From the NCBI RefSeq assembly GCF_021246445.1, contig NZ_JAJQXW010000001.1:1630168-1694167 (forward strand): a DNA stretch of 64,000 nt. Reading direction: 5' to 3'. Shown one piece after another: positions 1-64,000 of the stretch; position 1 is the first letter of the stretch, and every line of letters starts with the position of its first letter. The notes below the pieces were generated by a model. It was not told the DNA's origin and ran no database searches. It saw only the letters and a program-made list of their open reading frames with translations. The DNA comes from Rhabdothermincola salaria. GTDB taxonomy: Bacteria > Actinomycetota > Acidimicrobiia > Acidimicrobiales > Acidimicrobilacustridaceae. Made by a program: the position numbers and the translations under genes.

Positions 1-1
1 C

Positions 2-751
2 CATCCCACTGCGATGGCCCTGGTGTGGTCCGCCTACTACCGAGGTGATCTCGACACCGTGGTCGAGCTGGCTCCCCAGCTGGTCGAACTCAGCCGGTCG
101 GCTCGGGGCTTCGACCGGGGCTACGCCGATGGCTTCGTCGCCATCGTGGCCGCCGTGCGCCAGGACACCGACGTCACCTCGGCCACCGTCGAGCCCGACG
201 ACGCCGCCACCGGCGTGCTGGGCACGCTCGACGTCCTGACGGCCGGCCTTCGCGTGTGCGCCTCCGACCCCGTCCGGGCCATCGCGCTGCTCGAGGCCGT
301 CGCCGAGACGTCGCTGGCACGCGAGTACCGGCTGCTCCTGGGGGCGGCGGCGAGCACCCTGACCCAGGTGGCGCTGCCGTCACGGCCGCCCCGGGAGGCC
401 ATGGACATCCTGCGACGCACCCTCGGTCGCTACCAGGAGCGAGGCATGTGGAACCTCGTCGTCGCCGACGTGGTCATGGCCGCCCGCCTCCTCGCCGACG
501 CCGGTGAGGTGGATCTGGCGGCTCGCCTCCTCGGGGCGCGGGAGACATCCGGCTACTCCGTGGGGCTCTCCGAGGTGCTCGCGGCGCTGCTGCGCGACGA
601 GCTGTCGGCGAGGCTGGGCGAGCGGGCCGATGAGCTCGTCGCGGAAGGACGCCGCTGGCGCCCGCCGGACGCCGCCGAGGCCGCCATCGGGGGTCTGGCG
701 CGGGTGCTGGCCCGGGAGGAGCCACCGGAGCCAGACCCCGATGGGGCCTGA
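2..751 (+). CDS. C-terminal part of an ATPase/TPR-type regulator (AfsR/BTAD or cyclase-ATPase-like), 5' truncated by the window edge
   Basis: Frame is open from the window edge. Helical TPR-like repeats and the tail 'LAARLLGA...LSARLGERADELVAEGRRW' resemble actinobacterial STAND regulators. Confidence 0.55.
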   Translation, partial: HPTAMALVWSAYYRGDLDTVVELAPQLVELSRSARGFDRGYADGFVAIVAAVRQDTDVTSATVEPDDAATGVLGTLDVLTAGLRVCASDPVRAIALLEAVAETSLAREYRLLLGAAASTLTQVALPSRPPREAMDILRRTLGRYQERGMWNLVVADVVMAARLLADAGEVDLAARLLGARETSGYSVGLSEVLAALLRDELSARLGERADELVAEGRRWRPPDAAEAAIGGLARVLAREEPPEPDPDGA

Positions 752-772
752 CCCGGCGGCCCGGCCCGGCCC

Positions 773-1564
773 TCAGCGGCGCCGGGCGCGGAACGTGTGG
801 CTGTAGACGTCGAAGGAACGGGCCCGCTCCTCACCCGGGGCTCCTCCGAAGGTGTCGACGGCCATCCCCACCGACAAGCCGGTGAAGCCGGCCTCTTCGA
901 TCGCCGCGCACCACTCGTCGACCGACCGGCCGCCGGCGATGCAGTCGGTCCACAGCCCGATGTCGCTGCGGGCTTCGTCGGGGACGTCGCGACCCACGGC
1001 GATGTCGGCGAACTGGAGCACCCCGCCGGGCCGCAGCACCCGCCGCGCCTCGCCGAAGACCCGGGCCTTGTCGGCGACGAGGTTCAACACGCCGTTGCTG
1101 ATCACCACGTCGGCCCAACCGTCGGGAACCGGCAGGTCCTCGAGGATCCCGGCCCGGTAGTCGATGGTGTCGAGCCCCAGGGTGCTGGCCACCCGGCGGG
1201 CCCGCTCGAGCATCGCCTCGGTCATGTCGACGCCGATGACGTGGCCCTGGCGACCCACGACGTGGGCGGCGACCACGCAGTCGAAGCCGCCACCGGAGCC
1301 CAGGTCGACGACGTTCGCGCCCTCGGGCAGCGGAGCGGCCGAGAACGGGTTGCCGACACCGGCGAAGCTGGCCACGGCATCGTCGGGCAGCTCGGCCAAG
1401 AGGTCGGTCGGGTACCCGAGCCGTTCGGCCAGCGGCCGTCCGGTGTGGAAGTGGTACCCGGCCCCCGGGTCGGTGGCCACATCGGTGTACTTGGTGCGCA
1501 CCTCGGCGCGCAGGGCCTCCGGGTCCACGGTGAGGGTGTTGGTGGTGGTGGTCGTGTCCTGCAT
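773..1564 (-). CDS. Class I SAM-dependent methyltransferase, arsenite methyltransferase-like
   Basis: Motifs VVDLGSGGGFD, GVDMTEAML, DVVISNGVLNL, RVLRPGG; C-terminal LWTDCIAG. Confidence 0.8.
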   Translation of the reverse strand: MQDTTTTTNTLTVDPEALRAEVRTKYTDVATDPGAGYHFHTGRPLAERLGYPTDLLAELPDDAVASFAGVGNPFSAAPLPEGANVVDLGSGGGFDCVVAAHVVGRQGHVIGVDMTEAMLERARRVASTLGLDTIDYRAGILEDLPVPDGWADVVISNGVLNLVADKARVFGEARRVLRPGGVLQFADIAVGRDVPDEARSDIGLWTDCIAGGRSVDEWCAAIEEAGFTGLSVGMAVDTFGGAPGEERARSFDVYSHTFRARRR

Positions 1565-1740
1565 GACTGCCTCCCTGGTCGAGCTGCGGTGCGTCCTCGC
1601 ACCGCTGGGTCCACCATCGCCCCGGGCGGGCGCCGAAGTCCTTGCGGAACCCTGGCGGTGCCGTGGCGAGGGCAGCGATCGGCCCGGTGAGGCGCGGGTC
1701 GTCAGGGCTCGGGGGCCTGGCCCACGGTTTCTCGTCGCCG

Positions 1741-2724
1741 TCAGCGGGGACGGCGGTCCCAGTCGAGCGCTCCCCCGGGGCCCAGCTCGGCCGGCACCGG
1801 GCGACCCAGCGTGTGGGCCTGCCAGGTGACCTCGTCGTTCATGGACCGGGGGTACACCACCTCGTCGGTGGCCATCAGGTCGTCGACCAACGCGCCCCAG
1901 CCGGCCGGGTCGGCCTCGTCGTCGAGCCGGACCCCTCGGTTCTCGCCCAGCACGACCCGAGCGGCACGACCCCCACCGACCGAGAACGACTCCCCCGAGA
2001 CCTCACACGAGGGGTGGCAGAGCCAGGCCACGAACGAGGCGACCGCCTCGGGTGGGAAGTGCTCGGCGAACATCTGCTTCATCGGGCCGTCGGGCAGGGA
2101 ACGGGTGAGACGGGTGTAGGCGGAGGGCATGATCGCGTTGACGCTGATCCTCGACCGGCGACCCTGTCCCGCCAACGAACGGGTGAGGCCGTACAGCGCC
2201 GACTTGGCCGTCGAGTACGGCGGGGTGGTGGAGGCGCCGAACATGGCGCACGAGGAGGTCATGACCACCCGACCTCCCCCGCGGGCCTCGAGGCTGGGCC
2301 AGGCGGCGCCGGTGACGGCGATGGAGCCCTGCAGGGTGGCGTCGATGGTGGGCCGCCACTCGTCGGCCGCATCGGGCCCGATCGGGGTGCCGGCCCCGAT
2401 GCCGGCGTTGTTGATCACGATGTCGACCCCGCCGAAGGCGTCGAGGGCGGTGGCCACCACGTCGGCGCCGGCGGTGATCACGTCGTGGGTGTCGGCGACG
2501 GCCACTCCGCCGACCGCCTCCACCTCGGCCACCACCGACTCGGCGGTGGGGACGTCATCGCCGTGGCGGAGCCCGACCTCGTTGACCACCACCCGGCAGC
2601 CCCGTCGGGCCAGGAGCAGGGCGTAGGCGCGACCCAGACCACCGCCGGCGCCCGTGATCACCGCCACCTGGCCGTCGAACCCCAGCGGCTCGGGCGCGTC
2701 GGTCGCCCCGGTTGCATCACCCAC
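1741..2724 (-). CDS. Short-chain dehydrogenase/reductase (MFE-2/HSD17B4-like)
   Basis: TGAGGGLG, INNAG and YSTAK motifs. Confidence 0.9.
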   Translation of the reverse strand: MGDATGATDAPEPLGFDGQVAVITGAGGGLGRAYALLLARRGCRVVVNEVGLRHGDDVPTAESVVAEVEAVGGVAVADTHDVITAGADVVATALDAFGGVDIVINNAGIGAGTPIGPDAADEWRPTIDATLQGSIAVTGAAWPSLEARGGGRVVMTSSCAMFGASTTPPYSTAKSALYGLTRSLAGQGRRSRISVNAIMPSAYTRLTRSLPDGPMKQMFAEHFPPEAVASFVAWLCHPSCEVSGESFSVGGGRAARVVLGENRGVRLDDEADPAGWGALVDDLMATDEVVYPRSMNDEVTWQAHTLGRPVPAELGPGGALDWDRRPR

Positions 2725-2802
2725 GTCGGTCCCCTCCTCCGACCCCGGACGCGGAACTGCCCGGGGAACGACGACGAGCGTACGTGCCCCGGGCAGGCTC
2801 AG

Positions 2803-2824
2803 CGGGCGCCCACGAGGGTGCCCG
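2803..2824 (-). terminator. GC-rich hairpin after metY
   Basis: CGGGCGCCC-ACGA-GGGTGCCCG inverted repeat about 20 nt past the stop codon; no U-tract. Confidence 0.4.
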
Positions 2825-2842
2825 GACTCGGATCGGCGGTGC

Positions 2843-4156
2843 TCAGGAGCGAGCGGCGGCGAACCCGGCGTCGAGGTCGGCGATGATGTCGGCGACGTCC
2901 TCGAGGCCCACCGAGAGCCGCACCAGCCCGGGCTCCACGCCGGCGGAGACCTGCTCCACCTCGGTGAGCTGCGAGTGGGTGGTGCTGGCCGGGTGGATGG
3001 CGAGGCTGCGCACGTCGCCGATGTTGGCCACGTGGCTGTGCAGCTCCAGCGCCTCGACGAACTTCTGGCCGGCCTCCTTGCCGCCCTTGATCACGAAGGC
3101 CGGCACCGAGCCGGCGCCCTTGCCCTGGCCGTAGCGCTGCATGCGCTCGTGCCAGCGCGAGCCGGGCAGACCGGAGAACTGCACCGACTCCACCTGGTCG
3201 TGGTTCGCGAGGTACTCGGCTACGGCCTGGGCGTTGGTGTTGTGGCGCTCCATGCGCAGGCTCAGCGTCTCGACACCCTGGAGGAACAGGAAGGAGTTGA
3301 AGGGCGTGATCGCCGCGCCCATGTCGCGCAGGAGCTGCACGCGGGCCTTGATGATGAAGGCGCCGGGGCCGAGCGCCGGCCAGTACGTGAGGCCGTGGTA
3401 GCTCGGGTCGGGCTCGGTGAACATGGGGAACTTGTCGTTGGCCGAGAAGTCGAAGCTGCCGCCGTCGACGATGACGCCGCCGATGGAGGTGCCGTGGCCG
3501 CCGATGAACTTGGTGGCGGAGTGCACCACGATGTCGGCGCCCCACTCGAGGGGTCGGATGAGCCACGGCGAGGCGACGGTGTTGTCGATGATGAGGGGCA
3601 CACCGTTGTCGTGGGCCACCTTCGAGATGCCCTCGATGTCGAGCACGTCGTTGCGAGGGTTGCCGATGCTCTCGCCGTAGAAGGCCTTGGTGTTGGGCTG
3701 CACGGCCGACGCCCACGCCTCGAGGTCGTCGGGGTCGTCGATGAAGGTCACGTCGATGCCGAACTTGGGCAGCGTGTAGTGCAGGAGGTTGTAGGTGCCG
3801 CCGTACAGGGCCGCCGAGGCCACGACGTGGCTGCCGGCCTCGGCCAGGTTCATGATGGCGTAGGTCTCGGCCGCCTGGCCCGAGGCCACGGCCAGCGCTC
3901 CGGGGATGCCGATGGCGGTGCTGGTGGCACCCTCCAGGCTGGCGATGCGCGCCTCGAACACGGCCTGGGTGGGGTTCATGATGCGGGTGTAGATGTTGCC
4001 GACCTCGGCCAGGGCGAAGAGGTTGGCGGCATGGGCGGTGTCGCGGAACTGGTACGAGGTGGTCTGGTAGATCGGCACGGCCCGAGCCCCCGTGGTGGGG
4101 TCGGCCTCCTGCCCGGCATGGATCTGGCGGGTGTCGAAGCCCCACTGCTCGCTCAT
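2843..4156 (-). CDS. metY: O-acetylhomoserine aminocarboxypropyltransferase (sulfhydrylase)
   Basis: PIYQTTSY, YTRIMNPT, PLP lysine in HSATKFIGGHG, ANIGD, HPASTTHSQL. Confidence 0.95.
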   Translation of the reverse strand: MSEQWGFDTRQIHAGQEADPTTGARAVPIYQTTSYQFRDTAHAANLFALAEVGNIYTRIMNPTQAVFEARIASLEGATSTAIGIPGALAVASGQAAETYAIMNLAEAGSHVVASAALYGGTYNLLHYTLPKFGIDVTFIDDPDDLEAWASAVQPNTKAFYGESIGNPRNDVLDIEGISKVAHDNGVPLIIDNTVASPWLIRPLEWGADIVVHSATKFIGGHGTSIGGVIVDGGSFDFSANDKFPMFTEPDPSYHGLTYWPALGPGAFIIKARVQLLRDMGAAITPFNSFLFLQGVETLSLRMERHNTNAQAVAEYLANHDQVESVQFSGLPGSRWHERMQRYGQGKGAGSVPAFVIKGGKEAGQKFVEALELHSHVANIGDVRSLAIHPASTTHSQLTEVEQVSAGVEPGLVRLSVGLEDVADIIADLDAGFAAARS

Positions 4157-4215
4157 CGGTTCTCCTGAGGTGCGGTCACGGTCACCACGACGGTCGTGTG
4201 ACGACGGTTGCGGGC

Positions 4216-4254
4216 AGCCTACGGCCCCGAATCCTGACCAACCAAGTCGGATTT
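4216..4254 (-). promoter_or_regulatory. metY promoter overlapped by a palindromic Rrf2/IscR-like operator
   Basis: Minus strand reads AAATCCGACTTGGTTGGTCAGGATT (4254-4230); TTGGTT-N18-TAGGCT promoter elements. Confidence 0.55.
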
Positions 4255-4290
4255 AGACGCCGGTCACGCGCCTGCGACAGGTCAGCGCCA

Positions 4291-4355
4291 GACCGCCGAA
4301 GCTGTCAGGGAACAGCGCCGAGGGGTAGCGCCCTTTCCCGACAGGTTCGACGGTC
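4291..4355. repeat. Palindromic intergenic repeat, copy 1
   Basis: CGAAGCTGTCAGGGAACAGCGC...GCGCCCTTTCCCGACAGGTTCG; similar to copies at 28359 and 55783. Confidence 0.75.
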
Positions 4356-4391
4356 GGGGCGCGCGGGGCGAGGCGGGAGGGACCGGGTGCG

Positions 4392-5429
4392 TCAGCTGCG
4401 CCGGGGCGGGCGGCGACGCTGGCGAGCGTCGCCGACCATCGGGGGGGTCCACCCGGCGTCGGCCCAGGTGAAGTTGGTGCCCGGCGGCACGATCTCGTCG
4501 ATGCGGTCGAGCACGTCGTCGGAGAGGCGGACGTCGGCCGCCCCCAGCTGGCTGGTCAGCTGCTCCATGGTGCGGGGCCCGATGATCGCCGAGGTGACCG
4601 CCGGGTTGTTGGCCACCCAGGCCACCGCCATGTGCACCAGGCTGAGCCCGGCCTCGTCGGCGAGCCGGCCCAGGGCGTCGGCCGCCTCGAGCTTCTGGCT
4701 GTTCCCGGGGATCGACAGGTCGTAGCGGGCCGGTGTGCGGATGGCTCGGTGGCTGGAGGGGTCGTCGCCGGCGAGGCGACGCTTGCCCGACAGCCAGCCC
4801 CCGGCGAGGGGGCTCCAGGGGATGACCCCCATGCCGTGGCGCTGGCAGGTCGGCAACACGTCGGCCTCGATGCCGCGTACCAGCATCGAGTACGGCGGCT
4901 GCTCGCACACGAAGCGCTCGCGGTGGCGCCGCTCGGCCACCCACTGGGCCTCGACGATCTCCGACGCCGGGAAGGTGGAGCTGCCGATGTAGCGGACCTT
5001 GCCCTGGTGGACCAGATCGGACAGGGCGGCGAGGGTCTCGTCGACGTCCATGTTCGGGTCCGGTCGGTGCACCTGGTAGAGGTCGATGTGGTCCGTGCCC
5101 AGCCGGCGCAGGCTGTTCTCGACCTCCCGTATGATCCAGTGGCGCGACGCCCCGCCCTGGTTCGGTCCCTCGCCCATCGGGGCGTAGAACTTGGTGGCCA
5201 GCACCACCTCGTCGCGGCGCCCGGCGATGGCCTTGCCCACGATCTCCTCGGACTCGCCGGCGGAGTAGACATCCGCGGTGTCGATGAAGTTGATGCCGGC
5301 CTCGAGGGCGGCGTGGATGACGGCCACCGAGTCGTCGTGGTCGGGGTTGCCCCACTCGCCGAACATCATCGCCCCGAGGCACAACGGGCTCACCTGCAGC
5401 CCCGTTCGTCCCAGTCTGCGGTAGTGCAC
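4392..5429 (-). CDS. Aldo/keto reductase
   Basis: LCLGAMMFG, GINFIDTADVY, LATK, IDLYQVH, WSPLAGGWL. Confidence 0.95.
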   Translation of the reverse strand: MHYRRLGRTGLQVSPLCLGAMMFGEWGNPDHDDSVAVIHAALEAGINFIDTADVYSAGESEEIVGKAIAGRRDEVVLATKFYAPMGEGPNQGGASRHWIIREVENSLRRLGTDHIDLYQVHRPDPNMDVDETLAALSDLVHQGKVRYIGSSTFPASEIVEAQWVAERRHRERFVCEQPPYSMLVRGIEADVLPTCQRHGMGVIPWSPLAGGWLSGKRRLAGDDPSSHRAIRTPARYDLSIPGNSQKLEAADALGRLADEAGLSLVHMAVAWVANNPAVTSAIIGPRTMEQLTSQLGAADVRLSDDVLDRIDEIVPPGTNFTWADAGWTPPMVGDARQRRRPPRRS

Positions 5430-5520
5430 GTCGTCCCCCTCGGTCGCGGCTCGCCGCCACCGTACCGGCGGCCGACGGCTCCAGCTCGACCGGCGCGGTC
5501 GGTGACTAGGGTCGACGGCG

Positions 5521-6702
5521 ATGCTCTCCTACGACCCCCACGACCCGCGGTGGCTCGTCGACGGTGTTCCCTTCGACCACCTGGCCCGCATCCGAGCCGA
5601 GCAACCGGTGTGCCCGACACCCACGGGAGCCCGCTACCTGTCGCGCTACGCCGACGTCGAGGCCGCCCTCAAGGACGTCGACACCTTCCGCGCCGATCTC
5701 GGTGTGCTCTCCGGCCTCGGCGGCGTCGAGGAGGTCCCCGACGAGCAGCTCTACCTCTCCGAGATCGACGAACCCCGCCACGGCCAGATCCGTCGGCTGT
5801 TCAACGCCACCTTCGGACCCCATCGCATCGCGGCGGAGGCCGACTTCGTGGAGCAGACCTGCCACCGCCTCGTCGACGACCTCGTGGCCCACCCACCGGG
5901 GGACCTCCACGCCGGCTACGCGCTGCCGATCCCCGGGCTGGTGATGGCCCACATCATGGGCCTCGAACCCGAGGCCGCCACCCACTTCATGGCCTGGTCG
6001 GGCGACGGCCGCATCATGCAGCGACCCTGCACCCCGGGCGTCGGTGACGCCCACGAGCCCCACCGCTGGTTCGCCGAGGTGCTGGCCGCCCGGCGGGCCG
6101 ACCCCGACCCACCCGACGACGTGTTCGCCCGGCTGGCCGGCGCCGAGGTCGAGGGCGAGCCGCTCACCGACACCGAGATCCTCACCCAGCTCCAGTTCAT
6201 GGTGCAGGCCGGTGTGCACACCACCCGCGGCCTGCTCACCCACCTCGCCGGCCGCCTGGTCGCCGAACCCGAGCTGTTCGCCCAGCTGCGCCACGACCGG
6301 GCCCTGGTCCCCACCTTCGTGGAGGAGTCGCTGCGCCACGACGCGCCCGTGCAACGCACCAGCCGGCGCTGCACCCACGCCGTGGAGTTCGCCGGCGAGC
6401 ACTTCGACACCCTCGACTGGGTGGAGATGGGCATCGCCTCGGCCAACCGCGACGAAGCCGTCTACGACGACCCCGACGCCTTCCGCCTCGACCGACCCGA
6501 GCCTCGTCGGCACCTGGCGTTCGGAGCCGGCCCCCACGTGTGCCCCGGCGCCGCCCTGGCCCGGTTGGAGGGCACCGTCTCGGTGCAAGTGCTGCTCGAT
6601 CGCTGCCGCTCGCTCGACGCCGTCGCCGGCGCCACCTATCCGCCCGTCCCCGGGAACCTGGGCCACGCGCCCATCCCCGCCGTGCTCGTGGAGGACACAT
6701 GA
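5521..6702 (+). CDS. Cytochrome P450
   Basis: ExxR (EESLR), heme motif FGAGPHVCPG, I-helix AGVHTT. Confidence 0.95.
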   Translation: MLSYDPHDPRWLVDGVPFDHLARIRAEQPVCPTPTGARYLSRYADVEAALKDVDTFRADLGVLSGLGGVEEVPDEQLYLSEIDEPRHGQIRRLFNATFGPHRIAAEADFVEQTCHRLVDDLVAHPPGDLHAGYALPIPGLVMAHIMGLEPEAATHFMAWSGDGRIMQRPCTPGVGDAHEPHRWFAEVLAARRADPDPPDDVFARLAGAEVEGEPLTDTEILTQLQFMVQAGVHTTRGLLTHLAGRLVAEPELFAQLRHDRALVPTFVEESLRHDAPVQRTSRRCTHAVEFAGEHFDTLDWVEMGIASANRDEAVYDDPDAFRLDRPEPRRHLAFGAGPHVCPGAALARLEGTVSVQVLLDRCRSLDAVAGATYPPVPGNLGHAPIPAVLVEDT

Positions 6703-7616
6703 CCCCCGCCATCTCCTTGTGGGCCGGCCACGACACCGTCACCGTCGACGCCCTCACCGAACGGGTGCAGGCCGCCGCCGACCTGGGCATCCCCGGCGTC
6801 TGGGTGCCCCAGACCGCCGCGCTCGACACGCTCACCGCACTGGCCGTGGTGGCCGATCGCGTGCCCGACATCGCCGTCGGCTCGGCGGTGGTGCCCATCC
6901 AGGGCCGCCACCCGATCGCCCTCGCCCTACAGGCCCTCACCCTGGCCGACGTCGCCGGCGCCGACCGGGTCACTCTCGGCATCGGCGTCACCCACAAGCC
7001 GGTGTCCGAGGGGTGGTTCGGCATCCCGTACGCCGACGTGGTGGGCCTGGCCGCCGAGACCCTCGAGGTGCTCGAGGCGCTCCTCGCCCCGGAGCGCACC
7101 GCCGCGGTCGAGGGCGAGCACCTCACCGCCCGCATCACCCTGGGCATGCCCGTGGCGCCGCCGGGCATGGTGGTCGCCGCCCTCGGCCCGAAGATGCTCG
7201 ATCTCGCCGGCCGCCACAGCGACGGCACCGTGACCTGGATGACCGGGCCCGTCGCCCTCGAGCGCGACGTGGTGCCCCGCCTGGCCTCGGCGGCCGAGAC
7301 CGCGGGGCGCCGCGCCCCCCGGGTGATCGTGGGGCTGCCGGTCTGCGTGACCGACGACGTCGCCGGCGCCCGCGAGCGGTTGGCCCCGATGATGGCGGGA
7401 CCGGTGCACATGGACTCCTACCGAAGGATGGTGGAGGCCGAGGGCATCGCCGACCCCGTCGACCTGGTGGTCCTGGGCGACGAGGACACGGTGGCCGCCC
7501 GCATCGAAGGCCTCGCCGACGCCGGGGCCACCGAGCTGCTGGCCAATGTGGTCGGCGAGCCCGGCGAACGCCTCCGCACCCTCGACCTGCTCGCCCGGCT
7601 GACCCGCTCGTCCTGA
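6699..7616 (+). CDS. LLM-class (probably F420-dependent) oxidoreductase
   Basis: ATGA overlap with the P450. VWVPQ, VVPIQGRHPIALA, LGIGVTH, AALGPKML, SDGTVTWMTG. Confidence 0.85.
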   Translation: MTPAISLWAGHDTVTVDALTERVQAAADLGIPGVWVPQTAALDTLTALAVVADRVPDIAVGSAVVPIQGRHPIALALQALTLADVAGADRVTLGIGVTHKPVSEGWFGIPYADVVGLAAETLEVLEALLAPERTAAVEGEHLTARITLGMPVAPPGMVVAALGPKMLDLAGRHSDGTVTWMTGPVALERDVVPRLASAAETAGRRAPRVIVGLPVCVTDDVAGARERLAPMMAGPVHMDSYRRMVEAEGIADPVDLVVLGDEDTVAARIEGLADAGATELLANVVGEPGERLRTLDLLARLTRSS

Positions 7617-7698
7617 CCGGCGACACTCACCACCCGACGCGACAGGGCCTGCCGGGGGGCGGGCCCTTCCCGGTGTCAGTGGTGCCTACAGGCGTCGC

Positions 7699-8853
7699 TC
7701 AGCCGGTGAAGCGGGGCGTGACCGCCACCGGGTTGGCGGCCGTGCCGCCGGCACCACCCGAACCGCCGGTGCCGCCGGCGCCGCCGGTGCCGCCGGTGGT
7801 GGTCGGCGTGGCCGAGCCCGAGGGGGTGACCTCGTTGGAGAGGACCGAAGGGGCCGAGACGCCGCCGTCACTGATGGCATTGACCACGAAGGCGTAGGTC
7901 GTGCCGTTGGTGAGGCCGGTGACCACGCAGCTGGTGGCGGGGGCGATGGTGGTGCAGCCGGCACCACCGGGTTCGGCGGTGGCCTCGTAGGAGGTGGCGC
8001 CGGGCACGGCGTCCCAGCTCACGGTGGCCTGTCCGTCGCCGGCCACGGCGGTGACTCCCGTGGGGGCGGTCGGCGGCAGGACCTCTTCCTCGAGCTCCTC
8101 GGGGGTGAGGGCGGTGCCGGACCAGATGCGCAGGTCGTACACCTTGCCCGAGGGGGTGGCTTCCTCGTCGACCACGTTGTCGTCGAAGAAGAAGCCGAGG
8201 AGCGTGCCTCCCTTGCCGTTGCCCATGGCCAGGGACTCACCGGTGGGGTCGTTGGTGGTGAACACCTGGGTGAGGTTCCCGTCGCCGCCCACGGCGTAGA
8301 CGGTGAAGGTGCCGCTCACCCCACCGGTGCTCTGGCGCACGGCCACCAGGTCGAGCACGGTGTTCGCCGGGTAGGCCGACGGGCTGGTCTCGGAGAAGGG
8401 GTAGAACTCGAGGAAGCCGTCGTAGAAGTAGAAGCCGTTGTCCGACGTCTGGTTCTCGTAGTCGATGATCTTGCGGTAGCTGCTGACCTGGGAGAACGAG
8501 AACTTGAGGGCGAGCGTGTACGTGTCGCCGATCGGCGCGCTGGTGTTGACGCGGAACCCTCCGCCGTTGAGCCCGCTGGAGGTCCACTCCCAGAAGCCGC
8601 CGTTGCCGTCGGAGCCGAACCCGCTGGAGGTGTTGCACGGGTTGTCCGGGCACGCGGGGACGGGTTTGAGCGTGCTGCCGCCGGCCTGGTCGGTGACGGT
8701 GCCGTCGAAGGTGTAGTGCACCGTGGGCGCCGGAGCGGCCGCCGAGGCGGGCCGGGCCACCAACCAGGTGGACATCACGAGAGCGACGGCGACCAGCACC
8801 GCCATCAGGGTGCGCGGTCGGGCGATCACGGCCAAGGGCGAGGGGGCACTCAT
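7699..8853 (-). CDS. Secreted protein: LamG/concanavalin-like domain, fibronectin type III domain, Gly/Thr linker, PRFTG tail
   Basis: Signal peptide ending PASA; YTFDG...DLRIWSGTALT; Fn3 motif PTAPTGVTAVAGDGQATVSW...GLTNGTTYAFVV. Start placed after a TAAGCT -10. Confidence 0.8.
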   Translation of the reverse strand: MSAPSPLAVIARPRTLMAVLVAVALVMSTWLVARPASAAAPAPTVHYTFDGTVTDQAGGSTLKPVPACPDNPCNTSSGFGSDGNGGFWEWTSSGLNGGGFRVNTSAPIGDTYTLALKFSFSQVSSYRKIIDYENQTSDNGFYFYDGFLEFYPFSETSPSAYPANTVLDLVAVRQSTGGVSGTFTVYAVGGDGNLTQVFTTNDPTGESLAMGNGKGGTLLGFFFDDNVVDEEATPSGKVYDLRIWSGTALTPEELEEEVLPPTAPTGVTAVAGDGQATVSWDAVPGATSYEATAEPGGAGCTTIAPATSCVVTGLTNGTTYAFVVNAISDGGVSAPSVLSNEVTPSGSATPTTTGGTGGAGGTGGSGGAGGTAANPVAVTPRFTG

Positions 8854-8943
8854 GGCCGGGAAGCTTAGGCGCGTCACCGTGGCGCTGGGCCCGGATGGTG
8901 CTCGGGGCCGGGCCGCGGCCCCGGTCGACCGCGGGCGGACCGC

Positions 8944-9789
8944 TCACCTGTCCGGCAGGTCGCCCTCGAGGAGGGGGACGGTGCCGGTGGCGGGATCGAA
9001 GTAGCGCAGCCAGGTGACGAGCCCCGGTGGGTCGGTGAAGTCGCGGGGATGGTGGCCGGGGAAGCTGGCCACCACGAGGTTGGGGACGGTGACGAAGCCG
9101 ATGCTCACCGCCCAGGGCACGAGGCGCAGCCAGGGCAACGGCGACCAGCGCCACCGCGATCCCCAGAGCTGGGCGAGGACGGCCAGCACGGTGAACCAGG
9201 CCAGCAGCGACAGCGTGGTGAACGCCGCCAGGGCGTAGCGCAGGCGGGACCCGTCGACGGCCTCGTACACGTCGTGGGCCACGCTCTTGTGCTCCACCTC
9301 CTCGGCCAGGTGCCAGCGGAACAGCGCGGCTGTCGACGGCTCCACCCCGTCGAAGAGCACGCGGTCGTGGCGGTCGGCCCACCGGGCGATGCTGAAGGCG
9401 ATCGTCTCCGACGCGGCGGCGAAGGCCAGGCTGAAGCGGGTGCTGCGGGTGCGGTCGAGCCATCCGTAGGACCGCCTCGCCCACCCCTCGACGCGCACGA
9501 GGCCCGGCCGATCGACGGTGAGGCGGTCGTTGAAGCGGCGGTGCTCGCCGTGGTGGCGCGCCTCCTGGGCGCAGAAGGCCACCGCCGTGGACCGCAGCGG
9601 CTCGTCGAGGTCGTGCGCCACCCCCCGGACCGCCCGCACGAAGTACGGCTCGGCGTAGGGCATGAGCAACGAGACGGCGTTGACGGCGAAGGCCAGCTCC
9701 GGGCGTCGGGCGTTCCATGCCGGGTCGACCTCGTCGCCGTGGGCGAGGCGCACCCGTCGCTCGGTCAGCCCACCCGTCGAGGTCACCAC
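8944..9789 (-). CDS. Predicted metal-dependent hydrolase (ferritin-like diiron family)
   Basis: NAVSLLMPYAEPYF, QEARHHGEH, WHLAEEVEHKSVAHDVY; start approximate. Confidence 0.8.
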   Translation of the reverse strand: MVTSTGGLTERRVRLAHGDEVDPAWNARRPELAFAVNAVSLLMPYAEPYFVRAVRGVAHDLDEPLRSTAVAFCAQEARHHGEHRRFNDRLTVDRPGLVRVEGWARRSYGWLDRTRSTRFSLAFAAASETIAFSIARWADRHDRVLFDGVEPSTAALFRWHLAEEVEHKSVAHDVYEAVDGSRLRYALAAFTTLSLLAWFTVLAVLAQLWGSRWRWSPLPWLRLVPWAVSIGFVTVPNLVVASFPGHHPRDFTDPPGLVTWLRYFDPATGTVPLLEGDLPDR

Positions 9790-10007
9790 CCCATGCTCGC
9801 ACCCCCGGACGGACGGGCCCCCATCCCCCGGGACGCGAGGAGGGCCGGCCCCCAGCAGGGCCGACCCTCGACATGAGGCATCACGTGTCACTGCTCCCGC
9901 ACCGCCGTCACGCGGGAGCACGTGAGCCCCGGGCACGATCGCAGTCAGGTGGCGGGTCGGGAGCGCCAGCGACCCCGCCACACGCGGCGCTCCGCGCCGC
10001 CAGGGAC

Positions 10008-11117
<1,110 letters not shown>

Positions 11118-11651
11118 TTAGGACGCGTCGGCGACGGCGGAAAGCTCCGGGGATCGCCGCTCGATGCGGGGCAGGGCCACCCGGCCGGTGCGCTGGAGCG
11201 CGACCACGCCGTAGTTGGCGATGAGCTCGGCGAAGTCGTCGAGCTTCTGGGGGTGGCCCTCGAGCACCAGGGTGATCTCGTCGAAGCCGACCCCGACGAC
11301 GCGACCCTCGAACACGCCGATGAGCTCGATGACCTGGCCGCGCGTCTCAGGCGGTGCCTCCACGGTGACCAGCAGCAGCTCGCGCTCCACGGCGTCGCCG
11401 GGAGCCAGCTCGTCGATCTGGACCACGTTCACCAGCTTGTCGAGCTGCTTGACGATCTGCTCGAGGGGTGCCTTCTCGACGTCGACCACCGCGGTGATGC
11501 GGCTGAAGCGCTCGTCGTCGGTGGGGGCCACGGCGAGGGAGTGGATGTTGTAGCCCCGGCGGGCGAAGAGGCTCGACACGCGGGCGAGCACGCCCGGCTT
11601 GTCCTCGACGAGAACCGAGAGGATGTGCTGGCGACGGGTGGACGTGGGCAT
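11118..11651 (-). CDS. ilvN: Acetolactate synthase small subunit
   Basis: ACT domain LSVLVEDKPGVLARVSSLFARRGYNI; lies between ilvB and ilvC. Confidence 0.97.
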   Translation of the reverse strand: MPTSTRRQHILSVLVEDKPGVLARVSSLFARRGYNIHSLAVAPTDDERFSRITAVVDVEKAPLEQIVKQLDKLVNVVQIDELAPGDAVERELLLVTVEAPPETRGQVIELIGVFEGRVVGVGFDEITLVLEGHPQKLDDFAELIANYGVVALQRTGRVALPRIERRSPELSAVADAS

Positions 11652-13378
11652 CAGGACTCCCCTGGGCCGATGACGATCTCGGAGTTGGTCCTGCCGGAGG
11701 GGACCATCGGGAAGACCTTCTCCCGGGCGTCGGTGCGGAAGTCGATGACGACCGGCCGGTCATCGATGCTGTTGGCCTTCTCGATGGCGGGCAGCACCTC
11801 CTCGGGTGACTCGACCCGCATGCCCACGCACCCCATGGCCTCGGCCCACATCTTGTAGTCGGGCAGGTCGGGCGAGAGGTACACCTCGCTGTAGCGCTCC
11901 TCGTAGAACATCTCCTGCCACTGGCGCACCATGCCGAGGTAGGCGTTGTTCAAGATGGCGATCTTCACCGGGATGCGCTCGGCCGCCGCAGTGACCAGCT
12001 CCTGGGCGGTCATCTGGAAGCAGCCGTCGCCGTCGACGGCCCACACCATCTTGTCGGGGCGGCCGACCTTGGCCCCGATGGCCGCAGGCACGGCGAAGCC
12101 CATGGTGCCCAGCCCCCCGGAGTTCACCCAGGTGTAGGGGTGGTTGAACTTCCAGTACTGCGAGGTCCACATCTGGTGCTGGCCCACCCCGGAAGCGACG
12201 ATGGTGTCGTCGGGGGTGTTGTCGCGCAGCTGCTCGAGGACGTACTGGGGCTTCAACAGCTCACCGGGCTCGGACTGCTCGTAGCTGATGGGGTGCTTCT
12301 CCTGCCAGCCGCTCACCGTGGAGCGCCACTCGGAGCGGTCCGGTTGGTTCCCGGGGGCGCCGAGCTCCTTCAACGCCACGATGAGCTCCTCGATGACGAG
12401 GCGGGCGTCGCCGGTGATGGCCACGTCGGGCCGGCGGACCTTGCCCAGCTCGGCGGGATCGATGTCGACGTGGATGATCTTGGCGTCGGGGGCGAACCCG
12501 TCGAGCTTGCCGGTGACCCGGTCGTCGAAGCGCGAGCCGAGGGCGATGAGCAGGTCCGACTCCTGCATGGCGGTGACCGCCGTGTAGTTGCCGTGCATGC
12601 CCGGCATGCCCAGGCACAACGGGTGATCGTCGGGGATGGCGCCGCGGGCCATGAGGGTGGTGACGACCGGGAGGTCGAGCAGCTCGGCCAGGGCGGTGAG
12701 CGCCTCGGCGCCCCGCGCCTTGAGGATGCCGCCACCGGCGTAGATGACCGGGCGCCGGGCGGTGCCGATGAGCTCGGCGGCAGCCCTCACCAGGTCCGGA
12801 TCACCCTCCATGCGGGGGTTGTAGCCGGGCATGTCGACGGTCTCGGGCCAGTACCAGTCGAGCGCGGAGGCCGGGTTGGTGGGGTCGACGATGTCCTTGG
12901 GGATGTCGACCAGCACCGGCCCGGGGCGCCCGGTGGTGGCGATGTGGAAGGCCTCCCGGATGGCCCGGGGGATGTCCTCGGCCCGGGTGACCAGCTCGTT
13001 GTGCTTGGTCACCGACCGGGTGATGCCGACGGTGTCGACCTCCTGGAAGGCGTCGGTGCCGATGGCCTTGGACGCGACCTGGCCGGTGATCACCACGAGC
13101 GGCACCGAGTCCATGTAGGCGTCGGCCAGCGGGGTGACGATGTTGGTGGCCGCCGGCCCGGAGGTCACCATGGCCACGCCGGGGCGGCCGGTGACGTGGG
13201 CGTACCCCTCGGCCATGTGGCCGGCGCCCTGCTCGTGGCGCACCAGGATGTGGCGGATCGGCGAGTCGATGATGGGGTCGTACACCGGCAGGATGGCGCC
13301 GCCGGGCAGGCCGAAGATGACGTCGACCCCCTCCAGCTCGAGAGATTTGATGAGGGCGGAACCGCCGTTGGTCTTCAT
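11651..13378 (-). CDS. ilvB: Acetolactate synthase large subunit
   Basis: FGLPGGAIL, RHEQGAGH, GDGCFQMT...NN ThDP motif, GMVRQWQ. Confidence 0.98.
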   Translation of the reverse strand: MKTNGGSALIKSLELEGVDVIFGLPGGAILPVYDPIIDSPIRHILVRHEQGAGHMAEGYAHVTGRPGVAMVTSGPAATNIVTPLADAYMDSVPLVVITGQVASKAIGTDAFQEVDTVGITRSVTKHNELVTRAEDIPRAIREAFHIATTGRPGPVLVDIPKDIVDPTNPASALDWYWPETVDMPGYNPRMEGDPDLVRAAAELIGTARRPVIYAGGGILKARGAEALTALAELLDLPVVTTLMARGAIPDDHPLCLGMPGMHGNYTAVTAMQESDLLIALGSRFDDRVTGKLDGFAPDAKIIHVDIDPAELGKVRRPDVAITGDARLVIEELIVALKELGAPGNQPDRSEWRSTVSGWQEKHPISYEQSEPGELLKPQYVLEQLRDNTPDDTIVASGVGQHQMWTSQYWKFNHPYTWVNSGGLGTMGFAVPAAIGAKVGRPDKMVWAVDGDGCFQMTAQELVTAAAERIPVKIAILNNAYLGMVRQWQEMFYEERYSEVYLSPDLPDYKMWAEAMGCVGMRVESPEEVLPAIEKANSIDDRPVVIDFRTDAREKVFPMVPSGRTNSEIVIGPGES

Positions 13379-13455
13379 GGTGTGGTCCTCGGTGCGGGGC
13401 GTGGTGGCGTGGGGAGGTGGGGCTGGACGGTCGGGGAGGCGGCCGCTCGGCGGCG

Positions 13456-13490
13456 AAAACGCAACCGACCTCCCGCAAGTGGGAGGTCGG
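13456..13490 (-). terminator. Attenuator terminator of the ilvBNC leader
   Basis: Minus strand CCGACCTCCC-ACTTGC-GGGAGGTCGG followed by TTGCGTTTT. Confidence 0.85.
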
Positions 13491-13523
13491 GGACGCGCAC
13501 GCGGCGAGAGAGGCCGGCGTGCG

Positions 13524-13571
13524 CTAGCGGAGTACTACGAGCGAGATGACGATGATGTCCGCGGGGCTCAT
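13524..13571 (-). CDS. ilvL: ilv operon leader peptide MSPADIIVISLVVLR
   Basis: 15-aa ORF with 8 Ile/Leu/Val among its last 10 codons, including rare GTA GTA; directly upstream of the terminator and ilvB. Confidence 0.85.
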   Translation of the reverse strand: MSPADIIVISLVVLR

Positions 13572-13643
13572 AGGCCGACCAGTGTGCCAGGCCCGCTGCG
13601 CCGGCGGCAACTCGGGCCGACAGCGAGGCCCAGCCGAACGCGA

Positions 13644-13671
13644 CGGTGGCGGGCCCGAGGGCCCGCCACCG
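13644..13671 (-). terminator. Perfect hairpin after the Gly-rich protein gene
   Basis: CGGTGGCGGGCC-CGAG-GGCCCGCCACCG. Confidence 0.6.
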
Positions 13672-13701
13672 AGGACGACGCTTGGCTGGTGCGACGAGCG
13701 A

Positions 13702-14697
13702 TCAGCCGGTGAAGCGGGGGGTGACCACGGCCGGCCGAGCGGCCGTAGTGGTGCTCGGCGTGGGGGTGGACGTGGTGGTGGTGGTGGGAGCCACACCGCA
13801 GTCCGCGGGCTGGTCGGCCGGGTCGTAGCTGATGACCAGGGCACCATCGCCCTCGTTGAACCCGGTCTCGAACACTGCGCCGGCCGGGCCGTAGCTGGAG
13901 CCGCCACCGCCGCCTGCGGCGGCACCACCCCCGCTCACCACGGCGCCGCCGCCGCCGCCACCGAAGTAGCCGCCGCCGCCGCCACCGCCGCCGCCGTTGT
14001 AGAGGTCGGGGGTGTTGTCGACCGTGCCGTCGCCACCGTCGCCGCCGTCGAACGTGACACCCGCGCCGGCGGTGACGCTGCCGCTGTAGTCGACGCCCGC
14101 CGCGCCCCCGGCCGCTTGGGTGCCGCCGCCACCGCCGGTGGTGGCGGCCTCGCTGCCGTCGGCACCGGCCACCCCGACCTCGCCCCCGTCGCCACCGTCG
14201 CCTTCACCCACGCCGGCGAAACCCCCGACACCGCCCCCGCCGCCGGCCACGACGAGGGGTTCGGGTCCGTCGGGGATCAGCCCGGAGAGACCGCCACCGC
14301 CGCCACCGCCCGAGGTGACCTCCTGCGCGGTGCCACCGTCGCCGCCGCCACCGACACCGCCAGCGCCGCCGATGCCCTCCACGGCGTCTTGCCCCTGGCC
14401 GCCGACGACCACCACGAGCTCGTCGCCCGGCGTCACGGTGACCGTCGCCAGCACCCGCGCACCGAGACCGGCCGCGAGGCCGCCTTCGGGGCCCCCCTCG
14501 TCGTAGCCGCCCGAGGCACCCCAGGCCTCGACATCGATCTCGCAGATCCCGGTCGGGACGATCCAGTCGAGCACGCCCGGCACCTCGAAGCCCTCCACCA
14601 CCGGCTCCAAGGACTGGCCGCCAGCGGTGGCCGGCAGCACCAGCACCGAGGCCACGGCCACGGCCGCTGCGGTCACACCACGTCGAGTCCGTCGCAT
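13702..14697 (-). CDS. Secreted glycine-rich domain protein (ALK/LTK GRD-like) with Thr-rich linker and PRFTG tail
   Basis: Signal peptide MRRTRRGVTAAAVAV...; WIVPTG...EAWGASGG, VTPGDELVVVVGGQG, LVVAGGGGG; GGAGG RBS. Confidence 0.8.
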   Translation of the reverse strand: MRRTRRGVTAAAVAVASVLVLPATAGGQSLEPVVEGFEVPGVLDWIVPTGICEIDVEAWGASGGYDEGGPEGGLAAGLGARVLATVTVTPGDELVVVVGGQGQDAVEGIGGAGGVGGGGDGGTAQEVTSGGGGGGGLSGLIPDGPEPLVVAGGGGGVGGFAGVGEGDGGDGGEVGVAGADGSEAATTGGGGGTQAAGGAAGVDYSGSVTAGAGVTFDGGDGGDGTVDNTPDLYNGGGGGGGGGYFGGGGGGAVVSGGGAAAGGGGGSSYGPAGAVFETGFNEGDGALVISYDPADQPADCGVAPTTTTTSTPTPSTTTAARPAVVTPRFTG

Positions 14698-14976
14698 CAC
14701 GGTTCCTCCATCGAGTTCGAGTCGGACGAACAGTAGTGGGCCGGGCAACTGCCGCGCCGGGATCCCGCCAGTGCCCAGCAGGTGACCGACCCGACACCCG
14801 ATCGGGATCGTCTCGAAGCACGGCGGGCGCCGGCGCGAAGGCCGGCGTCGCCGCGACGCTGACCCCCACCAGCGCCCGTGCTTCCGCCGACCCCGAGACG
14901 CGCAGTGCCGTGAGCCCGGACGGGCGTCGTCGATGGTGACGCCGGCAGCCGGACCCGCCGTCGCTCGTTCGCCGAG

Positions 14977-16659
14977 CTACTTCGGCAGGGTGATGGCGCC
15001 CTTCTCGGCGCCCTGGGCCAGGCTGGCGTACTTGGCCAGCACACCGCTGGTGTAGCGGGGCTCGGGGAGCTTCCACTCGGCCCGACGACGCTCGAGCTCG
15101 GCGTCGTCGACGAGGAGGTCGATGGTGTGGCTCACCGTGTCGATGACGATGCGGTCACCGTCGCGCACGAAGGCGATGGGCCCGCCGTCGACGGCCTCGG
15201 GGGCCACGTGGCCGATGCAGAAGCCGTGGGTGCCACCGGAGAAGCGACCGTCGGTGACGAGGGCGGCGTCGCCACCGCGGCCGGCGCCCTTCATGGCGCC
15301 GGTGACGGCGAGCATCTCGCGCATGCCCGGGCCGCCCTTGGGACCCTCGTAGCGGATGACCACCACGTCGCCGGCCTGGATCTTGCCGGCCATGATCTCG
15401 TCCATGGCGGCCTGTTCGCCGTCGAACACCCGGGCGTTGCCCTCGAATCGGTCGAAGTCGATGCCCGCCACCTTGACCACCGAACCGTTGGGGGCCAACG
15501 ACCCGGTGAGCACGGCGATGCCGCCCACGGCGTGGATGGGATCGGACAGGCGGTGCACCACGGCTCCATCGGGAGCGGGAGGTCCGATGTCGGCGAGGTT
15601 CTCGGCCACGGTCTTGCCGGTGACGGTGAGGCAGTCGCCGTGGATGAGCCCGGCCTCGAGCAGCTCGGCCATGACCATGGGCACGCCGCCCACCCGGTCG
15701 AGGTCGACCATGTGGTACTGACCGTGGGGCTTGGTGTCGGCGATGTGGGGCACCCGGGCGGCGACCTTGTTGAAGTCGTCGAGCTCGAGCTCGACCCCGG
15801 CCTCGGCGGCGATGGCCAGCAGGTGCAGCACGGCGTTGGTCGAACCGCCGAGGGCCATGGTGACGGCGATGGCGTTCTCGAACGCCTGCTTGGTCATGAT
15901 CTGGCGGGGGCGGATGTTCTGGCGCAGCAGCTCCATGACCGCCTCGCCGGACGCCTTGGCGTAGTCGTCGCGCCGGCGGTCGACGGCGGCCGGTGACGCC
16001 GAACCGGGCAGCGACATCCCGAGGGCCTCGCCGATGGAGGCCATGGTGTTGGCGGTGAACATGCCGGCGCAGCTGCCCTCGGTGGGGCAGGCGTTGCGCT
16101 CGATGGCGTCGAGCTGCTCGGCGGTGATGGCGCCGGTGGCCTCGGCCCCCACCGCCTCGAAGACCGACACGATGTCGAGGACCTGGCCGTTGGCGTTGCC
16201 GGGCAGGATCGACCCGCCGTAGACGAACACCGCGGGCAGGTTGAGGCGGGCCGAGGCCATGAGCATGCCGGGGAGGCTCTTGTCGCAGCCGGCGAAGGAG
16301 ACGAGAGCGTCGAAGCGCTCGGCGTGCATGACCGTCTCGACCGAGTCGGCGATGACCTCGCGGCTCACCAACGACGCCCGCATGCCCTCGTGGCCCATGG
16401 AGATGCCGTCGCTTACGGCGATGGTGACGAACTCGATGGGGAAGCCCCCGGCGGCGCGAACACCGTCCTTGGCCCGCTTGGCCAGGCGGTCGAGCGGCAG
16501 GTTGCAGGGCGTGACCTCGTTCCACGACGAGCACACCCCGACCTGGGACTTCTCCCAGTCGTCGTCGCCCATGCCGATGGCCCGCAACATGGCCCGGGCC
16601 GGGGCCCGCTCCTTGCCGGAGGTGACCTCGTGGGAGCGGGGCTTCATCGGGTCGGTCAT
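14977..16659 (-). CDS. ilvD: Dihydroxy-acid dehydratase
   Basis: [47 protein letters not shown]. Confidence 0.98.
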
Positions 16660-16684
16660 GGGCCGAGATTAGGCTCCGCTGGCG

Positions 16685-17674
16685 ATGACGGACCACTCCC
16701 CACCGGCTGCCCCGACGGGCGGTACGGCCCCGTCGGGCACCGTCATCGCCGACGCCGTCATCACCGCGACCGGCGTCACCCGTCGATTCGGAGCGGTGAC
16801 CGCCCTCGACGGGGCCACGTTCGCGATCGGGGCCGGCATCACCGGCCTGCTCGGCGCCAATGGGGCGGGCAAGACCACCCTCATGGGGCTCCTCCTCGGC
16901 CTGCACCGCCCCGACGACGGGCGGCTGCGGGTCCTGGGCCTCGACCCCACCGTGGCCGGGCCGGCGGTGCGGGCGCGCATCGGCTACTCCCCCGAGCACC
17001 ACCTCCTGCCTCCCGACACGCGGGCCCACGACCTGGTCCGCCACCTGGCCGAGATCCACGGGCTGCCCCACCGCGAGGCGACGGCCCGGGCCAGCGACGC
17101 CCTCTGGCAGGTGGGCCTGGGCGAGGAGCGCTTCCGGCCGGTCGGCACCATGTCGACCGGCCAACGCCAGCGGGTGAAGCTGGCCCAGGCCATCGCCCAC
17201 GACCCCGCGCTCGTCCTGCTCGACGAGCCCACCGACGGCCTCGACCCGGTGCAGCGCGACGAGATGCTGGCCCTCATCCGGCGGGTGGGCACCGAGTTCG
17301 GCATCCACGTGGTGATCTCCTCGCACCTGCTCGAGGAGGTCGAGCGCACCTGCGACGCCGCCGTCATCCTGCGGGCCGGCCAGGTGGTGGCGGCCGGACC
17401 CCTCACCGAGCTCACCGGCCAGGGACGAGGGGTCGTGGTCGAGGTCGACGCCAGCGTCGACGACGTGGCCGCCCGCCTGCGGGCCGCGGGCCTGCAGGTC
17501 GCCGTCGACGGCCTGCGCCTCATGGTCACCGAGGCCGACGGCTCGGGCCCGCCCGGCGACGTGGTGATCCACGACGCCGTGCGCGACGCGGTCGTGGCCG
17601 CCGGGGTGGGGGTGCGACGGCTGAGCGACCGCACCGTCCGCCTCGAGGACGTCTTCCTGGAGGTCGGCGCGTGA
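16685..17674 (+). CDS. ABC transporter ATP-binding protein
   Basis: Walker A GANGAGKTT, signature MSTGQRQR, Walker B LLDEP. Confidence 0.95.
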   Translation: MTDHSPPAAPTGGTAPSGTVIADAVITATGVTRRFGAVTALDGATFAIGAGITGLLGANGAGKTTLMGLLLGLHRPDDGRLRVLGLDPTVAGPAVRARIGYSPEHHLLPPDTRAHDLVRHLAEIHGLPHREATARASDALWQVGLGEERFRPVGTMSTGQRQRVKLAQAIAHDPALVLLDEPTDGLDPVQRDEMLALIRRVGTEFGIHVVISSHLLEEVERTCDAAVILRAGQVVAAGPLTELTGQGRGVVVEVDASVDDVAARLRAAGLQVAVDGLRLMVTEADGSGPPGDVVIHDAVRDAVVAAGVGVRRLSDRTVRLEDVFLEVGA

Positions 17675-18549
17675 GCGACGCCCGCATCCTCGATCGCGGC
17701 TACCGCGCCTACACCGGCCCCCGTACCGGCGTGCGGGGGGCGGTGCGTTCGCTGGTGGTGCACTCCACCCAACGGGCGCTCGGCCTCAAGCGGCCGGTCT
17801 GGCAGAAGGTGCTGCCCCTGCTGGCGGTGTTCATCGCCTACGTCCCCGCCATCGTCTTCGTGGGCATCAGCGTGCTGCTGCCCGACGTGCTGCTCGACAA
17901 CGCCGGCGTCCTGCCTACCTACGTCGACTACTACGGGTTCATCTCGGCCGCCATCGTCGTGTTCGCCGCGTTCGTCGCTCCCGAGCTGCTGTGCACCGAC
18001 CGGCGCACCGGCATGCTCGGGCTCTACCTGGCGTCACCGCTCACCCGCAACACCTACCTCTTGGGCAAGGCCGTCGCCGTGGTCGTGCTGCTGGCCCTCG
18101 TCACGCTCGGTCCGCTGCTGTTGATGCTGGCCGGGTTCGTCATCGTGGGACGCGGGCCCGACGGCCCGGCCGCGGTGGCCGAGCTGCTGCTCCAGATGGT
18201 CCTCGGGGGGCTGGCCGTGGCCGTGGTGCAGGCCGCCCTCTCCCTGGCCGTGGCCTCCACCACGTCGCGCAAGGCGGCAGCCTCGGCGGCGATCATCCTC
18301 ATCTTGTTGGCCAGCACCGCCGTGTCTGACGCGCTGCTCACCAGTGCCGCCGCCCCCGACATCGCCTTCGGCCTCAACCTGGTCCAGCTCCCCTTCGAGC
18401 TGGTCGCCCGCATCTACGACGAGCCCAGCGGCATCACCTCGGCCCGCGACATCGCCACCGGCACCATCGTCGCCCTCTACGCCGGGTGGACCGCCCTGTT
18501 CGCCGGGTTCACCTGGCTGCGCTACCGCAGGATGACGGTCACCCGGTGA
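17671..18549 (+). CDS. ABC-2 type permease
   Basis: GTGA overlap; several TM segments; LYLASPLTRNTYLLGK. Confidence 0.85.
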   Translation: MSDARILDRGYRAYTGPRTGVRGAVRSLVVHSTQRALGLKRPVWQKVLPLLAVFIAYVPAIVFVGISVLLPDVLLDNAGVLPTYVDYYGFISAAIVVFAAFVAPELLCTDRRTGMLGLYLASPLTRNTYLLGKAVAVVVLLALVTLGPLLLMLAGFVIVGRGPDGPAAVAELLLQMVLGGLAVAVVQAALSLAVASTTSRKAAASAAIILILLASTAVSDALLTSAAAPDIAFGLNLVQLPFELVARIYDEPSGITSARDIATGTIVALYAGWTALFAGFTWLRYRRMTVTR

Positions 18550-19535
18550 CCCCGCTCCCTCCGCCTCCGACCGACGGTCGCCCGCCCCCGCCGGGCCCGC
18601 CCGACCCGCCGGTGCCGCCCGACGCCCGCATCGTCGTCCACCACGTCTCGAAGTGGTTCGGGGACCTGGTGGCGGTGTCGGACGTGACCTTCCACGTGGG
18701 GCCGGGCGTCACCGCCCTCCTGGGCCCCAACGGCGCCGGCAAGTCGACCATGATGCGCCTGCTGTGCGGGCTCACCCCACCGTCGCAGGGCACCGTCACC
18801 GTGCTCGGAGGCAACCCCCGCCGCGACGTTGAGCTGACCGGACGCATCGGTCTGGTCCCCCAGCAAGAGACCCTCTTCGAGGGCTATTCAGCCCTCGAGT
18901 TCGTGCGCCTCGCCGCCGTGCTGCACCGCCGCGACGACCCCGAGGGCGCCGCCCGCGACGCGCTCGCCATCGTCGAGCTCGACCCCGACGAGCCCCGCCC
19001 CATCGCCGGCTTCTCCAAGGGCATGCGCCAACGGGCCAAGGTGGCCCAGGCAATCGTCCACGACCCCGAGGTGGTGGTGCTCGACGAGCCCCTCACCGGC
19101 CTCGACCCCCGCCAGCGCATCCACCTCATCGGGCTGTTCCAACGTCTGGGGGCAGAGGGCAAGACGGTGGTGGTGTCGAGCCACGTCCTCGACGAGGTCG
19201 AACGCTTCGGCAGCCGGGTCCTGGTCATGGCCCAGGGCCGCCTGGCCGCCGAGGGCGACTTCCACGCCATCCGCGACCTCATGGACGACCGTCCCCACCG
19301 GGTGCGGCTGCGCAGCGACGCCCCCCGGGCGCTGGCCAGCGGGCTGCTCCACCGAGGCGTCGTGGTCGCCATCCGTCTCACCGGCGACGACACCGTGGTC
19401 GTCGACACCACCGATGCGGCCCGCCTGCGCCGAGAGGTGCCGGTCGTCGCCGCCGAGCACGGCGCCCGTTTGCTCGAGGTCGCCCCCCTCGACGACGACC
19501 TCGAGAGCGTCTTTCGCTACTTGGTGGGGGGCTGA
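18546..19535 (+). CDS. ABC transporter ATP-binding protein
   Basis: GPNGAGKST, FSKGMRQR, VLDEP. Confidence 0.95.
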   Translation: MTPLPPPPTDGRPPPPGPPDPPVPPDARIVVHHVSKWFGDLVAVSDVTFHVGPGVTALLGPNGAGKSTMMRLLCGLTPPSQGTVTVLGGNPRRDVELTGRIGLVPQQETLFEGYSALEFVRLAAVLHRRDDPEGAARDALAIVELDPDEPRPIAGFSKGMRQRAKVAQAIVHDPEVVVLDEPLTGLDPRQRIHLIGLFQRLGAEGKTVVVSSHVLDEVERFGSRVLVMAQGRLAAEGDFHAIRDLMDDRPHRVRLRSDAPRALASGLLHRGVVVAIRLTGDDTVVVDTTDAARLRREVPVVAAEHGARLLEVAPLDDDLESVFRYLVGG

Positions 19536-19536
19536 C

Positions 19537-20262
19537 GTGGCGGCCCTCTCCCCCACCACCCTGCCCATCTACCGGTTGCTGCTGCGCACCCAGGTCAACC
19601 GGGGCCGGGTCCTGGCCCTGCTGGCCATCGGCGCGGTCGGCATCGTGGTGAGCATCGCCATCGGCTCCACCACCTCGTTCGAACCGGTCGAGCGCGGCGC
19701 CCGCTTCGTCAACGCCTTCGGCCTCTCCCTGCTGGTCCCGGTGACGGCCCTGGTCTTCGCCGCCGCCTCGCTGGGCGACCTCGACGAGGACGGCACCCTC
19801 GTCTACCTGTGGCTGCGACCGGTCCGTCGCTCCCGCATCGTCGTGGCCGCCGCCGCCTCCTCGCTGACCGTGGCCTGGCCGCTGGTCGTGGTGCCCCTGG
19901 CCGTGGCGGCGTGGGCCACCGGTGGCGGCGCCGATCTCGTCGTGGGCACGGTCGTGGCCACCACGTTGGCGCTGACCGCCTACACCGGCCTGTTCTGCGC
20001 GCTCGGCCTGCGCGTGCGCCGCTCGTTGGTGTGGGGACTGCTCTACATCTTCATCTGGGAGGGGTTCATCGCCACGGCCAACGACACCGCCGCCCGCCTG
20101 GCGGTGCGCACCTATGCCCGCTCGGCCCTCAGCGACATCGCCGACGTGACCCTCAGCTTCGCGGCCGTGGCCTCGCCCTACCGCTGGGTGGTCCCTCCGC
20201 TCGTCGGCGTGGCCGCGCTGGTGTACGCCACCCGTCGACTGTCCCGCCAGGACGTGGCGTGA
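19537..20262 (+). CDS. ABC-2 type permease
   Basis: TM segments; DGTLVYLWLRPVRR. Confidence 0.85.
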   Translation: MAALSPTTLPIYRLLLRTQVNRGRVLALLAIGAVGIVVSIAIGSTTSFEPVERGARFVNAFGLSLLVPVTALVFAAASLGDLDEDGTLVYLWLRPVRRSRIVVAAAASSLTVAWPLVVVPLAVAAWATGGGADLVVGTVVATTLALTAYTGLFCALGLRVRRSLVWGLLYIFIWEGFIATANDTAARLAVRTYARSALSDIADVTLSFAAVASPYRWVVPPLVGVAALVYATRRLSRQDVA

Positions 20263-20275
20263 CCACCATCGGGCG

Positions 20276-21598
20276 GTGGCCGCGGCCCCGGTGAGGCACC
20301 TCGATCGGGAGATCCTGCGCCTGGCCGTGCCGGCGCTCGGCGCCCTGGTGGCCGAACCCCTCTACGTGCTGGCCGACACCGCCATGGTGGGGCGTGCCGT
20401 CGGCACCGACGCCCTCGCCGGCCTGGCCGTGGCCACCAGCATCTTGTTGCTGGGCTACGCCATCTTCATCTTCCTCGCCTACGGCACGACGGCGTCGGTG
20501 GCCCGCCTCATCGGCGCCGGCGACGAGCGCGAAGCCGCCCACCAGGCCGTGCAGGGCCTGTGGCTGGCCCTGGGTCTCGGCGTGGCGGTCGCCGTCGTCA
20601 CCGCCTTCGCCTCCGGGCCCCTCGTCGGGCTGCTCGGGGCCACGGGCGACGTGCGCACCCAGGCCGAGCTGTACCTGCGCATCAGCCTGCTGGGCGTGCC
20701 CGCCATGCTCATGGTGCTGGCCGGCACCGGCTACCTGCGGGGTCTGCAGGACACCCGCACCCCGTTGCTGGTGGCGGCCGGTTCCGCGCTGTTGAACCTG
20801 GTCCTCGGGCTGTGGTGGGTCGTGGTGCTCGATCTCGGGGTCGGCGCATCGGCGGCGTCGACGGTGGTGGCCCAGTGGCTCTCGGCCGGCGTGTACGTGT
20901 GGTGGACGGCCCGGGCCGTGCGCCGCCACCAGGTGCCGCTCGGCGTCGATCCCAGAACGGTGGTGCGCCTGGCGGTGGTGGGGCGGGACCTGTTCTGGCG
21001 CACCGCCGCCCTGCGCGGCTCGTTGCTGGTGGCCACCGCGGTGGCCACCCGCATCGGCACCGTCGACGTCGCCGCCCATCAGATCGCCTTCGAGATCTGG
21101 GCCCTGCTGGCCCTGATCCTCGATGCCCTGGCCATCGCCGGCCAGGCCATGATCGGGCGCTACCTGGGCGCCGGCTCGGTCGCCGAGGCCCGGGCCGCCG
21201 GCCGACGCCTCCTCGGGTGGGGGCTGGCCGCCGGGGTGGTGTTGGGCGTCGTCGTCGCCGGGGCCCACCCGTGGTTGGGACAGCTGTTCAGCACCGATCC
21301 GGAGGTGGTCGCCCTCGCCGGGTTCGTGTTGCTCTGGGTGGCCGTGATCCAACCGGTGAACGGCGTGGTCTTCGTGCTCGACGGTCTGCTCATCGGCGCG
21401 GCCGACATGGCGTTCCTGGCCCGGGCCATGGGGGTGGCCGCCCTCGTGTTCGTCCCCTGCGCGGCGGCGGTGGCCCTGCTGGGGCTGGGCATCGGCTGGC
21501 TGTGGGCGGCGTTGTCGCTGCTGATGGTCACCCGGCTGGTGCTGCTGTGGCACCGCTGGCGGGGCGACGCCTGGGCGGTGACCGGCGCCCACCGCTGA
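20276..21598 (+). CDS. MATE family efflux transporter (DinF-like)
   Basis: ILRLAVPALGALVAEPLYVLADTAMVG, LRGLQDTRTP, AAHQI; about 12 TM segments. Confidence 0.93.
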   Translation: MAAAPVRHLDREILRLAVPALGALVAEPLYVLADTAMVGRAVGTDALAGLAVATSILLLGYAIFIFLAYGTTASVARLIGAGDEREAAHQAVQGLWLALGLGVAVAVVTAFASGPLVGLLGATGDVRTQAELYLRISLLGVPAMLMVLAGTGYLRGLQDTRTPLLVAAGSALLNLVLGLWWVVVLDLGVGASAASTVVAQWLSAGVYVWWTARAVRRHQVPLGVDPRTVVRLAVVGRDLFWRTAALRGSLLVATAVATRIGTVDVAAHQIAFEIWALLALILDALAIAGQAMIGRYLGAGSVAEARAAGRRLLGWGLAAGVVLGVVVAGAHPWLGQLFSTDPEVVALAGFVLLWVAVIQPVNGVVFVLDGLLIGAADMAFLARAMGVAALVFVPCAAAVALLGLGIGWLWAALSLLMVTRLVLLWHRWRGDAWAVTGAHR

Positions 21599-21614
21599 CG
21601 ACGGCTGACCCGGT

Positions 21615-22907
21615 TCAGAAGCGGGTGGTGCAGTGCGGGGCGAGCCCGGTCGCGAACAAGGCGTCGGCGAGCGCGATCGCGCCCGACCGGTGCTCGGTGA
21701 CCAGACCGGCCCCGACCAGGGCCTGCCAGGTGGTGTGGCCGAGGCACAGCGCGCCGAGGTCGGCGACGGAGGTGGACAGGTCGGGATCGGCCTCGACCCT
21801 GGTGCACGCCGCCGTGCCGGCCGCATCGGCCTGGACCAGGTAGGTGCCGGTGACGTCGAAGGGACAGGCCGAGCCGGACCGCTCGGCGGTTCGGCGGCCG
21901 AACGGATCGGCGATGTGCACGACCACCTGGCCCTGACCGGCGTAGCCGCGGGCCGACAGCAGGCCGGCCACGTCGACCGGGCGCACCCACAGACCGTCGT
22001 GGCGCTCGGTGACGCCGAGGGCACGCGGGTCGGCGAGGCGGAGGCGGTGGGGCTCGTCCATCGGGCGGCGCGAGATCACCACGGACGACACCAGGTCGAG
22101 GGTGGTGAGGTACTGCCACAGGGCAGCGTCGGTCTCGGGGTCCGATGCGACCATCTCGAAGACCTCGGCCTCCCAGGTCCCCACCTCACCGCGCTGGTGC
22201 ACCTTGTACAGGGCGTAGCCGGTGGCGGAGCCGTCGGGCTCCTCGGACGCCACGACCACGAAGCCCCGACCGAAGCTCTTCCACGTGGCCGTCTCGGACA
22301 GCAGGCACTCCCACCACGCCTCGCGGCGGCTGAGCTCGCCCGGGCGTTGCTGGCGGTACCGGTCGAACGCGGGGGCCAGCGTCGCCGCCGCCTCGGCCTG
22401 GGGGACGAGACGCAGGTGGCGCTCGGGAGGCGCGGCCAGGGTCGACGCCTGATGCCGGTCGATCCTGAGGCTCTCGTGCTCGCTGGCCACCCCGTAGCCG
22501 AAGCGTCGGTAGATGCCGGCCTCGGAGGCCAGCAGCACGGCGGCGGCGTCGCCCCGCTCGGCGACGTCGACCAGCTGGCGGGCCATCATCGAGGTGAGCA
22601 GCCCGCGGCGGTGGTGGGTGGGGCGCACACCCACGTTGGTGACTGCGGCGACCGGCACCGTGGGGGCGGGACGTCCCGCCCCGATGTCCTCGGTCGCACC
22701 CGGCAACGTCATGGCCGTCGAGTACGCCGCGGCCCCGCCCACGAAGACCCCGTCGAGCTCGGCGACGAGGGTGCGGTCGTACTCCACGACACCCCGCTCG
22801 AGCTCGACGTGGGCGGCCGGCGGCACGAACCCGAAGGCCAGGTCGGTGGCTCGCACGAACTCGCCCAGCTCGTCGTCGCCGATGGTGCGCAGCGTCACGT
22901 CCCCCAT
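21615..22907 (-). CDS. Eis-like GNAT acetyltransferase with SCP2-like C-terminus
   Basis: VGVRPTHHRRGLL, LLASEAGIYRRFGYG, LWVRPVDV, C-terminal PHCTTRF. Confidence 0.9.
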   Translation of the reverse strand: MGDVTLRTIGDDELGEFVRATDLAFGFVPPAAHVELERGVVEYDRTLVAELDGVFVGGAAAYSTAMTLPGATEDIGAGRPAPTVPVAAVTNVGVRPTHHRRGLLTSMMARQLVDVAERGDAAAVLLASEAGIYRRFGYGVASEHESLRIDRHQASTLAAPPERHLRLVPQAEAAATLAPAFDRYRQQRPGELSRREAWWECLLSETATWKSFGRGFVVVASEEPDGSATGYALYKVHQRGEVGTWEAEVFEMVASDPETDAALWQYLTTLDLVSSVVISRRPMDEPHRLRLADPRALGVTERHDGLWVRPVDVAGLLSARGYAGQGQVVVHIADPFGRRTAERSGSACPFDVTGTYLVQADAAGTAACTRVEADPDLSTSVADLGALCLGHTTWQALVGAGLVTEHRSGAIALADALFATGLAPHCTTRF

Positions 22908-22957
22908 GGGTGGAGTCTGCCCCACCCTGGGCCCGACGCCACGGGGGTTCGGACGCG

Positions 22958-22990
22958 ACGAGGGCCCGGGCGCTCGGCCCGGGCCCTCGT
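22958..22990 (-). terminator. Hairpin after the lipoprotein genes
   Basis: ACGAGGGCCCGGG-CGCTCGG-CCCGGGCCCTCGT. Confidence 0.6.
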
Positions 22991-23007
22991 GTCAGGTCAC
23001 GAGGTGG

Positions 23008-23589
23008 TCAGCTACCGAAGTCCGAGGCGTCGAAGCCCTCGCAGTTCTCGGCGAGCCACTCCTCGATGTTGGCCTGAGCCTCGGTGACCTCGTCGCTCTC
23101 GAGGGCGGCACCGGCCTCTTCCATCTTCTCCTGGTACTCCGGGTCGAAGATGTTGCCGCCACCCTCGCCCAGCGCCTCACCGAACTCGGCGAACGCGTCC
23201 TGGATCACCTCGAAGTCGTCGGCGATCTCGTCGGGGATCTCGGCACCGAGCCCGGCCAGCTCGTCCTCCATCTCCTGGAGCTCTTCGTCCTCCATGGCCC
23301 CACCGAACATCGACCCGAGAGCGCCCAGGCTGATGGTGGCGTAGGCCAGCCCGACGTTGGTGCACTCGTCGTCGCCGAACATGCCCAGGGCGTTGTCGAG
23401 GTCGCCGCTGCTGCCGCCGTCGTCGCTGTCGCTGCCCGAGTCGTCGGTGGCCTCGGTGGTGGGGGAATCGTTGCCGCTGGACTCGACGACGGGGTCGTCG
23501 CCACCACCGCCGCACGCGGCCACGGCCACCACCATCACCAGGGCGAGCAGGGTCGCCATCACCTTGTTGCGCATCGCAGTCATCGCCAT
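23008..23589 (-). CDS. Acidic helical lipoprotein of unknown function
   Basis: Lipobox VAAC, S/D/G linker, IPDEIADD, WLAENC. Confidence 0.8.
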   Translation of the reverse strand: MAMTAMRNKVMATLLALVMVVAVAACGGGGDDPVVESSGNDSPTTEATDDSGSDSDDGGSSGDLDNALGMFGDDECTNVGLAYATISLGALGSMFGGAMEDEELQEMEDELAGLGAEIPDEIADDFEVIQDAFAEFGEALGEGGGNIFDPEYQEKMEEAGAALESDEVTEAQANIEEWLAENCEGFDASDFGS

Positions 23590-23635
23590 GTCGAGCTCAC
23601 TTTCCGTCCAGGCTGGGGCCGTGGTCGTCCAGAGA

Positions 23636-24145
23636 CTACGCGCCGGGAACCAGCAGGTCGGCCGGTCCCACCACATCCGGCCCGCACTCGGCGTCGATCC
23701 AGGCCCCGAGCTCGGCCGCAGCCGCCTCGAAGGCCTCGGTCCCTTCGGCGAGGACCCCGGCCACCTCGGCGTCCGACGGCCACGAGCCGCTCGACGCCGC
23801 CGCGGTGTGGAGCAGGGCCAGGGCCTCGACCTGCGTCGTCACCGCCGCCTCCATGGCGGCCAGGTCGTCGGCGAACCCCGGCGGAACCTGGGTGCGCAGG
23901 CCGGCGAGCCACTCCCCGAGCTCACCCTGCTCGGCCGAGGACGACGCCTCCGGGCCCAGCGCCGGAAAGGCGGTGGCGTGGGACAGGTGGATCAGCGCGA
24001 CGCACTGGGCGGTGCGATCCTCCTCATGCCCAGCGGACGTGCTGACGACCGCCGGCTCGGGCGGAGGCGCAGACGCGGCAGTGCCCGAACAGGCCGAGGC
24101 GAGCAGAGCGAGAAGGGCCGCCCGGGCGACGTGGTGTGAGGACAT
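23636..24145 (-). CDS. Lipoprotein of unknown function, probable paralog of its neighbour
   Basis: GGAGG RBS; lipobox ASAC; VPPGFADD, WIDAEC. Confidence 0.7.
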   Translation of the reverse strand: MSSHHVARAALLALLASACSGTAASAPPPEPAVVSTSAGHEEDRTAQCVALIHLSHATAFPALGPEASSSAEQGELGEWLAGLRTQVPPGFADDLAAMEAAVTTQVEALALLHTAAASSGSWPSDAEVAGVLAEGTEAFEAAAAELGAWIDAECGPDVVGPADLLVPGA

Positions 24146-24399
24146 GTCGAGACCTCCAGTGGGTCCTCGTGGCTTCGAGGACCCCGGAGGGCCGATGCGC
24201 CGACGATACCCCCGAGCCGATTCCCCGCCAAGGGGCTCTGCTGATGGCGCCCTCCTCGCAGGCTCGTCGGGACGCGGTGTGGGCGGGTCGCTGGCGCTCC
24301 CGTCGCCCACCTGTCCGCAAACGTCATCTGACTCACGACGACAGCGAGCCTTCGACCACGTGGCCGCTCCTCGCCACACCCCTGCGACAACCAGCCGTC

Positions 24400-24581
24400 G
24401 GCCTCCCGGGGGGTGGCCCGGACCACGGTTCTGACGCGCGCACAGGAGCGAGTGCGGCTCGGCGAGCGCAGCCTGCGATCGACGAAGGGTTCGTCGGCCC
24501 ACGCCCGAGCTCGACGAAGCCGCCGCTCTGAGCGACTGAGCACGTCAGGTTCTGGTCCGGGACAGGACCCGCCGGGAGGTC
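24400..24581. other. 182-nt imperfect rod-like inverted repeat
   Basis: Nested stems GGCCTCCCGG/CCGGGAGGTC, CCCGGACCA/TGGTCCGGG, CTGACG/CGTCAG, GAGCG/CGCTC, GCGGCT/AGCCGC, CGAGC/GCTCG, apical CGACGAA-GGG-TTCGTCG. Confidence 0.65.
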
Positions 24582-24601
24582 GGGGGGTGAGACGTGCGCG
24601 C

Positions 24602-26098
24602 TCAGGCGCCGACGCGGCGCTGCTCCAGGAGGGCGGTGACGATCTTGCCGTCGGCCTGGCCCTTGGTGGCCTTCATCACGTTGCCGACGAAGAAGCCGGT
24701 GAGCTTGCCCCGCTTCTTGTCGTCGCCCTCGCAGTAGTCCGACCAGGCCTCGGCGTTGGCGGCGATGATCTCGTCGAGCACGGCCTCGAGCGCCGAGGTG
24801 TCCATGGCCTCGAAGCCCTTGGCCGCGGCGATGGCGTCGGGCGGCTCGCCGCTGGTGACCATCTCGGCCAACACGGCCTTGGCCTGGGTGGCGGTGAGCT
24901 TGCCGTCGAGCTCGAGGGCGATGAGGGCGGCGAGGTGGGACGGATCGAGCCCTTCGGCCCCCTCGACGGCCAGGTTGTGCTCGACGTGGGTGAGCACCCG
25001 GGCCGGCTCGCCGCCGGCGTCGATGGCGGACAGGGCCAGAGCGTCGAGGTCGCGGGCCACCGCGATGGCGGCTTCGGCCGGTGCCACCCCGGCCGCGGCG
25101 GCCAGGCGGGCCCGGCGCTCGGCCGGGAGCACGGGGAGGGCGGCGTCGATGGCGTCGACCCACTCCCGGCCGGGGTCGAGGGGCACGAGGTCCGGTTCCT
25201 GGAAGTACCGGTAGTCCTCGGCTTCCTCCTTGGACCGCCCGGGACGGGTGCGGCCTGCGCCCTCGTCCCAGTGGCGGGTCTCCTGGCGGATGCGCTCACC
25301 GGTCTCGAGCAGGTCGACCTGGCGGCGGGCCTCGTACTCGATGGCCCGCCCGAGCGAGCGCAGCGAGTTGAGGTTCTTGATCTCGCAGCGGGTGCCGAGC
25401 TCGGCGTCGCCCACGTGACGCACGCTGACGTTGGCGTCGACGCGCAGCGACCCCTCCTCCATCTTGGCGTCGGAGGCGCCGGTGGCCAGCAGGATGGCCC
25501 GTAGCTCGTCGATGTAGGCCTTGGCCTGCTCGGGGTGGCGGATGTGGGGTCGGCCCACGATCTCGACCAGCGGCACCCCGGCGCGGTTGTAGTCGACGAG
25601 GGAGTAGTCGGCGCCGTGGATGCGCCCACTGCCCCCGGCGTGGGTGTTCTTGCCGGTGTCCTCTTCGATGTGGGCCCGTTCGATGCCGACGCGGGTGCCG
25701 TCGGGGAGGTCGAGCCAGCCGTCGACGTTGATGGGCCGGTCGTACTGGCTGACCTGGTAGTCCTTCGGCATGTCCGGATAGAAGTAGTTCTTGCGGGCGA
25801 AGACCGACGGCTCGACCTCGCAGTGCAGCGCCCGTCCGAGGCGCATGGCCAGCTCCACCACCTGGCGGTTGAGCACGGGCAACGACCCCGGGAGCCCCAG
25901 GCAGACCGGGCAGACGTTGGTGTTGGGCTCGGACCCGAAGTGGTTGGGGCACCCGCAGAAGAGCTTGGTGGCGGTGGCCAGCTCGCAGTGGACCTCGAGG
26001 CCCACCACGATCTCCCAGGTGGCCCCGGTGGCCTCGCTGTCGATGGTGAAGTGCTCGCCCTCGATGGGCTCGTGGGTGAGGTTCTCGATCGGGCTCAT
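24602..26098 (-). CDS. gatB: Asp/Glu-tRNA amidotransferase subunit B
   Basis: [52 protein letters not shown]. Confidence 0.98.
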
Positions 26099-27549
26099 CG
26101 GGCCAACTCCTCGAGGCTCGGCGCGGCCGCTTCGAGCACGGCCGCGGCCCGGAACATGGTGGGTTCGCCCAGCGCCGGAGCCAGCAGTTGGACCCCCACG
26201 GGCATGCCGTCGGCGCCGGGGCCGTAGGGCACGCTCATGGCCGGGTGACCGGCGAGGTTGGACGGAATGGTGCACACGTCGTTGAGGTACATGGCGAGCG
26301 GGTCGTCGGTCTTGTCGCCGAAGCGGAACGCCGTGGTGGGCGAGGTGGGGGACAACAAGAGGTCGGCCTGCTCGTAGGCGGCGTCGAAGTCGCGCACGAT
26401 GAGGGTGCGGACCTTGAGGGCCTTGCCGTAGTAGGCGTCGTAGTAGCCGGCGGACAAGGCGTAGGTGCCGAGCATGATGCGGCGCTTCACCTCGTCGCCG
26501 AACCCGGCGGTACGGGTGGCGGCGTTCATCTCGGCGGTGGTGGGGGCGTCGACCCGGAGGCCGTAGCGCACGCCGTCGTAGCGGGCCAGGTTGCTCGACG
26601 CCTCGGCCGGGGCGATGAGGTAGTAGGCCGACAGGCCGTAGGTGACGGCCGGGACCGACACCTCGACGATCTCGGCGCCGGCGGCGGCCAGGGCCTCGGC
26701 GGCCTCTCGCACCCGAGCAGCCACGTCGGGGGCGATGCCGTCGCCCATGAGCTCGGTGACGAGGCCCACCCTGAGACCCGCCACGCCCTGGTCGAGGACC
26801 GGCCCGACGGGCTGGTAGGGCCGGTCGATGGAGGTGGAGTCGCGGGGGTCGTGGCCGCCGATGGCGTCGAGCAGCAGCGCGGCGTCGGCGACGGTGGTGG
26901 AGAACGGACCGATCTGGTCGAGCGAGGAGGCGAAGGCCACCAGCCCGTAGCGGCTGACCAGGCCGTAGGTGGGCTTCACACCGACCACGCCGCAGAGGGC
27001 AGCCGGTTGGCGGATGGAACCCCCGGTGTCCGAGCCGAGCGACACCGGGGCGAAGCCGGCGGCCACGGCGGCGGCCGAACCGCCCGATGACCCGCCGGGG
27101 ACCCGGTCGGTGTCGCGCGGGTTGCGGGTGGGGCCGAAGGCCGAGTTCTCGGTGGACGAGCCCATGGCGAACTCGTCGAGGTTGGTCTTGCCGATCGCCA
27201 CCGCGCCCGTGGCCGCCAGGCGCGCCACGACGGTGGCGTCGTAGGGCGGGCGCCAGCCCTCGAGGATGCGGCTGGAGCAGGTGGTGGGCAGCCCTCGGGT
27301 GCAGAGGTTGTCCTTGAGGGCGACCGGGACGCCGGCCAGGGGCCCCGGGTCCTCGCCGGCGGCCACCCGCTGGTCGATGACGTCGGCCGCGGCGCGGGCC
27401 TCGTCGGCCAGGACCAGGTTGAAGGCGTGGACCTCGCCCTCGGTCGCGTCGATGGTGGCGAGGTGGGCGTCGACGACGGCCCGGGCCGACACCTGCCCGG
27501 CGCGCACACCGGCGGCGATGCCGGCGGCGGTGGCGGGGAGCTCGCTCAC
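26095..27549 (-). CDS. gatA: Asp/Glu-tRNA amidotransferase subunit A
   Basis: Amidase signature [31 protein letters not shown]. Confidence 0.98.
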
Positions 27550-27848
27550 GGCTCCTCCCCCAGGATGGCCGGGACCCGGAAGCGCCCGTCCTCGACGGAG
27601 GGGGCCTGACCCAGCACCTCGTCGCGGTCGACGCAGGCGTCGACGACGTCGTCGCGCAGCACGTTGGCGAGCGGGAGCGGGTGGGCGGTCGGGGCGACGT
27701 CGGCCAGGTCGAGGGCGGCGACGTCGGCGGCGTGGTCGAGCACGGCCCCCAACTGGTCGGTGTAGGTGTCGAGCTCGGTGTCGCTGAGCGACAGTCGGGC
27801 GAGGTGGGCCACATGGGCCACGTCGTCACGGGTCAGGCGTTCGGGCAT
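27546..27848 (-). CDS. gatC: Asp/Glu-tRNA amidotransferase subunit C
   Basis: [23 protein letters not shown]; upstream of gatA. Confidence 0.97.
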
Positions 27849-27930
27849 AGGCGCTTCATGCTACGTGGGCCGTCGCGTGGTCCCGATAGGGTCATCGGCG
27901 TCGAGCGTCTGGACGTCCCAGGAGGGCCCC

Positions 27931-28350
27931 GTGGCCGAGCAGTACGAGTTCCTCAGCGAGGAGTGGCTGGCGCAGGTGCGCCGCCTCCGCGAGGAGATGC
28001 CCGAACCCGAGGGCGAACCGCCGGTGACCATGAAGATGAACGTCGTGGTCATCCAGACCCCCTTCGACGGTGGCGACATGAAGGGCCACGTCGACACCTC
28101 CAAGGGTGAGCTGCTCGTCGAGGAGGGCCACCTCGACACACCGGACCTCACCGTGACCGTCGAGTACGACACCGCCAAGGCCATCTTCGTCGAGCAGGAC
28201 CTCGCCGTGGCCATGCAGGCCTTCATGGCCGGCAAGGTCAAGGTGCAGGGCGACATCACCAAGCTCATGGCCCTGCAGGCCCAGGCCATCACCCCGGATC
28301 CCAACGCCGTGGCCATCGCCGAGGCGGTCAAGGACATGACCCGCTCCTGA
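27931..28350 (+). CDS. SCP2 sterol-binding domain protein
   Basis: FLSEEW N-terminus; MQAFMAGKVKVQGDITKLM; GGAGG RBS. Confidence 0.9.
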   Translation: MAEQYEFLSEEWLAQVRRLREEMPEPEGEPPVTMKMNVVVIQTPFDGGDMKGHVDTSKGELLVEEGHLDTPDLTVTVEYDTAKAIFVEQDLAVAMQAFMAGKVKVQGDITKLMALQAQAITPDPNAVAIAEAVKDMTRS

Positions 28351-28358
28351 CCCACACC

Positions 28359-28413
28359 GCGAACCTGTCGAAAAAGTGCGCCGACAGATGACGCCCTTTC
28401 CCGACAGGTTTGC
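28359..28413. repeat. Palindromic intergenic repeat, copy 2
   Basis: GCGAACCTGTCGAAAAAGTGCG...ACGCCCTTTCCCGACAGGTTTGC between convergent genes. Confidence 0.8.
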
Positions 28414-28482
28414 CGGGCACGGGTGCGCAGGGTGGGTCAGCGTCGGGGGCGGTGGGGCCGGTCGGTGCCGGTCAGGGGCCGG

Positions 28483-30060
28483 TCAGGTGCCGGCGTCGGC
28501 GGTGCGCCCGGTCGGCTCGGGCGCGCCGAAGTCGGTACGCCGCACGAAGAAGGCGGTGACCGCCGCCCCCATGGCCACCGCGGTGCCCACCAGGTAGGCG
28601 GTGGCGTAGGAGCGATCGCCCTGGGTGGCCACGGTGGCGGCCTGCACGGTGAGCAGGATCTGCATGCCGGCCACCGCGCCGATCTGTGACGTGGTCTGCG
28701 ACGCGGCGCTGGCCACGCCGAGGTCGCCGCTGTCGACGGTGTTGGCCACGCTGGCGATCATCGACGGGGCCACCGCGCCCATGCCCACCCCCGACAGGGC
28801 GAGGGAGATCTCGATCCACCACAGGCCGGTGCCGGTGCCCACGGCCGCCATGCCCATCATGGAGGCGGCGAGGAACAATCCCCCCGCGACCCCGATGGTG
28901 CGCTCCCCCCACTTCACGGCCAGGTAGCCGGCGATGGGCCCGACGATCGAGTAGGCCGCCGGACGCACGATGGACGCCAAGCCGGTCTTGGTGGTGCTGA
29001 AGTCGAGCAGGTCGCTGAGCAGCAGCGGGGTGAGGATGAAGCCGCCCATGTAGGTGAAGTTGGCGAGGAACAAGGTCGCGAACGGGAACGAGAAGTTGCG
29101 GTGCCGGAAGTACCGCATGGGCAGCAGCGGGTGGGCGACGCGGTTCTCGGTGCGCACGAACCACCACAGCAGCAACGGGGTGACGAGGAAGCCGCCGAGC
29201 ACCAGGGGGCTCGTCCAGCCGCTCTCGGGCCCGCGGTTGAGCGCGAGCAGCAGCGAGCCCACGCCGAGGGCCAGCAGCACCGAGCCGAGGACGTCGAAGC
29301 GCACCCGCTCGCCTCGCTCCGTGTCGGGCAGGACGAGGAACCCGATGACGAGGGCGGCGATGGCCACCGGAGTCTGCAGCACGAAGATCCAGCGCCACCC
29401 GTAGCCGTCGACGAGGGGGCCACCGATGACCACCCCGAGCACCGGGGCCCCGGCGACGACCAACGACCAGTAGCCCATGGCCTGGGCCCGGCGGGCCGGG
29501 GGGAAGCTGCGGTTGATCATGGCCAGGGCCGACGGGCCGGCGGCCGCCCCGGTGGCCGCGCCCAGGAACCGGAAGACGATCAACGAGTAGGCGTCCCAGG
29601 CCACGACCGCGGCGGCCGAGAAGACCACCACCCCGATCATGCTCACCAGGTAGACGGGCCGGGCGCCGAGACGATCCGAGAGCTTGCCGGCGATGGGACC
29701 GAGCACGGCCATGGCCAGGCTGGGGCCGGTGATGGCCCAGGTCAGCACGCTGGCGGTCGACCCCAGGTCGTCGGCGATCTCGGGCAGCGACACCGTGAGC
29801 ACGGTGATGGTGAAGCTGGCGGTGAACACCCCGAGCAGCGAGGCGGCCAGCACGATCCACGGGCCGCGGGAGCTGCGGCCGATCCGGCCCTCGACCCGCC
29901 GGCGCAGCATCAGGCTCCACGGCAGCACCGCGATGTCCTCGGCGCCAGGTGGCTCCAGGCCGATCTCGAGCTCGTCGGTGGACTCGTCGGCTCTGGTCGC
30001 ACCGGTAGCCGGCCGGGCCGACCCGCCGGAGGCCGACGGGTTCTGGTCGGACACGGGCAC
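28483..30060 (-). CDS. MFS transporter (DHA2/EmrB-like)
   Basis: GKLSDRLGAR, GWRWIF, about 14 TM segments. Confidence 0.92.
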   Translation of the reverse strand: MPVSDQNPSASGGSARPATGATRADESTDELEIGLEPPGAEDIAVLPWSLMLRRRVEGRIGRSSRGPWIVLAASLLGVFTASFTITVLTVSLPEIADDLGSTASVLTWAITGPSLAMAVLGPIAGKLSDRLGARPVYLVSMIGVVVFSAAAVVAWDAYSLIVFRFLGAATGAAAGPSALAMINRSFPPARRAQAMGYWSLVVAGAPVLGVVIGGPLVDGYGWRWIFVLQTPVAIAALVIGFLVLPDTERGERVRFDVLGSVLLALGVGSLLLALNRGPESGWTSPLVLGGFLVTPLLLWWFVRTENRVAHPLLPMRYFRHRNFSFPFATLFLANFTYMGGFILTPLLLSDLLDFSTTKTGLASIVRPAAYSIVGPIAGYLAVKWGERTIGVAGGLFLAASMMGMAAVGTGTGLWWIEISLALSGVGMGAVAPSMIASVANTVDSGDLGVASAASQTTSQIGAVAGMQILLTVQAATVATQGDRSYATAYLVGTAVAMGAAVTAFFVRRTDFGAPEPTGRTADAGT

Positions 30061-30114
30061 GGCCGTCAGCCTATCCGGCCACCTCGGGCCGCCTTCCGGT
30101 GGTCGCCGACCCGG

Positions 30115-32217
30115 TCAGCGGGTGGTGAGGCTGACCGAGGTCTCCTTGCGGACGGCCTGGCCGACGGCGGGATCGCTGCCGGTGACGGGACTGAGCGGCG
30201 AGCCCTGGATGCCCCCGACGTAGAGGCCCAGGTTCTGCAGGGCGGTGGAGGCCTCGAGGATCGTCATGCCCACGATCGACGACGGGATGGTGACGAGCTC
30301 GGGCCCCTTGGACACCACGACGGTGACGCTGCTCCCGCGCTCGACGGTGGCCCCGCCCTGGGGGTCGAGAGAGAGCACGGTGCCCACCGCCGCCTCGTCG
30401 TCGAACTGCTCGACCTTCTCGGGCACCAGGGCCTCGGCCTCGAGCGCGGCCACGGCGGCGTCGTAGGTGCCGCCGACCAACCCGGCCGGGACGGTGCGCG
30501 GGAAGGGGCCGTCGCTGACGGTCAACGCCACCGCCCCGCCCCTGGGGAGCTCGGCCGGGGTGCCTTCGGCCAGGCCCAGCACCGTGTCGTAGTCCCAGTT
30601 CTCGTCGTAGGTGCGGGTGACCTCGCCCACGGTGAGGCCGATGGCGGCCAGCTCGTCGGTGACCTGCTGGAGGGACTTGCCGCCGATCTGGTCGGCCGGG
30701 GGGACGGCCACCGGAGGCGGACCCCTCGAGACGACCAGGGCGACCGCCTCGCCCTCCTCGAGCTCGACGCCCGCGCCCGGGTCCTGCCCGATGACGGTGC
30801 CCTCGGCCTCGACATCGTCGAACTCCTGGCGTTGCTCGACGACCAGGTCGTGCTCGGCCAGCTCGGCCAGCGCGGCGTCGACGGGGCCGCCGACGTAGCT
30901 GGGCAGCACGAACGTGGCCGGCCGCGTGCTGTACCAGGCCGCGGCCGAGCCGCCGCCCAACAGGGCCAGCACCACGAGCGCAGCCACGACGTAGCGGGCC
31001 CGCCGACGGCGACGCGGCGGTTCTCCGGCGCCGTCGCCGATGGGCGGGGGCCCGTCGTCGACGCCCGCCCCGGCCAGGGCCAGGGCCTCGGCGTCGGCCT
31101 TCTGGGCTCGCTGCTCCTCCTTGCGCCGACGCCGTCGCTCGGCCCGGCTCCGCGGTTCGTCGTCGGCGGGTGGGTCGCGGTCGACGCGCACCGTCTCGGG
31201 CTGCACCACCTCGATGCCCTCGTGCACGATGGTGAGGCCGTTGGTCGTCGTGCCCGGTGGTGCGGCCATGATCTCGGGATCGAGCTCGGCGCGCAGCTGA
31301 CGTTCGGACACGAAGAGCGTGGTGGGCTCGCGTGGCTCGAAGGCGTCCGGGTCGATGGTGGCCGTGCCGGCCAACGGCAGCGGCGACGCCGGGCCCAGGT
31401 CGCCGGCGGCCATCAAGAGGGTGGCGAAGCTGCCGGCATCGGGCCGTTCGGCGGGATCGTCGTTTCCGGCGGCGGCCAAGGCGGCGGTCAGGGGCCCGGC
31501 CTGCTCGGGGATCGGCAGGGGGTGCCCGACTCGGGCCATGAGGGTGCCGAGCGTGGTGTCGGCGGTGAAGGGGACCTCACCGGTGAGGGCCTCCACCAGC
31601 ACCAAGGCGAGGGAGTAGACGTCGCTGCGCCCGTCGAGGGGACGACCCTGGGCCTGCTCGGGGGACGCGTACCGGGCCGTGCCCAGCACCGCTCCCATCG
31701 GCTCGGTCCAGGCGGCCTCGGCCAGGGCCCGGGCCAGGCCGAAGTCGGCGATGCGCAGGCGACCCTCGTCGTCGAAAAGCAGGTTGGCGGGCTTGATGTC
31801 GCGGTGCACGAAGCCCCGCCGGTGGGCGTAGTCGAGACCTCGGGCGGCCTCGATGCCCACGTCGCGGACCTGGGACGGGTCGAGGTGGTGGCCCAGGTCG
31901 AGCATCGCCCGCAGGCTCCCCCCGCCGAGCAGCTCGGTGACCAGGTAGGGCACGTCGCCCTGGCCCCAGTCGTGCACGCCCATGACGTGGGGGTGGTTCA
32001 GTGCCGCCGCCGCCTGGGCCTCGGCCTGGAAGCGCTTGAGGAAGGCGGCGTCGTCGGCCAACGCCGCATGCAGGACCTTCACCGCCACACGGCGGCGAAG
32101 GACCACGTCATCGGCCAGGTAGACGGTCGCGGACGCCCCGGTCCCGATGGGACCGAGCAGGCGATAGCGCCCACCGAGGACCTGACCCACACGGTCGCTC
32201 ACGCGGGAAATTGCCAC
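30115..32217 (-). CDS. PASTA-domain Ser/Thr protein kinase (PknB/PknL-like)
   Basis: GTGASATVY, VAVK, HRDIKPAN, DFG, ASPEQ, one TM helix, PASTA repeats (VSRGP, VSDGP, VSKGP). Confidence 0.95.
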   Translation of the reverse strand: MAISRVSDRVGQVLGGRYRLLGPIGTGASATVYLADDVVLRRRVAVKVLHAALADDAAFLKRFQAEAQAAAALNHPHVMGVHDWGQGDVPYLVTELLGGGSLRAMLDLGHHLDPSQVRDVGIEAARGLDYAHRRGFVHRDIKPANLLFDDEGRLRIADFGLARALAEAAWTEPMGAVLGTARYASPEQAQGRPLDGRSDVYSLALVLVEALTGEVPFTADTTLGTLMARVGHPLPIPEQAGPLTAALAAAGNDDPAERPDAGSFATLLMAAGDLGPASPLPLAGTATIDPDAFEPREPTTLFVSERQLRAELDPEIMAAPPGTTTNGLTIVHEGIEVVQPETVRVDRDPPADDEPRSRAERRRRRKEEQRAQKADAEALALAGAGVDDGPPPIGDGAGEPPRRRRRARYVVAALVVLALLGGGSAAAWYSTRPATFVLPSYVGGPVDAALAELAEHDLVVEQRQEFDDVEAEGTVIGQDPGAGVELEEGEAVALVVSRGPPPVAVPPADQIGGKSLQQVTDELAAIGLTVGEVTRTYDENWDYDTVLGLAEGTPAELPRGGAVALTVSDGPFPRTVPAGLVGGTYDAAVAALEAEALVPEKVEQFDDEAAVGTVLSLDPQGGATVERGSSVTVVVSKGPELVTIPSSIVGMTILEASTALQNLGLYVGGIQGSPLSPVTGSDPAVGQAVRKETSVSLTTR

Positions 32218-32318
32218 TCCCCGAGGCTACTGGTTACACGCGTGCAATTCGGCGACCCCTCCCGCTCCACCTCGGCCCGATGGCACTCGCCCGCCGATCG
32301 GCGGGCACACTGGGGCCC

Positions 32319-32774
32319 ATGACCGATCCCGCTGCGTCGACGACCACCTCGGGGGCCGCCCGCCCGCCCCGACGCCTCCAACCCCGTCACGCCGGCTACG
32401 TCGCGCTCGTCGCGGTCGCCGCCGTGGCCCTCTACTTCGTGTACCAGCTGGCGGCCGAGGACGGTGGCACCGGGCAGAGCTCGGCCATCGAGCAGCTCTA
32501 TCCGACCGAAGAGGCCCAGATCCTGCAACAGGACCGCATCGGCATCGATCTGGCCCCCGGCTACGAGGGGAGCCTGGCCCTCAACGGGGACCCGCTGCCC
32601 GATGACGAGGTCATGCTCGTGCCGGAGCTGAACCAGGTCTTCTACCAGCCTGGCCCGGGCCAGACCTTCGAGTCGTGGCCGGCCGGACGCAACTGCATCA
32701 TCGCCACGTTCTGGCGCTCGGAGACCGGCCCCGGCCAGTCGAGCAGCCGGGCGTGGTGCTTCACGGTGGTGTGA
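32319..32774 (+). CDS. Hypothetical membrane-anchored protein
   Basis: N-terminal TM helix and a beta-rich extracellular domain; start placed after a CACACT -10. Confidence 0.7.
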   Translation: MTDPAASTTTSGAARPPRRLQPRHAGYVALVAVAAVALYFVYQLAAEDGGTGQSSAIEQLYPTEEAQILQQDRIGIDLAPGYEGSLALNGDPLPDDEVMLVPELNQVFYQPGPGQTFESWPAGRNCIIATFWRSETGPGQSSSRAWCFTVV

Positions 32775-32802
32775 TCCGGCGGCGAGCAGCCGGCAGCGGG
32801 CC

Positions 32803-33456
32803 TCAGGTGGGGGCGGGGCCCTCGGCGTCGAGGAGCCGTTGCAGCTCGTCGAGCGCCGGCAGGTGGTCGTCGTCCACCAAGATGGCGTGCATGCCCAGCG
32901 CCCGGGCGGCCTCGACGTTGCCCCGGGCGTCGTCGAGGAAGACCGCCTCGTCGGCTGCCACGCCGAGCTGATCGAGCGCCATCTGGAAGATCCGCGGATC
33001 GGGCTTGCGCATCCCCACCTGGCTCGAGTCGACGACGAACTCGAAGAGGTCGTCGACGGGGATCATGGCTCGCCAACCGTCGGCGAACTCCGCCACGTTG
33101 TTGGTGATGAGGGCGGTGCGGTAGCCGCGCGACCGCAGGCCGAGGGTGAGGTCGATGACGTCCTGGCGCACGCCTCCCCCACCGCCCATGGACGACAGCA
33201 GGTCGAACAAGTCGATGTCGAGGCCCTCCTCGGCGGCGACTGCCTTGATCTGCTCCGCCGCCGCGGCGATGGCCACCTCGCCCCGCTCGAGCCGGTGCCA
33301 CGGGTGGTCGGTGTCCTGGTCGTAGGGGCCGAAGACCGCTCGCAGGCCGACCGCGGGATCGAGGCCTCGCTCGACGTGCCACCCGTGCACCCCGGTGAAG
33401 GGCGAGCCCGTGTAGACGCCCCCGAAGTCGAACACCACGGCCTTGATGGTCACCAC
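32803..33456 (-). CDS. HAD-superfamily hydrolase
   Basis: FDFGGV, ITNN, RKPDPRIF, FLDD. Confidence 0.92.
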   Translation of the reverse strand: MVTIKAVVFDFGGVYTGSPFTGVHGWHVERGLDPAVGLRAVFGPYDQDTDHPWHRLERGEVAIAAAAEQIKAVAAEEGLDIDLFDLLSSMGGGGGVRQDVIDLTLGLRSRGYRTALITNNVAEFADGWRAMIPVDDLFEFVVDSSQVGMRKPDPRIFQMALDQLGVAADEAVFLDDARGNVEAARALGMHAILVDDDHLPALDELQRLLDAEGPAPT

Positions 33457-33509
33457 GTCCCCCTGCGATCGACGTCTGTCGCCGCCCGGTTGGCGGCGCC
33501 TGACGTGTT

Positions 33510-36735
<3,226 letters not shown>

Positions 36736-36864
36736 TGCAGCACGATCGCCACCACGTGACCACCTCTCCGGGCCGCCCCCCGACGCCCCTCACCCCCCGG
36801 TCGTCGACCGCGGGCACCCCACTGGAATAGCCAGCGGGGCACCACCTCGGCAAATCTCGACGGG

Positions 36865-37764
36865 ATGGACGGACTCGCCCCCCTCGCGCGCCGTTGGGGC
36901 CTGCCCCTGCTCTGGCTCACCCTGCCCTTCCTCGCCGGCCCCTCGTTCGCCGACGCGCTCGACCCCCGGAGCCGGCCGATCCAGGTCACCGCCAGCCTCG
37001 GCCTGTGGGCCCTGTGGGCCGTGGCGCTGGTGGCGACGCTCGTCCCCCGGACGGTGTCGCTCACGCTGGTGCGCATCACGGTGCCCGCCTCGGTGGTGGC
37101 GGCGGGCTGGGCCGCGCTCGTCGTCCCCGACGGCGCCGGTGCCCCCGAGGCCGTCGCCCTCGGCATCACCACGTTGAGCGCCGTCGTGGCCCTCTCCGCC
37201 CCCGTCGGCGAGGAGTTCGTGAACGGGTCCGCGTACGGCGAGGAGCGCCGTCTCCCCCTCCGCCCCCCCGGGCCGTTGGTGCTCGGGCCGATCGAGCTGG
37301 TCTGGGCGCTGGTCGTGGCCGGCGCGGTGGCAGGCCCTCTCCTGCTGGCCGCCGAGCAGTGGGTGCTCGGCGCCGTGTTGATCGCCGTGGGCTGGGCCGT
37401 CGCCGCGCTCGGCGTGCGCTCCCTGCACCAGTTGGCCCGCCGCTGGGTGGTGTTCGTGCCGGCCGGCATGGTGCTGGTCGACACGACGGTCCTCACCGAC
37501 GCCCTCCTCGCCCGGCGTCACCGCATCGCCCACCTCGGGCCGGCGCCGGCGGAGAACGCGGCCCTGGACCTCACCGCCGGAGCGCTGGGCCTGGCCCTCC
37601 AACTGGAGTTCACCGAGCCCGAGGTCATCGTCCCGGTGCCGCCCCGGCCAGCCCGCGGCGAGCGCTCCACCACCCCACTGCGGGTGGAGGCCGTCACCTT
37701 CACCCCGTCACGATCCACGGCCGTGCTCCGAGAGGCGGCCCGGCGCCGGGTCCCGGTGGGCTGA
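36865..37764 (+). CDS. Hypothetical integral membrane protein
   Basis: About 6 TM segments and a soluble C-terminus; typical codon bias. Confidence 0.75.
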   Translation: MDGLAPLARRWGLPLLWLTLPFLAGPSFADALDPRSRPIQVTASLGLWALWAVALVATLVPRTVSLTLVRITVPASVVAAGWAALVVPDGAGAPEAVALGITTLSAVVALSAPVGEEFVNGSAYGEERRLPLRPPGPLVLGPIELVWALVVAGAVAGPLLLAAEQWVLGAVLIAVGWAVAALGVRSLHQLARRWVVFVPAGMVLVDTTVLTDALLARRHRIAHLGPAPAENAALDLTAGALGLALQLEFTEPEVIVPVPPRPARGERSTTPLRVEAVTFTPSRSTAVLREAARRRVPVG

Positions 37765-37777
37765 TCCGACGCCGGGC

Positions 37778-38857
37778 TCAGGTCCGGGTGACGGTGCCGC
37801 CGGCCAGGACGACGTCGCCGTCGTAGAGCACCAGGCTCTGGCCGGGGGCCATCCGCCGCTGCGCCTCCACCCATGTCACCGTCAGCGCGCCGCGCTCGTC
37901 CTCGACCACCGACGCCACCTCGATCGGGGCCCCGTGGGCGCTGCACTGGGCGGTGAGCGGGTCGACGCGACCGGCGAGCACGTCGACCCGGGCCGCCTCG
38001 TCGACCCACCCGACCCCACCGATCGCCTCGAACGGCGTCGCCAGCTCCGCGGCGGTGCCCACCCGCACAGTCGACGTCTCGACGTCGACGTCGACCGCGT
38101 AGCGAGGCGAGCCGTCGACGGCGACGCCGAGCCCTCGCCGCTGGCCGACGGTGACGAGTTGCACGGCCTCGACCTCGCCGACGGCCCGGCCCTCGTCATC
38201 GACGAGGCGGCCCGGGCGCAGCGCCAGCCGGGACCCGAGAAAGGCGCGACGGCCACCGTCTTTGCGGGTGATGAAGCAGACGTCCTGGCTGTCGGGCTTG
38301 CCGGCGGTGCGCAGGCCCAGCTCCTCGGCCCGCTGCCGCACCTCGGCCTTGGTCATGGCCCCGATGGGGAACTGCACCTCGGCCAGCTGGGCGCCGTGGA
38401 GGACGTGGAGGACGTAGCTCTGGTCCTTGGCGGCGTCGGCACCCCGGGCCAGCCGGGGCGACCCGCCCGCTCCCGCGTCGACGATGCGAGCGTGGTGGCC
38501 GGTGGCCACGGCGTCGAAGCCGAGCGCACGGGCCCGCCCCAGCAGGCGGTCGAACTTGAGGTGGCGGTTGCACTCGATGCAGGGGTTGGGGGTGAGGCCG
38601 GCATCGTGGTCGGCCACGTAGGGACCGACCACGTGGCGGGTGAAGTCGTCGCCGAAGTTGAACACCAGGTGCTCGATGTCGAGCTGCTGGGCCACCCGCC
38701 GGGCGTCGTCGACGTCGCTGACCGAGCAGCAGCCGGAGTCGCTCTCGCCGCCCCAGAGCTTCAGGGTGACGCCCACGACGTCGTGACCGGCGTCGCGCAG
38801 CACCGCGGCGGCGACCGACGAGTCCACTCCCCCGGACATGGCGACGAGGACGGCCAC
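37778..38857 (-). CDS. mnmA: tRNA 2-thiouridine(34) synthase
   Basis: AMSGGVDSS, TPNPCIECN, ATGHHA, KDQSYVL, KPDSQDVCF, APGQ. Confidence 0.97.
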   Translation of the reverse strand: MAVLVAMSGGVDSSVAAAVLRDAGHDVVGVTLKLWGGESDSGCCSVSDVDDARRVAQQLDIEHLVFNFGDDFTRHVVGPYVADHDAGLTPNPCIECNRHLKFDRLLGRARALGFDAVATGHHARIVDAGAGGSPRLARGADAAKDQSYVLHVLHGAQLAEVQFPIGAMTKAEVRQRAEELGLRTAGKPDSQDVCFITRKDGGRRAFLGSRLALRPGRLVDDEGRAVGEVEAVQLVTVGQRRGLGVAVDGSPRYAVDVDVETSTVRVGTAAELATPFEAIGGVGWVDEAARVDVLAGRVDPLTAQCSAHGAPIEVASVVEDERGALTVTWVEAQRRMAPGQSLVLYDGDVVLAGGTVTRT

Positions 38858-38862
38858 GGCGG

Positions 38863-40092
38863 TCAGAGGGTGAAGCGGCGCAGCTGGTGCACCGCCGGGG
38901 GGATGGCGGCCAGGGCGTGGTCGACCTCGGCGTCGGTGCTGGCCCAGCCGAGCGAGAGCCGCAGCGACCCCGCCGCCCACTCGGACGGGACGCCCATGGC
39001 CCCGAGGACGTGGGAGGCCTCCATCGCCCCGCTGGAGCACGACGACGCCGCCGAGGCGAACACCTCGGCCTGCTCGAGCAGGTACAGCAAGGCCTCGCTC
39101 TCGACCCCGCCGAGGCACAGGTGGGCGATGCCCGGGGCCCGGCCCGATCGGTCGGCGAGGCCGTCGACGCGCTCGACCCCGGTCTCGACCGCGTCGTCGA
39201 GCACGGCCAGCAGGCCCTCGACCAGGCGGTCGCGGAGCTTGGTCAGGCGCTCGACCTCGGCGGGGCGCGAGGCGGCGGTGAGGCGGCCGGCGACGGTGGC
39301 GGCCACGATGCCGGCCACGTCCTGGGTGCCCGGCCGATGGCCGCGCTCCTGGCCCCCACCCAGCTGGCGAGGGGTGAGCCGGACCGAAGGGCGCACGACG
39401 AGCAGGCCCACGCCCTTGGGGCCACCGAACTTGTGGGCCGACAAGCTGACCAGGTCGGCGGCAGCGGCCGCGACGGAGAGGTCGGCCAGGCAGAAGCCCT
39501 GGACGGCGTCGGTGTGCAGGGCCGCGTGCGGGGCATGGCGGCGGACGACCTCGGCCACCTCACCGACGGGCTGCACGGCGCCGGTCTCGTTGTTGGCGAA
39601 CATCACCGACACGAGGCGCACGCCGGGACCCTCGCCGGCATCGTGGCGCCGGGCCTCCTGGTCGAGCACGGCGGCGAGGTCGTCGAGGTCGAGGCGTCCG
39701 GTGCGATCGACGGCGACGGTGCGGCCCCCGAGGGCCAGGGTGGGATCGAGCACGGCGTGGTGCTCTATCGCCGAGCACACCACCAGCCCGGCGTGGGCGG
39801 TGAGCTCGGCCGCCGGGTCGTCGGGACGGCGGGCGGCGCCGAACACGGCGAGGTTGTCGGACTCGGTGCCCCCGCTGGTGAACACCACCTCGCCGGGAGC
39901 GCAGCCCAGCATCTCGGCCCACTCGTCGCGGGCCTCGTCGAGGGCTCGCCGGGCGTCGCGCGCCATGCGGTGGGCGCCGCTCGGGTTGGCGTAGCGCACG
40001 GTGAGGAACGGCAGCATGGCCTCGACCGCCTCCGGCCGCATCGGCGTGGTGGCGGCGTGGTCGAGGTAGGCGCTCTGGTGGGCGGCGGGCAT
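38863..40092 (-). CDS. iscS: Cysteine desulfurase
   Basis: YLDHAATTP, FTSGGTESDN, HTDAVQ, SAHKFGGPKG, ASSCSSG. Confidence 0.93.
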   Translation of the reverse strand: MPAAHQSAYLDHAATTPMRPEAVEAMLPFLTVRYANPSGAHRMARDARRALDEARDEWAEMLGCAPGEVVFTSGGTESDNLAVFGAARRPDDPAAELTAHAGLVVCSAIEHHAVLDPTLALGGRTVAVDRTGRLDLDDLAAVLDQEARRHDAGEGPGVRLVSVMFANNETGAVQPVGEVAEVVRRHAPHAALHTDAVQGFCLADLSVAAAAADLVSLSAHKFGGPKGVGLLVVRPSVRLTPRQLGGGQERGHRPGTQDVAGIVAATVAGRLTAASRPAEVERLTKLRDRLVEGLLAVLDDAVETGVERVDGLADRSGRAPGIAHLCLGGVESEALLYLLEQAEVFASAASSCSSGAMEASHVLGAMGVPSEWAAGSLRLSLGWASTDAEVDHALAAIPPAVHQLRRFTL

Positions 40093-40154
40093 GACCCTGC
40101 CAGGCTACGGCCCGCGTCGCGGGCTCACCCATCGGCACGCGTCAGACTGGGGCG

Positions 40155-40955
40155 GTGCACGAGCCCGCGCAGTACGGCGATGCCTTCGCCGACGTCTACG
40201 ACGACTGGTACGGGGAGGCCTTCGACACCGACACCGCGGTGGACGCGCTGGCGGCGCTGGCGGGGACGGGCCCGGTCCTCGAGCTCGGCGTGGGCACCGG
40301 GCGCCTCGCCATCCCCCTGGCCGCCACAGGGCTCACGGTGATCGGAGTCGACGCCTCGAAGGCGATGCTCGATCGTCTGGCGGCCAAGCCCGGAGGGGTC
40401 CGCGTCCATCCGCTCCTGGCCGACATGGGCGACCTGCTCGTCGAGGCGGCCCACGACCTGGCTCCCGGCGAGCACGAGGCGACGCCCACCCGCCTGGGAC
40501 CCGACGCCATCGGTGCCTTCGCCCTCGTGTTCGCCGCCTACAACACCTTCTTCAACCTCACCACCGACGACGCCCAACGTCGCTGCCTCCACCAGTGCGC
40601 CCGCCTGCTCGCCCCCGGCGGCGCGCTCGCCGTCGAGGCCTTCGTCCCCACCGACGAGGACGTGCCCCGGACCTCGCTCGATGTGCGAACCGTCCGCGCC
40701 GACGCCGTGGTGCTCACCGCCACCGAGCACGACGCCGCCGCCCAGGTGATCCAGGGCCAGCACGTCGAGCTCACCGAGGACGGCGTGCGGCTGCGCCCGT
40801 GGCGCGTCCGCTACCTCACGCCCGAACAGCTCGACGAGGCGGCCGCCGCCGCCGGCCTGGTCCGCACCGAGCGCTGGGGCGGCTGGGACGGCCGGGCCTT
40901 CGACGCGTCCTGCGACACCCACGTGAGCGTCTACCGGAGGGCCCCCACACCGTGA
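40155..40955 (+). CDS. Class I SAM-dependent methyltransferase
   Basis: VLELGVGTGR, GVDAS, LAPGG. Confidence 0.9.
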   Translation: MHEPAQYGDAFADVYDDWYGEAFDTDTAVDALAALAGTGPVLELGVGTGRLAIPLAATGLTVIGVDASKAMLDRLAAKPGGVRVHPLLADMGDLLVEAAHDLAPGEHEATPTRLGPDAIGAFALVFAAYNTFFNLTTDDAQRRCLHQCARLLAPGGALAVEAFVPTDEDVPRTSLDVRTVRADAVVLTATEHDAAAQVIQGQHVELTEDGVRLRPWRVRYLTPEQLDEAAAAAGLVRTERWGGWDGRAFDASCDTHVSVYRRAPTP

Positions 40956-41929
40956 GCCAGCTGCGCCTCAACCCGCTCACCGACCGCTGGGTGGCCATCG
41001 CGGTGGAACGAGCGTCGCGTCCCGGCGACTTCGCGCCGCGGTGGCTCGACGTGGAGCCGTCGGACCGCCCGTGCCCCTTCTGCCCGGGACACGAGGAGGA
41101 GACCCCGCCGGCGCTGGAGACCTACGCCCGCGACGGGCGTTGGTTGGTGCGGGTGGTCCCCAACCTCTACCCCGCCTTCGACGGGCGCGGGCCTTTCAGT
41201 GTCGACCACCTCGGCCCTCTCCACGCCCAGGCGCCCGCCACCGGCATCCACGAGGTGCTGGTGTTCTCGCCCGACCACCGGGCCAGCTGGTCCGGCCTCG
41301 ACGACAAGCAGGTCGGGCTCACCATGGCCGCCATCCGCGATCGCCTCGAGGACCACGCCCGCCAGTCGTCGGTGCGCTACACGCAGGTCATCGTCAACCA
41401 CGGCCGCGAGGCGGGCGCGTCCCTGGAGCACCCCCACGGCCAGTTGCTCGGCATACCGTTCGTGCCCGAGGAGCTCAGCGCCGAGTGCCGGGGCTTCACC
41501 GGCTTCGACCACCGCCACGGCGACTGCGTGCTGTGCGCCACCGACACCACCGAGCGCGACGAGGGGCGGCGGGTGGTCTCCGCCGACGACAAGGTCGTGG
41601 TGCTGTGCCCCTACTGGAGCGCCACCCCCTACGAGATGCTCGTCGTGCCCCGCCGCCACGAGGCCCACCTGGCCGGGGCCGATCCGGGCGACCTGGTGGC
41701 CGTGGGGCGGGCCGTGCGCGACTGCCTCGCCGCACTGCAACGCCTGGTGGGGGACGTGGCCTACAACCTGGTGTTCCACTCCGCTCCCCACCAGGGCGAG
41801 GGGCTCTTCCACTGGCACGTGCACGTGCTGCCCCGCCTCACCAGCGTGGCCGGCTTCGAGGCGGGCACCGGCGTGCTCATCAACATCGTCGCCCCCGAAC
41901 GGGCCGCCGCCCAGCTCCGGGGCGCCTGA
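40952..41929 (+). CDS. galT: Galactose-1-phosphate uridylyltransferase family protein
   Basis: CPFCPGHE, PNLYPA, GASLEHPHGQ, FHWH, AGFE. Confidence 0.9.
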   Translation: MSQLRLNPLTDRWVAIAVERASRPGDFAPRWLDVEPSDRPCPFCPGHEEETPPALETYARDGRWLVRVVPNLYPAFDGRGPFSVDHLGPLHAQAPATGIHEVLVFSPDHRASWSGLDDKQVGLTMAAIRDRLEDHARQSSVRYTQVIVNHGREAGASLEHPHGQLLGIPFVPEELSAECRGFTGFDHRHGDCVLCATDTTERDEGRRVVSADDKVVVLCPYWSATPYEMLVVPRRHEAHLAGADPGDLVAVGRAVRDCLAALQRLVGDVAYNLVFHSAPHQGEGLFHWHVHVLPRLTSVAGFEAGTGVLINIVAPERAAAQLRGA

Positions 41930-41986
41930 AGGGGATCGTCGGCGCCGGGTCCGTCCTCGACCTCCACCGCTCCCTAGCATGCGGCC

Positions 41987-42430
41987 ATGGCCGGCATCCG
42001 CGTGAGCACCACCATCGACGCCACCCCGAGAGAGGTGTGGGAGGTGGTGCGCCACGTCGGTGACCACGTCGAGTGGATGGAGGACGCCGTGGCCATCCAC
42101 TTCACGTCGTCGCGCACGTCGGGGGTGGGGACCACGTTCGACTGCGACACCAAGGTGGGCCCCTTCCGCCTCACCGATCGCATGGAGATCACCCGCTGGG
42201 AGCCTCGCAAGGCCATGGGTGTGCGCCACGTGGGCATGGTCACCGGCACGGGCGTGTTCACCCTCACCCGCCGTCGCGGCGGTCGCACCCGTTTCACGTG
42301 GTCCGAGCGCCTCCGCTTCCCGTGGTGGATGGGCGGGCCGTTCGGCGCCGCCGTCGGCGGCGAGGTGCTGCGCCTGGTCTGGGCGCGCAACCTGGCCAAC
42401 CTCAAGCGCATCGTCGAGAGCGGGGGCTGA
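41987..42430 (+). CDS. SRPBCC/START-like family protein
   Basis: IDATPREVWEV...EW, GVGTTF, C-terminal helix NLANLKRIVE. Confidence 0.88.
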   Translation: MAGIRVSTTIDATPREVWEVVRHVGDHVEWMEDAVAIHFTSSRTSGVGTTFDCDTKVGPFRLTDRMEITRWEPRKAMGVRHVGMVTGTGVFTLTRRRGGRTRFTWSERLRFPWWMGGPFGAAVGGEVLRLVWARNLANLKRIVESGG

Positions 42431-42482
42431 GCACCGGCCGGTCCCCCGCGGCGCAGCGGGGACCGACGCGCCGCCCGTTCGG

Positions 42483-42916
42483 TCACGACGGCGGCAGGAG
42501 CACCACGCTCACGAAGAACTCGTCGATCTGGCGGACCACGCTGACGAACTGATCGAAGTCGACCGGCTTCTTGATGTAGGCGTTGGCGTGCATGTCGTAG
42601 CTGACGACGATGTCGCGCTCGGCGTCGCTGGTGGTGAGCACCACCACGGGGATGCGCTTGAGGTCGGAATCGGCCTTGAGCTCCTCGAGGACCTCGAGCC
42701 CGCCCTTGCGCGGGAGGTTGAGGTCGAGCAGCACGAGGTCGGGTCGGGCGCGCTCGGCGAACTCGCCCTCGGCGCGCAGGTAGGCCATGGCCTCGACTCC
42801 GTCGGCCACGACCGCGAGGTGGTTGGCCACCTTGCCCTCGGCCAGCGCTTCGCGGGCCATCAGCACGTCGCCGGGATCGTCCTCGACGAGCAGGATCTCG
42901 ATGGGCCGGGCCTGGT

Positions 42917-42920
<4 letters not shown>
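42483..42920 (-). CDS. Single-domain response regulator (Rcp1-like)
   Basis: [27 protein letters not shown]. Confidence 0.95.
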
Positions 42921-44476
<1,556 letters not shown>

Positions 44477-44485
44477 CGTGACCGC

Positions 44486-45760
44486 CTACCCGGGGAGCTC
44501 GACGGCGATCACGGCCACGTCGTCGTCGAGGGCGCCCCCATGACGCTCCTCGATGGCCGTGAGCAGCGCATCGAGGGCCCGCTCGTCGAGTGCCCGACGC
44601 GCGCCGGCCGCCTCGGCGACGAGGTGGCGGACCAGATCCGACGCCCCCTCGAGACCGAGCCGCTCGACCGAACCCGGCTCGGCCCGCCCCTCGACCAGCC
44701 CGTCGGTGTAGGCGAGCACGATGGACGAGGCCGGGAACTGGTGGATCTGCTCGGCCCAGTGCAGCCCCTCCCAGAGGCCCAACGGCGGCCCCGCGTCGCT
44801 GTCGACGACGGAGACGTCGTGGTCCGAGATCACGAACGGTCCGGGGTGCCCCGCCAGGACCATCCCGACCCGCCCCTCGCCGAGCAGCCGGAAGCTGGCC
44901 ACGGTCGTGAACTGGCCGAGCTCGAGCGCCTCGACGGCCATGAGGTCGTTGAGGTGGCCCATGACCTCCTCGGGCGGGAGGCCGGCGCGGACCAGCGCCC
45001 GCCACGCCACCCGCAACACCACGCCGATGGCGGCTTCGTCGGGTCCGTGCCCGCACACGTCGCCGACGACGACGTGCACGACGCCGTCGTACTCGACCAC
45101 GTCGTAGAAGTCGCCCCCGATGCGCAGCCGATTGCTGCCGGGCCGGTACCGGCTGGCCCATCGCAGTCCATGGTGCTGCTCGAGCAGCGGCTTGGGGAGC
45201 AGCCCCCGTTCGAGGCGCACGTTCTCCTCGTGGAGGTAGTGCTCCTCCAGCAGCAGTCGCGCCGCCTCGTCGGCCCGGCACCTCTCGACGGCGTAGCGCA
45301 CGGCCCGCCGCAGGTCCTCGGCCTGCACCTTGCCCTTGACCAGGTAGTCCTGGGCCCCGGCGGCCACCGCGGCCAGGCCCTTGGCGTCGTCGGCGAGGCC
45401 GGTGAGCACCACCACCGGATCGCGAGGGGCGGCGCGGCGCACCGCCTGCAGGGCGTCGAGCCCCTCGGCGTCGGGCAGCCCGAGGTCGACGAGCGCGCAC
45501 CACGTCGAGCCGGGTCGATGGGCGTCGAGGTGGGCGACGGCCTCGGCCACGTCGCGGGCCCGATCGATCTCGACCCCGTCGGGGAAGGCCTCCTCGAGGA
45601 GCACCTCGACGAGCAGGGCGTCGCCGTCGTCGTCCTCGACGAGCAGGATCCGGGGTGCTTCGAGCGGGTGGGGCTCGGTGGGCGTCATGCGGTGGGCCTC
45701 GTCGGGGGTCCGTCGTTCGGGATCGTTCGCGCCCCACTCCCCGTCGTCAGAGTCTGGCAT
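44486..45760 (-). CDS. Receiver domain-PP2C/SpoIIE phosphatase fusion
   Basis: ILLVEDD...DLGLPD; GGDFYD, GDVCGHG, AGHP, YTDGL, DDVAV; start uncertain. Confidence 0.92.
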   Translation of the reverse strand: MPDSDDGEWGANDPERRTPDEAHRMTPTEPHPLEAPRILLVEDDDGDALLVEVLLEEAFPDGVEIDRARDVAEAVAHLDAHRPGSTWCALVDLGLPDAEGLDALQAVRRAAPRDPVVVLTGLADDAKGLAAVAAGAQDYLVKGKVQAEDLRRAVRYAVERCRADEAARLLLEEHYLHEENVRLERGLLPKPLLEQHHGLRWASRYRPGSNRLRIGGDFYDVVEYDGVVHVVVGDVCGHGPDEAAIGVVLRVAWRALVRAGLPPEEVMGHLNDLMAVEALELGQFTTVASFRLLGEGRVGMVLAGHPGPFVISDHDVSVVDSDAGPPLGLWEGLHWAEQIHQFPASSIVLAYTDGLVEGRAEPGSVERLGLEGASDLVRHLVAEAAGARRALDERALDALLTAIEERHGGALDDDVAVIAVELPG

Positions 45761-45778
45761 GTCGCGGCGGCCGTCCCC

Positions 45779-46636
45779 TCAGATGTCGAGCAGTGGTGAG
45801 GCCCACTGGCCGGCGGCCCACAGGGCTGCGACGTAGAAGACGGCGGTGAGCGCGAGGGCCGCGGCGGCCCCCACCCAGGGGCGGGGCACGGCGCGATCGA
45901 CGGCGAAGACGACGGCCCCGGCGATCAAGCCGCCGACCAGACCGCCCACGTGCCCACCGACGGAGATGTTCGGCACCAGGAAGGTGATGAGCAGGTTGAT
46001 GAGCACCAGGCCGCCGATGCCGCTGCGCCACACGTCGATGCCGTCGCGGCGTTGGGCCACCATCGCCGCACCCATGAGGCCGAACACGGCACCCGACGCG
46101 CCCAACGTGGGCGAGGTCGGCGACACCAGCAACACCCCGAAGCTGCCGGCCACGAGACCGGCGAAGTACAAGGTGACGAACCGGAGCCGCCCGAGGAGCG
46201 GTTCGAGCATCTGGCCCAGGATCCACAGGATGAGCATGTTCATCCCGAGGTGCAGGAGGCCTGCGTGCAGGAACCCTCCCGTCACCACCCGCCACCAGTC
46301 GCCCGATGCCACGAACGGGCCGAAGATGACTCCCTCGCGGTAGACGTCGCCACCGGCTCCCCACAGCGAACCGCCGGTGAGGGCCATGGCCACGAAGGCC
46401 ACCACGTTGAGCCCGATGAGCACCTGGGTGGCGAGCGGGCGACCCGGCGCCAGGTCGCTCGCAGTCATCGAGCGGGACCGGGACGCGCCTTCGCGCACGC
46501 ACTCGGGGCACTGGAAGCCGACCGAGGCCTGCGTCATGCAGCTCGGGCAGATGGGTCGGCCACACCGCTGGCAGGCGACCCCCGCCCGGCGGTCGCCGTG
46601 GCGGTAGCAGGTGGTGATCGGGGTCGGGGCGGTCAC
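45779..46636 (-). CDS. Rhomboid intramembrane serine protease with N-terminal zinc finger
   Basis: CYRH...CQRCGRPICPSCM...CPEC, WWR, HLGMNM, GASG, GHVGG. Confidence 0.95.
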   Translation of the reverse strand: MTAPTPITTCYRHGDRRAGVACQRCGRPICPSCMTQASVGFQCPECVREGASRSRSMTASDLAPGRPLATQVLIGLNVVAFVAMALTGGSLWGAGGDVYREGVIFGPFVASGDWWRVVTGGFLHAGLLHLGMNMLILWILGQMLEPLLGRLRFVTLYFAGLVAGSFGVLLVSPTSPTLGASGAVFGLMGAAMVAQRRDGIDVWRSGIGGLVLINLLITFLVPNISVGGHVGGLVGGLIAGAVVFAVDRAVPRPWVGAAAALALTAVFYVAALWAAGQWASPLLDI

Positions 46637-46706
46637 GGGTTCGACGCTACCGAGCGGGTACCCCCGTGCGGCAGGCACCCACCTGCGCAGGGGGCGGTCG
46701 TTCGCC

Positions 46707-47483
46707 TCACCGGCCGGTGAAGGTGGCCTGGCCGGGCCCGTTCTCCAGGAACGACGCCACCCCGATGCGGGCGTCGTCGGTGGCGAAGACCTCCACGAAC
46801 AGGTCCTGTTCGAGCCGCAGCCCGGTGGCCAGGTCGGTGTCGAGGCCGCGGTCGATGGCCTGCTTGGCCAGGGCCTGGGCGGCGAGCGGCCCCCGGGCGT
46901 AGGTGGCGGCGAGGTCGAGGGACCGGGCCAGGAGGGCGTCGGCCGGCACGACCTCGTCGACGAGCCCGATCGCGAGCGCGTCGTCGGCGCGGACCTGTCG
47001 GCCCGAGAGGACGAGATCCTTGGCCCGGGCCGGTCCGACGAGGCGGGCCAGGCGCTGGGTGCCGCCTCCGCCCGGGATGATGCCCAGCAGGATCTCGGGC
47101 TGGCCGAAGCGGGCGGTGTCGGCGGCCAGGCGGAAGTCGCACGCCAACGCCAGCTCGCAGCCACCGCCGAGCGCGGGGCCGGCCACGGCGGCGATGGTGA
47201 CGCGGGGGATGGCCGCCACCGCCTCGAGGGCCGAGAGGAAACGCGCCCCGATGGCCCGGGCCTCGTCGGGTCCGGCGAACTCGGAGATGTCGGCCCCGGC
47301 GGCGAAGATGCGGTCGTTCCCGGCCACCACCACCGCACCGGGAGGGTCGTCGGTGAGTTGGCCGGCCAGCACCTCGAGCTGGCGCAACACCTCGGTGGAC
47401 AGCGAGTTCACCTTGCCGTTGCGGAGCTGCACCAGGGCGACGCCATCGTCGCGACGGTCGAGGGTCACCAGGGGCTCTGACAT
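46707..47483 (-). CDS. Enoyl-CoA hydratase/isomerase
   Basis: FAAGADI, ALGGGCELA, GQPEILLGIIPGGGGTQRL. Confidence 0.95.
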   Translation of the reverse strand: MSEPLVTLDRRDDGVALVQLRNGKVNSLSTEVLRQLEVLAGQLTDDPPGAVVVAGNDRIFAAGADISEFAGPDEARAIGARFLSALEAVAAIPRVTIAAVAGPALGGGCELALACDFRLAADTARFGQPEILLGIIPGGGGTQRLARLVGPARAKDLVLSGRQVRADDALAIGLVDEVVPADALLARSLDLAATYARGPLAAQALAKQAIDRGLDTDLATGLRLEQDLFVEVFATDDARIGVASFLENGPGQATFTGR

Positions 47484-47605
47484 GGCCGACGACCCTACCG
47501 CCGCACCGGGTGACCCCACGCGCCGAGCATCCGGGCACCCCGATGGCCGTGTTGGCAGACTCTGATCAGATGGCGGACCGGCCGCCCGAGGGGGAGGACA
47601 CCACG

Positions 47606-47995
47606 ATGCTGCAGGACTTCAAGGACTTCATCATGCGGGGCAACGTGATCGACCTCGCCGTGGCGTTCATCATCGGTGTCGCCTTCACCGCGGTGATCAC
47701 CAGCCTCACCGACGACATCCTGATGCAGATCGTGGCCGCCATCCTCGGCGAGCCCGACTTCAGCAGCCTCACGATCGGTCTGGGGGACGCAGAGATCTAC
47801 TACGGCAGCTTCCTGACCGCAGTGGTCAACTTCCTCATCATCGCGGCGGTGCTGTTCGCGGTCATCAAGGCCATGAGCGCCGTGAGCAACCTGCGCAAGC
47901 GCGAGGAGGGCGAGGCGGAGGTGGTGCTCACCGAGCTCGACCTGCTCGCCGAGATCCGCGACGCGCTCCGCGAGGGCAAGGGCCCCCAGGCCTGA
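47606..47995 (+). CDS. mscL: Large-conductance mechanosensitive channel
   Basis: FKDFIMRGNVIDLAVAFIIG, YGSFLTAVVNF, LLAEIRDAL. Confidence 0.97.
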   Translation: MLQDFKDFIMRGNVIDLAVAFIIGVAFTAVITSLTDDILMQIVAAILGEPDFSSLTIGLGDAEIYYGSFLTAVVNFLIIAAVLFAVIKAMSAVSNLRKREEGEAEVVLTELDLLAEIRDALREGKGPQA

Positions 47996-47998
47996 GCC

Positions 47999-48856
47999 TC
48001 AGCGGATGACGGCCTGGGCCTGGCGGACCACCACGTCGATGGTCGTCTGCCGGCTCAGGCCCTCCAGCTCGCCGCCGGCACCAGTGCTCGCCGACCAGCT
48101 CACCTCGTAGCCCACCGTCACCGTCACGGGGTAGCGGCCACCGGGCGCGCCGGCGCTGGCCCGGGTGTACACGTGGGTGCAGGCGCTCGACTGCTCCTCG
48201 GGTGCCCGTCCCGGGTCGTAGGCCACCCCGGCGTCGCAGGTGAGCGTGGTGCCGTCGCCCATGTCCCAGGTGACCTGCACCGGTTGGGCGGTGACGGTGG
48301 ACGACACGGCCCCGATGGCCGCGGTCGCCGACGACGGCGCCCAGGCGTCGGCCAACCACAGCCAGGTGGCCACGCCCACCAGCTGTTCGCCGGGAGGGTT
48401 CAGCGCCGGCTGGGGCAGGGGCAGGTCGAGGCGCCGACGGGCCTCGTCGAGCGCCCGCTCGGCCGCGGCGATGCCCGCCAGCGGATCTCCCGGGTCGAAA
48501 CGGGTGGGCCGGTTGAGCACCATCTGGTCGGCGGCGTCGAAGCAGGCCAGCACGTAGGCCTCGCCGGCCACCGGGTCGATCGGACCGAGGTCGTAGCGGA
48601 TCGGATGGGCCTCGGACTCCGACGGCTTGGCCTCCACCTGGTAGTAGCCGCACCGCCACCGCGGCCGCCCGCCTCCGGTGCCGCCCTCCCACGACGCGAT
48701 CGTCCCCGACGACCCCACCACCACCACCGCCTCCGGCGACCCGTTCGTAACCCCTGCCCCCGGCAGCACAACGTCATCGCCTCTGTCGGCTCGAGCGACA
48801 TCAGCAGATGCGAGCAACAGCACGACAACACTCAGTGACGCTGCTAGGGAGCGCAA
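47999..48856 (-). CDS. Secreted Cys-containing protein with PKD-like C-terminal domain (actinobacterial family often mislabelled 'ATP/GTP-binding protein')
   Basis: Signal peptide; LVGVATWLW, VTWDMGDGTTLTC, CTHVYTRAS, YPVTVTV; no Walker A motif. Confidence 0.75.
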   Translation of the reverse strand: MRSLAASLSVVVLLLASADVARADRGDDVVLPGAGVTNGSPEAVVVVGSSGTIASWEGGTGGGRPRWRCGYYQVEAKPSESEAHPIRYDLGPIDPVAGEAYVLACFDAADQMVLNRPTRFDPGDPLAGIAAAERALDEARRRLDLPLPQPALNPPGEQLVGVATWLWLADAWAPSSATAAIGAVSSTVTAQPVQVTWDMGDGTTLTCDAGVAYDPGRAPEEQSSACTHVYTRASAGAPGGRYPVTVTVGYEVSWSASTGAGGELEGLSRQTTIDVVVRQAQAVIR

Positions 48857-49467
48857 CCGTCAACCCCTTCTGACCGAGAGGTGTACTCGTTGCTGACAAC
48901 CCGCCATCCGTCACCGACGAGACGCACCGTCGCCCGAGTCCAACCAGATGTGACCCGGTCGTTGAGCACCAGTCCGCTCGCTCGGTCAAACACGACGGCA
49001 TCATCGACAACGCAGGCCATCACGGTCGCTTCTTCACCAACTACTTCCACTTCCACATTTGAGACTGACGACAGTGAGCCCTCAGGCAGGCGAATTGCTT
49101 GCCCTGTCTCCAATCGATTCGCCACCTGCTCGGTGACGTGAGCCAACATCGGATCTGCCATCGACTCCGCCAGCGCAGGCGAACCAGGGTCTGGGGGGTT
49201 GTTCGCTGTGATCGTTGCGTCCCAGAAGGCTCGGTAGACGGCTTCGATCTCCGCCTCCGGGGTGGGGGCTTCGGTGGTGGTGGGGGTGGAGGTGGTGGTG
49301 GACGACGGGGGCGCCTCGGTGGTGGTCGAGGTGGCGGGGGCGGCCGAGCCCGAGCTGCCGCAGGCCGCCAGCAGGAGCCCGGCGAGGAGCGCCAACCCCG
49401 CGAAGGTGGGGGCGGGACGGGGTGATCGGGGCGCGCCGGGGGCGCGCGAGGTGCAGGTCGGGTCCAT
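48844..49467 (-). CDS. Lipoprotein with Thr-rich linker and NTF2-like domain
   Basis: Lipobox LAAC, poly-Thr/Pro linker, ATVMACVVD, GWRV, C-terminal Cys; overlaps the next gene by 13 nt. Confidence 0.8.
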   Translation of the reverse strand: MDPTCTSRAPGAPRSPRPAPTFAGLALLAGLLLAACGSSGSAAPATSTTTEAPPSSTTTSTPTTTEAPTPEAEIEAVYRAFWDATITANNPPDPGSPALAESMADPMLAHVTEQVANRLETGQAIRLPEGSLSSVSNVEVEVVGEEATVMACVVDDAVVFDRASGLVLNDRVTSGWTRATVRLVGDGWRVVSNEYTSRSEGVDGCAP

Positions 49468-49532
49468 GGGTGGTCCTGTCGTCCGCTCGACGGGGCCGAG
49501 GGTGTCCAGGAACCCCTCGGCGATGCGATGGC

Positions 49533-49561
49533 ACGGTAAACAAGGTTCGTCGGCTCCACAA
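49533..49561 (-). promoter_or_regulatory. Sigma-70-type promoter of the lipoprotein pair
   Basis: TTGTGG-N17-TACCGT on the minus strand. Confidence 0.5.
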
Positions 49562-49659
49562 GGGCACCCCCCGGGCCGGGCGCCGCATTCGGGCCGTTCG
49601 ACCCATGCGCGTCCGCGAACCGTCGACCGGCCCGGCCGGCGAGCGCAGGAACGGGGGCG

Positions 49660-50670
49660 CTACAGCTCGGCGAGGAGGCGGTCGGCTGCCGACCACGGGT
49701 CGAGCCGGCGGGCCACCACCTCGTCGCGGAGGCCGTCGAAGAACGCCCCCGAACCGAGTGCGGCGGCTTCCTCCATGAGGCGGGCCACCACGATGCGGTG
49801 CAGCTCGGCCCCCGACCGCCGAGCCCGACGCCGCTCGACCTCCCCGCTCGCCTGCCCCCACTCGCGGTGGCGGGCCAGCGTGCCCCAGAGCTCAGCGACC
49901 CCCTGGCCGGTGGTGGCCACCGTCTCCACGATCGGGGGCACCCACGGCCCCGGACCGCTGGCAGAGCCCGACGAGCCAGCAGGACCCCGACCGCCATCCG
50001 AGCCACCCCGATCAGCCAGCGCCAGCATCGACTCCAGGTCCCGACGGGTGTCGGCGGCCCCCGGCCGGTCGGCCTTGTTGATCACGAACACGTCGGCGAT
50101 CTCCATGAGACCCGCCTTGTTGGCCTGGACGGCGTCGCCCCACCCCGGGTTCACCACCACCACGGTGGTGTCGGCCTCGCCGGCCACCTCCACCTCGACC
50201 TGGCCGACGCCCACGGTCTCGAGCACCACCCAGGGCCAGCCCGCCGCATCGAGGACCCGCACCGCGGCCGGGGCAGTCAGCGACAGCCCGCCCAGATGGC
50301 CACGGGTGGCCATGGACCGGATGAACACCCCGTCGTCGAGGGCATGTTCGCCCATGCGCACGCGATCGCCCAGGATGGCGCCGCCCGTGAACGGCGACGA
50401 GGGATCGATGGCCAACACCGCCATGCGCTCGCCCGCCCGGCGCGCCTCGCCCACCAGGGCCGACACCAGCGTCGACTTGCCGGCCCCCGGCGAACCGGTG
50501 ATGCCCACGGTCGTGGCTGCCCCTCCCACGGGGTGCACCGCCCGGCTCACCTCCCGGGCACCGTCGCCGCCGCGCTCGACCGTCGACAGCAAGCGGGCCA
50601 GGGCACCGCGATCGCCGCCACGGGCCGCGTCGAGCAACTCGGCCGGGGATCGGGACGGGGGGCGGGCCAC
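49660..50670 (-). CDS. meaB: Methylmalonyl-CoA mutase-associated GTPase
   Basis: GITGSPGAGKST, DPSSPFTGGAILGDRVRM, ETVGVGQ, NKAD. Confidence 0.93.
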   Translation of the reverse strand: MARPPSRSPAELLDAARGGDRGALARLLSTVERGGDGAREVSRAVHPVGGAATTVGITGSPGAGKSTLVSALVGEARRAGERMAVLAIDPSSPFTGGAILGDRVRMGEHALDDGVFIRSMATRGHLGGLSLTAPAAVRVLDAAGWPWVVLETVGVGQVEVEVAGEADTTVVVVNPGWGDAVQANKAGLMEIADVFVINKADRPGAADTRRDLESMLALADRGGSDGGRGPAGSSGSASGPGPWVPPIVETVATTGQGVAELWGTLARHREWGQASGEVERRRARRSGAELHRIVVARLMEEAAALGSGAFFDGLRDEVVARRLDPWSAADRLLAEL

Positions 50671-50728
50671 GGCCCGGAGCCTAACGACGGCGACTCGGCC
50701 GCCCTGCGACCGTCAGGAGGTCTGGGTC

Positions 50729-50995
50729 CTACAACGAGACGGCGGTCTCGCCGATCTCCTGGGCCGTCTCCCCCGAGTTGATCACCTCGGTGACCCCCGG
50801 GACCCGGTCCATGAGGATGCGTTCGAGGCCGGCCTTGAGGGTGACGGTGGAAGCCGGACAGGTCACGCAGGCGCCGACCAGCTCCACGGTGACCACACCG
50901 CTCTCCTCGTCGACGTCATGGAGGATGACGTCGCCGTTGTCGGCCTGGATCGCCGGTCGGATGACGGTGATGACCTCTTCGACCTTGTCGCGCAC
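50729..50995 (-). CDS. NifU/Nfu-like Fe-S carrier
   Basis: IRPAIQADNGDV, GACVTCP; start placed after a TACACT -10. Confidence 0.92.
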   Translation of the reverse strand: MRDKVEEVITVIRPAIQADNGDVILHDVDEESGVVTVELVGACVTCPASTVTLKAGLERILMDRVPGVTEVINSGETAQEIGETAVSL

Positions 50996-51090
50996 GTCAC
51001 CGAGTGTAGGGAACCGGCGGAGCGCTCCACACCGTCGCCGTTGAACCGGCACTCCAGCCACCCGGCCGCACCGTCGCCCGCCGTGCGGCG

Positions 51091-52341
51091 TCAGCCCCGG
51101 TCGACGGACGCCCCGATGGCGCGGAGCTTCTCGACGAAGAGCTCGTAGCCACGGTCGATGTGGTCGGCCCCCGCCACGACCGTCTCACCCTCGGCCCGCA
51201 GTCCCGCCACCACCAGCGCCGCGCCGGCCCGGATGTCGGGGGCCCGCACCGGCGCTCCGGAGAGCTGCTCGACGCCGCGGATCACGGCGTGGTGGCCTTC
51301 GGTGCGGATGTCGGCACCCATGCGCACCAGCTCGTCGACGTAGCGGAAGCGACCCGAGAACAGGTTCTCGGTGACGATCCCCACCCCGTCGGCGGTGGCC
51401 AGCATGGCCACCAGCAGGGGCTTGTAGTCGGTGGCCACCCCCGGGTAGGGCAGGGTCGACACGTCGGTGGCGAGCAACCGCCCCGGGGCCATGGCCCACA
51501 GGCCATCGGCGGTCGGCGAGATGCGCATCCCCATCTCGCCGAGCTTGGCGATGAGCATGTCCATGTGGTCGGCCCGGGCGCCGGTGAGGGTGATCTCGCC
51601 GCCGGCGATGCCCACCGCCGCGAGGAAGGTGGCCGCCTCGATGCGGTCGGGCACGACCCGGTGCTCGACCGCGGACAGCTCGTCGACGCCTTCCACCTCG
51701 ATGGTGGAGCTGCCGGCTCCGAGGATCTGGGCGCCCATCCGGGTCAGGAAGGAGGCCAGGTCGGCGATCTCGGGCTCCCGGGCGGCGTTGTCGATCACGG
51801 TGGTGCCCTTGGCCAGCACCGCCGCCATGAGCGCGTTCTCGGTGGCTCCCACGCTCGGGAACTCGAGCAGGATGCGGGTGCCCACCAGGCGCTCGGCTCG
51901 GGCCTCGATGTAGCCGTGCGCCGTCTCGAACGTGGCGCCGAGCTGCTCGAGGGCCCGCAGGTGCATGTCGATGGGACGGGGACCGAAGTCGTCGCCACCG
52001 GGCAGGGCGACTCGGGCCCGCCCGTAGCGGGCCACCAGCGGACCCATCACGACGATCGAGGCCCGCATCCGCTCGACCAGCTCGTAGGGCGCCTCGGGCA
52101 CCAGCCCGTCGTGGTGCTCGATGACGAGCCCGTGGTCGCCCGACGCGGTGACGGTCATGCCCATGGAGCCCAGCAGCTCGCCCATGCAGTCGACGTCGGT
52201 GATGCGGGGCACGTTGGTGAGCTCGTAGCGCCCCTCGGCCAGCGCCGTGGCCGCCATCAACTTGAGCACCGAGTTCTTGGCCCCTGCGATGGGCACGGTT
52301 CCGGACAGGGGTCCGCTGCGATGCACGATGATGCGGTCCAC
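51091..52341 (-). CDS. murA: UDP-N-acetylglucosamine 1-carboxyvinyltransferase
   Basis: GAKNS, MRAS, LPGGDDFGPRPID, SVGATEN, NAAREPE, DRIEA, DIRAG. Confidence 0.98.
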   Translation of the reverse strand: MDRIIVHRSGPLSGTVPIAGAKNSVLKLMAATALAEGRYELTNVPRITDVDCMGELLGSMGMTVTASGDHGLVIEHHDGLVPEAPYELVERMRASIVVMGPLVARYGRARVALPGGDDFGPRPIDMHLRALEQLGATFETAHGYIEARAERLVGTRILLEFPSVGATENALMAAVLAKGTTVIDNAAREPEIADLASFLTRMGAQILGAGSSTIEVEGVDELSAVEHRVVPDRIEAATFLAAVGIAGGEITLTGARADHMDMLIAKLGEMGMRISPTADGLWAMAPGRLLATDVSTLPYPGVATDYKPLLVAMLATADGVGIVTENLFSGRFRYVDELVRMGADIRTEGHHAVIRGVEQLSGAPVRAPDIRAGAALVVAGLRAEGETVVAGADHIDRGYELFVEKLRAIGASVDRG

Positions 52342-52352
52342 GGCGGCCCAGT

Positions 52353-54098
52353 ATGGCCGCCCCGGCCCCGTCCCCCGCCGGCGCCGGTCCCGACCACCGC
52401 CCTCCGGGGCAGGAGGCCCACCCCTTCGTGCCCGTCGCGGTCAACCACCACCGGATCGACCCCGGCGACCTGGCCGCGTGGCGAGAGCCCCGATCCGGCC
52501 TCGTGCGCGAGGCGACGCCCGTCGTCGAGGCCGACGAGACGCTGGTGTTCGGCCTGGTCGAGGGCCCGTTCCACGAATGGGAGCGTCGGGTCCACATCGG
52601 TGACGGCGACACGTCGCCGGGCGACGCCGAGCGCACGGCCACTGCCGCCGACGGCACCGTCGAGGTGACCGAGACGGTCCGCTACCGCCTCGCCGTGCCG
52701 GTCTGGGCCCCGCTGTTCTCGTTCGCCCTGCGGCGCCACCTGCGCGCCGGCGGCCCTCCCACCGGGTCGATGCCCTGGTGGGCGCCGCCCCAGGTGCTCG
52801 ACGCCCGGGCCGCGACCGTGCTGTCGCTGCTCTGCGTGCTCGGCGCCTTCGGCGGCTACCTCGGCACCCTCATCACCCAGACGATCACCTACGCGGCCCG
52901 TGAGTTCGACGCCTCGACCACCGATCAGGGCACGCTCCTCGCCAGCGTCCGCATCGGTGTGCTGGTCTCGCTCGTGGTGGTGTCGGTGGCCGACCGGCGC
53001 GGCCGGCGGGCCGTGCTGTTGGCCGCCATCGTGGGGGCCGCGGTCATCACCGCCCTCGGCGCCCTGGCTCCCGGGATGGTCTGGTTGGGCACCACTCAGA
53101 CCTTCTCGCGCGCCCTGACTACGGTCGTCGCCCTGCTCATCGGGATCATCGCCATCGAGGAGATGCCGTCGGGGGCACGGGCCTTCGCCGTGTCGGTGCT
53201 GGCCATGACCGCGGCGCTCGGCGCCGGCGCCTGCGTGGCCAACCTCCTCTACGCCGACGTGGCCGAAGGGGCCTGGCGGGTGGCCTACGTGCTGCCCCTG
53301 CTGGCCGTCGCGCCCATGGTCCGCCTGGCCCGACGGGTCCCCGAGACGCGCCGCTTCGAACGCCACCGGCTCGGTCCGGCCCGTCGCACCGACACCGGTG
53401 GCCCCGAAGACCTCGCCGCTCCCGAGCCGGTTGACGTGCCCTCTCCGGGCCCCTCGGTGCCCGGGCCCGACGCTCCCGCGATGGCGCCCGGTCGCGGCCG
53501 ACGAGTCGACTGGGGACGCTTCGCGCTGCTGTCGGCCTCGGGCTTTTGCTGGTCGCTCTTCCTCGCCCCTGCCGCGCAGTTCCTCAACGAGTACCTGCGG
53601 GCCGAGCGGGGCTTCTCGGGCGTGGAGATCACCATCTTCTTGCTCGCCACCAACACCCCCGGCGGTATCGGGGTCATCGTGGGCGGCCGCTTGGCCGATC
53701 GGCGAGGGCGCCGGCTCATGGGCATCATCGGCATCGTCGGAGGGGTCGGCTTCACCGTGATCTCCTACGTGACATGGGGCTGGCCGCTCTGGGCGTCGTC
53801 GGTCATGGCCGCCGTCATCGGTTCGGTGGCCATCCCGGCGCTGGGCGTCTACGGCCCCGAGCTGTTCCCCACCGGCCAGCGGGGGCTGGCCAACGGCGGC
53901 CTGCAGGTGATCAGCGTGGCCGGTTCCAGCCTCGGGCTGTTGACCGCGGGCTGGTTGGCCGACCGCTTCGACGCCCTCGGCCCGGCCATGGCGGTGCTGG
54001 CCGTCGGCCCCGCCCTGTTGGTGGTGTTCGTCGCGCTCTGGTACCCGGAGACGGCCCACCGAGAGCTCGAGGACCTCAACCCGAGCGACCGCCTCTGA
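52353..54098 (+). CDS. MFS transporter with an extra N-terminal soluble domain
   Basis: ADRRGRR twice, EEMPSGARA, ELFPTGQRG, PETAHRELE; about 140-aa N-terminal extension. Confidence 0.85.
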   Translation: MAAPAPSPAGAGPDHRPPGQEAHPFVPVAVNHHRIDPGDLAAWREPRSGLVREATPVVEADETLVFGLVEGPFHEWERRVHIGDGDTSPGDAERTATAADGTVEVTETVRYRLAVPVWAPLFSFALRRHLRAGGPPTGSMPWWAPPQVLDARAATVLSLLCVLGAFGGYLGTLITQTITYAAREFDASTTDQGTLLASVRIGVLVSLVVVSVADRRGRRAVLLAAIVGAAVITALGALAPGMVWLGTTQTFSRALTTVVALLIGIIAIEEMPSGARAFAVSVLAMTAALGAGACVANLLYADVAEGAWRVAYVLPLLAVAPMVRLARRVPETRRFERHRLGPARRTDTGGPEDLAAPEPVDVPSPGPSVPGPDAPAMAPGRGRRVDWGRFALLSASGFCWSLFLAPAAQFLNEYLRAERGFSGVEITIFLLATNTPGGIGVIVGGRLADRRGRRLMGIIGIVGGVGFTVISYVTWGWPLWASSVMAAVIGSVAIPALGVYGPELFPTGQRGLANGGLQVISVAGSSLGLLTAGWLADRFDALGPAMAVLAVGPALLVVFVALWYPETAHRELEDLNPSDRL

Positions 54099-54195
54099 GC
54101 GAACCCCGCCATCGTGTGCGGCCTCTCCCGTCGGAGATGAAAACGCCGGTGCGCGCCATGCGACGCCGCCCACTTCCCCAGTACCCTTCACCCCC

Positions 54196-55002
54196 ATGCG
54201 CACCCGCCTCGCGGCGGTGGTGGCCACTCTCGGTCTGATCCTCGCCGCCTGCGGCGGATCGAGCTCGGAGACCACCGCCGACACCGTCCCCGTCGTCACC
54301 GTCCCCACCACCGAGGCGACGACGACCACCGCGTCGCTGCCGTTCGGCTGCGGCGCCGTCGCCGACCGCACCATCAGCTACAACGCCGCCGCCGTGAACC
54401 AGGGCGACCTGGCCGTGTACGACGCGCCCGGCGCAGCCGAACCGGTGAGCTCCATGGAGAACCCACGGCTCATCAACGGCGACCCCAACGCCGCCGTCCC
54501 GCTGGTGATGCTGGTCAAGGACGCCCCCGTCACCGACGACTGCCAGTGGGTCGAGGTCTTCCTCCCCGTGCGCCCCAACGGGTCGAGCGGTTGGGTGAAG
54601 CGCAGCGACGTGGAGATCAGCGCCAACCCCTTCCGCATCGAGACCGACCTCGGCGACTTCACCCTCACCGTGCTCCAGGACGGCGAGCCCATCAAGGAGA
54701 TCGACATCGCCGTCGCCTCCGACAACACGCCGACCCCGGGCGGGCTGTACTACATCACCGAGCTGGTGCAGACCCCCGACCCCGGCGGAGCCTACGGGCC
54801 GTTCGCCTACGGTCTGTCGGGGTTCTCCGACGTGCTCACCTCGTTCAACGGCGGGCCGGGCCAGCTCGGGATCCACGGCACCAACCGTCCCGAGCTCATC
54901 GGCTCCAAGGTCAGCAACGGCTGCATCCGCATGCACAACGACGACATCGTCGCCCTGTCCGAGATCCTTCCTCTCGGCGTACCCGTCGAGGTGATCGCCT
55001 GA
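54196..55002 (+). CDS. L,D-transpeptidase (YkuD) lipoprotein
   Basis: Lipobox LAAC; RPNGSSGWV, TPTPGG, GIHGTN...SNGCIRM. Confidence 0.93.
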   Translation: MRTRLAAVVATLGLILAACGGSSSETTADTVPVVTVPTTEATTTTASLPFGCGAVADRTISYNAAAVNQGDLAVYDAPGAAEPVSSMENPRLINGDPNAAVPLVMLVKDAPVTDDCQWVEVFLPVRPNGSSGWVKRSDVEISANPFRIETDLGDFTLTVLQDGEPIKEIDIAVASDNTPTPGGLYYITELVQTPDPGGAYGPFAYGLSGFSDVLTSFNGGPGQLGIHGTNRPELIGSKVSNGCIRMHNDDIVALSEILPLGVPVEVIA

Positions 55003-55754
55003 GCGCGCTGCGAGCCCCCCGGCTCGCCATCGCCGCCCTGGCCACCGCGGCGCTGCTCACCGCTGGCTGCTCCGACAACTCCGACGACGCCACCACCACC
55101 ACCGAGCCCGCGACCGGCCCTTCCAGCACCGTCGAGGGCGCGACACGGGCCCCGGAGGGCGAGGTGGCCGTCGCCGGCGCCCTGCTGCCCGCCGTCGCCA
55201 CTGACCAGACGCTGCCCCCGCAGGATGTGACATCGGTGCGACGGGTCTACGACGAGGCCTTCGCGTCCATGGGTCTGCGCCTCACCCGCGCGGCTCTGAT
55301 CGACCTCGAGGGCGGCCGCTACGAGCCGTCCCCCGACGGTCGCCACCTGGCGCTGTACGTCGAGCCGATCGACCCCGCCTACTCCACCGACCAGTACGCC
55401 GAACGGCTGTGGACGCTCTCGGCGCTCGTCACCCCGGACGTGTTCGAACGCTGGCCCGAGCTCGAGTCCTACGACATCTGCCAGGAGCCCCACCCCGACG
55501 TCAACGACGACCCGGAGCCCCCGCCCGTCACCCAGCTCAACATCACCCGAGCCAAGGCGGACCTCATCGACTGGGTCGACGGCGACCTCGTGGAGCTGCT
55601 GATCGCTGCCCGCACCGACAACGACGTGCGGGTCATCATCAACCGAGCGGTGCGGGAGTCCCCGGTCTACGCCGAGGCGACCACCGAGGCCCGAGCGGCG
55701 ACCGGCGCAGCCGACACCCCGGTGCTCTCCGCCCCTCCCACCTCCACCGGCTGA
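54999..55754 (+). CDS. Lipoprotein of unknown function (probable CTG start)
   Basis: Lipobox TAGC, Thr-rich linker, typical codon bias; CTGA overlap with the upstream stop and a GAGGTG SD. Confidence 0.72.
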   Translation: MSALRAPRLAIAALATAALLTAGCSDNSDDATTTTEPATGPSSTVEGATRAPEGEVAVAGALLPAVATDQTLPPQDVTSVRRVYDEAFASMGLRLTRAALIDLEGGRYEPSPDGRHLALYVEPIDPAYSTDQYAERLWTLSALVTPDVFERWPELESYDICQEPHPDVNDDPEPPPVTQLNITRAKADLIDWVDGDLVELLIAARTDNDVRVIINRAVRESPVYAEATTEARAATGAADTPVLSAPPTSTG

Positions 55755-55782
55755 GCGTCCTTCGCCCCGACCGCCCGCTCGC

Positions 55783-55840
55783 CGAACCTGTCGGAAAAGT
55801 GCGCTCCCGGTGTGGTGCGTTTCTCCGACAGGTTTGCCGG
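55783..55840. repeat. Palindromic intergenic repeat, copy 3, followed by a partial tandem duplication to 55875
   Basis: CGAACCTGTCGGAAAAGTGCGC...GTGCGTTTCTCCGACAGGTTTGCCGG; GACAG(G/A)TTTGCCGGAGGGG occurs at 55827 and 55857. Confidence 0.8.
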
Positions 55841-55891
55841 AGGGGGTCAGGGCCCGGACAGATTTGCCGGAGGGGACAAGGGACCGGCCGG

Positions 55892-56455
55892 TCAGGCGAG
55901 GGTGGCGAGCCAGTCGGCGACGGCGGCCACGATGGCCTCGTCGGCGTTGCGGGGATCGTGCCCGCCCTTCAACCACACGAAGCTCACCGGGCCGGGGATG
56001 GCCGCGGTGGTCGCCTCGAACTCGGCCGGCGAGCCGAACGGGTCCTTCTCGCCGCTGACGAACAGCACCGGCAGATCGAGGGCCGCGAAGTGGTCGGTGC
56101 GCAGCTTCTCGGGCTTGCCCGGCGGGTGGAGCGGGTAGCTGAGCAGCACCAGGCCGGCGGCGGGCAGGCCCTCGGCGACGGCCATCGAGCACATGCGGCC
56201 ACCGAAGGAACGTCCGCCCAGCACCAGTGACCCGGGGTCGACGCCGGTCTCGGCGACGAGCGCCTCTGCTTCTTCGACGACTGCGGCCACGGCGACAGGG
56301 GCCCGATCCGGGGCCTTCTTGCCGGCCTTGCGGTACGGGAAGTCCATGCGTCCCACCGGTAGCGGGGCCAGGCCCTCCTCGAGGGCCACCAGGGTGTGGT
56401 GATCGCGGTCGGCACCGGCCCCGGGGGCCAACAGCACGCCCCCGGCCGAGGTCAC
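55892..56455 (-). CDS. Alpha/beta hydrolase (KANL3/Tex30-like)
   Basis: PGAGA, GGRSFGGR, YPLHPPGKP, GEKDPFG, GGH. Confidence 0.92.
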   Translation of the reverse strand: MTSAGGVLLAPGAGADRDHHTLVALEEGLAPLPVGRMDFPYRKAGKKAPDRAPVAVAAVVEEAEALVAETGVDPGSLVLGGRSFGGRMCSMAVAEGLPAAGLVLLSYPLHPPGKPEKLRTDHFAALDLPVLFVSGEKDPFGSPAEFEATTAAIPGPVSFVWLKGGHDPRNADEAIVAAVADWLATLA

Positions 56456-58098
56456 GAGGCTGCCGCCCGACGCTCGGCGTCCACCCGGAGCTCGCCCTTG
56501 GCCACCTTGCCGCCGGACGAGCGCGGGATCTCGTCGACGACCACCAGCCGCTCGGGGTACCACTCGGTGGTGACACCCCGCTCGCGCAGGTGAGCCACCA
56601 GGGCGTCGAGGTCGAGGGTGGTGTCCGGGCGGAGCTCGACGTACACGCAGACCCGCTCGCCGAACACCGGGTCGGGCCAGGCCACCGCCGCCACCATGGC
56701 CACCGCCGGGTGGGTGCCCACCTCGGCCTCCACCGCCGGAGCGCTGATGTTCTTGCCGCCACGGATGATGAAGTCCGAGGTGCGGCCCACGACCGTCAGA
56801 TAGCCGTCGGGATCGATCTCGACGATGTCGCCCATCAGCATCCACCCGTCGTCGGTGAGCAGCGAGGCGTTGGCCTCGTCGTCGGCCCAGTAGCCGAGGC
56901 AGGTGACCGGCCCACGGCACCCGGGCTGCCCCGGCCGACCCTCGCCGGTGGTGTCGGCGCCGGTCTCGGGATCGAACAGCCGGACGTGCATGGCGTCGAT
57001 CGTGCGTCCGGCCGTGGTGAGGCGGTGCTCACGGTCGTCGCGGGTGGTCGTGCAGCTCAAGGCCCCCGTCTCGTTGGAGCCGTAGAACTGCAGCACCGAC
57101 GCACCCGTGGTCTGCTCGAAGTCGGCGGCTCGTTGGAAGGGCACCGCCTCGCCTCCGGTGAACATGCACCGCAGCGACGACAGGTCGCGGGGGCGTTCGG
57201 CCTGGGCGTTGAGCAACATGATGAACTGCGTGCTGACGCAGCACAGGACCGTGACCCGCTCGCGTTCGATGAGGTCGAGGGCGGCCTCGGCGTCGAAGCG
57301 CTCCATGACGACGGTGGGGCAGCCGAGCAGCGTCGGCGTGAAGTGCGCGGTCCAGAGGCCGAAGCCGAACGGCGCCGGCAGGAGGCTCATGAACACCTCG
57401 CCGTCGCCGAACTCTCCGGCCTCGAGGGCCATGCGGTGGTAGGCGATCCAGCGGTTCTGGGTGTGCATCACGCACTTGGGCAGCCCGGTCGTGCCCGAGG
57501 TGGAGTTGAGCAGGAACAGCTCGTCGGGGTCGAGCGCCAGGTTCGGAGCGAGCACGCCCGGCGTGGCCGGGTGGCCGTCGACCTGGATCTGGGCGGCCAC
57601 GGCCGGCAGGGCGTCGGGCACCACGACGTGGTGCTCGAGGGGGGCGCCGGCGGCGCGGGCCACCTCGACCAGCTCGCTGGTGCGACGGCCCCGGAGGGAG
57701 TCGACGGTGAGCAGGGCGCGGGCGCCGGAACGGCCGGCCAGATGGGCCACCTCGGCGTCGCCGGCCCGGGTGCCGATGCCCATGGTGACCAGGCCGGCGC
57801 GCTGCAGGGCGTGGAAGGCCACGTGCACGATGGCGGTGTCGGGCAACATCACGGCCACCCGGTCTCCCCGGTCGAGGCCGAGGCCGGCCAGCACCTCGGC
57901 CAACACCGTGGCCGCCCGGTCGAGCTCGCCCCACGTGACCCGCTCGGTGGCGGTGACGTAGGCCGCCCGCTCGGTGCGGTGGACGGCGTGCGCGGCCAGC
58001 GTGTCGCCGAGGGTGGTGTCGCCCCACCAGCCCTCGGCGCGGTAGCGCGCCGCGGCGTCGGCGTCGGCACGGGGCACGGTGATCGGCCCGGGGTTCAT
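56452..58098 (-). CDS. Acyl-CoA synthetase (AMP-binding enzyme)
   Basis: STSGTTGLPK, YGSNE, MGD, GRTSDFIIRGGKNI, GGKVAK. Confidence 0.93.
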   Translation of the reverse strand: MNPGPITVPRADADAAARYRAEGWWGDTTLGDTLAAHAVHRTERAAYVTATERVTWGELDRAATVLAEVLAGLGLDRGDRVAVMLPDTAIVHVAFHALQRAGLVTMGIGTRAGDAEVAHLAGRSGARALLTVDSLRGRRTSELVEVARAAGAPLEHHVVVPDALPAVAAQIQVDGHPATPGVLAPNLALDPDELFLLNSTSGTTGLPKCVMHTQNRWIAYHRMALEAGEFGDGEVFMSLLPAPFGFGLWTAHFTPTLLGCPTVVMERFDAEAALDLIERERVTVLCCVSTQFIMLLNAQAERPRDLSSLRCMFTGGEAVPFQRAADFEQTTGASVLQFYGSNETGALSCTTTRDDREHRLTTAGRTIDAMHVRLFDPETGADTTGEGRPGQPGCRGPVTCLGYWADDEANASLLTDDGWMLMGDIVEIDPDGYLTVVGRTSDFIIRGGKNISAPAVEAEVGTHPAVAMVAAVAWPDPVFGERVCVYVELRPDTTLDLDALVAHLRERGVTTEWYPERLVVVDEIPRSSGGKVAKGELRVDAERRAAAS

Positions 58099-59540
58099 CG
58101 GCCGAGGCGAGCGGCGAGCAGCGCGGCGGCCTCGGTCTCGACCGGAGTGCCCACGTAGAAGTCCGGGTTGGCGCCCCCGTGCAGCAGCACCGGGTTGTCG
58201 AAGGTGAACGCCTTGAACTGCTCGGGGGTGAGGATGCCGTGCTCGAGCAGCTCGTAGGCCTCGACCATGACGTCGCCCATGACCGGCGCGTCCCAGTGCG
58301 AGACGTCGCTGCCCAGGACGGGCCGCAGCTGCGCCGGGGTGCCTTCGAGGTCGAGGCCGAAGGCGAACCCGACCAGGGGGTCGTCGGCCTCGCAGCCGAA
58401 GAAGAGGCGGTTCTCGAACGGCTCGAGGATGTCCTCGACGCTCGTCACGCCGGCGGCGGCGAACTCGTCGAGCTGCTCGGGTCGACCCGGGCGGCGCGAG
58501 AGGTACTCGCCGATCCGGTCGAGGTTGGCCCTCATCTGATCATCGCCGTAGCGCTCGACGAGGGCCAGGACGGCGGCCACGTCGAGGTTGGCAGGATCGA
58601 GATCGGCGATGGCGTGGCCGCCCCGCTTGTTCCAGTGGCCGACGAGATCGGCGAGGAGGCTGGCGGCCCAGGCCACGCCACCCTCGAGGAAGCCGATGCG
58701 CAGCTCCGGGTGGCGGCGCAGCGCTCCACCGAGGAACAGGGCCTTGGCCAGCACGGTGTGGGCTCCGGCGATGCCGCCCACGTGGTTGTAGACGTAGCTC
58801 GACACGGAGCGAGCGGAGTGCGAGTACTGCAATGACGAGTGGAAGGCCGGGGCCAGGCCCAGCTCGACGCAGGTGGCCCAGACGGGGTCGTAGTCGTGGG
58901 CACTGTCGAGGCCGAACACGTCGAGGCGGGTGCCGCCCGACGGAACCGGGCGAGCCACGTTGCCCGCCAGCACGACGCTCTTCATGCCCAGCTCCTCGGC
59001 CGCGTAGCGCAGCTCGCCGACGGCCATCTCGGGCGTGTCCATGGGGATGACCCCGGCCGGGACGAACCGATCCTCATAGCCGGCGAACAGACGCGAGATG
59101 TAGCGGTTGACGCCACGGCAGGCATGGGCTCGCAGCTCGTCATCGCCGGCCTCCACGAACCCGAGCGTCCAGCTGGGGTAGATGCACATCACGTCGATGC
59201 CCAGCTCGTCGAGTCGCTCGTACATGAGCGCCGGCAGGTGGGCGGTGGCCCGCTCGTGGGCGTCGTCGGTGGGGTTGCCCCACCACGACGGCATGGAGGC
59301 CCACCGCTCGAGGACCTCGGGGGCTGAGCGGTCGGCCTGGAAGACGGCGGTGTCGAAGGCGCCCCGCACCTGGGTGCGGAAGCGCTCGGCGAGGGCGGTC
59401 CCGCCGCTCTCCTCGAGGTAGGAGGTGATCTCGTCGTTGACGAGCGGCATGAACTCGAGGAAGTGCCCGTCGCCGTCGACGATCGGGTGTCCGACGCGTC
59501 GGCGGACCTCGGCGGCGGTGAGCATGTCGGTGGCGGTCAT
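58095..59540 (-). CDS. Amidohydrolase family protein (amidohydro_2-like)
   Basis: VDGDGH, YDPVW, FH, FLEGG, GCEADD, GSDVSHWD. Confidence 0.9.
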   Translation of the reverse strand: MTATDMLTAAEVRRRVGHPIVDGDGHFLEFMPLVNDEITSYLEESGGTALAERFRTQVRGAFDTAVFQADRSAPEVLERWASMPSWWGNPTDDAHERATAHLPALMYERLDELGIDVMCIYPSWTLGFVEAGDDELRAHACRGVNRYISRLFAGYEDRFVPAGVIPMDTPEMAVGELRYAAEELGMKSVVLAGNVARPVPSGGTRLDVFGLDSAHDYDPVWATCVELGLAPAFHSSLQYSHSARSVSSYVYNHVGGIAGAHTVLAKALFLGGALRRHPELRIGFLEGGVAWAASLLADLVGHWNKRGGHAIADLDPANLDVAAVLALVERYGDDQMRANLDRIGEYLSRRPGRPEQLDEFAAAGVTSVEDILEPFENRLFFGCEADDPLVGFAFGLDLEGTPAQLRPVLGSDVSHWDAPVMGDVMVEAYELLEHGILTPEQFKAFTFDNPVLLHGGANPDFYVGTPVETEAAALLAARLGR

Positions 59541-59654
59541 GGAGTTCCCCCTCGATCGGACCGTGAAGAGCGACCAACCTACCGGCCGTTAGGGTGCTCG
59601 GGAACCAGCCGGGGCGGCCACCACCGCCGACGCAGCCGACACGCAGGGGGCTCG

Positions 59655-60593
59655 ATGCACAAGGACGACGTACGACCGATCCGCAGCCTGGTGTTCGTAC
59701 CGGGCGACGACGCCGGTGCGCTCGACACGAGCCGATCCAGTGGCGCCGATGCGGTCGTCGTCGACCTCGAGGAACCGCGCGAGCCCTTCTCCGACGAGCA
59801 GCGTCGCGACGCCGGTCGGATGGTGGGCGAGTTCCTGCGCTCGCTGCCCGACGACGGCGACCACCCCAGCTACTTCGTGCGGGTGCGCTCCCCGCGCACG
59901 GGTCTCATGTACCGCGACCTGCACCCGGTGCTGTGCGGGGCGCTCACCGGCGTGCTCACCCCGAAGCTCGAGGACGGTCGCGACGTGGTCGCCGCCGACG
60001 CCATCGTGACCGCCGCGGAGGTCGAGAACGACGTGGCCGTGGGCACGGTCGCCCTGTACCCCATCCTCGAGACGGCCGCCGCCCTGCGCAACGCCTACGA
60101 CATCGCCGACGCGTCGCCTCGCGTGGCCTACATGGGCGGCGCCATCTCCCGCTTCGGCGACATCCACCAGAGCGTCGGCTACCGGTGGACCGCCGAGGGC
60201 ACCGAGACGCTCTTCATCCGCTCCAAGGTGCTGATCGACTGCCGGGCGGCCGGCATCAAGTACCCGATCAGCGGCATGTGGGGCGGCACCAACGACGACC
60301 TCGACGGACTGCGGCGCTTCGCGACCGAGCTGCGCGACCTCGGTTACTTCGGGATGATGCTCAACACCGCCGAGCACGTCGACGTGGTCCACGAGGTCTT
60401 CTCCCCCACCGCCGACGAGGTCCGCTACTGGGCCGACCTCGACCGGCTGGCCACCGAGGCCGCCGCCGACCCCGACGCCGGTCCCATCACCTACGGCGAT
60501 CCCAACGACGGCGAGGGCCACGTCGTGCACGGCGCCCACGTGGCGTCGGCTCGCAAGAACCTGGCGTGGGCCCGGGAGCTGGGCCTGGCCTGA
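59655..60593 (+). CDS. Citrate lyase beta-like / HpcH aldolase family CoA-ester lyase
   Basis: RSLVFVPGD, GADAVVVDLEE, FVRV, PK, ILETAA, VFSPT. Confidence 0.88.
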   Translation: MHKDDVRPIRSLVFVPGDDAGALDTSRSSGADAVVVDLEEPREPFSDEQRRDAGRMVGEFLRSLPDDGDHPSYFVRVRSPRTGLMYRDLHPVLCGALTGVLTPKLEDGRDVVAADAIVTAAEVENDVAVGTVALYPILETAAALRNAYDIADASPRVAYMGGAISRFGDIHQSVGYRWTAEGTETLFIRSKVLIDCRAAGIKYPISGMWGGTNDDLDGLRRFATELRDLGYFGMMLNTAEHVDVVHEVFSPTADEVRYWADLDRLATEAAADPDAGPITYGDPNDGEGHVVHGAHVASARKNLAWARELGLA

Positions 60594-60711
60594 CGGCGCC
60601 GCCGCCCGGCCCCGCCCCCGGACACCCGACGACCGCTCCCAGGGGAACCCTGCGGCGGGGAACGGACGCGGCCGGCGAGGCTCGCGACCGCGCCCACGGC
60701 GGCCAGCTCAG

Positions 60712-61431
60712 CTAGCCGCCGGTGAGGATGCGGCGGGCCTCGGCCAGGTCGGCGATGCGCTGGGCCGCGCCCTCGTCGGCTGCGCCGTGGTCGGGATGAG
60801 CCTCGCGCAGCAGCTCGCGATAGCGGCGCACCACGTCGCGTGGCGGCGGCGCGACCAGGGTGGTCGCCCCTCCCCCACCGAAGCCCATGACGGTCATGGC
60901 CCAGGCCGTCGGGTTCTCGAGCGCCATGTGGTCGAACGAGGTCCCCCGAGCTCCGCCGGCGACGACGCCGATGAAGTCGGTGCCCACGGGCCCCACCCAC
61001 CGGGTGGCGCGTCGCAGCGAGGACATGACCGAGTGGCGCGCGCCGGGCTCGAGCCGGCCGGCGGCGTACACGGCCCCGAGGACCTGCTGTTCGGGGGCGC
61101 CGCCGTCGCCGAACTGGAACCAGAGCCGCTCGCCGTCACCGTGGAGGCGGTGGCTCACCGCGTTGAGCCCGACCGTGTCGACCTGGAGTCGATGGCGAAG
61201 TCGCGGCTGGGGGATGCGGCGACCGTCCTCGAGCTCGCGGGTCAGCCGGGCCAGGTCGGGCAGGTGGTCGGGGTCGATGGCCCCCACGTGCTCGGCCACG
61301 ATGCCGGCCAGCAGCACCCCACCGAAGCCCGGGGCCGGCTCGCACGGGAGGTCGATCTCTCCGAGGGCGACCCGCCGGGTGGGCGCGTGGGGGCGAGAGC
61401 AGAAGATCTCGAGCTCGGCCAACACCACCAC
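60712..61431 (-). CDS. Protein with a C-terminal J-domain
   Basis: VVRRYRELLREAHPDHG...RIADLAEARRIL. Confidence 0.8.
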   Translation of the reverse strand: MVVLAELEIFCSRPHAPTRRVALGEIDLPCEPAPGFGGVLLAGIVAEHVGAIDPDHLPDLARLTRELEDGRRIPQPRLRHRLQVDTVGLNAVSHRLHGDGERLWFQFGDGGAPEQQVLGAVYAAGRLEPGARHSVMSSLRRATRWVGPVGTDFIGVVAGGARGTSFDHMALENPTAWAMTVMGFGGGGATTLVAPPPRDVVRRYRELLREAHPDHGAADEGAAQRIADLAEARRILTGG

Positions 61432-61451
61432 AGCGCCGAGGGTATCGGCGC

Positions 61452-62114
61452 CTAGACGAGCGGCCTCAGCCGGGCCCGCAGGTCTTCGGCCAGCGCCTCG
61501 ACGTGCTCCCCGCCGCCCGGGCCCGGCTCGACCTCCTGGGTGAGCACCGCCGCGATCCTGGCCACGGCGGACACCAGGTCGTCCCAGACAGCGGGCTCGA
61601 AGCCGAAGGGGAGCCCCATGGACTGCATGGTCCCGTGCACCTCGACGAGGGCCAGCACCCCTTCCGGATCCGAAGCCCGACGGTTCAGCCGGTCGGCGGC
61701 CAGGAACGCCTCACCCAAGACCTCCTGGGCGTCGACGTCGTCGTCCCATCCCTCCGCGTCGTCCCACTCGTCGCCGTCAGGGTCGCCGCCGGCCTCCCCT
61801 TCGGCTTCGCCGCCGGAGCCGAGGGCGTCGTGGACCGCCGGCTCGGCCATCGTCCCCGGCGTGGCGGCCATCTCGACCTGGTCGATGAGCTCGTCGACGA
61901 CGTACTGGGAACCTCGGGGCACCACCACGGTGGCGCCCTGCCAGGCGTGGGGGATGTCCTCACCGGTCAGGAGACGGTCGAGGAGGGCACGATCCTCGAC
62001 GGACCAGTCGTCGAGAGGGAACTCGGTGCGGGCCTCGGCGGCATCGTCGTCGGAGGCGATGCCGGCCGCTGCGCCTTCGGTGTCGTCGGTTCCGTCACGG
62101 AGGTGGTCGGCCAC
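61452..62114 (-). CDS. Acidic hypothetical protein
   Basis: Typical codon bias; start placed after a CATACT -10. Confidence 0.65.
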   Translation of the reverse strand: MADHLRDGTDDTEGAAAGIASDDDAAEARTEFPLDDWSVEDRALLDRLLTGEDIPHAWQGATVVVPRGSQYVVDELIDQVEMAATPGTMAEPAVHDALGSGGEAEGEAGGDPDGDEWDDAEGWDDDVDAQEVLGEAFLAADRLNRRASDPEGVLALVEVHGTMQSMGLPFGFEPAVWDDLVSAVARIAAVLTQEVEPGPGGGEHVEALAEDLRARLRPLV

Positions 62115-62203
62115 CGTTGCAGTATGGCCCCTCGGACCCGGACGTCGGGCAACGGGCGGCCGCCGGGGCCGGCCCGTTCGGCGCACCCAAGTAGTCTCGG
62201 CCC

Positions 62204-63193
62204 ATGGCAGAGACCAACGACTCCCAGCCGGATCGCAACCTCGCGCTCGACCTCGTGCGTGTCACCGAGGCAGCCGCCATGGCCGCCAGCCGGTGGATGG
62301 GTCGGGGCGACAAGGAGGGCGCGGACGGCGCGGCGGTCGACGCCATGCGCCTGGTGCTCGGCACCGTCGCCATGGACGGCATCGTGGTCATCGGCGAGGG
62401 GGAGAAGGACGAGGCGCCGATGCTCTACAACGGCGAGCGCATCGGCGACGGCTCCCCGCCCGAGGTCGACATCGCCGTCGACCCGGTGGAGGGGACGACC
62501 CTCACCGCCAAGGGGCGGGGCAACGCCATCTCGGTCATCGCCCTGTCCGAGCGCGGCACCATGTTCGACCCGGGCCCCTGCGTCTACATGGACAAGGTCG
62601 CCGTCGGCCCCGAGCTGGTCGGAGCCATCGACATCGCCGCCTCGCCGACCGACAACCTTCGCGCCGTGGCCCAGGCCAAGCGGGTAGCCGTCACCGAGGT
62701 CACCGCGGTCATCCTCGAGCGTCCCCGCCACGACGACCTGATCGCCGAGGTCCGCCAGGCCGGGGCCCGCGTTCGGCTCATCCCCGACGGCGACGTGGCC
62801 GGGGCCATCTCGACTGCGTGGCCCGACTCCGGCGCCGACATCCTCTTCGGAGTGGGCGGCACCCCCGAGGGCGTCATCACCGCCGCCGCCCTCAAGAGCA
62901 TGGGCGGCGAGATCCAGGCCCGCCTCTGGCCACGCGACGACGCCGAGCGCCAGGCCGCACTCGACGCCGGCTACGACGTCGACCGGGTCCTCGGCACCGA
63001 CGACCTGGTCGCCGGTGACAACTGCTTCTTCGCCGCCACCGGCATCACCGACGGCGACCTCCTCAGGGGCGTGCACCTCGACGCCAGCAGTGCCACCACG
63101 CAGTCGCTGGTGATGCGCTCCAAGTCGGGCACGGTGCGGCTGGTCAACGCCCGCCACCGCCTCGACAAGTTCCGCTCCCAGTACGGGAGCTGA
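62204..63193 (+). CDS. glpX: Class II fructose-1,6-bisphosphatase
   Basis: [44 protein letters not shown]. Confidence 0.98.
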
Positions 63194-63285
63194 GCGACCG
63201 GTCCACTCTTCCGAGCGGCCTCGGTCCGAGCGGGCCGGGGCCGCCGGGTGGGGTTCCGCGCTGGGACCCGAGGGCCTGACCGGCC

Positions 63286-63313
63286 CGACGGGCGGGCGGT
63301 GGCCCGCCCGTCG
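63286..63313. terminator. Hairpin between convergent glpX and desaturase genes
   Basis: CGACGGGCGGGC-GGTG-GCCCGCCCGTCG. Confidence 0.6.
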
Positions 63314-63315
63314 CC

Positions 63316-64000
63316 TCAGCGGTCGATGACCGGGAACTGCTTCTGGCTGCGCTTGGCGACGCGAGCCAGCTCCTCGGCGGGCTCGATCGTGCGGTGCAAC
63401 AGCTCGTCGATGGCCACCTTCTGGGTCTCGATGGCCAGGTCGAGGGCGTCGCGGTCGGCGGCCAGCCCCTCCCCTGCGTCGTCAGCGGTGGCCGACAGGG
63501 CGGCGATGCGGTCGTCGACCCGCGCGTGGGCCACGTAGGCCTGGGCCTTGGCCCAGTGCGCCTTGTACATGCCCACGTCGAAGTTGCCGTCGGCGATGCG
63601 GTTCGACTGGAGGATCTCCTGGGTGGGCACCTTGAGGTCTTTCACGATGCCGACCCAGCTGAGGGCCTTGAGGATGTACCAGGTGACGTCGAGCTCCCAC
63701 CAGAAGAAGCCGTTGCGGGCCGACGACTGGTAGTAGTGGTGGTTGTTGTGCCAGCCCTCACCGAGGGTGGTGACGGCGATGAGCAGCGAGTTGCGGCTGG
63801 TGTCGTCGGTGACGTAGCGACGCCGACCCATCACGTGGGCCAGGCTGTTGACCAGGAACGTGTTGTGCCACAGCACCACGGTGCCGAGGAAGAAGCCGAA
63901 GAACAGCCCCGACCACCCGGCGATGAGGAAGCTGGCCACGCCCAGCACCCAGGGGAACATGCCGTCGTGGCGCTCGACGAAGCGGATCTCGGGGTACTTG
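63316..64000 (-). CDS. Acyl-CoA (delta-9) desaturase, 5' truncated by the window edge
   Basis: VNSLAH, His box TLGEGWHNNHH, WWELD. Confidence 0.92.
   Translation of the reverse strand, partial: KYPEIRFVERHDGMFPWVLGVASFLIAGWSGLFFGFFLGTVVLWHNTFLVNSLAHVMGRRRYVTDDTSRNSLLIAVTTLGEGWHNNHHYYQSSARNGFFWWELDVTWYILKALSWVGIVKDLKVPTQEILQSNRIADGNFDVGMYKAHWAKAQAYVAHARVDDRIAALSATADDAGEGLAADRDALDLAIETQKVAIDELLHRTIEPAEELARVAKRSQKQFPVIDR

Follow-up and report, generated by a model that had tools for sequence, protein, structure and literature searches.

A short C-terminal tail ending in Thr-Gly on exported proteins of Acidimicrobiia, Thermoleophilia and related Actinomycetota, probably a cell-wall retention tag and possibly read by L,D-transpeptidases

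Two exported proteins encoded in the window, the whole stretch of 64,000 nucleotides analyzed here, end in the pattern [V/A]-x-P-x-[F/Y]-[T/A]-G-COOH, and comparison with their relatives indicates that these last five to seven residues form a genuine modular end-tag, carried by Sec/Tat-exported proteins of Acidimicrobiia, Thermoleophilia and uncultured Actinomycetota related to them. The motif is conserved, modular and taxonomically restricted, it exchanges with LPXTG signals, and in Thermoleophilia its genes are linked to genes of L,D-transpeptidases (LDTs). We infer that the tail serves wall retention and that an LDT acts on it; it probably fixes proteins to the cell wall, possibly via an LDT rather than a sortase. 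The reader of the tag would most likely be a YkuD-type LDT with an N-terminal SH3b-like domain, an assignment argued from sequence that we hold tentatively, at not quite an even chance.

The features in the window are listed in Table 1. Pfam places fn3 (PF00041) at residues 271-344 of ORF A and the ALK/LTK glycine-rich domain (PF12810) at residues 73-286 of ORF B (33.8 bits, cut-off 24.5). The AF2 model of ORF A has a mean pLDDT of 87.0, with residues 364-392 below 50; the predicted fold resembles that of lectin-like jelly rolls and of Fn3 proteins, a likeness of fold alone (8-16% identity). In P0002, a close homologue of ORF A, the first residue lies already within the hydrophobic core. Consensus scans for terminators and promoters returned nothing beside ORF A or ORF B, and the inverted repeat behind ORF B was not called by the terminator scan.

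Table 1. Tail-bearing genes, their parts and the candidate enzyme gene in the window.
Feature	Position	Strand	Remarks
ORF A	7699..8877	-	392 aa from GTG start; ATG at 8853 is the start used in the initial annotation; in order: signal peptide, ConA/LamG-like jelly roll, Fn3, Gly/Thr spacer, tail
Signal peptide of ORF A	8740..8877	-	about residues 1-46; cleavage probably after ASA; read by eye from the translation
Low-complexity Gly/Thr spacer of ORF A	7744..7830	-	
Tail A	7702..7743	-	TAANPVAVTPRFTG; stop codon at 7699-7701
ORF B	13702..14748	-	348 aa from TTG start; ATG at 14697; in order: signal peptide, ALK/LTK-type glycine-rich domain, Thr/Pro spacer, tail
Thr/Pro-rich spacer of ORF B	13747..13797	-	by-eye reading
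Tail B	13705..13746	-	TAARPAVVTPRFTG; stop codon at 13702-13704
Perfect inverted repeat	13645..13670	-	GC-rich, without T tract; 32 nt past the ORF B stop; by-eye reading
YkuD-type L,D-transpeptidase	54196..55002	+	PF03734, 65.3 bits; candidate cognate enzyme by homology only

In translation ORF A ends in GGTAANPVAVTPRFTG and ORF B in TTTAARPAVVTPRFTG, each followed directly by the stop codon. The initial annotation had described the same tail on two otherwise unrelated proteins, and the comparison bears this out. Both have a basic-then-hydrophobic N-terminus and a low-complexity spacer (Gly/Thr or Thr/Pro) ahead of the tail; besides signal peptide and spacer they have only the last 14 residues in common, 11 of which are identical, as are 24 of the last 25 nucleotides, stop codon counted. 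For identical residues such near-identity of nucleotides would be expected from the strong GC3 codon bias, so that it would not by itself indicate recent DNA exchange. The match is taken as beyond chance because it is kept in relatives, not from the window alone. As had also been claimed, both proteins stop at the Gly without a transmembrane helix, and the in-frame DNA past both TGA codons contains no membrane-helix-like stretch. Read-through or selenocysteine insertion at the two TGA codons was ruled out, since no coding frame continues. SECIS elements near two proteobacterial chance matches lie on the opposite strand.

Relatives of both proteins carry the tail as well: it is kept in 19 of the 120 listed matches of ORF A, which end x[F/Y/H][T/A]G, and in 27 of the 120 listed matches of ORF B. 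The consensus given above was derived from these 46 tail-bearing relatives, chosen by their last three residues only. Position -5 is Pro in 41/46 (Leu in 2/46) and position -7 is V, A, I or L in 40/46, whereas position -4 is variable (R 23, T 11, S 5, K 4, N 2, A 1); an alternating hydrophobic run precedes the Pro. The tail always forms the exact last residues of the protein and is kept at 45-85% overall identity in the two families, while the preceding spacer varies freely. A crude signal-peptide test is passed by 39 of the 46 proteins, and five more begin within the hydrophobic core. With the last 40 residues of ORF B as query region against the protein database (E <= 10), none of 178 candidates scored.

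A DNA scan, which covered PRFTG followed by TGA in GC-rich codons only, located the tail on at least 41 loci and in about a dozen Pfam/NCBIfam carrier families, all from Actinomycetota, in agreement with the earlier proposal of a modular tag on unrelated secreted proteins. The carriers are Vgb-lyase-type propellers, ice-binding-like, ferritin-like and vWA proteins, beta-helix/PASTA, SpaA/DUF11/DUF7507, Big_3 and pAdhesive proteins. 'Choice-of-anchor' NCBIfam domains score above cut-off in three of them, domain Q in L042 (100.5 bits) and L049 (43.7 bits) and domain A in L059 (63.6 bits). By manual classification of the 121 unique loci among the matches listed, tail-type ORF ends occur in 21/21 loci from Thermoleophilia, 10/13 from Acidimicrobiia, 6/24 from MAGs labelled 'Actinomycetes', 4/6 from unclassified Actinomycetota and 0/57 from other phyla. 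In Thermoleophilia carriers basic residues are common just ahead of the tail. Occurrence on cytoplasmic proteins had been named as a test of the tag, with a divided outcome: enolase, RIC and ABM monooxygenase of other Actinomycetota also end in PRFTG, and the pentapeptide alone is therefore not diagnostic, but in these few families it lies within a conserved domain and is not a spacer-borne tail. The tail is not covered by any Pfam or NCBIfam model (NCBIfam was run on 2 + 27 tail proteins) and no description was found in the literature searched, so the tail still stands as undescribed within these sources.

In relatives of ORF A other anchors take the place of the tail. LPXTG-like motifs followed by a helix and a basic tail end 29 of the 120 listed matches, with PF00746 confirmed in the homologues P0004 and P0011; LPXTG at the tail position of LamG homologues, a check suggested at the outset, is thus found, both ends alternating within one orthologous family. 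In a tree of 59 family members tail and LPXTG interleave, with five changes each, and the starred branches force at least 2-3. Among the tree labels, 'OmpA-like' for P0032, P0036 and P0044 was given by eye and is unsupported by Pfam, so that these three count as 'other', and the label 'LPXTG' of P0048 is a regular-expression false positive; these label errors leave the interleaving of FTG and LPXTG ends unaffected. Some distant relatives, matched mainly via Fn3, have an OmpA-family wall-binding domain at the tail's place (P0106, 36.4 bits against a cut-off of 27.2; P0059 and P0065 below threshold). The tail thus shows the features by which comparative genomics recognizes a sorting signal: position at the extreme C-terminus, presence on numerous exported proteins that are unrelated to each other but belong to one lineage, and replacement by other anchors on the same domains.

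The likeness to LPXTG/sortase signals (PF00746, classes A-F) consists in the C-terminal place on exported surface proteins past a Pro/Thr/Gly-rich spacer, in the Thr-Gly at the end of the motif and in the shared position in orthologues. Unlike LPXTG proteins, tail proteins end at the Gly, without hydrophobic helix or basic tail; the Pro stands one position farther from the Gly, and position -3 is aromatic where LPXTG has any residue. PEP-CTERM/exosortase, GlyGly-CTERM/rhombosortase, PGF-CTERM/archaeosortase and MYXO-CTERM/myxosortase likewise pair a short signature with many unrelated exported proteins of one lineage. Like these signals the tail occurs several times per genome region and on 'choice-of-anchor' domains, and in some of the lineages that have it, its genes are linked to those of one enzyme family. 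The tripartite design, given in the available text of 10.1101/2023.06.07.544157 as signature motif, transmembrane helix and Arg cluster, differs from the tail, which has neither membrane segment nor Arg cluster; its candidate enzyme, a YkuD transpeptidase that is soluble or anchored, is likewise no intramembrane or membrane-embedded endopeptidase. None of the 2 + 27 tail proteins matched an NCBIfam model of a tripartite signal at its C-terminal end. OmpA-like, SH3b, LysM and SLH modules resemble the tail in that relatives of these proteins use them as alternatives at the C-terminus; they are folded and span 50-100 residues, in contrast to the 5-7 conserved, predicted disordered residues of the tail.

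YkuD genes were searched with a local HMM in all six-frame ORFs of 122 loci, with matches confirmed by Pfam, and occur only at L006, L020, L021, L028, L036, L039, L066, L069 and L053. At the first eight of these the LDT gene follows immediately after the tail gene, both being on one strand, with candidate starts placed -4, -4, +1, +6, +10, +21 and +43 nt from the tail-gene stop (ambiguous at L036), and at most linked loci the open frames overlap. This adjacency holds for 8 of the 14 Thermoleophilia regions with flanks, where the LDT follows carriers from five families, and for 0/5 flanked Acidimicrobiia tail loci and 0/6 other flanked tail loci. An LDT is present in 8/25 tail regions versus 1/54 other flanked loci (Fisher p = 3e-4, with controls that are mostly from other phyla and none from within the class). 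Four of these eight loci share a single conserved operon of two ferritin-like genes followed by the LDT, so that the independent cases number about five. The catalytic motif of these enzymes is ordinary-looking, and the N-domain gave weak SH3_3 matches in 3/5 proteins tested (E 0.004-0.03, below cut-off).

The initial annotation had found no dedicated processing enzyme in the window. By adjacency this holds, as the window LDT is 40 kb away from both tail genes and adjoins neither; the window does, however, encode a YkuD LDT with the architecture seen in Thermoleophilia tail-gene neighbours. It has a signal or lipoprotein-like N-terminus, an N-domain of about 110 aa and a catalytic domain with SNGCIRM, the same two-domain architecture as the LDTs adjoining tail genes (28-36% identity); its best PDB relative is YkuD of B. 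subtilis.

The tail would serve as LPXTG with its helix and basic tail serves in orthologues, keeping the protein on the wall. The catalytic Cys of the LDT would attack the Thr-Gly bond, the achiral terminal Gly would leave like D-Ala4 from the peptidoglycan tetrapeptide, and the Thr carbonyl would pass to an amine of a wall peptide. The product would be a Thr-to-wall link of sortase type, made without a membrane-anchored intermediate. In this scheme, which we regard as possible but doubtful, proteins ending -Thr-Gly-COOH are acyl donors for a dedicated YkuD family, with Gly as a mimic of D-Ala4, giving sortase-independent, anchor-free covalent display in Thermoleophilia, Acidimicrobiia and related uncultured Actinomycetota, with a polarity reverse to that of Braun lipoprotein. 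The donor chemistry is speculative, and so is carrying the LDT link over to the Acidimicrobiia-like genome of the window itself.

According to the available part of an LDT review (PMC12729407), LDT donors are tetrapeptides that release the terminal D-Ala, which is exchangeable for other amino acids, and LDTs link proteins to the wall through the C-terminal Lys of Braun lipoprotein and in beta-barrel proteins of Coxiella and Brucella. The tail resembles these cases as an anchorless terminal tag with YkuD genes directly behind its genes, the covalent wall link being here a proposal only. It differs in that the proteins described there contribute the amine, on a Lys side chain or at the N-terminus, and receive the acyl group of the wall tetrapeptide (PMC12729407); the known cases are also from diderm Proteobacteria. 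The known amine acceptors (C-terminal Lys, N-terminal Gly/Ala) have no counterpart in the tail, which is without conserved Lys and ends in a carboxylate. As the tail offers a carboxyl end only, the role of donor would fall to the protein. In every protein attachment covered in that part of the review the protein is acceptor and peptidoglycan donor (PMC12729407), and the polarity proposed for the tail is unprecedented there.

Should the tail prove to be a wall-sorting tag, it would add a third means of fixing proteins to Gram-positive-type walls to the two known ones, sortases and non-covalent binding domains. It would be at work in two lineages of soil and water that are abundant but little cultured, and about whose surfaces hardly anything is known. 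The surface proteome would become legible from sequence, thousands of 'hypothetical' proteins being labelled by their last five residues, and LDTs would gain a new substrate class. A tag of five residues that gives up a single one as leaving group might also serve as a ligation handle, as sortase tags do now.

An unlikely alternative is non-covalent docking, in which the beta-strand-like A/V run and P-x-F-T-G-COO- would bind, uncleaved, a wall or surface receptor (an SH3b- or PDZ-like pocket or a wall polymer), while the neighbouring LDT would merely share wall biology or bind the tail through its N-domain. The disorder of the tail in the AF2 model, as in a docking peptide, the alternating hydrophobic run before the Pro, the weak, below cut-off SH3_3 matches of three of the five LDT N-domains and the OmpA-type non-covalent domain at the same place in some distant Fn3-matched relatives are all consistent with docking. 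To our knowledge, however, known carboxylate-binding domains do not prefer an invariant terminal Gly preceded by [T/A], a contact of 5-7 residues would be weak for retention, and a translationally coupled transpeptidase is left without explanation.

Quite improbable is another process at the C-terminus: a processing or quality-control protease, protection from degradation, or attachment by an LDT to which the protein offers another amine as acceptor. LDTs do attach proteins as acceptors in the available text of PMC12729407, and the basic residues shortly before the tail of Thermoleophilia carriers would suit this, but the 46 tail bearers have no conserved Lys in or near the tail, an acceptor role does not explain the invariant Gly-COOH, and replacement by LPXTG or OmpA points to wall retention and not to turnover.

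A minimal sortase signal, cleaved between Thr and Gly with Thr joined to the wall and with helix and basic tail lost, is decidedly improbable. Thr-Gly is the sortase scissile pair (cleavage is given, in the part of the source available, as LPST↓G) and the tail stands in for LPXTG in orthologues, yet the register is off, with Pro at -5 instead of -4 and Leu at -5 in 2/46. Helix and charged tail of the tripartite signal are absent, and neither ORF A nor ORF B matches PF00746 or an NCBIfam model (TIGR01167). Sortase domains were found in 0/48 window ORFs and in none of the 72 + 124 ORFs flanking tail loci, where YkuD adjoins instead.

That the tail has no function, as a chance likeness, a spacer by-product or a short DNA piece spread by recombination, is already disfavoured and very remote: the window has two copies only and several unrelated cytoplasmic proteins end in PRFTG too, but the tail is conserved beside a varying spacer in two families, always exactly terminal, confined to exported proteins of particular classes with none in other phyla among the matches listed, and linked to one enzyme family, YkuD.

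The six reading frames of the window contain 512 stop-to-stop frames of 60 aa or more, and the sole credible ORFs among them that end in the motif are A and B. A loose third match, a WPWTG end at 50109-50324, was rejected; it belongs to a 71-aa frame absent from the ORF lists based on codon position (GC3). The lipoprotein ORF at about 54999-55754 (P0241), which overlaps the end of the window LDT and ends in PPTSTG, was judged a coincidence; none of its 150 listed relatives ends in [F/Y/W][T/A]G, and their ends are freely variable.

Two exported proteins of the window, ORF A (LamG/ConA-like + Fn3) and ORF B (Gly-rich), end in a common tail with the consensus [V/A]-x-P-x-[F/Y]-[T/A]-G-COOH. The initial annotation had reported such a tail on unrelated proteins, and this is confirmed: the final 14 residues agree at 11 positions and the final 25 nucleotides at 24, the bodies are unrelated according to their Pfam domains, and no hydrophobic stretch follows either stop codon in frame. 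ORF A contains an Fn3 domain (PF00041) after an N-terminal domain of about 210 residues without a Pfam match, and ORF B an ALK/LTK-type glycine-rich domain (PF12810). In the AF2 model of ORF A (47 aligned sequences, mean pLDDT 87.0), two beta domains are followed by a C-terminal stretch predicted to be disordered (residues 364-392, pLDDT below 50). A Foldseek search of the PDB relates this model to lectin-like jelly rolls and Fn3-containing proteins at 8-16% identity, so that the designation 'LamG/ConA-like + Fn3' is supported at fold level only. The neighbors of both genes in the window are housekeeping genes (ilvBNC, ilvD, gatCA, ligA, PASTA kinase), and no further credible ORF ending in the tail motif was found in the six frames of the window. 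An inverted repeat lies downstream of ORF B and was not called by a consensus terminator scan.

Positions of the features discussed, in the window or in loci (L-numbers) of the PRFTG-stop DNA scan
Feature	Sequence	Position	Strand	Remark
ORF A	window	7699-8877	minus	ends TAANPVAVTPRFTG, then TGA
ORF B	window	13702-14748	minus	ends TAARPAVVTPRFTG, then TGA
Inverted repeat	window	13645-13670	minus	perfect, 11 bp, GC-rich, 3-nt loop, 32 nt 3' of ORF B stop, no T tract
YkuD-type L,D-transpeptidase	window	54196-55002		28-36% identity to linked transpeptidases
Lipoprotein-like ORF	window	54999-55754	plus	ends ...PPTSTG
Carrier with ~90-residue C-terminal domain	L004	2956-4017
Carrier with ~90-residue C-terminal domain	L006	2004-3272
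Carrier with ~90-residue C-terminal domain	L020	1554-2015
Carrier with ~90-residue C-terminal domain	L039	3-2015
Carrier with ~90-residue C-terminal domain	L040	3-884
YkuD gene, tandem	L053	46-963	minus
YkuD gene, tandem	L053	1201-2445	minus
SECIS_3 (Rfam)	L018	1626-1684	minus
SECIS_3 (Rfam)	L030	2335-2393	plus

Among 146 relatives of ORF A scored at E <= 0.001, C-termini were counted in the 120 listed. A tail-type end, x[F/Y/H][T/A]G, is present in 19 of them (PRFTG, PSFTG, PTFTG, PAFTG, PNFTG, LRFTG, PTYTG, PKHAG and PKFAG), and an LPXTG-like motif followed by a hydrophobic helix and a basic tail, i.e. a sortase signal, in 29. The Gram-positive anchor is confirmed by Pfam in P0004 and P0011, and the source annotation of P0011 and P0022 reads 'LPXTG-motif cell wall-anchored protein'. 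For ORF B 153 relatives were scored; the 120 listed include 27 with the tail end and 10 with a helix-type end. A rapid maximum-likelihood analysis of 59 members of the ORF A family, run with the tail columns kept in, gave a tree in which tail and LPXTG types interleave with five changes per label, of which the starred branches force at least 2-3, and P0003 (tail) is sister to P0004 + P0011 (LPXTG). P0018, with a C-terminus apparently out of frame, was omitted, and from the listed relatives past P0055 only P0058, P0059, P0064 and P0065 were included, the omitted rest being mostly Fn3-only matches. The presence of LPXTG signals at the same position in homologs of the LamG protein, raised in the initial annotation, is thereby established.

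Both protein searches together delivered 46 tail bearers, selected by a regular expression on the C-terminus. Outside the residues so selected, counting back from the terminal glycine as -1, proline occupies position -5 in 41/46 and V, A, I or L position -7 in 40/46, while position -4 is variable. A crude signal-peptide test was passed by 39 of the 46, and five more start inside the hydrophobic core.

Species-representative genomes were scanned with CCSCGSTTCACSGGSTGA, which corresponds to PRFTG + TGA in GC-rich codons. The scan yielded at least 122 stretches, 80 of them with 2-kb flanks, and represents a sample, not a census. The 121 unique loci among the matches listed (L005 repeats L004) were classified manually from ORF length, codon-position GC and protein family: the tail ends a long, coding-looking ORF in 41 and a member of a cytoplasmic orthologue family in 15, one locus is ambiguous (L053), and 64 contain no credible ORF. 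With the taxon taken from the name in each record, tail loci among the matches listed account for 21/21 loci in Thermoleophilia, 10/13 in Acidimicrobiia, 6/24 in uncultured bins labelled 'Actinomycetes', 4/6 in unclassified Actinomycetota and 0/57 in all other phyla. Carrier domains among these matches comprise Vgb-lyase-type propellers, ice-binding-like, ferritin-like, vWA, beta-helix + PASTA, SpaA/DUF11/DUF7507, Big_3 and pAdhesive domains, and carriers with the N-terminus present have signal peptides or Tat-like leaders. Three carriers contain NCBIfam 'choice-of-anchor' domains above cut-off, families named for their occurrence with alternative C-terminal anchors. The earlier proposal of a modular tag on unrelated secreted proteins is borne out by these carriers, and among the matches listed the tail is confined to certain taxa, all 41 tail loci being from Actinomycetota.

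In Solirubrobacterales the tail is usually preceded by some 90 residues forming a domain for which neither Pfam nor NCBIfam has a model, and one contig encodes three tandem paralogues ending in PRFTG, PRFTG and PRFAG. At the C-terminus, Thermoleophilia carriers have in common a domain of some 90 residues, running from near G-P-S-G-C-V to near F-x-R-C, which is a few positions short of the tail. Neither Pfam nor NCBIfam matches this domain, possibly an Ig-like module closed by a disulfide and so far undescribed.

When all six-frame ORFs of the 122 listed loci were searched locally by HMM, genes for YkuD-type L,D-transpeptidases (LDTs) were found only in L006, L020, L021, L028, L036, L039, L066, L069 and L053; Pfam confirmed these genes. 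In all of these except L053 the LDT gene lies directly downstream of the tail gene on the same strand; the first in-frame candidate starts are at -4, -4, +1, +6, +10, +21 and +43 nt from the tail-gene stop in the seven loci other than L036. These eight loci all belong to Thermoleophilia (8/14 flanked regions of this class among the matches listed), whereas an adjacent LDT was found at 0/5 flanked Acidimicrobiia tail loci and 0/6 other flanked tail loci among the same matches. Altogether 8/25 flanked tail regions are linked to an LDT, versus 1/54 other flanked loci (the ambiguous L053; Fisher p = 3e-4), these controls being mostly from other phyla. The carriers upstream are ferritin-like (four loci, one conserved operon), ice-binding-like, a small membrane + Ig-like protein, a 651-residue protein and a SpaA/DUF7507 protein. 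The linked LDTs, 32-66% identical to each other, have one architecture, consisting of a signal peptide, an N-domain of about 110 residues (weak SH3_3 matches below threshold in 3/5 proteins tested) and a canonical catalytic domain. The N-domain of this LDT subfamily is marked by the motif W-x-R-V-R-L-P-x-R-P-N-G-x-T-G-W-V. The LDT of the window is built in the same way (AF2 mean pLDDT 68.5), with B. subtilis YkuD as its nearest solved relative. The ferritin-like operon (L028, L036, L066, L069) comprises two tandem Ferritin_2 genes (PF13668) with Tat-like leaders, the second ending in PRFTG, followed by the LDT gene. In L053 the two YkuD genes lie in tandem downstream of a short frame of 83 codons, rich in Lys and Arg and with low GC3, a putative gene ending in PRFTG.

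Retention of the tail proteins on the wall is the best reading, given that the terminal glycine is invariant, that [T/A] precedes it and that the tail exchanges with LPXTG signals. The linkage of the LDT gene, a gene order seen in Thermoleophilia only, suggests this enzyme as the reader of the tail. According to excerpts of PMC12729407, LDTs act on a tetrapeptide, cutting between an L-centre and the D-Ala at its end and handing the acyl group to an amine. Glycine would be the sole ribosomal residue able to replace D-Ala; in that case the tail protein would act as acyl donor, with its terminal glycine as leaving group. Gene order in one class suggests this donor role, but the LDT-protein attachments in the same excerpts have in every case the opposite polarity.

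Alternatively, the tail could be a minimal sortase signal; no sortase was found in the window and no sortase domain in the locus flanks among the matches listed. It could also be a non-covalent docking peptide; in some ORF A relatives the place of the tail is taken by a wall-binding domain of the OmpA family (above cut-off in P0106, below it in P0059 and P0065). A further rival is that the tail serves some other processing step. The last is a tail without function; judged from its relatives, the tail is conserved and placed where wall anchors sit.

Neither NCBIfam (release of June 2026) nor Pfam has a model matching the tail, whether in ORF A, in ORF B or in 27 further carriers. A full-text literature search found no description of it; on these searches the tail is undescribed, as had been supposed. 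At NCBI, tail bearers are named 'hypothetical protein' or 'glycine-rich protein', among them one from cultured Rhabdothermincola salaria. All known sorting signals are tripartite in the excerpted text of 10.1101/2023.06.07.544157 (motif, membrane segment and Arg cluster), whereas the tail has the first part only. On this comparison it is a new one among C-terminal sorting signals, with the LDT as concrete enzyme candidate, and the interpretation in the initial annotation is supported as far as sequence reaches.

The pentapeptide alone is not diagnostic, since cytoplasmic proteins end likewise. Among the matches listed, PRFTG ends conserved domains of four enolases (L014, L061, L075, L076), three RIC/ScdA-type proteins (L041, L073, L118) and five ABM monooxygenases (L013, L029, L051, L102, L119); one pyruvate kinase, one Hsp20-like protein and one other complete the 15 cytoplasmic loci. 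Other Actinomycetota are the source of the enolases and ABM proteins; the RIC/ScdA proteins belong to Acetobacteraceae and a bin labelled 'Proteobacteria'. The end of the lipoprotein-like ORF in the window is coincidental, as 0/150 listed relatives end in [F/Y/W][T/A]G and their C-termini vary; this ORF has a lipobox (LLTAGC), overlaps the end of the YkuD gene, has 249 relatives in the representative library and matches no Pfam family. Several proteobacterial chance matches have conserved short frames in common. In 2/4 proteobacterial loci tested, the opposite strand carries SECIS_3 at a distance of about 320 nt, which makes it probable that these matches lie antisense to a conserved region of a selenoprotein gene.
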